Below are positions 1-64,000 of a stretch of DNA of 64,000 nt, piece after piece. Position 1 is the first letter of the stretch. Each line of letters starts with the position of its first letter. Origin of the DNA: the human T2T-CHM13v2.0 reference genome, Homo sapiens; assembly GCF_009914755.1 (NCBI RefSeq), contig NC_060938.1; one strand, given 5' to 3'. The notes under the pieces are model-generated. The model had not been told where the DNA came from and made no database searches. It worked only from the letters and a program-made list of their open reading frames with translations. The position numbers and the translations under genes were made by a program.

Positions 1-931
1 TGTATGATATATGACTTTAAGCAATATTACGTGACATCACCTTTCTCACATTCTAGGTTGCTGTTTACATTTTTTGTTCAGTAATGAAACAAACTCACGA
101 GGAAGTAAACCAATCAACATTTTATGCATGGAGTTTTCTAAATCCTTCATGTGGCTTTGGTAGCATTTTGATTAGAAGCCCTTGAATTCTGTCCTGAGTG
201 CTTACCCATTATCTAGTGATTTACAGAGTTTACAGGAGGACACCGAAATCACAGGCTTGACCGCATTTACGGATGGCACAGATACCAGATCCAAAAAGTT
301 TTTAATGATCTGGAACCATGAAGTGAAATAAACAAGGAGCCCAGATTTCTTGAAGACCTCCTCTATGCCAGGCATTTTATGTCTCTCAATTCTTTGAGAG
401 AACCTATGGCATGAAGTTATTAATTTTTTTCTAGATGGCAAAACTGAAAATAAAGTATATTCAATTAATTTCTCAAGGTCATGGGATTGAAAATACTGTG
501 ACTGAAAAAAATATTTTAAGTCTTCCTGATCCTAGAGTCTATCTTCTTACATTAAAATAAACATATTAAATAAATAAGCACAATCAGTTTAGGAAAGATT
601 TGTTTTGATAGAAATCCATGCAAAGCAGGTCAGGGAATTTCAGTTGACCACAGATTCAATGGGGAACATCAGCTAATGAGAGAAATGTACAGTGCAAATT
701 ATTTCATTGTACTTAGTGCTAGTCAGGCTTAATAAAGGGTATGATACTTTGGCACCTCATTGCTTTCACAAACAAGAAGGCATTCTGAGTAAGAAAACAT
801 GAAGACAAAGATCCTAAACCTTTATCTTGTGGATGACAGCTAAGAATGCTCAGGTAAGAAATGACTGTAGTGACGGCAGGGGATGGATGAGGGCTATAAC
901 ATCTGTTGCAATACATACACTGAATGGTGAC

Positions 932-1337
<406 letters not shown>

Positions 1338-1473
1338 TAAAAGGAAGCTCTTTAGAACACTTTGAACCTGAAAGAGTTAATGAAGCATGAGACATTAGGG
1401 TTCCCATATTTAGTTTAGATCTATGTGGCACTATTTTTAGAAGGTTACATTGTTTTTAATATTTTATATAGTA

Positions 1474-1765
1474 GGCCGGGCGTGGTGGCTCACGCCTGTA
1501 ATCCCAGCACTTTGGGAGGCCGAGGCAGGCAGATCACAAGGCCAAGAGATCGAGACCATCCTGGCCAATGTGGTGAAACCCCATCTCTACTAAAAAATAC
1601 AAAACGTAGCCGGGCGTGGCGGTGTGCGCCTGTAATCCCAGCTACTTGGGAGGCTGAGGCAGGAGAATCACTTGAACCAGGAGGCAGAGGTTGCAGTGAG
1701 CCTAGATTGCGCCACTGCACTACAGCCTGGGCAACAGAGTGAGACTTCATCTCAAAAAAAAAAAA
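1474..1765 (+). mobile_element. AluSc-like SINE
   Basis: ggccgggcgtggtggctcacgcc start, caagagatcgagaccatcctggcc, poly-A tail; TSD ttatatagta at 1464-1473 and 1766-1775. Confidence 0.95.
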
Positions 1766-2715
1766 TTATATAGTATAATTCTAATAATGGGATGCTCCAC
1801 TTCACTTGCAAGTACTTGCATATGGAGGTGTTTTTTTCCCCAGTATGAGGAGAGATCAACAGTAAATACCTATATTATTTCTATTGCTGGTCAATGCAGA
1901 AAATATTTGTTAAGCACGAAGAGTGTGGATGTGTTTGATGACTACAGAACTAAGGATTTCTCAAAGAAACAAAGAGAGAAGTCTAAGTTCAGGTGTGGAA
2001 GCCCTTGCCTAATTTGCTTCTTCACTTTTGCCCAGAAATAATTTGGCCAGGGATTGTGTTACTATTGTTGAATTAAACCAGACAGAATCAGGCCTATAAG
2101 AAGAGCCGTTTAGTAAAGGAAATGATTCTGTGAAAATTTTAGATTTGATAACTGACATGGGAGGTGTTTACCTTCTTTTGAAAAGCAGATTTAAAAAATT
2201 GAATTAAATATACACACAGACTTTTACACTCATTTTCAGGGAAGCAAGAACTCTATCATAATAATCACCAAATATCAATTAATCAGAAGGAAAAATAGGC
2301 TTGCAGGAAGAGAAAATCAGTTCCTTTAGACAAATGGTATTGACATAGAGATTCCAGGTATGTTTAGTTATATACCATGCATTCTGGATCAAATAGAGAG
2401 GCTTGTGACTTGTATCAGTATTACCTGGCTTCACAGCAGCAGGAGCAGAGAAAATATGCACTATGTTTAGAGATGAATTAGGAGAGTATGTCTGAAAGAA
2501 CCAGGGATGCGTGGGCAGGTAGATTTGGTCAGGCATATTTATAATAATGAGCCATTGGATTTGGGATTGGGTGGAGGGAATAAAGTCAGAAAACCATTGG
2601 GTCATCTTCCCTAATAAAAGAGAACGTCTGTGGAGTTATAAATAGAATTGCCTAATATTTCATCTAATAGCTTTATTCAATCATTAGAACCTAAGCTTTC
2701 TTGTATCAATGTAAA

Positions 2716-2790
2716 GTATGTGTGTGTATATATGTATATATATTCATATGTGTGTGTATTATATGCATATGTGCATATACATGTGTGTAA
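2716..2790. repeat. (TG/TA)n degenerate low-complexity repeat
   Basis: alternating gtatgtgtgtgtatatatg... tract. Confidence 0.75.
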
Positions 2791-4184
2791 TGAAAAAAGA
2801 AAACAGCCCTGAAGAATCCTCAAGAAACTGTCAGACGTCCTTGTCCTTTAAAAGCTCCAGTTGCCCTTCTTGTCTAAACACATCAGTGCAGTGTGAATCC
2901 TGCATTATTCATGAACACATAAGGTCTGTATTTGTATACATTTATCTCTTGGCTATTTATTTCTATAATCTCTGCCCCAAACCCTCGCCATGCTTTGTCT
3001 TTCTCTTTTCCTACTTTTCTTTTTTTTCTGGTAGTTTGAAAAATAAACATTAGAAATAGCTATTTTATTGCTTACTTCTTTCCTTTAACATATGGCATTT
3101 GCTTAACCTCTTGGAGAGTTGTGGTTTTCTGACCCTGGAGTTCTGATGGGAAAGATAATGAGAAGTGTTTACTTAGCATCTAGGCCAGCAAGCTAAGAAA
3201 AACATTGTGCCATGCTAGTATTGACAAGGTGACAGAGAGCCCACACTTGCCTCACATGTTGGCCACTCCCGATGCTACATCCCACTTTACTCTTGCTGGA
3301 GGACTGACATTAATGCTTACTGTTTTGAGGTCTGGACATAATCCTGGTAGATTCTAAAACTCCTAGCAAACAGTGGTAGACAAGTCAAGGGTCTATAATT
3401 GCGTATAAACAGAAAAGTAAAGACTTACATATTTAAGCAACCTGCTAATCCCCATGGTCATTTAGTTCCCTAGTGGCTATTTTTAATTTGTCTTGTTTTT
3501 AGAGGCACTCTGAAAGCATGAGGCAGGTGAAAGCGTGTCTGTGTGTTGCTTGCATGCACATGCTTTTTCAAGAAGGTCTTCTTCTTTTCTTGTCAAGACT
3601 GCAGCTGTCAACTGTTCCCCAAAGGTGTTGCCTAGAATCAGCATGCAGCGCTGTAGGCAACCTGTCACTTAGATGAGACACCTTGTATATATGCTGTAGT
3701 TCACTCTCTGACTTGCCTGTGTGCACAATGCCATCTTGTCTGTTAGAAGACAGGGCCATCGTGAGATGCAGTTTCTCTTTGAGATATATAGTAGCTCTTC
3801 TTTCTTCAAAAGGAAAAAATAAAAAATAAAAAAAAGCTACTCTTGCTGGAAAGGTAGAGAGAAGGGTCTGCGGGTGCCCTCTACCATTGTGGTTTCAATG
3901 TCTAAATCTTCTGGAGAGGATTGCTGCAGTGATGAGATAAAAGCAGCTGCCTTTCCAAGTACTGTCTATTTGCATTGATATTTACATTCTTTGCCAAAGT
4001 GACATCATTAACATTTGCTTAGTATTTGTGCCACAGGGATATGTTTTACATAATTTAAGACTTGGAAGTGATGATAATGTATTTCAGATGGGCAGTAGAG
4101 GCCACAGAGTGCTGAATTTCATCCCCTTTCTTCTTAAGGACCTTAGTGCATAAATAAGTCCCTAGTCCGTATCCCTAAATCATA

Positions 4185-4390
4185 TTAACAATACTGCTTA
4201 CTGGGTGCCAACAATATGTCTGGTACTGGACTAGATATATGTGTATATATTGTTTAGCCCCCATGACAACAGTATGAGGGTAGGTACCATTATCTCCATT
4301 ATATAGTAAAGAAGCAAGGCTAGAAAAATTGGTGACTTGCACAGGTCTGAATTCAGAGACATCTCACCGCAAGGACTTTTCTCCTTATGC
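4185..4390 (-). mobile_element. MIR SINE (degraded)
   Basis: antisense MIR core (tatgagggtaggtaccattatctccattatatag...ggtgacttgcacagg). Confidence 0.7.
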
Positions 4391-5880
4391 TGTGTCATTC
4401 TATCTCCCATCTTGTAGCCTACTTGTTTCTTCAGATTTAAGAAACAGAAACCCTATATTTTCTCAGGACATGACACTTGAAATAACAAGAAAGAATATTG
4501 TGGGACTCTGACCTTGGTCCGTTTCTGTCTCTTTCATTCTCATCTTTACTCTAGGTGCCCAGAAACTCTTCTTTGAAATAAATATAAAAGATCTGTGTTT
4601 GCTTTGAGAGAAAGCCACATAACATTGTCACAAGCCAGATTATTGAACTCTGCCAGATGGCCCTTATTTACCAAATATATGTTTTAGTTTTATATACGAA
4701 CAGAGGTTTTAAAAAGATAAAGACGAACAAAATTGTGTTTAATGTCCTGTATGATACCTTTTGCCTTATTTACAAACTGGTCCTCTCTCTGACTGTACCT
4801 GCTCCTGATGCCCCATCCTCAATGTCCTCCATCAGCATAAAAAATGTGAAACCTCTTTTTCAAAAACAAATTTAAAAAAAAGTGCTCAGTCTCTCATCTT
4901 GAGATGGAGAATTAGAAGCAAATTTGCCCTTGCTTTTCTTCTTAATCTTCCTTCTTCCCACCTTCTTTCCCTCGCTCCCTTCTTTCTTCTTTCTTTCACA
5001 CCATGTGCCCCAGAATGACAGCTCAGGGAAAGTAGGCATTATAAGCTGAGTAGCCTTTTCCTTGATGTCCCTTGAAGGGCTCCTTATGTTCAGAGAATAT
5101 ATCACTGCATTTGCAGCTCCCCCAGAAATGCCGTAGCTTGGAGGAGCCTATTACTCACTTGAATCTCTTTGGTGTAGACCTATAAATAGATTCTCGTCTT
5201 TTCCTTGTAACCCCCTATAGATTCTTGATTCAAGGGTCAAAAATGGAGAGATGAGAGTTCAATCTTCTTGGAACTTACTGACACCCTAGCTCCCTTTTAA
5301 GAACTTGTCCTCCTTACTAACACCATCTACATGGCCATCTGGGTCTTCTCAGCTCAGAAACACCCTGCAACAATGGCTGGCGGAAATAAGGGGAGGGCCC
5401 ATTTGAATTAGCACATTCCCCCACAAGCACACACATCCATACTGCCAGGCCTCTGTTTGTCCAGTTTCCTCCTCTTGTGCTGTTCTTCCCACCCTTCTCC
5501 TCAGTGCAGTTCAGATATCATCTGTGTCCCATGAAGTCTACTCTCTCCCAGGGGAAACCCTTTGAATTTCCATTGCATATTATTCTGTGCTTCTTTTTAT
5601 GATTAATCCCATTTACCTTGTATTATATAAATATATTTTGGTCCTTATTAGATTATATATACTTGGAGGAGGACAGTATCTTTCTTTGGTCCATTGGTGT
5701 GGCTACCACAGGCTCACAGCATGGCATTTGGTTGCCTAAAATGATATGTCTTATCCGTTCTTTGATGTACAGATAAGAAAAGCCTTTATTTAGTTTGGCT
5801 TTCATTTTGTTCAAGAACAGTGGCACAGTTTGGTTTTTCTTGATATCTTTCCCTTATTCATGGTTGCTTTTCTCAAACAG

Positions 5881-6050
5881 CACATGTGGGGCTTAATACC
5901 TAGATGATGGGTTGATAGGTGCAGCAAACCAGGTGGTACAGGGTCCTGTGTGACTCTACCATGGTGCACATTTACCTGTGTAACAAACCTGCACATCCTG
6001 CACATGTATCCTGAAACTTAAAATTTAACAGAAAAGGAAAAAGAAAAAGA
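5881..6050 (+). mobile_element. Old L1PA 3'UTR fragment carrying a foreign ~27-30 bp insert
   Basis: gggcttaatacctagatgatgggttgataggtgcagcaaacc...tgtaacaaacctgcacatcctgcacatgtatcctgaaacttaaa plus A-rich tail. Confidence 0.9.
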
Positions 6051-6293
6051 AATTATTATAAATGTAAAGTAATTAAAAGTATATTATTTAGGAGGGACAG
6101 TAGATATCACAAAGGTAAGCATGTTTCATTCTCAAATGAAATACACAAATTTATAAAAGTGAATTCAGCACCAGTGGTGAATATAAAAGGCTGTTAAGGA
6201 GGAGGAGCTAAAGTTTTGATTGGAACTTGAAGAAAAGGTATGTTGTTATAGGCAGAAAACTTGCCATGCAGGTGATCATGTTAGAATCAGTGT

Positions 6294-7551
6294 CAGACAT
6301 TAACAAAACATTTTCAGTCAAGGGCAGAGAGTAAATATTTTAGGCTTTTTGGAGGCTGATTACATAATTTGCACAATGAAATAGTGGGTCCCTTTTTCAA
6401 AAAGCAATAACGAAGTGCCATGAGAAGTACTTAAAACATAAAGCTCTTTTTCCTTTTTCCATGGTTTCTCTCTCTAAACTTGTCATGTTGTTTTATATTT
6501 GCTCTTCAGTGTCATTCTAAGGAAAGAAAATGTTAAATTATTAGCATGAATTTTGCCATTCATCTTTATATTATGCCATGCCAGTCTTAAATAAGTTCTG
6601 AATAAGAACTTCTAATTCATTTGCAGAATTACTGACATAGGAAACATTTCTTATTTCATAGCTCATGCAGTGCATATATGTTTTGTTCTTACCAGAAAAC
6701 TGGACACACTGCACAGATTAACTCACCTGTTTTTATTTATTTCACTTCTTGATATACACATATTCAACAAACACTCTCTTCCTTTGGCTTCCTAATGAGT
6801 AAGAAAAGACTGAAAAGAAAAGAAACTGAGTTGCTTTTTCTTTTCTTTTCCTTCTTTGACATAATTTTCAGCTGAGGTGGTTGGTCAATTCATGGAAGTA
6901 ACATGAGTAAGAAAGGCTATAATTAGGTTCCTTAGTCATTTATGTTTCTTAGAATGCCATCGTTTTCTTTCTGTGTTCAAAGCAAGTTTTGGTTCCAATG
7001 GAAAACATGTTCTTTAAGGACTGTCAGCATCCCAGCTTACTCAGAGTAGATGTGAGAGACTTTGCAATCGCTTTGAGTCTCATTGAGTGTGCATCCTAAG
7101 TCTACCAGAATCTTCTACTCCCGGGGTATTGTGAGAGCTATAGGGGGTGAAGTGGCAAGAAACAATGGGCATGTGTATAGTATATCCATATGTTTATGCA
7201 TCTCTCTTTTGCTACTGCACATGCCTAATTGTTTCATTAGACTTCATTCAAAAACACAAATTCAAAGATAAAATTATTAAGTGTTTCAAGACGGAGAGAC
7301 AGGAGAATATTAAACCAAGAGCAGGTGGTACAGGGTCCTGTGTGACTCTACTGGCTGCATACCCATGAAGCTTCACCTGGGTTTTGCAAGCCATATGGTC
7401 TCTGTCTCAAGTATTTAGCTGTTGTACCATGAAGTGCGGCTATAAATGATATGTAAACAAATGGACGTGACTGTGTTCCAGTAAAACTTTATTTACAAAA
7501 AACAGGTAGCAGCCAGAATCTGGTCTGTGGGCCATTGTTTGTTGATCCCTA
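6294..7551 (+). mobile_element. MER58A (hAT-Charlie) split by a nested MER45 insertion; pieces ~6294-6350 and 7380-7551
   Basis: aagggcagagagtaaatattttaggcttt | gccatatggtctctgtc...ctgtgttccagtaaaactttatttacaaaaaacagg continue the MER58A consensus. Confidence 0.8.
6351..7379 (-). mobile_element. MER45 family (hAT-Tip100) DNA transposon, ~1 kb (MER45B/C-like)
   Basis: right end aaattattaagtgtttcaagacgg...attaaaccaag...gtcctgtgtgact...cccatgaagcttcacctg matches the antisense MER45 terminus; degenerate 8-bp TSD ggcttttt/ggttttgc. Confidence 0.75.
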
Positions 7552-7559
7552 GTTAGGCA

Positions 7560-8620
<1,061 letters not shown>

Positions 8621-9735
8621 GAGGCTCTAATACCCTAATCACTTACATACCCTAGTGTAGTCCTCTATGCTTTTCAAATTAAGTAGATATTTCACTTTCC
8701 TGTTTAACCTTGCCTGGAAAGATTGAGAGGTCCATGTCTAGTCACAATGTTAGAATGAAATAAATGTGTGAAATAAATCATGTTTATAGTGTGGATCCCC
8801 TTCATCTTCATCTTTGAGTCAAATGCCAAAGCCATTTGTTGGCTCAGTAACGTTTCACTTAGAAAATGAAACTTTTATTTTGGCTAAACGAGTATGGTGT
8901 CCTGGTCCTTTCCCAAAAACATACCTTCAATTTTACCCTAGCTGGCTGATTGACTGTTTCCTTTACAGATGCAGTCTAGGGATGCTAAGGGCAACATCCT
9001 TTGTGATAATGAAAGCCTTATAATGTATTTTTTCCAGTAACTTAGGATGCTGTATATTAAGCTGTATATTGGTAAATATTTTGTCTATGTGGAGAAATGT
9101 AAATGAGATTTTTTTTTCTTTTCATCATTCTTCTCTACAAATGTGCATTGAAAAGACACTGAACTTTGGTCCCATGCTTATGCACAAGGTATAAAAGTTG
9201 CTTATATTCCTAACCTCTCCACAGAGTTGTCTAGATTCACAGGACTATTTGGTCAAATGTTCTGCAATTCAGTTCCACTGCTTGACTGTAATTCACCTAT
9301 AAACCCAGAAAAATACTGCTGGAGTTCAGAGGCCCTGACTGCTATTAGACAGAGAAAACCTATAGCACACTGGAACAATCACATTTAAAAGATTTGCCTC
9401 AAGCTTTCTATGGTCACTATTACTCTTTAATTTATGCTTTTAGGTTTCAACTTTGAAATGATATTGAAATTTTCATTATGGGCAACCCTGAATCTGGAAA
9501 AATCCAAGGCAGCTTTTAGGACAGTCACCTTTAATTACCCACCACCGTTAAGATTAGGAAGTAAATGCTGAAATTCCCATGTAAGTGTATTTTGCAAGAA
9601 ATTTTCACACTATGAAATAATTGGTCTTTATCTCTCATCCTGTCTGATTCTCTATCAAGACATATCAAACATGCACCCCTCTGCTCAAAGTGTAAAAAAA
9701 AAGTTTGCTTTTTAAAGTTTTAATTAAGGCTTTTG

Positions 9736-9736
<1 letters not shown>

Positions 9737-9768
<32 letters not shown>
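9737..9768. repeat. (TG)16 microsatellite
   Basis: perfect TG run. Confidence 0.97.
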
Positions 9769-9772
<4 letters not shown>

Positions 9773-10057
9773 TACTACACACTTTAGTTGTTTAGGTGTC
9801 ATTGTTGAGACATTTAGACTGTATTTCATTCAGGCAGATACTTTTACTTTATTACATTCCCAAATGAGGAAATGTGCTGATTAGATGGAAAAGCATGTGT
9901 GTATCTTATAGTGTTAGCAATTTGGCACGGTTTTTGTTTTGTTAGCTCTCAGCATGGTTGCCTTCAACTATATTTACACCACATGGGTGGGCATGTGTTA
10001 AAGATACAAAAATCCTCAGACCTCTGAATTGCATTCCTGAAGGAGACCTTAATTCTA

Positions 10058-10128
10058 TTAGGTTGGTGCAAATTAAAATGCCGTTACTTGTAATGGCAAA
10101 AACCGCAATGATTTTCGCACCAACCTTA
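10058..10128. mobile_element. MADE1 (Hsmar1-derived MITE) with a shortened left arm
   Basis: ttaggttggtgcaaa...taatggcaaaaaccgcaatgattttcgcaccaacctta with TA dinucleotide on both sides. Confidence 0.9.
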
Positions 10129-10139
10129 TACTGCTTATT

Positions 10140-10745
10140 GCTTTTGCCTCTTCTGTAATGAAAGGCTTCTAACTGGTTTGCCTGCCTTTGATTTTAGCTT
10201 TTTGTGTAGCCTTGGTCATATCAAGTTTCTGCTGAAAAATTTGGCATGGCCTTTGATTTCCCAGTCTCATCTCCTACAACTCACCAGTATGCACCGGTAG
10301 TTCCAGTCCGCAATACGTCCTGCGCTGTCGAGCTTACGCACCTTTCTGTGTGCTGTTTCCTCTGCTAAGAATGTCTAGTGAACTTCTACTCACCGTTTAA
10401 GACCAGATTTAAATGGCATCTTCCTTACAAATAAGTTGATTGATCTATCATTTTATTGATTCTGTCATTCAGAAACATTCCTTCAATGCATGCTATGTTC
10501 TGGGAAACTTTCTCTAAACGGACTCAAACATTTCTTCTTCTGGGTTTTCCCAGCGCTGGATACTCTGAGTCATTACTAATCCACACTGGGTTCTTGTTTT
10601 CTAGGCTGCATCCCTCAATAGACTGTGAGGTCTTTGTGAGAATACAATTGCTTTTGTGTTTAGTTCCATATTCACAGCGTTCATTCTAGTGTCTGGAACA
10701 TAGGGTTCCACTACATGCACTACACATTTGTTGACTAGAAAAATG
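10140..10745 (+). mobile_element. L2 LINE 3' fossil
   Basis: gaacttctactcaccgtttaagacc, gactgtgaggtcttt, tagtgtctggaacatag...catttgttgac resemble the L2 3' end. Confidence 0.6.
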
Positions 10746-11949
10746 ATTCGTTTTATCAAGGGACTGTCTTAGGAAATACTAAGTGGGGTGCCTTTCTGAT
10801 ACATTGTAATGACCACCCTTTTCTCTGTTCTCTAACGTTGTATCCCAAAGTAGATAAACTAGAGTTTTATCCTTACCAACCATCTTTCTCTCATCTCCAT
10901 CCTACTTTCCCAGCACTCCCCTGCACCCCCCTGCTGTGTGCAAAGCTCCAATCCCGGGAAAATACCATGCAGCGCTTTCATTCTAAAGGGGAGCAATTGA
11001 AAGCATTTCTTTGGTAATTTAAGCACACAGCAGCTACCTTTGCAAAAGCCTGGTTGCTAAATTATCCCCTCAACTACTCATTTTGCAAAAGGGAAAAGAA
11101 AAAAAAAACACACTGGGGGGATAGAGACTCTAATAAGAAAAGAGTCTGTGTTTTCTTTAGGTTCAGCCTGATTCCTCTCCACCTCCTCTCCCTTCAGTGA
11201 CTGCAAGGCTCCTGGTGTGGCTCGTTCTGCTACTTTTCCTTTTAATGTTTTAAATGCCACAAATGCTTGTCATAAACCACCTTCTTAATTATGCAGAAGT
11301 GGAGCTGAATGGTTAGTTAGCAGTTCTATTGCAATTACTGCACTTTTTCAGGTCTGCTGCTGTTTTATGTGGCACTGTTTTCTAAGTTGCTGATTAAGAT
11401 GATGTAGTGGGTGGAGTTCTTCTTCCCACCATTGGAGAAGGGCCGCTGAAGCCTGGGATAATGAGTCCTTAGGCAATAGTTTATGGCCTAATAAGAGTTA
11501 AGGATGGGAGCAAGGAGGAGATGGAGAGTTATGCTCATTCATTTCCTTCTTAAAAAGAAAAAGCCCTCTGGTTTTGTTCAACTTTTGCTTCTCCTTTGTC
11601 CAGTGTAGATGCTGAAATTGCTAGAGAAATATCCATGATGGCTCTTAGCAGTCCTAATCTTATTTGGACCTGATATTCTGAGGCTTTTAGGCATCTTCAG
11701 ATATCCTTGTGCAGTGAAAGAGCCTTGCATTGGAGTTGAAATGATGACGAGAAAATTTAAGAACTGTTGAGAATTTGAATCAATCTCTTCATGTTGCCAT
11801 CTCTCTCTCTCTCTTTTTAAAGCCAAATATGAATACTGCTGTGTGCCGATCTTGAGCCCTGAGAAGCTGCACTTCCAGTGTAGTTCTAGGTCCCCACTGA
11901 AAATAAAATAATGTGAAATTGAAAGCAGCATGCTATTGTAAAGTAGTGC

Positions 11950-12640
11950 AATCATTCGTTCATTCACAGGTACTTACTGAATGCCTACTATGTCCTAGGC
12001 ACTGTGTGAGGCCCAGGGGATGGGGCTAAAAACAATATAAACTTCTTGCCTTTATGGAATGGCATTCTAGTCAGGTATACTGATATTAAACCAATCTGGA
12101 AATAAATATATACTCTTCAATGGTGCTATGAAAAAAATAAAGTAGAATGAGGTGCTATAAAAAAATAAAGTAGAATGAGGGAATGGAGAGTGTGCTAGGG
12201 CATGCTATTTTGGGTGGAGAAGGTTTCTTTGTGGCAGTGACATTGAAATAAGTGCCTGAATGAGGCAAAGCAACAAGATGTAAGGATATCCAAGAAGAGC
12301 ATTCCATGCTGAGGAAATAGCAGGTATAATCACCCTGAAACAGGAATGCACTTGGCTTATTGGAGAAACAGTGGGAGGCTGATGGCTAGAAGACAGTGAG
12401 CCCGCAGGGCAGGACAGGGGGTAAAGTGAGGTCAAAGAGATAACCAGGAGCATATTGTGTATGGCCTTGTAGGTGAACAAATGGGCTTTGAATTTAATAT
12501 AATTTAATTTATATTTTAAAATCATCTTGGCGGCTGGGTGCCAATTATACCATAAAGAGGCAAAGTAGAAGACTGGAGCCACCGAGGAGGCTGCTGCAGG
12601 AATCTAGGCAAAAGATATATTAGTGTGGTAGTGGCAAGCG
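11950..12640 (-). mobile_element. L2 LINE 3' fragment
   Basis: cattcgttcattcacaggtacttactgaatgcctactatgtcctaggcactgtg is the antisense L2 3' end. Confidence 0.8.
12122..12180. repeat. ~29-bp tandem duplication inside L2
   Basis: ggtgctat(g)aaaaaaataaagtagaatga occurs twice in tandem. Confidence 0.9.
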
Positions 12641-13895
12641 TGCTACATTATTATGATGTCCTCGGCCTTCTTAAGTGTTTGCTTCATAAATCAGTAGAGT
12701 TGTGAGCTGTGACTTGGACCTGATAATGAATCATTACTTATTTTAAAATTGATACATACAATAACATTCTTAATTTTTTATAAGCTCATATAAAATATTG
12801 AAGGAGGATTGGTCTTATTTTGCATCTGTTTATTAAACATTAGACTGGAGATAAGGTTGTGAGGCCCTAGAGCCAAATAAATATTCCCAGCCTTGCCTGG
12901 CAGACAATTATTGGGTGTGGAGGTTACCCAGCCTCCATGTTGCCTCAGTGACTCCCTTTCCTGTCCTTCACTAGGTAGGAGGCAAAAAGCTCAGCAGTGA
13001 CACACAGGCTCTGCTCTCCTAATTGCTGTAAAGAACTGTGCTGTTTCTTCTTCAAAATGTTGATTGCAGGCAGCTACAGGGATGTGCTCTTATGTTACAG
13101 TATAAAGATTTTTTATTGTAAAGAAAGGAGATTTGTTGGCATGGTGGGATGTGTGTATTTGTGTGTGTGTGTGCAAGTAGCTGTGCTTGCACTGGGAGAC
13201 TATTTTACTTTGCTTTTTTCCTCTCCCATTATAGGAAGTAATTTTTGGAGGAAAATAGTATGACAGTCCTGATACTATTTTATTTATTTTCTTCTTCAGA
13301 GTAGGTACAACAGAAAATCCTGAATTTATGCTTGTTGTATTTTTTCTCCCTATTATATTTCTGTGTGTTCACACCCCTCTATTAACAGAGAAAGTTTATG
13401 CTATATTCTGTACTCCTTTTACTCTTTTTATTAAGAGAAAGTGAGAAAGCTGTCCTAGAATTATACAAAATATACATATATTTTTCCACATCTGAAGGGT
13501 AAAGGAATTGTAATTCATGGGAATAGAGTGTTAAGGGCTTATACAATGATATATACTATATATATATCATTGTTTGTATGTATGTACATATATTGCACAT
13601 ATATACATATCACTTTTTGGCTCTACTTTTATTATTTTCAAGTTTCTTTTATATAACCCCAGCTGCTCTTCTGCATTTAGTTAAGTGCAGTCCTACCATG
13701 TCTAGAACCCCCTTCTATTCTGCCTACATTCACGACTTTCATCCCTCAACTCTGGTCCCATTTATCTGTCACTTAGCATTAACTACGTTATAATGCCATT
13801 TATCCCTTTTGTGCATGCATTATTTCTACTCAAGTGGGCCATTTGCTTTTTTAGGGCAAATATCATAATATGCACCTACTTATATGCTCCACATC

Positions 13896-14308
13896 TGCAT
13901 CAATTCAGACAGTTTGGTTGCAAGCAACAGATACTATAGGCTTAGACTACCTCAAGTTGGTCAGGAATGTATTAAAAGTCTTTGGGGTAGCTTACAGAAT
14001 CAAAGCAAAGACTAAAGGAAGAGGTTTCCAAAAACAATCAGAGAATCTTGGGAGGTCTAAGTAACAGGGACTAATTAATAGCTATTTTAGGCTGCAGCTG
14101 CTAGAATGCATAAACTCCAATTATTTCCCCCCATTCTTACAACAGCCTGCTGAAGCCTCCAAGGTATTGGGTCATGTGCTTACCCCTAAGAGAAGCAGAA
14201 AAAAAAATCACCTTTTGACAATCCTACACCTCTGTGAACAATGGGAAGGAGATGTAATTTCCCAAAAGAAAACCGGGCACTGAGTGGCCCAAAACAATTG
14301 TCCTCTAT
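13896..14308. mobile_element. Old MLT1-type (ERVL-MaLR) LTR
   Basis: cagtttggttgcaagcaacaga start and cccaaaacaattgtcctctata end resemble MLT1I-L termini. Confidence 0.55.
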
Positions 14309-16092
14309 AATATCAAGCATACTTTGGTGTCCACAGTTGGAGCTCTTTACAGATCTGGTGTCAGTGATGGTGACGACAAGGAGAAGGAAGAGTTGTAAAT
14401 GACTTTGCTCTTTTGAGTAAGTGATCATCAAATGTCCTTGCAGTCAGAATGGCAAACAAATGGCATGGCCTGTCAGTATCTGAAGTTAATTTGGGCTGGC
14501 TGTCCTTTCTTTTTGGATATTTAGGTTTCAGTAATGATTTCCCGAAGGCCACAATAATAAACATGTGTTATGTTATAAAAAGCGGGTGCTGCATACATTG
14601 GAAGCAAGGCCCCCTAATTGAATCACCTGTGCTATGACTCTTTCAACTCCTAAGGCATAATTGAAGCACTATCTCAGTTGGCATCTTTGTGGTTTCCATC
14701 CACACATTCTTACTTTCTGGTAGCTGGATTATGAACAACCCCAAGGTCAGGCTTGTGTAGAACCCAACATCTTACATATTTTACTATTGATAAAATACAC
14801 CCTGAGTATAAATGTTCACATAACACTTTCTCTCATCTCTATAGTTATGTTTCTTTCTTATGACCTTGGCCACATACTTTAAACTCCTTGGGAAAATATG
14901 CTGCCGTTAAAAACGCTTCACCTATTTCTTGAAAAATGACCGACAAGATGTTTTTCGTCCAATTCTGTCGTATATTTCTATTCCCTAGATTTAAATTTCC
15001 TGGACTTAACTGTTCCCTATAGTTAGCAGAAACATTATTTTAAGAACAATTTAAGTTGAACTTCATGTGAAACTGGCTACTGAATCTGAGTCGGGACCTT
15101 CTTCTGGAGGGAGGTAATTAAATATTCCTTATTGATGCTATTTTAAATGTGTTGAATGAAAGGAGTTAATTATACAGCAGGGAACATGGCAGAGTTCTGA
15201 CTAATAATGAGCTCAATGTTTAATGTCTTCATCTTTGTTAGAATCATTAAAGTTGTTTGAACCAATCAGATGTTTCAAGTGAATGTAGACTCACAGCTAA
15301 CCAGCTCCAAATGGCAATCCCTCACAGATGCAGGAGCTGGTATATCTAATGATGACTTCAGGAAAAGGATGGCGATATATTGCTTTCTTCCATGCAGTAT
15401 AATCTGTTTCAGTTGGTCTTCCATCGTGATGGTAAAGAGAAAAGAATAAGTCTTATTTCCAAAATTTCATGTGTTATAATGGAATGATGTTTGTGCCTGG
15501 ACATATAAAAGAGGAAATGATTTTGTTTTTTCCTTAAAGTTTTACGTAGCCAATCTCTTTGGAATCTGGTGCAATATTGACATTTCTGGCTGCCAATTCC
15601 TCACATGATAAATGCATTAACACTAAATCTTAGGATGCCCAGGAATCACTAGAGGACCAAGCACTGTCCTAAAGAATGGATCTCCTGTAATACTGTTGTA
15701 GAGAAATGTAGGCTCTTGAGGTCAGGTTTTTCATACCGTATTACTGGTTTGTTATGTGTCTTTAAATAAATTTTGCAAACTCCCCGACACTCAAACTACT
15801 TCCTCTTAAATTTCTCCTCCCTTCTGATTGCTTCACCAAACAGCCTGTGGCTTTGTTTTTATTTACAGGACTCCTAAGACTCTGTCCTGTCCTGTCTATG
15901 CTGGGGAATGTAAAGTACAGAAGATTACTTCCTTGGTTCTCCATGGAAGTCCTTTTACCCAGCTGTGAGGATTGTAACAATGATTGGCGGTGACATCACT
16001 CTATTACTGAACTTCACATATGGGAGTTGGGAGACTTTGAGGAATCAGTAGGGTGAATTTACCAAGTTCTCCCATGAGCCCAGGCAGCCGGG

Positions 16093-16109
16093 GTGTGTGT
16101 GTGTGTGTA

Positions 16110-16145
<36 letters not shown>
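16093..16145. repeat. (TG)n imperfect microsatellite
   Basis: TG run with two interruptions. Confidence 0.95.
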
Positions 16146-16147
<2 letters not shown>

Positions 16148-16359
16148 GGAAGAGTAAGTGTTAGGACAGAACAGCAGCCATCATGGGAAAGGGAAATCCT
16201 AGTTCCACCTAGGATGGTTACTTCGTGGAGAGGGTTACTTTGGGTAGTTACGGCAGCCTTCAGGGTTTTCAAGAATAATATAACATATATGATTTATATT
16301 TTTGAACTTCGATTTTACCACTGCGTTCCCTCCAGTGTACTTAGTAGAGATAGGATCAT

Positions 16360-16590
16360 GTGTATCGAGAGCTCAGGCTTTAGAATCCCACAGGTCTGGA
16401 ATGAAATCTCAGCTCTGACTTTTACTACCCATGTGACTTTGGACAATTTATGTATCCACTGTCAGCCCATTAGATAACCTTTAAAATGGGAATAAAGTAG
16501 TGCTTGCTTTGCAGAATTGCTGTATGGATTAAATGAGATAATTCAGGTAAAGCACATAGTTGAGTGCAAAATTAATTTATCACATATTAT
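16360..16590 (+). mobile_element. MIR SINE
   Basis: tcagctctgacttttactacccatgtgactttggacaa...taaaatgggaataaagtag...ggattaaatgagataa. Confidence 0.75.
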
Positions 16591-17212
16591 TAGAAATGTG
16601 GTTGAAGATTGTTTTGTTATTTAGATGAATCATATTTAAATCTTTCATTTTCAAGTATCTAAGACTTCCAAGGACTAAAACTTCCCTCTGAATTTTACCA
16701 CTCATCCCAGCTGGAGATCTAAGATAACTATTTTTGTGTTTGTTTGTTAATTATTTGACATGTTTCTTCTCAAATTAAGGGAAAATTCTTATTTCGGAGT
16801 CACTGTTCAGAATGAAAATGTGAGACTAAGTATTTGTTTTGCAAAGCGCAACAGAATAGAGAAGAAAAGTTGGGCATTCTGTAGGGCGACCCATTTGGAA
16901 AAATAAATCCTACCCCTTTTGAAGGGGAGAAATTAATGAGATGAGTGTCAGTCCCTCCCTCCCCACCCACTGACCTCTCTCTGGGATCACACACCAACAG
17001 CCTATGATGAAGTGTTGCTGCAGTGCAATGGAGCAAGGTTACCTTCACAGTAACAGCTTTTCTCTGGCCAGATTACTTTATAGCCAAAGATGTGGTTATT
17101 TTCACCTAAACGTTTCATTTAAATACATTGTAAAGTGTGACCTAGGAAAACGAGACAAAATCATTCTAAGCTGTATAGAGTTGGATTGTTTGTAGAAATG
17201 CTGGACATTAAC

Positions 17213-17386
17213 CAATGACTCTCAACTTGAATGTACATCAGAATCCCCAGGAGGGCTTGTTAAGAAACAGATTCCTAAAACCTTACTCCAAAGTAGGTGT
17301 CAGGTGGAGCCTGAGAATTTTCATTTCTAACAACCTTCCAGGTGTTGCTGATGCTGCTAGCCAAGGAACCACACTTAGAGAAACAC
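17213..17386 (-). mobile_element. MER5A DNA transposon
   Basis: catcagaatccccaggagggcttgttaa...catttctaacaa...gctgatgctgct...accacactt. Confidence 0.8.
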
Positions 17387-17404
17387 CTTCAAAGTGCATA
17401 TTTT

Positions 17405-17573
17405 CGTGTCTTACTATTCAAAGTATGCTCCCTGGACCACCTGCATTAGCATCACCTGAGACCTTGTTGGAAATGCAAATTATCAGGTCCCACTTCAGAT
17501 GTAATGAATTAGAATTGTATTTTCATCAACTCCCTGAAGTGACTTGTTTGCATATTAAAGTTTGAGGAACACT
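17405..17573 (+). mobile_element. MER5A-family DNA transposon
   Basis: caaagtatgctccctggacca...gcatcacctgag...gaaatgcaaat...aaagtttgaggaacactg. Confidence 0.8.
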
Positions 17574-17589
17574 GATCTAGTGATTATAG

Positions 17590-17810
17590 CCAAGGTCTTT
17601 GGAGAGTTGAGAATCTGAGACAGTCAGCCCTGGATTCAAGTCTCACCTACTGCCATTTTCTAGCCCTGTGATTTTGGGGGTGTTGTCATTTTTCTTCTTT
17701 TTAATTCCCAATTTCATCTGAGAAATTGGGATGATCATACTTGAAAAGTTGTGAAGATTAAATGTGATAATGTAGGTAAAATGCATACAATTAGTAGTGT
17801 TGTTAAATTA
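17590..17810 (+). mobile_element. MIR SINE
   Basis: cctggattcaagtctc...gttgtgaagattaaatgtgataatg. Confidence 0.65.
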
Positions 17811-18050
17811 TGTCTTCATTTCTTTTTATGTGAAACCTGTCCTGTGAAACCATTAGAAACAGCTGTTTGAAGAAGGTATTTGAAATTCTCTCTGAAGTGT
17901 TTTCCTATGTCCTGTTTTGAGAGAAGCTATTTTCACAGTATGGCATTAGATTGTCCTCACTATATTATTTTGTGTATGAGTGACAGCTGTAGAGATATAT
18001 AATGGTTTGAGTTTGCCAAGTCACAGCCCCCTCGTTTGACCTCTGAATTT

Positions 18051-18054
<4 letters not shown>

Positions 18055-18089
<35 letters not shown>

Positions 18090-18110
18090 TGAGAGAGAGA
18101 GAGAAAGAGA
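18055..18110. repeat. (TG)n(GA)n compound microsatellite
   Basis: TG run followed by GA run. Confidence 0.95.
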
Positions 18111-18341
18111 TACAGATAGACATTTCGTTGGAGGAGGAGTGTGAGGGAAAACCTAGGGTTTTCTTTCTTCTCTAATAATAAAATATGACATAGGCTTTCA
18201 AAGATAAAATTCGATTTGTAATATTTGACAACACTGGTTAGTCAGCCCTAACCTCACTGATATATTATGAAGATGAAGGTTATGCCAGTTAATAAAGTGT
18301 TTTGAGAACATTGAAAGGTGCTAATAAAATTGGATATTTGA

Positions 18342-18655
<314 letters not shown>

Positions 18656-19280
18656 TGACATTGTTTAATTTTTTAAAGTACAGCCCTTAGTGATAATTTT
18701 TCCTTTTCTGTAGCCAGAGAGGATTCTAGTATTTTGGCAGTTGGACGATATCTTATCTCTCTCAATGCCCTCATCAGTTGAGAAATAAGCCTCTTTCTTT
18801 TAGTATTTTATATTCTCAAAGCTCAGAACATTTCAGAGTCATGTTATGTAAAAATGAGGTATAATGGCTGCAGAGAAAATAAATTAAAATGAGAATTGCG
18901 CTAATGCAAATTAAAAGGGTTAATGGGAGCATTTTCTTCTGGGTCTCAATGTAGGTCTCTGTACAGATGATTGAGGGGTTTTTGGATCCTGAGTGTTATT
19001 CAGCTTGGAGGGGCTCTTTTCTGAAATTGCTGGCTCCCATACAAATAGGCCTCTTAGGACCAGTCATTATGATGCACACCTTGCACTATAACTACATTTT
19101 TAACATTTACAGGTAGGGCGGTGGAGCTCTTCACTGCTTAGTTACTACCCAGGGTAATCTCCTTCAACTGTAACAGCAAGTCACCAAGTTCTTAATGAGT
19201 ATCTCCTGTTGGTCCATGGTAATGAGGGTAGGTGTGTGGGAGAGGCAAACTGTAAGACCTTTCGCTGCAAATCCTATAAG

Positions 19281-19460
19281 CACTTGCCACTCAAAGTGCG
19301 ATCCACAAAACCAGCAGCAGTAGCAGCACCTACCAGCTTGTTAGAAATGCAGAGTCTCAGGCCCCACTTCAGACCCACTGAAAGAGAATCAGCAGTTTAA
19401 CAAGATCTCCGGAGGCTGTGGGGGAGACTCACAGGCAGCTTAAAGTTTCAGGAGCTCTGC
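19281..19460 (+). mobile_element. MER5A-family DNA transposon
   Basis: ctcaaagtgcgatcc...accagcagca...cttgttagaaatgcagagtctcaggccccac. Confidence 0.8.
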
Positions 19461-20663
19461 TTTAAGAAACATTCCTTTCAGAGAGGGAACTTAAACTGAG
19501 CCAAGATCTAAAACCATGTGAACTCCAAATTCAGAGAATCAGGTCAGTGGTCACCAGAACAGAGGGTATAATAATTGGTTATAAACCATTCTAATAGTTG
19601 TAGGTTTAAAGGAACATGTAAGTGTGAGGTCAGTTATTCACTGTATTATGAAAGATATGCTTTATAGTTTGCCTCAAAAAAAAGGAAGTCTGATTAAATG
19701 TCCTCAATCTATGTGGCAGATCCAAGTAAGACCCCAAAGGTTAAAAACAAAACAAAGCAAAAAGGGCAATGCCGTGATCAATTGCAAGTCAGAGTTAAGA
19801 TCAAAATTAAAATATGAGGTTTGTAAATACAATGGTAATAGAAATTTGACGTTAGCATACGAGGCTCCCCATTGTTTGGAACCCTGGTTTAAAAGCTAGA
19901 ATCAAAAGAATTTTGTCTAGACCTAATGCATACTCTCACTTAAGCTAAGTGGAAATCTTTGCCTCTGTTCCAGTAACCAAATCTGTGGCAGAGCTGGGAG
20001 TGGAGGTATTGGTGAGGGTTGTGGGTGGGGAGCAGTGTCATCCCCCAACACACTTTGTGACAGTTTTTAAGGAATTAGTTGATGAGACTCTTGTTTATTC
20101 TATGGTGCAGAGAGATTAGAGGAAGCAGTTTGAGAGCAAAGGTCAGACTGTTGATGCTGGGTTGAAATAGTCTCTAAGATGCAGACAGGTATAGATGTCC
20201 TGCCAACAACCAGCAACACAGGGTTGTCCCCAGACTTGCTCTCCTGATATTAGAGTCTGGCTATTCTTCTGAACCAAATACATTATTTTACTTTATGACA
20301 AGTGCTATTACATTTAAGGACTTTAGAGACACTGTGATTCTCTCTGACATCATAGCAAAATTTTTATGTGTGTGCCCAAGTACTACTACTTTTTTTTTTT
20401 TTCCTTTGGCTTCCCAAGAAGAGGACCTACTTATTGTTTGTATCAGATTTTTCAAGGCACCTTGGGATATAAAATTTTAAGTCTGCTGAATTGGAGAATT
20501 TCTATTTATTTTCCCAGGGGAACCCTTTGGAGTTCTGTCCTACTCAGCTGCGTTATCCCCTAGATTTCTGTAACTGTATTAGTTAGGATGCTTTGGAGTG
20601 CTAGAAACAGCAAATCTGGCTCAAATTGCTCCAACCAATAAAACCAAGTCACTGACATGTAAC

Positions 20664-21356
20664 TGTAACCGCCCAATGGGTTCACCTTGTCTGCTGCCTA
20701 GATAGAACCGATTTATCAAGACAGGGGAATTGCAATGGGGAAAGGGAAATTCATGCAGAGCCGGCTATGCAGGAGACCGGAGTTTTACTATTACTCAAAT
20801 CAGTTTCCCTGAGCATTTGGGGATCAGAGTTTTTCAAGATAATTTGGCGGGTAGGGGCTTGGGAAGTGGGGATTGGTCAGGTTGGCAATGGAATCATAGG
20901 GGGTCGAGGTGAGGTTTTCTTAATGTCTGCTGTTCCTGGGTGTGGTGGCAGAACTGGTTGGACCAGATTACCAGTTTGGGTGGTGTCAGCCGATCCATCC
21001 TGTGCAAGGTCTGCAAAATATCTCAAGTACTGATCTTAGGAGCAGTTTAGGGAGCATCACAGTCTTGTAGCCTCCAGCTGCATGACTCCTAAACCATAAT
21101 TGCTCATCTTGTGGCTAATGTTTGTCCTACAGAGGCGATCTAGTCTCCAGGCAAGAAGGAGGTCTGCTTTGGGAAAGGGCTTTTATCGTCTTTGTTTTAA
21201 ACTGTAAGCTATAAAGTATAAACTAAGTTTCTCCCAAAGTTAGTTCAGTCTACCCCCAGGAATGAACAAGGACAGCTTGGAGGTTAGAAGCAAGATGGAG
21301 TCAGTTAAGTTAATCTCTTTCACTGTCTCAGTCATAATTTTGGAAAGGCAGTTTTA
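20664..21356 (-). mobile_element. LTR8 (ERV1) solo LTR
   Basis: tgtaaccgcccaatgggttcaccttg...ctcagtcataattttggaaaggcagtttta; 4-bp TSD taac at 20660-20663 and 21357-21360. Confidence 0.88.
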
Positions 21357-21586
21357 TAACTGAAAAGAACAGCCTGGCTCGCTCTTCATGAGACTTGATA
21401 CAGGGTACAAAGGTGTCACCTAGAGCATTTTTTTCTTTCTCTTTATTTCCTGTGCCTTTCCTGCATCTGCCAGAAGATGACCTACCAAGGCTAGATCCTT
21501 GTGTACCTCTCAAATGTTGGCCAACAACTCTGGGGCCAACTGCTTTCCCTTTCAATTTGAGTTGGAGAGAAATAATTTTTGTCCCA

Positions 21587-21625
21587 TCAATCTCAGGAAA
21601 ATACTTTCAATCTCAGGAAAATATT
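21587..21625. repeat. 20-bp tandem duplication
   Basis: tcaatctcaggaaaata repeated at period 20. Confidence 0.85.
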
Positions 21626-21698
21626 TCAAATATTTCCTTCAAATTCACTGAAGTTGGGTTGATATAGTTTACCTGCACAGTCTGGAGGAAAGAATCCT

Positions 21699-21830
21699 TT
21701 TTCCCTTTTTTGAGGAGATGTTGTCTTGCTCTCTTACCCAGGCTGATCTCGAACTCCTAGGCTCAAGCAATCCTCCTGCCTCGGCCTCCCAAAGTGCTGG
21801 GATTACAGGTGTGAGCCACCATGCCCTGCC
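21699..21830 (-). mobile_element. FLAM_C / Alu monomer
   Basis: single antisense monomer (gaactcctaggctcaagcaatcctcctgcctcggcctcccaaag) after a T tract. Confidence 0.85.
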
Positions 21831-23411
21831 TGAAAAAATCACTTTTGCCAGAGGGATAGCTGATTTAGTTAGTGCATGTGCTCTATCCCTGGAGCCAGGG
21901 CAGTTTCTAAATGGAAGTCAGTGGAATAAAATTCTGGGAAGAGAGGTAAAAAAATGTTTACCAGTTTTCTCAGAATGCCAGCTCTGTTTGACACTTCTCT
22001 CTCAGGACTTTGAAGACTCCAAGAGGAATGTATTATTATCTATATTCTACTGAGGCAAGCCCTGAAGTCAAAAGTTTTAAGTGAAATAGGTGGGGTTGTG
22101 CTACTGGTCTGCCAACTCCAGATCCTTCCAGGGCTCATCTGACCATGTAGGAGTCTAGTTTATGGTATCCACCCAGCTGGTGCTAGGAGGTGAGTGAGAG
22201 GAAGAAGAGGCAGACTCTTTCTCTCTCCAATTAGCCTCTGCCTCTCTGTTTGGTTAATAAGATCCATATATTTAATATGCTCAATGTGCTTTAATGTGTT
22301 ACCAAACCATTTGAGTCTGTTGTCACATAGGAAATGTAGAACTTTTCAAACACTATTAAATTCCCTTAATCGATTAAAGATACTGCCAAAATGGTTTACA
22401 TGAAAGAACTAACATAATAGATTAAAATATCTTTTTCTTTTACATTTATTCATTACATTAAATTTTATGCCATGGTTATAGATCTGAAACTAATTAAAAC
22501 AATTATACATTGACTTTTTTATTCCTAAATGTATCATGTTTTTAGATGTGTAAAAATAAGAAACAGATTCAGATTTAAAAAATAAGCTATGACTCAAAAA
22601 AAATTAATGTGAAATGCATCTGGAAAATTTCTCTTTTGAAACTGAAATATTCCTCTTACTAAAAAGTTGACAATATAACTCTTTGTAACACAAAGTATAT
22701 CAGGAGAATCTTTGGCAAAATGGTGAAAGAAACTCTTACAGAATATGTAAGTCACCTAAGTTCCAGAATTCAATCTGTGCTAAGATTTTTATGGCTCAGA
22801 GGGAAATATCATGGACTCTTTATGTTATAAAAGGAGTGAACTATGTGATTATATCTTATTCTGAATATCAACTGTAAGAAGCAGATTCTCACGGGCTTCA
22901 TCCAATATGCTCTTGTAATTCTTTCTAACATATGTCCTCTATTCACGAAGAACAAGAAAACATCTCCAGTTTAACTGCATTTTTTGTTTGTTTTATTAAA
23001 TTCTTTTTTTGGGTATTTGCACGTTCCAACTACCCAGAAAATTACTCAAAATATTTGCCTTGTGGTCTCTGTGGCACTGAGCATTTAAAGCAAACTAGTG
23101 TAGTTTTGGCTTGGTAGAGATTGAACACCCTTTCGTGTTTCAAATATTTTTAGAGAAGAAATTCAGATACAAAAGCCATATAAGATTTATCATCACTTTG
23201 ACATTAAGGGAGCAGCCATGGGTTAAATTACTTGCTTTAGGTGGGTAAGGGAAATTGATATTACACCGATTCTGTCCTCAGCACCAGACTGTGTAATGTG
23301 GGGTCACCAGAAACCTCTGACACAGCTCCTGTCCTCGGGGTGTTTATGATGAGGTTTTGAGAAAAGCCAGACTAATAAGAATTAGATTCACAATGCCATG
23401 TCTTAGCAGGA

Positions 23412-23829
23412 TGATATAGTTTGGGTACTTGTCCTCTCCAAATCTCATGTTGAAATAGAATCCCCAGTGTTGGCGATGCAGCCTGGCAGGAGGTGATTGG
23501 GTCATGGGAGCAAGTCTCTCATGAATGGTTTAGCACCCTCCCTTTGGTAATAAGTGAATTCTCCCTCTGAGTCCACATGAGACTTGGTTGTTTAAAAGTG
23601 TGTGGCACCTCCCTCCTTTGCTTTCTTTGTTCCTGCTGTCACCTTATGATACCCCCCTTTACCTTCTGCCATGATTGAAAGTTTTCTAAGGCCTCACCAG
23701 AAGCTGAGCAAATGTTGGCACATGCTTCCTGTACGTCCTGCAGATCCATGAATCAGTTAAACCTATTTTCTTTATAAATTATCCAACCTCAAGTATTTCT
23801 TTATGGCACCACAAAAATGGCCGAACACA
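23412..23829 (+). mobile_element. MST-family (MSTB-like) MaLR solo LTR
   Basis: tgatatagtttgg...aaatctcatgttgaaa...aaacctattttctttataaattatcc...aacaca; 5-bp TSD cagga/caaga. Confidence 0.88.
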
Positions 23830-23859
23830 CAAGATATGTCTGCTTGGCCTCCAAAATAA

Positions 23860-24830
<971 letters not shown>

Positions 24831-25280
24831 GAAGATGGCACCAAATTAATACACTGAAAATGCCACAAGATTTTAGACAAATGTAAAAACATTCAGGCTT
24901 TGATTATTTGGTGAACATTTTGAGGCATTACGTGAGTTGGAGCAAAACTCTTGAGGTTAAATAATATTTGAATGGGCTCTGAGAGGCAAGGGGAGCGTGG
25001 CCATGCTTGTCCCCCCACCCTTATCTGTATTCTGATAAGAAAATACAGAATAAATTTCTTTGAAATTAAAAAATAACTCAAACTCTCTGTAATTATTTTT
25101 CTTTAATTTTCTGAGAGAAGGTTTTTTTTTAATTTGGAGAAATTTTTAAAAATTAAATAAAAACTAGAAATAATACTTAATGTCTTGACAAAGTATTAAC
25201 TTGATCTAGTTTCAGAAAGATCTCATTAAACTGCCTGATAAAGTGATTATTCAGTGCCACTTTCATAGAGTTTTCAGTAA

Positions 25281-25612
<332 letters not shown>

Positions 25613-26229
25613 AACATTTCCCTTTTCAGTAGCAGGTGAAACCGTCTTGGTATTGACACAGAAATGCTGATAGGAAAAGGTGATGAACTCATACACACTA
25701 AAAATATGACATCTACCTCTAAAAGTTTTAGAAATATGTGGAAAGCATTCTTGGCCCTTTTCTCCTAAGTTAAGACTGTTCGCAAATCACTTTTGAGAGC
25801 GAAGTGACGATGACATTTTTCTCACTCAAGTCCTAACTCATTTCTAGGCATATAATTTGAATTAAACCCTTATATATAATTTTCTAATTAGATTTTTCTT
25901 CTTTCATGGCTTTTTAAGCTTTACATAACCTTTGTGCTTCCTTTTTCCATTAATCCTTCAAATGCCAGCATCCTGCCAAGAGGGTATTTACCGCAGTATT
26001 TCCATCATTGTTAACAGAGCCACAAGTTTTTTTCCAGTATATTGAAATTACCCATCCATGAGAAAATGCAGTCTTGGATTTTTAATTATTTAGTTGACGC
26101 TTATTCAACTATATGATGTAAGTAGGCCTTTTCTCCCTAATGTTTTATTACCAGTTAAAGCACAGACAGGTATTTTACTTTAATTTAGATATAGAGTAGG
26201 TAACAGAGAGCTGAAATTTTAAAAATTAG

Positions 26230-26568
<339 letters not shown>

Positions 26569-27384
26569 TAATCTTCTTAATTTGTCACTTAGAGTAGGGC
26601 AGTCGCCACAATATGGAAATGAGCTGGGATTAGTGTTATCACTGGGAAGTGATTGTAACTTTTGGGTTTGTACCAAGAAGTATATAGAATTGCTTAAACT
26701 TCTGCATGATCAATTACTGCAGATTTTTGCACCTAGCTCCACTACGTAGTCCATCACATTTCATAGGGCGATTTCTCCACTCCTTTATCATAGAACCTTA
26801 GGAGAGAATGTTCTTTTATAACTCCCTTGATGGAGTTGCTTAATGCTGCCTTTAATTTAATTGAAAATGGTTGATCAATAAAGTCACTTTTTATGGATTT
26901 ATTTCTACTGTTTGATGTGGCAAATCATTAATTATCATTACCTAAATTAGCATGGATTGCCATGAAAGTGAAAGGAGTAAATTGCTTTATGGATTTCCTA
27001 GTGCATAGTACACATAGAACTTTTCTAAATATACATCCTCTTCAGCAGTTAGTTTGTGCCAGATTTCAATTCCTACGCTACAAGTTCTCCAGCAAACTAG
27101 AGGTGTCCATGTCCAAGTGGACATGCTAAAAAATTCAAATTTTACAGAAATTTTACAGAGACCTTACTTTTGTAAGGTCTCCGGAATCTTTAAAAAAAAT
27201 CTATTTAATTATTGATAGAATTTTAGTGACCACCATAGAGGGGAGTACCTGTGTAAGCAGAAAGCAGGAGGAAATGAACCCATTTCCAGAAAACGAACTA
27301 GACATTAAGGAGAAAAAAAGAAGAGAAAGAAAAGTAAAAAGAAAGGAGAGCAAATACCTCTAGGTTTTTTATTCTGAAAGCCCA

Positions 27385-27435
27385 TGTTATGGGTTGAATT
27401 GTGTATCTCACCTCCGTCCTCCCCGGGAAAAAAAA

Positions 27436-27484
<49 letters not shown>

Positions 27485-27915
27485 ATATTATACATAATAT
27501 GTTGATGTCCTAACCTCTAGTACCTAAAAACCTTAAAACCTCTAGTACCTCAAAAATTGTATATAGTATGTTGAAGTCCTAACCTCTGTTACCTGTTTGG
27601 AAACAGTCTTAACAGAGGTAATCAAGTTAACATCAAGTCATCAGTGTGGGCCCTAATCTGATAGGACTAGTGTCCTTATAAGAGGAAATTTTGATACAGA
27701 CATACATAGAAAGAAGATTATGCAAAGAGACACAGGGAGAAGATGCCATAGGCAAACCAAGGAGAGAGGCCTAGAGCAGCTCTTAGAAGGAACCAATTTT
27801 GCCAACACCTTGATTTTGGACTTCTGGCCTCTAGAACTGGGTGGCAATAAGTTTCTGTTGTTTAAACCATAGCATTTGTGGTAGTTTGTTACAGCATCAC
27901 TAGCAAACTAATACA
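27385..27915 (+). mobile_element. MLT1B/C MaLR solo LTR with internal (CA)n and internal duplications
   Basis: tgttatgggttgaattgtgt...gcaaactaataca; perfect 5-bp TSD gccca at 27380-27384 and 27916-27920. Confidence 0.88.
27438..27480. repeat. (CA)n microsatellite
   Basis: perfect CA run. Confidence 0.97.
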
Positions 27916-28844
27916 GCCCATAATTTATGACTAGCATTTCATATTAAAATTAAACATATTATATGAAAGCTTCCCCAAACACTGGAATACTATAATCTAT
28001 AAGAGTTGCATTAACTATTTTCATGGAACGTCAGAATGTGGAATCCAAAGAAATTCAGAGCCTAAGCTGGGTACTATCAAAGCATTTTATAATCAAACAT
28101 TCAAGTATGCTCTGATTGAGAGAATTGATTTCCATATGTATCTTTAATAAAGGAACCCAACTTTCATACTTTCATTGTATTAACAAGAACAAGGCACAGA
28201 CTTTGTTAAGCCTGATTCTGAATGTTAAGTAAGCCAAGGGTGAGGAACTAAAATTTGTAGAGAATTGAGTCATGTAGTGTCTACTCTACTGTGGGACTCT
28301 GGTGTTGGAATTATCAAATGACAATGTGAATGCATCATAGAGATTTATCCTGGACTAGCTTACACTTGGACCAAAGGTGATTTATCAGGCTTATCATTTT
28401 ATATTGAAGTCCATAAACTCTCTCTTCTGCATCCCTCTGTTCGGGAGTGTGTGTGGCATAGAACAAATCAGCCTTTGGCACACATTGGAGGAAAGGGTGT
28501 GTGTTTTGTTTTCATAGGTTTTTTTTAGTGATGACAATCAAAAGCCCATTTTCTTGATTCCTATGGATATGAAGCCGATTAAGTATTGATAAGGAGTAAG
28601 GTATTAGAGTTTAAAATCGGGGCCATCTCTGAGCTACATGGTTAGGTCAGTGGCACCTTTCTCTGAATCCATAATCCTCCAAGCCATTTCAGGCCTTTTA
28701 TGCAGTCCTACTGCAACCCAGAACTCCTTCTAGGCCTTCCTCTCCAGGAGCAGTTATGAGATTGAGTGTTAACTGCTTATAAGACACCATATGCTACACA
28801 AAACTTTTTATAAATGTTGTGCTTATATCAACTTTGACATTAAT

Positions 28845-28960
28845 GCTATTATAATCCTCAATTTACAGAAGAAGAAACTGAGGCTTGAAGCGGTTAAATG
28901 ACTTCCCCAGAGACACATAGCAGTATATGCTAGAGGCAGGACTCCAACCCAGAACTGGCA
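28845..28960 (-). mobile_element. MIR SINE
   Basis: tttacagaagaagaaactgaggcttgaagcggttaaatgacttcccc. Confidence 0.75.
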
Positions 28961-29424
28961 GAAAAGCTGATACTTTCAAACTTTCAACTAATGGTCTCTG
29001 CAGCCTCCAAAGTATCAGATTTCTCCGTCAAATCCTTCTTGCCTGGTCTGTCTGACCAACTAATCTCTGATAATGTAACGAAGGTTATAATAAATCCCTT
29101 CCAGAGAGGATATTTGCATTTAACTGGATGTTTATGAAATAATGTGCTGGCAGAAAGAAATGATACTCATGGTGGGAATTTCTCATTCTTTTTCTGGTGG
29201 AATGTATAATCTTGGACAAATCATGACCGCAGGAGTCTTCATTTTATCATCTATAAATGCCAGGATTGGGTTAACTACTGTCTAAAGATCTCTTCCAGAT
29301 TCAAAATTCTATGATTCTTTCACATTAAATGCAACTCCTTTTCAACATATGTGTATACTTGGCCCTTTATTGAACCTTTTTATAAGCTGCCAATTGGAAA
29401 TACACAGTCACGGTAGATATGACA

Positions 29425-29570
29425 ATGAGCAAGTCACTTAATAACTATCAGCCTCAGTTTCCTAATCTACAAAAGGAGGCTATTAAGAGCACCTACCTCA
29501 CAGTGTTAATATTATATACACAAGTAGCAAAATGTCTGGAACAGAGCAAGGGCTCACTAGCTATAGCTTT
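29425..29570 (+). mobile_element. MIR SINE
   Basis: gagcaagtcacttaa...gcctcagtttcctaatctacaaaagg. Confidence 0.7.
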
Positions 29571-30569
29571 AATAACGTGATAACTGATGGTGTGATCAGT
29601 TCTATTATCATCTCCCTGCAGAAATCACAGTTTATCTAAGGTTATAGTAAAAGCACCCATCATGACTTCTTTTAATCATAAAGCATTTCATGCAGAGTGC
29701 ATATTTTAACTTTGTATTCTAAAGGCATTGGTGTCTCACTAAAAGCTGGGCAGTATTTATATCAAACAGTATATCATCTATGTGTTCATTTATGCATGCA
29801 GACTTTCACCCCCCTCCAAGCTATGAGAACAATAGGCGCTTTAAAAGTCTGAAGCAAGAAGGATATTAGCTCCATGAATCTTTATTTTAAATTACATTTC
29901 TGAGTTAGAAGTGTCAAAATGGTAGAACAAGTTAAGCAAGATTGCATTCCCCAGTAGGGCTATTGATGTTGGTTGCAAATAAATTGCTGGAGCAGGTGAT
30001 GATAGCAAAGTCCATGCCATCTTTTATTTAGCAAAGTATTTCTCTTGTTAACAGCTCCTTCTGCATGCTTTCCTTTCTTCTGTTTCACATCAATCATATT
30101 TGACACATTGCCCAATGTCAGGGTAAAAAAAAAATGCAGCGTCTGGCTAATCATCCAGATGTTTGGCCTCACACTGACTGAAACATCTGGTTGTGTAGCT
30201 AAATGTTATGTTCTTTCATCCAGTTATTTTGTGTTCTGTTAGACAGAACTGAAGAATAAACCCTAGGATCTTCTTCTATTAGGATAAAGCTTATAGAATC
30301 TCGAACTTGAGATTCCAGAACCAAGGCCTTACTGGTTCTCATAGTTGCACAGCTGTCAGCAGAATCCGGATCAATTGAGATAATGTGTGTGGAAGCATTA
30401 TATAGTATGTGGAGGCATTATATGGATTTGAGAAGCTCATGTTAAAAGAATTCTACTCCCTTTACTTGGTTATACAATGGCCAAAGAATGTTTGTCTTCT
30501 GGAAAGAAGTTTTAAAACAGAATAAAAATTAATTGGTGTTAGAAGCCAAGATTTCAGAGCTAGACCAAT

Positions 30570-30985
30570 AATAATAACAGCTAAGATATGTCTGATGCTA
30601 ACTCTGATCCATGAACTCTTCTAAGTGCTCTGCATAGATGTAAAAACAATCCTTTGAAGTGGACCCTACTCTTTTTTTCCATTTTACAAATGAAGTAACT
30701 AAGGATGAGAGTGCAGTTAACAATTTACCCCAGTTCAGAAGCTCAAAATTTGGATTCAGACAATTTGATTTCAGAGTCTACGTATTTAACTTGTAAACTT
30801 CCTCTGAAATCAAAATGTTTATTCAGCTTCCAACACCATCACTTATTAAACTTGGTTTTGTCACCTTAAAGTGGGGATAGCATGACATACCTTAAAAGGA
30901 TTGTTGTAAAGGTTAATTGAAAGGATGCATGTAAAACATTTAACAATGTTGTTTTTTGGTAAGTAGTAAGTAAAAGTAGCTATTT
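30570..30985. mobile_element. Two MIR fragments in opposite orientation (~30570-30800 minus, ~30840-30985 plus)
   Basis: ccattttacaaatgaagtaactaagg; taaagtggggatag...gttgtaaaggttaattga. Confidence 0.55.
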
Positions 30986-33900
30986 TTTCTCTATGTTATG
31001 CAATATTTGGAATCAAATATTTCAATACTAATTTAAATAATATATTCTAATAATCTCACTTTCTGAAAATTCATTCAATATAATTTTTTTTTCTTGGAAG
31101 AACATTCCTAGCAGGTTAAGCACTTTTGATCAACTCTTGATATAGGCTGTTCTTAAAATAATTGGAAGTCCACAAATTATATGTTTCTGGAAACTATTCT
31201 GAATATGGAAAATTATATTCCTTTTTCTTTTTAATGAACATATAATGAGTATGTATTAAGGGGAAGATATATGCTGAGCTTCCTCTTGCCTTCCTTTTCT
31301 CCCCCTTCATTTCTGTCACCCTGCCTTTCCTATCTTCACAATGGTCCTGTACAGTAAACTTTGTTTGCTTTTGCATTTGAACTTTAGGAATCAAGGTTTT
31401 TAAAGAAGCTGCATCATGTATCATAAATAAAAACGAAAAAAATGAAGTGTAATATTTTAAACTGTTTTAGAACATGAGGCTCAGTGTTCTATCCAACAGG
31501 CTATGAAATATTGCTGTTACTAATAAGTATGATGATGAAAGCCACTGATTCTTGGACAACTACTATATGCCTGACATATTGCTGGGTGCTTTGCATACAT
31601 TTTCTCATTTAACGCTTAGAAGTTCTTGTGATTGACACTTGGGTATCATGAGCAACTTTGCTCACCATTTTTTCCTATGGTCCGGCGTCTTTAGTCACTT
31701 GTATTACTGTTGTTCAGAGTGACCTTTATTTGATTCATTTACCTTTCAGAATCTTCTATTACTCATGTATGAGGACCACACATTTATAATTAGGGAGTAA
31801 ATTTGGTCATCAACTCGGATAAGGCAATGGGCAAATCTGACATGTTTTCAAAGACTTTTCAGTATGCTAACTTTCAGTAGGGCTGGCTTCTATAACAGCT
31901 ACGACATCTTTTGTCAACACTCAGGCTGATTAAATTGCAAGATTATAATGTTTTCCGACCCTAAGTGAAAGTGACACATTCTTGTTCTTTTAGTGGCTTC
32001 ATAAAAGTCAAATGTTTAATCTCAGGAGGAAATTTAAAAGATGGAAGTAAAACCTTAATGAGATGCAACATAAATAATAGAAGTCCCTTTGCGTGAAATG
32101 ACTTGTGATGAGGTTTCTTCAAAGGAACAAACTATAAAATGGAGTGTTTCAGAAACCTAAAATACACTAGTAAACACTGCGTTTTAAAAATATGGTATCA
32201 ATGATACTCAGCATTCAGTAAATAAAAAGAGTTAGACAACTGGTGTCTGTAAAAATGTTAATTTTCCAAAACACTATAAATGTATCACCAAAAAATAAAC
32301 ATTTTTTAAAAAAATTAGGTGACTATTTTCATGAATTTTTAGTCCATGAAACCTGAGGAGTTACTTGACCACAGCAAAGATTCTTTCTAATCCTTTATCC
32401 AGCCTTTTGTGCAATAGTACCTCCTGTTCCACTCACATTTCACATGCCTGTATGCATGTACATTCAGATGTGCCTGTCTTTGTCTCCCAGTGCTTGTTAC
32501 ACAGAAGGTATTCAAGAAATGGTAGCCATTCTCACAATATCATTCCTATTACCATTTAAAAATGTATGTGGAAAAGGGTAAAGTGCAAACCTGGGTTGTT
32601 AAAATACCGGAAGGATATCTATAATTTAACACCAGTTCATTTTTGTTTTCAAATCACTCCAAAATGCCCTCACTTATTGGTTTAGAAATAATGTAACAAA
32701 ACAAATTGTGTTGTGTCTCCAAAGAACATTTTGCTAAGTGCCAGAGCTGTATATAACACTAAAGTAGATGCTGACATATGAGGATTGTGAGAGATGAATG
32801 GTGATATTTGGCTTTTGCTTCCCAAGTATAGGTCGTGTCCGAGGTATAGATAATTGTTGTTGGTTTATGATAATTCGACTTGCGGAGTTAGGTCAGTCAG
32901 CATAGATGCATATTTTTTGGATGGTTTTTTAACAATGTTGCTTAAAATTTTAAATCAGATTATTTGCCAAAGGGGGGTGACAAGATTTGGTTATTAGCAA
33001 AAAGGAAAATATTAATCTAGATTTGTTTGGTCTTAGTACTGATTATGAATAAGTCATCAATAGTTAATGATAAGGAATCAGTCTGCTGTGCCATATTGGT
33101 AGATGAAATGCTGCTACTCCTCCTATTCCTGGGCTTTTCTGCCCCCCACCCCCTTCCTTCCCTCCTTCCTCTGTCCCTCCAACTCTTCTTCACATCTCCC
33201 AACTCCCCCAATTCACTTCTTTTCCACTGCATGCCATGTTACCCTATGCCTAGTTATGATCCTAATTGTAACCCTAGTTAGAGTAGACACAAAGTAAACT
33301 CAGGAGCAGGGATTATAAAGCTCAAAATTGTTCCTCGGCTCCGCATTTTGTGTTTATTAACCTATTTTACCCTTGCAGCAACTCCAAGCAAGTCTGTAAA
33401 TTTTAGCATTGAGAGTTCTCCATTTTGTGAGACCCCTCTGTCTGGTCAAAGTGGGATGACAGTTGGTCACTATAGCATTCAATAATTATCCACTATGGTT
33501 ATTTTTATTCTTACAGCTTTTATTGAAAGTTTCTTTTTAACCATAGTGCCAAAGACAAAATAAACAATAAATATTAATGATTTTCTTGGCTTCTATTTAT
33601 GATATTGTTATTTTACTTTTAAATTCTTTGGTATCTTCTGCCCTTTCATCTTTTCTGTTCTGTTCAGTCAAGACTTAGCTGATCCTATCTCAACCTCAAA
33701 CATATCTTTTCTATTTCATCTCTTGACTAGTTAGAAACTTTCACGGCAGCTAAAATCTCCCACACAAATCTGAGTAAAGAAACCCTAGAGGTCAAAGATT
33801 GTAGTGTAAATAAAAGTATTTTCCTTTATATATGATATAATTTATATGTGTTATATAATATGAAGTCTCAATTAGAATAGGGAAAATGAAATTCAATAAT

Positions 33901-34620
33901 TATTAGAGTATTATTTGCGAAGTGTTCTGCTAATATTTTTCCTCCTATTAATCAAAATTAGTTTTGTATTTTTTTTCCATAGCAAAGTAGTCTAACAATA
34001 GAGAAGAATGTCTTTTAAAAGACTAAATTAGGTGAAATCTATTCTTTTTGTTAAATTATCCTAATGTAAAACCAGGTGGCCTGATTAAAACTAGCCTTCT
34101 TTGCTGCCTCCTACTGTTTCAAGAAAAAGGTCGCCTTAACACTTAGTTTCTCTTGCTGTCTTTTGTTTGGAGTATGTGTGGGGGTGTGTTATTTATGCAG
34201 GCATAGCTCCTCATTATGGGAACTCCAAGAGCCTGATTGTGACTGTTTTTTAATGCCGCCTGCTGTGTTGTCCTTAAACTCTTGCTTTTCCTGGAATGCA
34301 CAACTTTCTCCCAGCTCCTGGTTTAGCCATTGGTGTCATGTCTTCATGCTGCATCCTTGTGCCTCTGAAATCGTGTTCAAAAGAGTGTTTATGTTTCAAA
34401 TTCATCCACAGTCTCACCACATTTAAAGATAATTGCAGAAGGTAAAACACTATTAATAGGAACAAATTTACTAGCATCTCTTTTACTATGTGTCTTATGC
34501 ATAAAGCAGTTTCTGGTTGTTGGGTTATACAGTGCCTATTGTGATAGTCTATTCTACCTTCACCTCCCGCCCCACTGCCTCCCCATTTAACTAAAGCTCC
34601 TGCTGATATGTTCAATTTAC

Positions 34621-34919
34621 TTTTTTTTCTTTTTTTTGAAATGGAGTCTGGCTCTGTTGCCCAGGCTGAAGTGCAGTGATGCGATCTTGGATCACTGCAA
34701 CCTAAGCCTCCTGGGGTTCAAGTGATTCTGCTGCCTCAGCTTCTGGAGTAGCTGAGACTACAGGTGGGTGCCACCAGGCCTAGCTAATTTTTGTATTTTT
34801 AGTAGAGGCAGAGTTTCACTTTGTGGCGAGGCTGGTCTCGAACTCCTCACCTCAAGTGATCTGCCCACCTCGTCCTCCCAAAGTGCTGGGATTAGAGACG
34901 TGAGCCACTGAGCCCAGCC
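34621..34919 (-). mobile_element. AluSx/Sz SINE
   Basis: full antisense Alu; 15-bp TSD tgatatgttcaattt at 34604-34618 and 34920-34934. Confidence 0.95.
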
Positions 34920-35331
34920 TGATATGTTCAATTTGATAAATGAATGTGTTGAAAGATATAAAATGTGTTAATCCCTAATTGCATGTGGCTGTGATATTTA
35001 ATATGGCTGATTCTAATGGAGTTTGTAACTTATGGGGAACACTATGAATGGGATATTATAAATATTTGTATGAAGTAATACAAGAGACATTTCAACAGAA
35101 AACCATGTGATCTATGCCCTCCATCATTATTTTCTTTCTGTGTAACAAATGACCAAGTAAAAGTAGTGAATTAAAATATGAGTAAGTCTATTTTCACAGT
35201 ATTCATAATTTATTATAAACTTCTTTTTTAAAAAAATAAAAAAAATTAACTTCTATTCCTTTAACAAAGCAAAGCAAACCAACATTATTATCAGCTAATG
35301 CCATTTGATTTCGGTTTGGTTTGGTCAGTCT

Positions 35332-35405
35332 CAGGGTGGCCAATCATTTAAGTTTTCTGGGACTGTTCCAATTTAAGCACTGAAAGTTTCACTTCCTGGG
35401 AAAAC
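35332..35405. mobile_element. MER81/MER94-like hAT MITE fragment
   Basis: cagggtggccaa...ctgggactgttcc...gcactgaaagt...cctgggaaa. Confidence 0.55.
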
Positions 35406-36172
35406 ACACACTCCTTTGAGTATTTACCGTTGACTTCCAGGTGACCCACTTAAGGGCTTCTTCCAGAAGGGCAGGCAATAAGACTATCAAGACTCTTCAA
35501 AGCACTCTTCCCCAAAGCCATTAGATGAGGTCCAATTTTCTCAGCTTGATATTTCTGAGAACTGCTCTTCCTTTATTTCCAGGATTTAAGAAAAATAAAA
35601 TAAACTGATATATATATACATACCTTTAGAAGGATTCAGAAAAGAAGAAATGGCCGTTTCACCCCAATATGTCACTATAGATATGAATGCCACTCATAGA
35701 ATTGACACGTCATGTTTTTAACTTCTGTGCTTTAGGATTTTCCTGTTTGAATTGTTTATGTGCATGTGATTTTGGTGGAATTTCTTCCCCTTTCCTCTGT
35801 TCCTTGCTCCTTCTTTTGCTCAGTCAGCATAGGAACATAGCTCCCACACTAGGAAGGGCTGGAGGTTAGTAACATCAAGCAGTGGGCTTTCAAGTTAGTT
35901 TGCACCTTGGTTTGGAAGTGTTTGCTCAGGTCTCAGATACACAGGAGACTGTGTAATCACTCTTGTGGCATCTACTACACACAGCACGTGAGTTATTCCT
36001 AAACTGAGCACAGGCTCCTGGGTGGTGAATCCTAGTCTTTTTATCTCCTGCAGGCTAAGCCTTGGTATTTCCTTCAGATTACACCAAAACCAAAATAATG
36101 GGCAATGTTGTCCCTGAATGTTCAAATTAGGTTGAGTACACAGAGCCAAAGACTATCAAAAGAAAGTGTCCT

Positions 36173-36573
<401 letters not shown>

Positions 36574-36718
36574 TGTCCTAAAAGAAGTGGTGGTACCTGT
36601 GGGGCGTGTTTGGTGTCAGAGTGTTTCTGCTAAGGTTATTTTAATTAGCCTCCTCCCAAAGCCCTCCCCCTATTCTCCTTGAGGAACTGTTTGACCGTCA
36701 CATCCTTAGAAAGGCCAA

Positions 36719-37261
36719 ACCACTACTAACTCTCCTGACCCTCTGCCTTATCCTCATACCCTTAAAGATGTGACTTAAAAGAGAAAAAATTATGTTGTTA
36801 ATTTCATCAACTAGGGCAAAGGGGAAAAATGTTCATTTCGATGCAGGAAGTTAATGGGAGATGGGAGGAAGCTACGGTTACAATTCCCATAATACATTAA
36901 TGTATATTTAATATACCACCTTGATTTGTGGCCTCAAGTTAAATAACTACATATGTTTGCAGCATAATTCTTTTCATAATTGTGTAGCCTCAATGGGATA
37001 ACATTTGTATTAGTTTCCATAATCGAAAATGTCAAATGCCTGTTTCCACCTTCCAAGTATTTTGGTTTTAGGTAGCAAAGACAATTCTTTCAATGCGTAT
37101 CTGTTCTCATTAAGTTCTGATTGCTTTATAAAGAAATAAAGTCTTTTCCCATTGTTCTGCTCTGTGGAAGTCACCTTCAGAGTAAGGGTGGGGGTGACTG
37201 TCCTTGCCAATTTTTAAGTAACTGCCTTGCAAGGGTGATTCCCTACAGAGTTATTTTCTGC
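36719..37261 (+). repeat. Inverted-repeat arm A (non-repeat-looking source sequence, 543 bp)
   Basis: reverse complement of 37681-38224; ~8 substitutions plus a small junction indel by manual alignment. Confidence 0.97.
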
Positions 37262-37465
37262 ATAGTTTCCCTCTGGGTACAGAATGTGGGAAAGTAGATG
37301 CAACGCATTTTAGAGTAGTCATTTGCTCTAATAATTAGCATTATAGTACAGTGTATGGGCTGGCTTCCTGTTGAGGTCTAGATTTCTACATATAATGTAG
37401 GTTTTTCTATTCTGTCCTATATTAATTTCATTGGAGTTACTCTTTATCAGAGCAAACATCCGTAA

Positions 37466-38307
<842 letters not shown>

Positions 38308-38689
38308 ATTTGTAATATTTACAGAGCATTGCTCTTTTTCTTATCATGGAAAGTTATTCCAATATCTATTCATTCTATACACATTTATTAAGCATCTACT
38401 ATGTGCCAATGTTAAAGAGGTGAAAGTGTAACCTTGGCCCTCAGACTGACTTTTTGCAGGTTATGCTGAAAGATGAATGCTCAGTAATAGCTCGTGCCTT
38501 AAGACGTGGCCGAGCAAGCTTTGGAGGTAAAATAGCTCATAGAGTTTTTATTTATTTATTTATTCTTTAAAAATGGTCACAAAGATTTCAGATAAAAAAT
38601 CTGAGTATGGCTAAATTATTTTTCTTAGGTAAACATAGGAGGCAAGAGATTAAAAGGGTGGGAGAAACATTAATTAGGCTATGCTCTTA

Positions 38690-38835
38690 TCAAGTAGTGT
38701 GACCTTAGCGAATTTACCTAATCTTTTTGAACCTCAGTGTCCTCATTTATAAAATGGAGGCATAACTTTTTATGAAGATTAAGATAATGTGTGAACAATC
38801 TGTGCAGTAGTAGTTGCTCAGTAAATGGTAGTGAT
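38690..38835 (+). mobile_element. MIR SINE
   Basis: gtgtgaccttagc...cctcagtgtcctcatttataaaatgg. Confidence 0.7.
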
Positions 38836-39276
38836 TTTCACATGTATTTGGACTATTGTAGAATATAGAAAAGAATATCATGCAAACTCTAGTCCTTTAA
38901 ATATGAGTGAGGAAGAGGAATCACCTGTGTGTATGTGATTAAAGCTGTTAGCTATGATGAAGGCAGGGTGATTTTTCTCTGAAGGGTAATTCGAGTACAG
39001 AGATATTACTTTGAAGAAGTAATATGTTAAATGAAATCATTGGGGCTGAAAGTGGTAACAACATTCTGGGAAAGGAGCCGTTTACTCTCTTCACCTCTAA
39101 GATAAACCATAATGCATGCATGTATTTAATAAACTGTGATAGCTAGAGCTGTTTCACTGGGGCATCAGTAAGCTATCCTCAACCCCCTTTTCTTTTCTTC
39201 CAGCTTTTCACTTCCAACCCCCTAAGTTTTATCAGAATTAGTTAATACTGAGTCCAGCTGAATACATTGCTTGTTA

Positions 39277-39795
<519 letters not shown>

Positions 39796-39820
39796 CTATG
39801 ACTTTGCATTCTTGCTATAA

Positions 39821-40234
<414 letters not shown>

Positions 40235-40894
40235 AAGAAATACAATAAACAAAGTATCTTTTATTTTGGCTACGTAGTTATGTTGAGGGTCATTCATCGT
40301 CCTCCAGTTTAGCCTATTTGGAACGGTACTGGTTAATCTCAATAAACAAATAACATTGTCAGTTTAATTGTTCAATTATTGGAGGGAAATAAATATATAT
40401 TAACCTAAATGTTAAATTCTGCAGGAAAAAAACTGATTAGACATAGACAATATCAACATGGGTTTGTTAAATAACTTGCCTTCCAACAGGACCCAACCAG
40501 AAATTGGAACCTATGTTTCATAGAAACATGATTCTTAGAAATGATCTTTACACAATTGTAAAACAAAGGGAAGATTATGTGACGCAGATGCCAAGAAATC
40601 AGACCTAGGCACCATGTACAAGTATACAAGCAATGCCGAGTTCATCAGTCCCATGGCTGCTGCTAAATTGGGCTTTATCCCCAGCAAATTAACACAGTTC
40701 CAGCAGGCACGATAAGTTTACTCTGACCAGATTACTGGGTTGAATGGCATATGCCGTTATTTTAGAAAGATGCAGAATAACATTTCCATTTAGAGTCCTG
40801 GCAGAACAAAGCTTGGATTTGGGCAATAGATAAAAACACATAGAGAGTATTTGCAGATGCATGTGATAGATAGAAATGGTGAGTGACCATTTAG

Positions 40895-41221
<327 letters not shown>

Positions 41222-43272
41222 TGATATTTCCTAGAGCAGTGTGGCTCATTTAGATTGAAATATCTGTCAGAAGCTATATACCAGTTCCATTGATTTCAAC
41301 ATTAAAATGTCTCCACATATTCTTCCGCATCCTTCTTCCAGCTCATAGCTGTAATTAGTGTTATGCTCCATGGAGTGGCAGAAGACCAGCTGAACAAACA
41401 GCCATGTACGTAGGAACAGTTCCAGGCAGCTAAAAGAGCTTCTTCCTCACTTGCCACTATCTTAAATGGTATCTGGTGTCTACAGTTGCTCCTTCTACTT
41501 TCTTAAGAAAAAAAAAAAAAAAATCCAAATGGAAAAGAGGACTCTGAAGACAAATTAGTCCTTTACAATTATAATTTTATTTGATTTCAAAGCAGTACTT
41601 GGTATAGCACCAGTCCAAACAGATTGGAAGAATGATATTTTCATTCCAGCTCCTGCATAGAATATCTTTGTGCTTTTCAATTGCTTTAGGGAGCTTGCAA
41701 CAATAGAATCCTGTTAAATCTAACACCATTTTGAACTCTTCCTTGCCGATATTGTGATAAGAAATTTATACCTGGCCCAGGTTTATCTCTGTTGATAATG
41801 GGCTTCATGGCTATAGGGACATGTTGATATGGTGAGCTAGCACCTATCATTTTGACACCTACTCTTTAGTAGACATAGAGAATAATGGGTGCTTGGGGTA
41901 AAGTGCTGGAGAAGAGTGTCAGCAGTCAGTGTGTATGAACCTAGTGATGGATGTCTCTGTGTTTGTGCTGTGGCCATATCTGTATGGCTATCATTCTTTC
42001 TTCCTCTTCTCATTTCTTTTAATTTTCCTTCAACAGTCTTTCATTTGTTGCTTCAATTCACTCCATTTCTCCCCAGTTCTTCTTTTTTCTGTCTTCTATA
42101 ATTCTAGATAAAATTATGACATGACTTAAAATATCCTCCTTTTTTGTCCGTGATTGCTTTCAATGGTTCTAATGACCCCATTGGAAGTCTGGTGATTAGG
42201 CCCTGAGGGGCCACAGTAATGGAAACCTTGTGTTCAGCCTTCATAAGGGTGATCCAAAAATGTTATTACATTACTTACACCTCTTTCTGTAAGTATTTTT
42301 TCTTCATTCACTTCGAAGTATGGGATGCTTCCCATGTGCAGGAGAATTAGCTCATTCATAACTCAAAGGCAAGTAATTTCATGTTTTGCTATTTATAAGA
42401 GAGGAGTCTATCATGCAAGGATGCAAAGGAGTATGAAATCAGTCACAAATGTAGGAAATAAAAGGCAATAAGCTTCCATTAAACCAAACAAAAGAAAAAT
42501 TAATAATTAGGCAGTCTCTTTGCAAGTACATAATAATAATACTCTATTTTTCAATGAATCAATTAGGTAAAAATGAAACAGAAAATAAATGCAAAGAGAG
42601 CCCTCAAAAATATATCACTTTTACATATGTAATATAAGTTGAACATCTCATTAGAATAATGTGACTTTTTTAAAATTTATTTTTGCTTCCTAGAGTTCAT
42701 AAATCTTCAGGTGGTAAGTAGGGGTTCTTTAGCTATTCATAATGCAACTTGCTTAGGTTAATTAGTAGAGACCCTTTCCCTTCACAGCTGAATATGAGTG
42801 CCCCTACTTACTATTCAAAAATCCCCAAAACCAGCACTCTTCTATATATTGGTGCTTGGAAGAGATTGTATTTTTCATTGACCTGCAATATTAGGTATTT
42901 TATTATAAATAAAGTCTCAAACAGGCTTTATTTTATTTGTCAGATTCTCTTTTGGTTTCGTCTCATAAAATATTAGCTGAATAGTTATTATATAAAAAGG
43001 AAATGATCAGAATATCACATTTCGGGTGGTGGTGTTTAGTTTGTGGGTTCCTTCATGTGACGGGTTGAACTGGGTGGTAGAGAATTCTGAGTTCTGTACA
43101 ACAGAGTGATTGATTTCTCGGTTTGCATTTCTTGGCATCTGGCAGTGACACCACTGCAGACCGAGAGCAGAAAATGGACAGTAGGGAAAAATGCAACATT
43201 TCTACTTGGTCCAGCTGCCTTTGAAGGATGCTGATGTTTCATTTTTTATTTCTTACCCCAAACATATTTATT

Positions 43273-43283
43273 TGCTGAGTCAT
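43273..43283 (-). promoter_or_regulatory. Consensus NRF2/BACH-sMAF (ARE) motif ATGACTCAGCA
   Basis: tgctgagtcat with AT-rich flank; motif only, no functional data. Confidence 0.4.
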
Positions 43284-43345
43284 TAAATAGGGCAAGTGTT
43301 ATTTCTTTCTTTGTATTTGCCATCTCACCACAGAAGAGTTTTATT

Positions 43346-43660
<315 letters not shown>

Positions 43661-44064
43661 AGAAGAGTTTTATTAAACCATCTCGAATCGATATTGTTTT
43701 GGCACAAATTGCACTAATAACTTGAATATATAGTTTTGTTTTTTTAAAGGTGCCTTCAAAATCTGATACGTATAATGTATGTTAAAATTGATATTTCTGT
43801 GAAAGAGGTTAAGATCAGACCGCTTTCTGATTGCAGAGATAAAATTGATAGTTAACAAGTATTTATTAAACATCTATTATGTGACTAGTACTATGCTAGG
43901 GCATGATGAAAATGATTCAAGATGAACCATGCAAGCACCCCTCTCTTCAGCACCTCTGTGTGTAAAACATAAACAGAATGCTATGATTAACACTGAAAGG
44001 GTTCAGTCCGGGATACTTGGGATAAAAATCGGAGCACTGATAAGTTACTTGTCATGTACTTACT

Positions 44065-44470
44065 TTTTTAAAAATTTAAAATTTTTTAATTATGGGTACA
44101 TAATAAGTATATATGTATGGTATACATGTGATATTGTGATACAGGCATATAATGTGAAATATCACATCAAGATAATTGGAGTATTCATTACCTCAAGCAT
44201 TTACTGTTTCTTTGTGTTAGGAACATTCCAATTCCACTTTTTTAATTTTTAAAAATATGCAATACATAATTGTTGACTATAGTCACCCTGTTGTGCTATC
44301 AAATGCTAGATTTTATTCATTCTATCAATGTTTTTGCACCCGCTAACTGTCTCTACCTTTCCCTTCTCTCCCCAATACCCTTCCCAGCTTCTGGTAACTG
44401 TCATTCTACTCTCTATCTTCATGAGTTCAATTGTTTTAATTCTTAGCTCCCATATAAAAGTGAGAACATT
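44065..44470 (-). mobile_element. L1MA-type 3' end
   Basis: tatgggtacataata...cctcaagcattta...gactatagtcaccctgttgtgctatcaaat...ttagctcccatataaaagtgagaacat. Confidence 0.85.
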
Positions 44471-44739
44471 CCATGCACTTCTAATTTAGACTCTTCTCCT
44501 CTTTCTCTGTCTTCTTTTTTTCCATAGCTCACTAATTTTGGGCATCTCTTCTCATTTACAGTAGCTTGCTGCTCTTCATTCATTAATTATTACAATATAT
44601 AATTCTACCAAGAAGCCCAAAGAACTATAGTGTTTTTATGTCATTATTCTCAGTTCAGAAAGAAAGCATGTGTGTGGCACAGGGAAGGCATTTGAATGAA
44701 TGTATGCATTTTCTGGATAGCATTCTCGAACAGAGATTT

Positions 44740-45265
<526 letters not shown>

Positions 45266-45499
45266 TGGCAGGCTGAAGCTTATGTAGCACATATTTGACC
45301 TTCACATTTTATTAAGTCTAATTTTTTAAAGTTTTGTCTGTTCATTTACATGTGGAAGGATGATAGAAATATAGGAAGAGACATGACAGAAAGCTTGCCT
45401 AGGACTCAGATCAAGGATTCAGATTTCCCAATTCCGGCTTCAGGGCCCTGTTCTGTAACATCACATCAGGGAAAGGAAAATGAGAGAAAAGAAGAAAGA

Positions 45500-45710
45500 A
45501 TAAGAACTAATGTTAATTCATGTCAGACACAGTGCCAAAGATCTTTATTTGCATTATTGTTATTATTTTTTAAAAAATAAATAGACTAGCACGTAGCCCA
45601 GCTTACACACTTCTCATTGTATAGATGAGGAAACTGGGAATCAGTTAAACTTTATAACCACACCAAGATCATTGAGCTAGTAAGTGGCAGGCTTGGGATT
45701 TAAGAAAGCT
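45500..45710 (-). mobile_element. MIR SINE
   Basis: tatagatgaggaaactggga...gctagtaagtggcagg. Confidence 0.65.
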
Positions 45711-48064
45711 TGTAATGATGTTACATTTGATGGTTTAAACTGTCCTGTGGGAAGGGAATCCAAGAAGATAATCCCATGTTTCTGCTTCTTGTGATGTTTG
45801 CAAATCTGTGTTCTGGAGTAAGTCTTTGAGTTGACTCTTGGAGCTTCTGAAACGTCTATTGGATATACTATAACCAAAGATAAATAAATAAATAAAAAGA
45901 TCAGGGTTCCTGAACGTTTTCATCTTTACATTGATTGCAATGATTACAAGTGATCATTTCATCACTTGGAGCATTATTACCTCTATGGGGCTTTACATGA
46001 TACTGACTTTGTCAATAAAAGGACATATTAGGAGCAGGATTTCTGTTTGGGCCAGAACAAGGGGACATACCCTATTTTTAAAATTCCCCAGTTTAGGAAT
46101 TGAAGTGACTGCATACTAAAGTTGGCCAAATTTCATGTGGCTATGGAATGAGAATATATGAAAAGTTGGTTGTAAAAACAATTAAGAGGATTGGGGCAGA
46201 CTATTTTATGGATCCCTTCCTCCTTAGCTTCTGAAATGAACTAACATTGATTCTACAACCACTTATTAAATACCTACTTTTTGCCATGGCTGATGCTAAG
46301 TGTTGAGGCTAGAAATGCATATGAATTATATTTTAATAAGCACAGAATAAAGAAAACTTGTCTTCCTAATTTTTACTTTAAAAGACTTTTATCTCATTGT
46401 TTAAGTGCCATAATTGTACAAAGCATGCTGTTCTGAGTTCAGTGTTTCTTGGCTCATTCTCAGTCAATACTCTGCATAGCATCTTTGAATTCCTTACTCA
46501 TCAAAGGGTAATGAGTTAATTTGTGTACTCTACCTCTGCCACCTTTTGAGCTGTGTTGTTGACCATTCCCTATACATTTGCATCTCTGTCTGCCAGAAGA
46601 TGTACCAGGAAAATAAAAGCAGCAGAAAATCTTATAACTTCCCACCTAGACATCAGTCACCATCAGAGTTTGGTCTGGAAACAGAAAAGTTTATTTAAAA
46701 CAAAATTGGTACTCTGTGAATATTTCAACCATTTGTTCCATTTAATCCCCATTAGTGAATTTGCTTAGATTAATTTTTTTGTGGATTCCATTTCCAAGAA
46801 TGAAAGCAAAATAATTACATCAAAAGGCCACTGAAATCAGCCAAATTCTCTGGCAGGAAACTTATTCTATTCAGTCACATTCAAACTATCAGGTATGAAA
46901 AATACCTTTCACCACTGGATAATACAACAATGGAGTTGGAAAATCAATCGTGTGGTAAATAAGCAAAAACTACGTGCAAACAGAGGAAAGAAGAGTTGTT
47001 CTGAAAATGGTATTTCAATAAAAGTTATAGTGATGACGAGCAGTGTGATGATGTAGGAAGTTCCAAAACTAGGTAGAGGGTATAATCAAAGGTGGGTACA
47101 ATGGAACAAGCCTGGAGGCAAGGACGGGCCAGTCAGGAACAGGTGGGCTTATAGTGAAAGAAAGTGGAGGCTTTAGAAGTAGAGTATTTGATGAATTCTT
47201 CCGTCCATTCTATTTTGGCTTCTATGTCAAGGAGGATGACAGATATTCATTGTGTAGTTTTATAGGAAAGGCGATTGGTAGTGACTTCAATGTTATAAAG
47301 AACTTGGCCAAGTCCATAAAATGTCCATGGTGTATAACAAATCTTTTATGGTGAGTGATCCATGGAATTAGGTACTTAGAAAAGTCAATTGAAACATATT
47401 CACAGAAAGGCAAAGGTTTGATGACCTGGTGCATGGAATGAGACAGAGACACTGAGAAATTTTGATTGTACAAGTTTTTCCTAATATCCCACTTACATCC
47501 TGTAGCGGTGTGGGCCCATTTATTCTTTTTTATGTTTGGTTTCCCTGTCTCATGGTAAAATCATGGACAGATGTTACCCCTCAATTTTCTCTTTTTCAAT
47601 TATTTCTGATCCTTCTCACTTTAATCAGTTTACTTGATAGTCTCTGCGCTAGTGTAATTTCTCCAGCCTTTTGAAAAATGTAGACGCTTGAGCCAGACAA
47701 AAGCACTTCAGCAGGAACATGACTAATCTTGAAGACATAGAGCAGGGCTGATAATGTACGCCAGGAACTGTCAGTTAAGAAATAGTGATACTGCATTGCT
47801 GACTCACAGTCAGCTCATGGGTCACTATGCTGCCCCCATTCTGTTGAGATTTCAGTACACTTTCCGTATATGGAGTTTCTGTGTTGGTACACATCCAGAA
47901 GGTTTCTTGGGCGCATTGACCTTCACATATTGTTTGGTTAATTTACCTAACTTGGTATTAATCAGACAGAAAAGACAAACATGAAGTAAGGAAAGTCGGC
48001 CTTTGCTGTTCTCCCTTGAACTTGGCTTCACTTCTATCCCCACCATTTAGTAAGGAAGAACAGC

Positions 48065-48608
<544 letters not shown>

Positions 48609-51600
48609 TGAGCTTGGGACTACCTCTAACTTTCATTAGAAACACAAATCTTTTTCTAATAAACTTTCTTCTTCTTTTCAATAAAAACATTTCCCACAAG
48701 GTGACTTAAATTCATTCACAATTAGGTATAAATACTGATAAGAGCAGTTAACTTGTTTTAAGAGTCTAATATGTGCTAAGCCTTATGCCAGATGCTTTAC
48801 AAGCATTATCTTAAACCTTGTAACAATTTTGCAAAAATGTTACTCTATTTTATAGAACCAAAACCCAAGACTATGAAAACCTAAATATCATCCTCAGAGT
48901 CATACAGCGAAGCAGAAATTGTATCAGCTAATGAGACTTAGTGCCATTTCTCTCATATTGTGTGAGAAAAATGGCAATGCTCAATAAATGTTGTTCTAAC
49001 TGTTCCAGGTATCAAGCAGTAGAAAAAGAATATGGCAGATCAGGTGGATTTTGCTGTCAGCCCTGGAAACACTCAGCTGGTGGCTACATAATCCATCATC
49101 TCCTGAAGCTTTCATTGTCCACATTTTTTTTCTACCCTTTAGTCATGTGTTTGTAAGGAATAAATTACTAAAATACACCATACCTTTTAAAATATAGAAT
49201 AAAAGCTCACAGAGAGTTAGGGTGACAGAACATATGATTCAACCTTCTGCCTTCTGGCAGACAGTAGGCTATTTCTTTTAGGTGGGTATCTAGGAATAGA
49301 TACTTGCATATAATATTTTTTTTTTGAATCCCAGACTGGTCCTACTAACATTCTTGATTACCACTTATTTAAGTGACCATCAAACCAGTTTTATATCTGA
49401 TATGTTTAATCCAAATAAATGTCTTTTTTTTAAAAACTGTTTAAAAAATGGTATTTAAATCCTTCCCAGATTTTAGCTGTGTATAGTCTGGAAGGAAACC
49501 CATTCACATGGTTTTATCAGGTTTGATATTTAATAGATCAAATTAGTAAAACAGGGCCCTCACTTCACAGGCACGGTGAATTCTTTGTTGATAAGATCTA
49601 TCAATGATCAGTATGGATCATTGGATGGCAGTGAACGTATACGTTTGTGGGGAAAATTCTTATGCACCTTCATAGTAATGGTACTGCCCATTTTATTTGA
49701 GGATAATTAAAACACAAAATACCCAACGATGCTGTTTTTATTGTAGGTATATGTTAATTCCTCTAGAGATAGACAAGACTCTAAATTCATGGAACTTTAA
49801 GTGGGATGTTCCACAAAGGAAACTCTTTAAAATAATATAGAAAAATAAATAAGTAAATGTCAACCAAAATGGCAGAACATTTAAAATCAGTCTGCCAAAT
49901 ATCTTTTCTCACTTTACTTCATTTGTTGAACAATTTATATGCTGATATAGATGGCCATTTTAGCAGTGTATACAAAGCATTTATATCCACACATGTACAT
50001 TTAATCAAACCTACATGTCTACATACACATACTTAAGACACACATAGAGAGAGAGTGTGTGAGAGAGAATCAACTCATCATAATTGTAAAGGTGAAGAAA
50101 ATTGATTCCTTAAGATTAAAACACACCATATTAAACTTGGAGTTTATATTTTGAAAATAAGATTCAGGAAGTCTTCTAAAGCATTCGAAGATTGATTAGA
50201 AAGATAAATTTCGGCACACAGGGTCTCTGTTCTTGTAACTTTCCCTGTGGTAGCTTATCCCTCTGTATAATACATTTTGTCATCATTCTTTCTTTCCTCC
50301 CTGATACAATAAAAATAATTTCCAAGGTTAGATTCTATCTTGCAAGAGCTTTTCCCCAAGGAGGTGCATGCATCTTCTTAATTTATTATATTATATAATA
50401 ATTCCTCATAGGAAAACTAAAGGCAAATTAAAACCACATGGAGATAATGCCTGACTGTGCTTTAGACTGTTGTCTACCACTGGCTCTTTAGAAAAAGATC
50501 AGAGATACCCCTCTCTTGATTGTCCATTTTCTTGATCATGCAATGTGGTATTTTAAGTTCTATGCTGGCTTTGATGCTTTTGTTAGTCAAGGTGCATGTG
50601 TGAATGTGTGAATTGGATATGTGAATGATTTTAATATTAGCTTAAATAAAACATTACTGGGAAGACAAATTTTCTGAAATTCCCATTTTCCTCTTCCACT
50701 TCCCCTACCCCCAAAGAAACTTGACATATTCGTTTCAAAGCATACACTGCTTTTTTACTATTTTTATTTTTATCGTGCATATCACAACCCCTTCATTAGT
50801 AGACATCATTGAGCATTAACTGTGACTTAATTCTAGAAAAAAATATTTTTGAGATACCCATTAAGATATCACCCCTGACAAATATAAAAAGAGACCTTGA
50901 GTTTACTTCATTTTAAATAAATAGACTGTCTTCATTTCCTAACTCTGTGAATCTGACGCTTCTTATCAACACCCCAAATTACTGTCAACAAATTCAAAAC
51001 CATCTACTGATGAATGAGATGTTTAGGTCCAATTCTGATATGCCATGCTCATTCTCATACAGAGAAATACCTACACTCTTTTAAATATAGTTGTTATTGC
51101 TGTGACTTGCACCTACTAAACAAATGTAAAAATTCTTACAGTTCAAGAAATACCAGTGAAGTGTATATTATTGCCCTCATTACACAAAATGCTCATGGAA
51201 AACACTCTATCAATTCCAATTATGTTCTGGGGGGAAAAAAAAGGAAACTGAATAAAAAGCAATCCCAGAATATTTGACTGGGCTGGTTGGTTATAGCTGC
51301 TGAACAATATGTAATTGTAAGAAGTGTGGCAAAATGATAAAAATAAACTCAGTATTTGTTAAAGAAATGAAAACGTGGCAATAAAAGATTCCGGAAAGCG
51401 ATTTAGTTTTTTGCATTACTTCTTCATTACTTGATTATTTTACTGTTTCATTTCTATTTACCTACCAAGTTGATTCTTTTGCATCTGGATTTTGCACAAT
51501 TCTTTCAATAATATACGGTTCAGTGGCTATAATTACAGGATTGTTAAAGTTCACATTTTACTATTCATCTTGTTATCTCTGGTAATGGAAGGTTGGAATA

Positions 51601-52120
51601 AATGCACATAATTACATGGTTGGTCTTAAATTATTTTTATATTGCTCTTGCCAGGATATACTCGAAAAGCAGTATTTATTCTCTAATATTTATTTTTGGT
51701 GGTAGTGGTTTTAGCAAAATAAAAGTAATAAATACATAAATGGACTGGTCCCACGAGCTTACTATCTATGGTTTTTTTCAAGTTAATTCTAACCCATTCA
51801 TCTCTCTGAGCCTGCTAGGGGCAGGAGGTGCTTAGAGTCTATGGAAGAAAAACGTCATGTTTCAGAGCTCTGGTAACAGGAAAATGTCCCTCATGAGGTA
51901 CTCATCATTTGATCTATTATTTTATCTATTTGTAGCAGAGTAACTCAGTAACCTACAGATCTGTGGACCAACTTACTAAATAAGGTGTCAAATAAGTTTG
52001 ATTTCATTCTAAAGCAATGCCATGTCATGAAAGTAAAGTGAATTTTTTTGTTTGTATTATACTGGAAATAGTCTCATTGTACTATATGGCACTCAAAACA
52101 TTTTATAAAAATCTTAGCAC

Positions 52121-52865
52121 TATCAACTAAAAATTAACTCATAAGCTCCCGTAATTAACTGAACAGATGACTCCCTGTTGGCCAAAGGGACCCCAGAAAA
52201 GACTGAAGAACTGAGTTCGTGGCCATTGATGGAAGCGAGGTCAGAAACGCCTCATTACATGCCCTTTATGTTAGAGTTTAGGCACAACTGACCAGCATTA
52301 ACATTAAAATAGAGATCATAAGATTAACGAAAGGGACTCATTGTGACACTAAAATACCACATTCTAAATAAGACCTAAGGCCATGCAAAGCAAGGGTTAA
52401 GGCATGCTCTGCAAACCGTAAAATCTTTTTTTAAAAAATTAATCCTGCATAATGTGGCTTACTTTCCAATCTGACTCTGGTATACCCTCACATGGCAGAT
52501 AGCAGACCCCTTATCTTGACTTAAGCATCCCTTTGTATTGACCTCAAGTCTTTAGACAAAGCTTAACTCTTTCAATCAATTGCCAACTAAAGTGTCTCTA
52601 AAACTCACCCATGACTTGTAAGCCCATGCTTCAAGATGTCCCACCTTTTCAGGCCAAACCAATGTATACTTTTCATGTACTGATTTATAATTTTACCTAC
52701 AATTCCTATCTCCCCAAAATGTATAAAACCAAGCTGTAACCTGATTACTTTGGTACCAATTATGCAAGACTTCTTGGGTTTGCGTTTTCTTGGGCTGCAC
52801 CATTCATATTGGCTCAGAATAAACCTCTTTAAAACATTTTACAGAGGCTGATTTTTCCATGAACA
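52121..52865 (+). mobile_element. MER39-like ERV1 solo LTR
   Basis: aactaaaaat...ttggccaaagggaccccaga start; ggctcagaataaacctctttaaaacattttacagag...aaca end; near 4-bp TSD gcac/gcag. Confidence 0.75.
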
Positions 52866-53179
52866 GCAGCATCCAAAAAATCCACAGGATACATGTATCA
52901 AGTATTTATTAAGTACCTACGATATGCCAGGCATTGGGCTATATATGAAAAACAGTGTTATCAGACATCCACCTAGTGCTCCTGATTAAAAAATGGATGT
53001 GAGCTCATTTTACCTTTACGGAGGTCCAGAGATTTAAATTACTTGACTAGTCCCTCAGCGAGTCAGGAGAAGAGGGGTTAAAACCTGATTCCTCCAGTTA
53101 TATAGTCATTTAATGTTCTTGGACTTACCAGTACTTTTGAGTTTTTGTGTTTTTTTTTTTTTTTTTCCTTAAACACAAA

Positions 53180-53560
53180 ACTACACCCCCGCCTCCAGCT
53201 CCCACCCCCTCCCACACATATACCCTTTTTTCATAGAACAAAATTTGGAATAAATGGCCTTTAAATGAATGCATTGTTTTGACTCTGCAGGGAAATGACA
53301 TAGAGAAAATAAGGAATGGATCGTACATGCTCATGCACTGTCTGGGGCACTCCTGCTGAAGTCTCAGGAGTGTCTTTGGTTTGTTGTCTGAGACCTGAGA
53401 GTTAAAAAGCAGAGTGCCTTTTGGAGGAACACGTGTCTCTTTCCGCAGCGGGACGTGCACTTGATACACATCAGTGGGCATGCCATCAGTGCCTCGCAGC
53501 TCATCTTTCTCTTTAGGGTGGCTGTGTTGTTCTTCCGATGACTGGCTTGCCCTGGAGAAA
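53180..53560. promoter_or_regulatory. Candidate enhancer or minor promoter-like patch
   Basis: GC-box ccccgcc, CACCC boxes, palindromic E-box acacgtgt (core 53430-53435), RCGTG at 53453-53457, local CpG retention in non-repeat-looking DNA. Confidence 0.35.
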
Positions 53561-53831
53561 AATACTGCTTAAATATTAAGATTAGATTAGTTTTCACACA
53601 GCCCCATTTTAACCACTAAATTTAAATCCCTCAGCAATCTACTTCCCAACCTTCCCTAGGCATAATATTCAGTTTAATAAATGGTTTGTATGCCATTATT
53701 TCTCATCAATATATAAAAACTAAAAGGAATTTTAAAAATCCATACATCTTGGTTGAGATGAAATTTGACTTGATGAGAAGAGATTATTCTTAGAAATGTT
53801 TCTAATTCCCAATCAAGGCATTCTATTTCAA

Positions 53832-53918
53832 AATGTAGGAGCATGGTTGAAAGAATAAATCTTTAGAAAATAATGTATGAGCATGGTTGAAAGAAGAAAT
53901 CTTTAGAAAGTAATGTAT
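53832..53918. repeat. 40-bp tandem duplication
   Basis: gagcatggttgaaagaa(t/g)aaatctttagaaa(a/g)taatgtat twice. Confidence 0.93.
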
Positions 53919-54119
53919 ATAATAATATACATATATGTATATATACTTATATATAAGTGTATATGTAAGTAATATATATCTCACAAATATTGTTTTAGTC
54001 ATCATCATCATCATATACACGTGAATATATGTACATATATGTATTATATATGGTATATGGTATATATGTGTATATATGCAAGATATATATGAGTATATAT
54101 ACATGTGGGTGTGTGTGTG

Positions 54120-54167
<48 letters not shown>

Positions 54168-54172
54168 CATAT
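53915..54172. repeat. TA-rich low-complexity tract with perfect (TA)n at ~54125-54161
   Basis: tatatata runs. Confidence 0.92.
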
Positions 54173-55353
54173 GACTCCAAAAACAATTCCTCTACAAATT
54201 GTGTGTCACTTCCTTGACCCATTACCTCCCCAATGTATATATCATGTGAATATCAAACAATTGAATGTTTTGTTGGTACAATTGGATTCACTCACACGGA
54301 AACGTGGAGTCTATTTCTTCCTTCAAATCCTCATCCTCCAATTAATTAGCTGAAAAACTGACTGCATCTCTGATTCTCTAAGAAGCATGGAAGAGAAAGA
54401 AATGGGAAACCAGCTAGCAGCTCATTACATGAATTCAAACAGTTCCCTTTGAAGGGAAACTTTTTCCTGGCATAGATGATGTCATTGATGAGATTGCAAG
54501 GGTAGGCATTGTATAAAGATGAGATCCTTTTTAATTCTGTTTTCAAAACTATAAAGCTAAAATTTTTAGAATTGAAATTTCAGTTAACATGACCCATGTA
54601 TTAGATAAAATGTCTCTTTAAAGCCTGGGAGCTCTCCAAGGTGTGGTGTGTTTCCTATTTGCTAGGTACATGATTACGATGCATATGGATAGATGTTTCT
54701 GAAGTGTTTCCTTCTAAGTGCACTATTGCCAGTCAGATTTACACCCAAGTAGCAAAGATGTTAATGCCATGCAATCCTATTAATCTAACATGTTGCTTTT
54801 GTGGATTAGAACTACTCAGACTCTACCTTTTAGTTGTAGTTATTTTAAATCTTTAATACTGAGCTATCAAATTTTCTTTTATGATACAAAGCTACTAAGT
54901 AGAAGATACTTGAATATTCCATTGGCTGACTGATGTGTTTATTAGGCACTTACTCTGTGCCCAACACAATGATAAACATTCTCAGCAATATCTTGAAAGT
55001 TTAACACAGGATTCCTGGCTTCCAGAAATATGATGTTTACTTAAGAAGAGATAGGAACATATGTGAAAAAGTTAAGCTTCATGTAGTATCTTAAGATGCT
55101 AAGTTTAGTATTCTGGTGGTGGAGTTTCTTATCAACAATGTTTCACAGAAGATATTGAGCTCAGCTTTTCATTATCAAAGCAATTGCATGAAGAAGAAAT
55201 TTGAGAAAGTACAACCCCTGGTAATGATTGGAGCCTCTGAAACTTTTGTAATGTCAATATCCATAGCATGACTATTTTTTATTTCCGGTACTGATGTGGC
55301 AGAAGTTGTGGAGTAGTGTTTTTGAGTTATCCGCTGTTTAGGATCCTGTATTA

Positions 55354-55668
<315 letters not shown>

Positions 55669-56449
55669 TCAGTAGTGCAGTTATCCTTCTGTAGGTTTGT
55701 ATTGGTGTTCAGCAAGTATCTGGTAAATTAATGAATTAACAAGAGAATAGTTTCTATGAAGCAGAAATGCATAGCAAAGAAGTGGGGTGTTGAAAGGAAC
55801 AGCTGGGATATCAGTTATACAGGTTGAAATGTGGCATTGGTACAATGACATATTAGTTATACTCTTACAAGTTGTCCTTGAGTGGGTGCTTGATAGAAGT
55901 TGGCTTGCAAACCAAAAAAGGTTAAACACTTGTCATGGCCTCAGGCTAATGACCCCTTCTAATATGCAATTCTGTTTTTCTCATTCTGAGAGCAAACCAG
56001 ATGCCCCATGATGTGCCCACTGTTCTTTTGCTAATGTGTTCATCCTCAGTGCCTTCATTACCAGTTTCTTTCATTTGACATGCAAAGATCTTTTTTCTTG
56101 GCTCATCCCAGAGAAGTGGCCGGGCAAGTGTTCTCCTGAGAAAATGTTGATGACTCTGGCACACAGACCACATACAATTTGCTGCTTCCTCACATTCACA
56201 CTGAAGTTGGCTAAGGTGCCCAGAGAGAAACCCTGAGCCCTGACTGCATCCAAAACCAGTCATTAGGGATGACCACCGTGGGATCCCTCCTACTGGGTGC
56301 CTGGTTAAAACTGAGTGTCAGAGAAGAGACTGGTGGCTTTGTCATTGACTTTCTTGTTCAGATGTAAGAGCATCATCACTGGGAGAAGGAAATGTGAATT
56401 GTGAAAATAAATAATGCAGATAGAAGAGTCGGAAGTACAGAGGAGTGTT

Positions 56450-56670
56450 CCTAGAGTGCTTTATATGGAGCTCTATTATGGTGCATACCATGGTGTGTTG
56501 TTAAGTTAGTTTACGTGTCAGTTTCCCCTTTACACTGTGAAATTTAGCAAAGCAGAGACTATGTCTGATTCATCTTTATTCCAAGTACCTCACAAAGGTA
56601 ATGCTAGCGTTGACCTTAATAAGCATTTAATCATGTTTATTCATTTATTTTTTGAATGAATGGATAATGA
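56450..56670 (+). mobile_element. L2 3' fossil
   Basis: gcagagactatgtctgattcatcttt ... ttgaatgaatgg. Confidence 0.55.
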
Positions 56671-57197
56671 TTAAAATTGAGGTTTTTATCTCTTGATTAT
56701 GGAGCTTAACTCATTGTGAGCCCATTGACATCCTGAAATACTTGCTGAATGAGAGAATAAATGAACAGATTTAAAAAAAAAAAAAACCCTGAAGAGCTAA
56801 GCTTAAGCCACTATTTAGGCTTTGAAGTTGATCCATGTGGTCTTTTGTTTTGGATTGATTGTAGGGACTAAAGAAGTACTTCATACGTTGTGTTATCTTT
56901 CTGCTCAGGTCACTGTGGGCGATAGATAGCCTTTACTTCTCCGCTTTCTCAATTTTCAGCCACTGGTATTCAACTGCAGGCCTTCTTTAAAAATGTACCT
57001 CTTTCTTTCAAAATTTTCTGAAAAGCTAGAATTTTTTTGTTTTTTGTTTTTTCCAGGAAAAAATTTTAACTTACTGGAGACCAATTTCTTTTCTTAAACC
57101 TGTCTCTGAGCTGAGTATACTGTATAGTCCCTATAATGATTTTGGTAAATCCTTAAGCATAAGGTGGTCATTGTGTGTGACGGTGTTTTCTGTTTAG

Positions 57198-57288
57198 TGA
57201 AGACAAATGGTGGGATGAGTCTCCTGCTAGGATGTGCAGAAATGTGAGCATTAGTCTCAAGGTACATTCCGTAAAGTGTTGGTGCCAG
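57198..57288 (+). other. Candidate 91-nt spliced exon (unverified)
   Basis: gttttctgtttag acceptor and CAG|gtgagt consensus donor; one frame open. Confidence 0.3.
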
Positions 57289-58042
57289 GTGAGTATTGAG
57301 GTTGATAGCTTCTGTGAGGCCTGGTTTCCTGGGGTTGTGCCCATGTTCATATGACAGCTGCTTCCACAATAACATAGCAGGTGCGTAGCTCAGGATTTGC
57401 CCACTTTCTGCAAGTGGACACTCTCGCTTGTATCTAAAAGGCCTCTCCCATGGTGCCAGAATGCCTCTGACAGCATTTTCAGAGCTGTGACGGCAGGACT
57501 GTAGCTTTATGGTGGGAGCTTCTATCTTTGTAAATGCCACTGATGTCAGCTCTCACCATTAACCATTTTCTTTTGTCAAATGGGAGAGATTCAGGACTCA
57601 TGGAAGTGAGAGACTGGCATGATGAGGCAAACAGGGGGCAGTTTAACTGGCTGTTTGGCCACTTTCCCCCACTCTAATTCTCCTTCTCCTTTCCATAAAA
57701 CATGCTTTCCAATTTCTGCCAATAAAAGCCTTTTTAAAAAAGTACTAGTCTTTCATTTTTTTTTTTGCATACCTTGTTGTTATTCCTTCTGAACCAGTAG
57801 TAACACAATATACGAAGTACATTCTCTTGGGTATAAGGCCAGTGTATAGGTGGGAATCCCATAGACCTAAAAAGAAAAACAATCTAGGATTTCTGGATGT
57901 GCTCTGAAGTGGCACCTTCTAAGCTGCAGTATTTGTTCAACAGTGTTTTTCCAACAAAAAATAGGATGAGTTCACCTGTGAAGCATCCTGAAGGGAAACA
58001 CCGGTGCACTGGGCAGGGAACAGGAGACCTAGATATACTTCT

Positions 58043-58756
58043 TCTTTTTTTTTTTTTTTTTTGGTAGATATATTTATTTATTTATTTATTTTTATTTTAT
58101 TATTATTATACTTTAAGTTTTAGGGTACATGTGCACAGTGTGCAGGTTAGTTACATATGTATACATGTGCCATGCTGGTGTGCTGCACCCATTAACTCGT
58201 CATTTAGCATTAGTTATATCTCCTAATGCTATCCCTCCCCCTTCCCCCCACCCCACAACAGTTCCCAGAGTGTGATGTTCCCCTTCCTGTGTCCATGTGT
58301 TCTCATTGTTCAGTTCCCACCTATGAGTGAGAACATGCGGTGTTCGGTTTTCTGTCCTTGCGATAGTTTACTGAGGATGATGATTTCCAATTTCATCCAT
58401 GTCCCTACAAAGGACATGAACTCATCCTTTTTTATGGCCGCATAGTATTCCATGGTGTATATGTGCCACATTTTCTTAATCCAGTCTATCATTGTTGGAC
58501 ATTTGGGTTGGTTCCAAGTCTTTGGTATTGTGAATAGTGCCGCAATAAACATACGTGTGCATGTGTCTTTATAGCAGTATGATTTATAATCCTTTGGGTA
58601 TATACCCAGTAATGGGATGGCTGGGTCAAATGGTAACAACAGGTGCTGGAGAGGATGTGGAGAAATAGGAACACTTTTACACTGTTGGTGGGACTGTAAA
58701 CTAGTTCAACCATTGTGGAAGTCAGTGTGGCGATTCCTCAGGGATCTAGAACTAGA
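58043..58756 (-). mobile_element. L1PA3-like element, 5'-truncated with twin-priming 5' inversion (inverted piece ~58635-58756 on +)
   Basis: antisense 3' end to ...ctgggtcaaatggta, then sense aacaacaggtgctggagagg...gatctagaactaga; 18-bp TSD agacctagatatacttct at 58025-58042 and 58754-58771. Confidence 0.95.
58310..58634 (-). pseudogene. L1 ORF2p C-terminal remnant
   Basis: PFDPAIPLLGIYPKDYKS...MFSLIGGN matches the L1 ORF2p C-terminus. Confidence 0.9.
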
Positions 58757-58974
58757 CCTAGATATACTTCTAACATAATCTGTGACTGTATGCAGGTCAT
58801 GCTAAGTATGTCAGACTGCCATTTTCTCCTTGAGGCTGGAAGTGTGGGGAGAAGGGGATAATGTAGTTGAGAATCCATTACTGGCCCCACCTTGGACAGA
58901 GAGACAGGCAGGTAAAGGGTACACATGTGCCTGGATGGTGCTGCTACTGGACTCTTGTTTACATTAATGTGTCA

Positions 58975-59282
58975 ACAGTGTGCTCCAAGGTTCTATTAGG
59001 TGTTAACAGGTGTCTCAAGAAAAAAATGTTTCTTAATGAGATCAGTTTGTAAGAATTCTGGGTGAACACGTTAATTAGTTTATTCTTTTAATGCGTTGAA
59101 TGTTTTTTTTTTTTTTGAAAAATAATAGAATCCCTTCAGAATTCTTAATATGATATGGTGTTCTGTATATTTTCAAGAGGAGAGGTATATAGTGTTTCTC
59201 AAATTTATTTGCACATGAAATGCCTGTGGGACATAATATCTCTGAAGGCCGATGTTCCTTGAAAGACTGTGTGAAATATTGA
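58975..59282. mobile_element. hAT-Charlie-like DNA transposon relic (family unassigned)
   Basis: cagtgtgctccaagg start, tagtgtttctcaaatttattt, gtgaaatattg end. Confidence 0.35.
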
Positions 59283-59949
59283 ACTATATGATCTCTGAAA
59301 GTTCTTGAATTCTCCATTATCATCAGAATACCTGGCACTTCCAAGCCCTTGACCTTCGTCTGTGGAGTATTGACTCTAGCTGCCTTCCAGACATTGTCAT
59401 CTATGCTTCTTTTCCTCTGAGGACGATGAACCCCGGCTGTTCTCTCAGTACCCCTGAAAAATGGGAAATTGTATTTTTTTCTTCTTTGTACCCAGGAGTC
59501 TATGTATAATGCATAATTCTCAGTCAAAAGGAACTTGCTTACTTAAGTGCTCAAAGGTTTTTGTCCTGTGGTTTTTGTAAGGTAATCCCACAACATCCAG
59601 ATAAACAAATAATCACAAGACATAACCTTCCAGAGTGTTCCATAACATTGATCACAATCAAATAATGAGGCACGATTCCATGAAACATTAGGAAAATTAT
59701 AAAGGCATCAGGCAGAAAACCAGCAACTAGCAAATGGTTTCTCCATGATGATTTTGGGTTCACATTTCACTTCCATATATAATACAACTTATGTGCCCAT
59801 ATTTCATCCTCTAGAAGCCTGCCACATTATCCTCTGAATGAATATTAACACTCCTTGTACTCTGAAGTAGCCTCTGGTATTCTGGTATTTATTCAACAGG
59901 TTTTGAACAAGATTAGTGGATTATAATTTTGGCTTCACCACATTTTAAA

Positions 59950-60104
59950 CTGTGTGCCTTCTCTGTGCCTCAGTTTTCTCCTCTGCAAAATGGAACAATA
60001 GAATCCTTTTCATTGAGTTATTCTGAGGATTAAATGAGTGAATATAGGTAAAGCACATAGGACATCCCTGGTATATAGCAGTCAATCCCTTGTAAAATGT
60101 TAGC
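59950..60104 (+). mobile_element. MIR interrupted by an LTR
   Basis: ctctgtgcctcagttttctcctctgcaaaatgg...tgaggattaaatgag. Confidence 0.75.
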
Positions 60105-60480
60105 TGCAGTGGGTGCAACTGACTGCGGCCAGTTGTCACCACCTGTGACATTTACCAAGACAATTTTGGGTAAAAAAGGCAGATTTATTGGAGAAAGTAC
60201 AAAGATACCTTGCAAGAAAGCAATGCGCAGGACAATGGGCTGTCTACCAAGAGGCAGGAGCTAGAGGGAAGTTTTATAGGGTCATACTGGAGGGGCTATG
60301 TCCAGATAAGTTGTGCAGATAAGGTCCTGCTGCTAGGGCTATGTCCAGAAACTAGGTATTTGGGAACATGATGTTCTGTCAGTCGGTTGTCTGTGATAAG
60401 CCATCTCCTCTCTCAGAACAATTGTTCTCCCCAATCTGGGGCCCCTTCTTCATTCTTGCTTATCTTATTAGGACTCCACA
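60105..60480 (-). mobile_element. ERVL-like solo LTR (family unassigned), ~376 bp
   Basis: TG...CA termini, antisense aataaa (tttatt), near-perfect 5-bp TSD ttagc/ttaac, nested in the MIR tail. Confidence 0.6.
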
Positions 60481-62609
60481 TTAACTATTGTTGTTATTAT
60501 CATACACAGACTATCTCTGAAAGGTTATATAAGATATAGATACCAGCCATAACCTCTGCAAAAAGATACAAAGAGACTAGGGAGCCGGAAAGCAAAGATA
60601 GAGGAGTGGGCTTACTTTTCCCTACATATGAATTTACTCTATTGAATATTTTAAAATCACCTGTGTTTTACCATCAAAAAAATAAAATAAAACAAGCATC
60701 AATATTTACAAATGAAGAACTGAGGTTCCAACTTTACGATTGACTTTCCTAATTCAATTGGCTATTTGACTTCCCTAATAGTTAAGTTAGATTTGAGCCA
60801 GGGATTTGAACTACAAAAACCGTGTTTTTTCTAGTCTACCACCTTATATAGAGAGATATGACAGAGGGGAGAGATGAGAGGTGTGTGGGTGGGTGGGTGA
60901 GGGTGGAGGAGGTGGTACTGGATATTACTGAAAAACTTTTGATGATATTGAATTCTTTCCCTGAGTTCTGTAGATTTTGGCACTGGTCTCTTGTTTCTTC
61001 TATTTCTACTGTGAGTAAACAACCATTCCCAATCCTCCAGTTCTAACTTGAATTTCAGTGGACTAGGCTGAGTGGATGTACAAGGGCAAACCTGCATGGG
61101 GTGTAGGGAAATATAAATAGATTGGCACTGTGGAAGTCAGCATATGTTTGCTTGGCACCCAACCCTCCTATGCCTTTCATTTGCTGAATATTAAGCATCT
61201 CATTTTTATCTGTCCTCTTTTTGATGGAATGGACATGCAAATTTTTCAAACCTACACACCCTCTTCTTTCTCTTGGACAAAGGGAGTAATTTTACTATGA
61301 ATCCATCATGTGTCCCAAGGAGGCAAACTCAAAATTTGTCTGCAAAAAGCCTTTCATTCATTTCTTTTCATGTAAGAAACAAAATTGGCAACTATTTTTT
61401 CATAGCTTGTAAATTCCAAGAAACTTAGTATCTTTTCTTTTCACTTGCTCTGCAGCCAAAAGCATATTGTTCAGCATTGCGAATTCACAATACTCACTGC
61501 TCCTCAGTCCTGGCTACAACATAATTTTGAAAAGTTTATGCAGGGACCATCCGAGTAATAAATCACAGAGGAGGACTGCTTTAACTGTTCACCCCTTAGC
61601 TACTGCCTGAATGAGCTCCATGCTTTATCATCTCAGAAGGAAGCTGTCTCAAATGCATGCTTCATTTTATTATCCAATTGTAACCCATCTAGATAAATTT
61701 AACTTCCTATAGATTTGCTGCCTCTTAGTATTCATATCTTCTCCAGACTTTTCATTAATATTATGATACTTGGATAGGAGTATTCCCCTCCCTTTCCTTT
61801 ATAATGTAACAGCTTTAAATTGACATTTGGTGAATGTATCATCATTGCTATTCAAATTAGGTCAGTGTTTTTATTTCATTATGCTGGAAGTCCTCTTAGC
61901 TGCGAAATCAAGTTTGAATGTCTGTTACCTGAAGCAATGCTTCTGGCAAATGTTTCTTAGAGGTTTTTGCAAGCCAGAAATTGTCAGGCACCTCCCCCAC
62001 TCCCACTTCTTATTTCTATGTGGTTTGGTTCATATAACCATTTAACATATTTTTATAAAGCGGTAGTTGAATAGAGTATAAAATAGGAAAAAATTAATCA
62101 TCTGCCCTTTAAGAGGTTTCTGTCCACTGTGTGGGTGTTGGAGAGGGAGGTGGGGGAAGAGAGGGGAAGGGAGGCAGATATGCAAACAAAAATCATACTA
62201 TGCCATGGTTTTGGTACAGTCAGTTAATGTCTAGGATATAATGGAAACGTGGGAAAAGGAGCCTCTTGACGTTTACTAAGACTTGAGAATGAGTTTTTTT
62301 CTTAATAATCTATAAATTGAAATCCACTCTTTCTAAATGTGCCTTTGGCACTGTTCTTTTGAATTAGGAAATACAGAAAAACAGTTAAATTTGGTTGAAC
62401 GATACAGGAAGTACTCAGAAAAGGCAACCATCTTACCCCAGGAGAGATCAAAAGACATTCACAGATTATGTTAACCCAAAGTTTTGGCCTCATTTCTCAA
62501 GGAAGGGGCTACATCTTTTAGACCACGGGCATTTTTCCCCAGTTTTGAAACTGTGAAGGTGTTTAGGACCTGAGAGATTATTAATAACAGGTTTCAATGC
62601 CTGACACTC

Positions 62610-62830
62610 TTGGACTTAAATGTTCACCTACACTCAATCTGATCATGGACAAACTACTTAATCTCACTGAGCCCATGTCCTCATCCATAAAATGAGGGTG
62701 ATAATAGTTCCACGTTTTAGTATTGTTAGGATGATTAAATAAAATAATGCATGTAAGTAAAATAACCCAGCTATTGGAACAATCGCTGCTGTATAATAAA
62801 CCATCAATAATTCTTAGCTTTTGCTATCAT
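62610..62830 (+). mobile_element. MIR SINE
   Basis: cttaatctcactgagcc...cctcatccataaaatgagggtgataatag...gatgattaaat. Confidence 0.75.
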
Positions 62831-62960
62831 TCTTGCTACTGTTAATTAGTTAGTGGTTCTCACTTTTTTCTAGAAATTGCTCTACCTCTGTTTCTCAACT
62901 GAGATATTATAGTTTAAGACTTTGATTATGATAACTAGATGATAATTTAGATGGTGTCTT

Positions 62961-63359
62961 TTTTTTTATTATACTTTAAGTTTTAGGGTACATGTGCACA
63001 TTGTGCAGGTTAGTTACATATGTATACATGTGCCATGCTGGTGTGCTGCACCCACTAACTCGTCATCTAGCATTAGGTATATCTCCCAATGCTATCCTTC
63101 CCCCCCCCCCCCCACCCCACCACAGTCCCCAGAGTGTGATATTCCCCTTCCTGTGTCCATGTGATCTCATTGTTCAATTCCCACCTATGAGTGAGAATAT
63201 GTGGTGTTTGGTTTTTTGTTCTTGCGATAGTTTACTGAGAATGATGATTTCCAATTTCATCCATGTCCCTACAAAGGACATGAACTCATCATTTTTTATG
63301 GCTGCATAGTATTCCATGGTGTATATGTGCCACATTTTCTTAATCCAGTCTATCATTGT
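62961..63359 (-). mobile_element. L1PA2-like 5'-truncated insertion (~400 bp)
   Basis: gtgcacattgtgcagg...cccactaactcgtcatctagc (GAG type, not L1HS-Ta ACA); 13-bp TSD tagatggtgtctt at 62948-62960 and 63359-63371. Confidence 0.93.
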
Positions 63360-63413
63360 AGATGGTGTCTTGATCAGCAATCTATGCTTTGAGTGTTTTT
63401 TGTTAAGTGGCTA

Positions 63414-63585
63414 ATGCAGTTTGCATATTTGTCCCACTAAATCTCAAGTTAAATGTAATCCTCAGTGTTGGAGGTGGGGCCTGGTGGGAGGTGTTAGAGT
63501 CATGGGCTGAGCACTCAGACTTGGGCACCATCCTTGTGACAGTGAGTGAGTTCTCACAAGGTTTGGCTGTTTAAAAGTGTGTGGC
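63414..63585 (+). mobile_element. MST-family MaLR LTR 5' part (interrupted)
   Basis: aaatctcaagttaaatgtaatcctcagtgttggaggtggggcctggtgggaggtg...gtttaaaagtgtgtggc. Confidence 0.8.

Positions 63586-64000
<415 letters not shown>

What the first reader, a model, noticed from the sequence alone, without database searches (positions are those of the whole stretch)
5930..7351. Exact 30-bp piece of a decayed MER45 pasted into an L1 3'UTR 1.4 kb upstream
Seen: caggtggtacagggtcctgtgtgactctac occurs identically at 5930-5959 and 7322-7351. At 7322 it is a native, mutated part of MER45. At 5930 it interrupts the L1 consensus gcagcaaacc-accatgg, with 2-bp microhomologies (ca / ac). Inference: the copy went from MER45 into L1 long after both elements decayed. 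This fits a locally templated insertion (Pol theta end-joining or a replication template switch), possibly recent or polymorphic.
Basis: partly seen in the sequence, partly recalled or inferred. Interest (0 to 1): 0.7.

Follow-up and report, generated by a model that had tools for sequence, protein, structure and literature searches.

The report
DNA repair patch copied from neighbour
An old jumping-gene fragment in an intron of the human NRXN3 gene carries 27 extra bases that exactly match unique DNA 1.4 kb away, likely a scar left when a broken strand briefly copied its neighbour during germline repair, which is a known and ordinary kind of mutation with no sign of function.

Summary
Real, and a new example of a known kind. 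The 30-mer at 5930-5959 and 7322-7351 occurs only twice in the genome, even at 3 mismatches. None of 29 related L1 copies has it: the L1 gained 27 bp and lost nothing. At 7322 it is native to an old ~1-kb repeat and carries that copy's private changes, so the copy went donor to L1. Likely mechanism: the L1's broken 3' end primed at microhomology 1.39 kb downstream, copied ~28 nt and returned. The L1's left end (AAACCA) also lies 6 nt before the donor start (chance ~1%, post hoc). Classic Pol theta insertions fit poorly, since their templates lie within 20-30 bp. Age is open: probably younger than the L1; a flat prior gives a median of 8-17 My and a 4-9% chance of under 1 My. No orthologue, pangenome or reads were available. 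A second such event, a ~540-bp inverted copy inside an Alu, lies 30 kb away; 50 kb more of NRXN3 showed none.

The parts
5883..6025 (+). Recipient: heavily 5'-truncated L1 3' end (L1PA13-like, name recalled), followed by an A-rich stretch to about 6052; 5' border approximate, no clear target-site duplication
   Evidence: Aligns with 29 genomic relatives; 7 of 115 majority columns differ
5932..5958 (+). 27-bp net insertion between the native L1 halves AAACCA (5926-5931) and CCATGG (5959-5964); can equally be written 5931-5957; 56% G+C
   Evidence: Gap of 27 columns in 29 of 29 relatives; G+C
5930..5959 (+). Full 30-bp identity with the donor, including the junction microhomologies CA (5930-5931) and AC (5958-5959)
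7322..7351 (+). Donor tract, native and decayed part of the old repeat; spans a deletion of about 8 bp relative to the family majority
   Evidence: 7 of 30 positions differ from the majority of 24 family copies and 9 majority columns are missing; best ungapped match in the 24 loci is 21 of 30 (alignment)
6354..7379 (-). Donor element, ~1 kb non-autonomous DNA-transposon fossil (MER45B, name recalled), nested in another short fossil (MER58A, recalled; about 6292-6351 and 7380-7553)
   Evidence: Full-length family alignments at 63-67% (L053, L061, L039); L043 matches both flanks, 6306-6351 and 7422-7495, as near-adjacent pieces
7312..7317 (+). AAACCA, identical to the last 6 nt of the L1 left end, 6 nt before the donor's CA; possible looped-out priming site
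   Evidence: Only other + strand occurrence within 2 kb each side; chance 0.6-0.9% within 10-15 nt; noticed post hoc
7363..7367 (+). CCATG, identical to the first 5 nt of the L1 right end, 12 nt after the donor end; weak
   Evidence: Chance 4.8-5.7% within 15 nt

Best explanation
The L1 fragment carries a 27-bp same-orientation copy of unique DNA 1.39 kb downstream, likely made in an ancestor's germline when a broken 3' DNA end primed on that neighbour through microhomology, copied about 28 bases and returned to its own partner end. SHOWN: net +27 bp, no loss from the L1, donor intact, direct orientation, direction donor to L1, 2-bp microhomologies at both junctions. INFERRED: (1) a break at the L1 site AAACCA|CCATG; (2) resection of the right end past 1.4 kb, exposing the bottom strand over the donor; (3) the left 3' end annealed there by CA, likely helped by AAAC pairing with a 6-nt template loop; (4) synthesis aborted, which avoided a 1.39-kb deletion; (5) the new end re-annealed by AC at the L1 right end and was filled in. 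The polymerase is unknown. It likely happened after the L1 inserted. The result is likely a neutral intronic scar. Confidence in the class (microhomology-primed local template switch) is about 0.9; the figure given is for this break-and-resected-end version.
For: Two copies genome-wide; 0 of 29 L1 relatives carry it; it carries the donor's private substitutions and deletion junction. Direct-repeat insertions are what priming of one resected end on the other gives (PMC7165422 passages). One third of insertions in a human cell assay came from within 2 kb of cut sites, and donor distance followed resection length (10.1101/2022.09.30.509517 passages; those donors lie near other cut sites, so this is an analogy). 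Meiotic resection reaches about 2 kb, and hotspot insertions show template switching (PMC7615360 passages). The longer extra match (6 nt) is on the left, the side that would prime first. Germline template-switch insertions with interrupted microhomology are reported (PMC8421209).
Against: The sequence cannot tell a two-ended break from a fork switch or an RNA template: all give a direct copy. With a blunt break the right junction would have only 1 bp of microhomology; 2 bp needs a staggered end or re-use of one base. The 6-nt match was noticed post hoc, and a match of 6 or more on either side within 15 nt occurs in 995 of 40000 random trials (2.5%). Priming exactly at it would have copied 6 more bases than are seen. 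The age argument is soft (1-24% for 'as old as the L1') and the pair was found because it is exact. No hairpin explains the tract (z -0.01 to 1.18).
Confidence: 0.5

Rival explanations
1. Replication template switch (FoSTeS or MMBIR type): the nascent strand left a stalled fork at the L1, primed 1.39 kb ahead, copied about 28 nt and returned, re-using one base.
For: Explains zero loss and the overlapping CA/AC microhomologies without a staggered break. About 100 germline template-switch insertions of 25 bp or more per person are reported (PMC8421209 section 10). Mouse Nrxn3 is named as a recurrent-break-cluster gene in neural progenitors (PMC9352722 passages).
Against: Classic MMBIR insertions are inverted and were sought within 100 bp. 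A template 1.39 kb ahead of the fork must be opened. The Nrxn3 breaks are somatic. No further kb-distance copies were found in 50 kb more of NRXN3.
Confidence: 0.25
2. RNA-templated patch after the L1 inserted: NRXN3 pre-mRNA (sense, + strand) served as template for the right end's bottom strand (class 2 TSIP type).
For: Copy and donor are in the gene's sense orientation (annotation in the finding). RNA-derived patches with microhomology and without poly(A) or target-site duplication are described (PMC5110952), and R-loop-linked insertions near breaks too.
Against: TSIP donors are defined as distant. Sense orientation has a 50% prior. Nrxn3 showed little R-loop signal in mouse neural progenitors. 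The second event in the window is inverted.
Confidence: 0.08
3. Made when the L1 integrated: reverse transcriptase jumped from L1 RNA to nearby RNA or DNA and back, so the insert is as old as the L1.
For: The insert lies about 45 bp from the 5' end of a heavily truncated L1. The window's L1 has only 3 clear private changes in 115 bp, which leaves about 21-24% for a perfect match (hand calculation).
Against: Eight relatives with cleanly aligned upstream sequence are 5.1-8.3% from the majority; at 6-8% the chance of 0 mismatches is 1-4%. The jump back would have to land on the exact base left.
Confidence: 0.08
4. Classic polymerase theta templated insertion (TINS).
For: 2-bp priming and resolving microhomologies are the typical lengths (PMC11541566 passages); the direct-repeat class exists.
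Against: Templates are typically within 30 bp or 20 bp, first tracts rarely over 10 nt and AT-rich; here 1392 bp, one 27-30 nt tract, 56% G+C against 46% in the flanks. Distal templates were under 0.1% of repair.
Confidence: 0.06
5. Assembly artefact or a mutation private to the CHM13 cell line.
For: Only one assembly could be seen; a perfect match is what either would give.
Against: Both junctions carry microhomology and the L1 resumes at the exact base. A similar event with 1.5% divergence sits in the same window, so such events do get fixed. High base accuracy of this assembly is recalled, not tested.
Confidence: 0.03

Closest known systems
Germline MMBIR-like templated insertions (MMB-TI; Osia et al. 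2021, PMC8421209)
   Same: Insertion of 25 bp or more copied from nearby DNA, microhomology or interrupted microhomology at junctions, inherited, no gross rearrangement.
   Different: Their search covered templates within 100 bp and keyed on inverted templates; this one is direct and 1.39 kb away.
Polymerase theta templated insertions, direct-repeat or cross-junction class (PMC7165422, PMC11541566)
   Same: Direct orientation, 2-bp priming and resolving microhomologies, prime-abort-return logic.
   Different: Template about 50 times further away, tract about 3 times longer, not AT-rich.
Class 2 templated sequence insertion polymorphisms (TSIP; PMC5110952)
   Same: Copy-type patch with donor intact, microhomology, no poly(A), no target-site duplication.
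   Different: TSIP donors are distant loci and TSIPs are polymorphic; here the donor is local and polymorphism is untested.
Short-range template switches in great apes (Walker et al. 2021, PMC7954356)
   Same: Two switch events giving a short templated insertion fixed in hominid genomes (4017 events; median tract 12 nt).
   Different: Their model is reverse-orientation and short-range; this event is direct and kilobase-range.
Dispersed duplications among insertion variants (Delage et al. 2020, PMC7640490)
   Same: Low-copy, non-adjacent duplicated insertion (773 of 13,850 annotated insertions in one genome).
   Different: That class starts at 50 bp; this insert is 27 bp.

Membership tests
Locally templated insertion (general) | Inserted sequence absent from the ancestral state of the recipient | tested here: met
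   0 of 29 L1 relatives carry it; ancestral state inferred from paralogues, not orthologues
Locally templated insertion (general) | Unique nearby template, left intact, to which the sequence is native | tested here: met
Locally templated insertion (general) | Microhomology at the junctions | tested here: met
   CA and AC, 2 bp each, overlapping on one base
Classic Pol theta TINS | Template within about 20-30 bp of the break | tested here: not met
   1392 bp
Classic Pol theta TINS | First tract rarely over 10 nt and AT-rich | tested here: not met
   27-30 nt, 56% G+C
Classic Pol theta TINS | Dependence on POLQ | not testable with these tools
   Needs an experiment
Classic MMB-TI | Inverted orientation to a template within 100 bp | tested here: not met
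   Direct, 1392 bp (definition)
Class 1 TSIP (L1 ORF2-mediated) | Target-site duplication of 5 bp or more and poly(A) | tested here: not met
   Neither flanks the insert (definition)
Class 2 TSIP | No TSD or poly(A), end-joining features | tested here: met
Class 2 TSIP | Donor in a distant genomic region | tested here: not met
   Donor 1.39 kb away; no other copy in the genome
Class 2 TSIP | Polymorphic in humans | not testable with these tools
   No other human haplotype available
MER45B / L1PA13 family names | Match to the Dfam or Repbase consensus | not testable with these tools
   No repeat library; names recalled. PMC5753468 only lists MER45 and MER58 among DNA transposons and L1PA13 among L1s

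The most novel reading that the evidence does not exclude
The donor was chosen by both break ends: it is bracketed by copies of the L1's left end (AAACCA, 6 nt before) and right end (CCATG, 12 nt after), a joint chance of about 5-7 in 10,000. This would be a two-sided, looped-out microhomology search over more than a kilobase, and one case of an under-catalogued class of short, kilobase-distant templated insertions that can be found, oriented and dated from a single genome because decayed repeats supply both the ancestral state and a barcode.
Probability: 0.2. Interest if true: 0.5.

Novelty: new member of a known kind. Interest (0 to 1): 0.25.

Why it matters
As one event it matters little: a 27-bp intronic insertion with no annotated exon or enhancer at either site. 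Its value is as a clean natural example, with the ancestral state readable from L1 paralogues and the direction readable from the donor's private decay. It shows that short germline templated insertions can come from over 1 kb away, outside the 100-500 bp windows used by the template searches read here. A repeat-anchored genome scan for such events would give donor-distance and orientation distributions that separate resection-based from fork-based and RNA-based mechanisms.

Tried and rejected
Chance: rejected. Part of an L1 subfamily: rejected, 0 of 29. Family paralogy of the donor repeat: rejected, best other copy 21 of 30 among 24 loci. Target-site duplication around a 1.4-kb insert, or tandem duplication: rejected, because the L1 runs on at 5960 and the donor repeat runs through 7322 on both sides. 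Direction L1 to donor: rejected. Hairpin-defined tract: rejected, z -0.01, 1.14, -0.81, 1.18 for four folds. NRXN3 as a hotspot for such events: no support; five further 10-kb stretches gave 0 isolated kilobase-distance copies, a small sample. A genome-wide rate could not be had: the survey covered 278,610 bases in 59 sources, mostly 3-kb loci picked for holding repeats. A full-text search for the 30-mer found 0 papers; supplements and variant databases were not searched, so the variant may be catalogued. Two papers recalled as relevant (Abyzov 2015, Conrad 2010) are not held and nothing is taken from them. No age for L1PA13 was found in the passages read. No search of microbial or viral collections was run, as they do not bear on a human intron.

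Full report
Observation. The 30-mer is present at 5930-5959 and 7322-7351, both on the + strand, with no mismatch; 0 of 100 shuffles gave such matches. In the whole T2T genome it has exactly these 2 matches at up to 3 mismatches, and the reversed control has 0. A survey of exact matches of 18 bp or more with non-aligning flanks in 54 sources (228,610 bases) gave 10 rows. By eye, 4 are Alu-type, 1 L1-type, 1 LTR-type and 3 look like target-site duplications; the remaining row is this pair. Nine loci were left out of that survey: 4 that overlap the window and 5 near-duplicate loci.

Recipient. A search with 5880-6040 scored 40 of 1322 candidates, and 29 loci besides the window itself were fetched. 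All 29 lack the segment; the window's copy has a 27-column insertion and no L1 base is lost. The native site is AAACCA followed directly by CCATGG, and the insert (5932-5958) sits between them. The 30-bp identity comes from 3 shared junction bases. The L1 is only about 140 bp, with no clear target-site duplication. The label L1PA13-like is recalled.

Donor. A search with 7230-7385 gave 29 other loci; 24 were aligned after dropping 5 (L047-L051) that repeat L046's hit pattern. The donor tract differs from the family majority at 7 of 30 positions and lacks 9 majority columns, a net deletion of about 8 bp; the best ungapped match in the 24 loci is 21 of 30. Family copies align over 6354-7379 at about 63-67%. 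The insert therefore carries this one copy's decay, which fixes the direction from donor to L1. The names MER45B and MER58A are recalled; PMC5753468 (three passages) only lists them among DNA transposons.

Junctions. The microhomologies are CA and AC, overlapping on one base. The last 6 nt of the L1's left part also occur at 7312-7317, 6 nt before the donor's CA; this is the only other + strand occurrence within 2 kb each side. The first 5 nt of the right part occur at 7363-7367. In 40,000 random break-donor pairs conditioned on a 2-nt match, within 15 nt the left pattern arose 348 times (0.9%), the right 2268 times (5.7%), both 29 times (0.07%), and a 6-nt match on either side 995 times (2.5%). 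This was noticed post hoc, and neither outer match alone gives the observed product, so it is a lead only. The donor has no unusual fold.

Age. Of 27 relatives used (L018 and L025 dropped as another subfamily by eye), 8 have cleanly aligned upstream sequence at 5.1-8.3% from the majority, 2 are at 11.5-12.6%, and 17 are at 20% or more because they are truncated or misaligned there. The window's L1 differs at 7 of 115 columns, 4 of them where the family itself is split. The chance of a perfect match if the insert were as old as the L1 is 1-4% at 6-8% per-copy divergence and 9-11% at 4%, and about 21-24% at 2.6% (hand calculation). The relatives were chosen for likeness to the query, which biases the window's own figure down; the pair was noticed for being exact, which biases the other way. 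With a flat prior over 60 My and assumed rates of 0.6-1.5 per 10^9 sites per year, the median age is 8-17 My, the 95% bound 32-52 My, P(under 7 My) 24-47% and P(under 1 My) 4-9%. So 'younger than the L1' is likely; 'recent or polymorphic' is not shown.

Mechanism. The product is a prime-copy-return scar. The version I favour (0.5) is a two-ended break at the L1 site with resection of the right end past the donor, priming of the left 3' end on the exposed strand, aborted synthesis and return. Direct repeats are what priming of one resected end on the other gives (PMC7165422, passages). Donors within 2 kb of cut sites follow resection length in a human cell assay (10.1101/2022.09.30.509517, passages). 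Meiotic resection is put at about 2 kb (PMC7615360, passages). Rivals are a fork template switch (0.25), an RNA-templated patch (0.08), a switch during L1 integration (0.08), classic Pol theta TINS (0.06) and artefact or cell-line mutation (0.03). The sequence alone cannot separate the first three. Pol theta templates lie typically within 30 bp or 20 bp (PMC11541566, passages), with short AT-rich tracts; this event meets none of these.

Comparison with what is known. Inherited templated insertions are documented: about 100 calls of 25 bp or more per person with templates sought within 100 bp (PMC8421209, passages and part 1 of 2 of section 10); 4017 short-range reverse switches across great apes (PMC7954356, passages); 25-30 TSIPs per person from distant donors (PMC5110952, parts 1-2 of 4); 773 dispersed duplications of 50 bp or more in one genome (PMC7640490, passages). 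This event works like these but fails a defining feature of each named subclass (distance, orientation or size). It is a new example of the general kind. A full-text search for the 30-mer found 0 papers; supplements and variant databases were not searched and may list it.

Context. A second local copy lies in the window: 36719-37255 is repeated in inverted orientation at 37688-38224 (537 bp, 98.5%) inside an Alu, with about 8 Alu bases lost and 4 bp of microhomology at the right junction; its middle has only these 2 matches in the genome. Five further 10-kb stretches of NRXN3 had no isolated kilobase-distance copy, so a hotspot is not supported, on a small sample. Mouse Nrxn3 is named as a recurrent-break gene in neural progenitors (PMC9352722, two passages), which concerns somatic cells. 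The annotation given with the finding lists no exon or enhancer at either site.

Verdict. Observation confirmed; interpretation partly supported; new member of a known kind; interest 0.25.

Noticed in passing
window 36719-37255 and 37680-38224: A second locally templated insertion: about 540 bp of unique DNA copied in inverted orientation into an Alu 0.43 kb downstream; 98.5% identical over 537 bp, about 8 Alu bases lost, 4-bp microhomology at the right junction, small irregularity at the left. The divergence is near great-ape level (recalled scale).
   Followed up: partly
window 58025-58771: Young-looking L1 piece of about 710 bp with a perfect 18-bp target-site duplication, poly(T) at the left and what looks like a 5' inversion near 58635 (L1 identity and twin priming recalled).
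   Followed up: no
window 6292-7553: The donor element is nested in another short DNA-transposon fossil, with a decayed 8-bp duplication at its ends by eye (names MER45B and MER58A recalled).
   Followed up: partly
L032 (G000:C6:80436540-80436671) and L008 (G000:C7:135053666-135053820): Two of the 29 L1 relatives have their own short insertions near this site: 19 bp in L032 that partly copies L1 sequence just downstream, and about 24 bp in L008 that repeats adjacent L1 sequence.
   Followed up: no
window 36161-36587: Alu with a long GAAA repeat tail and a duplicated target site by eye.
   Followed up: no
L067:7095-7139: Exact 22-23 bp tandem duplication in unique NRXN3 intron DNA.
   Followed up: no
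window 17292-17515 and 19310-19389: Low-copy, 76-78% matches in both orientations about 2 kb apart, probably ends of an old repeat.
   Followed up: no
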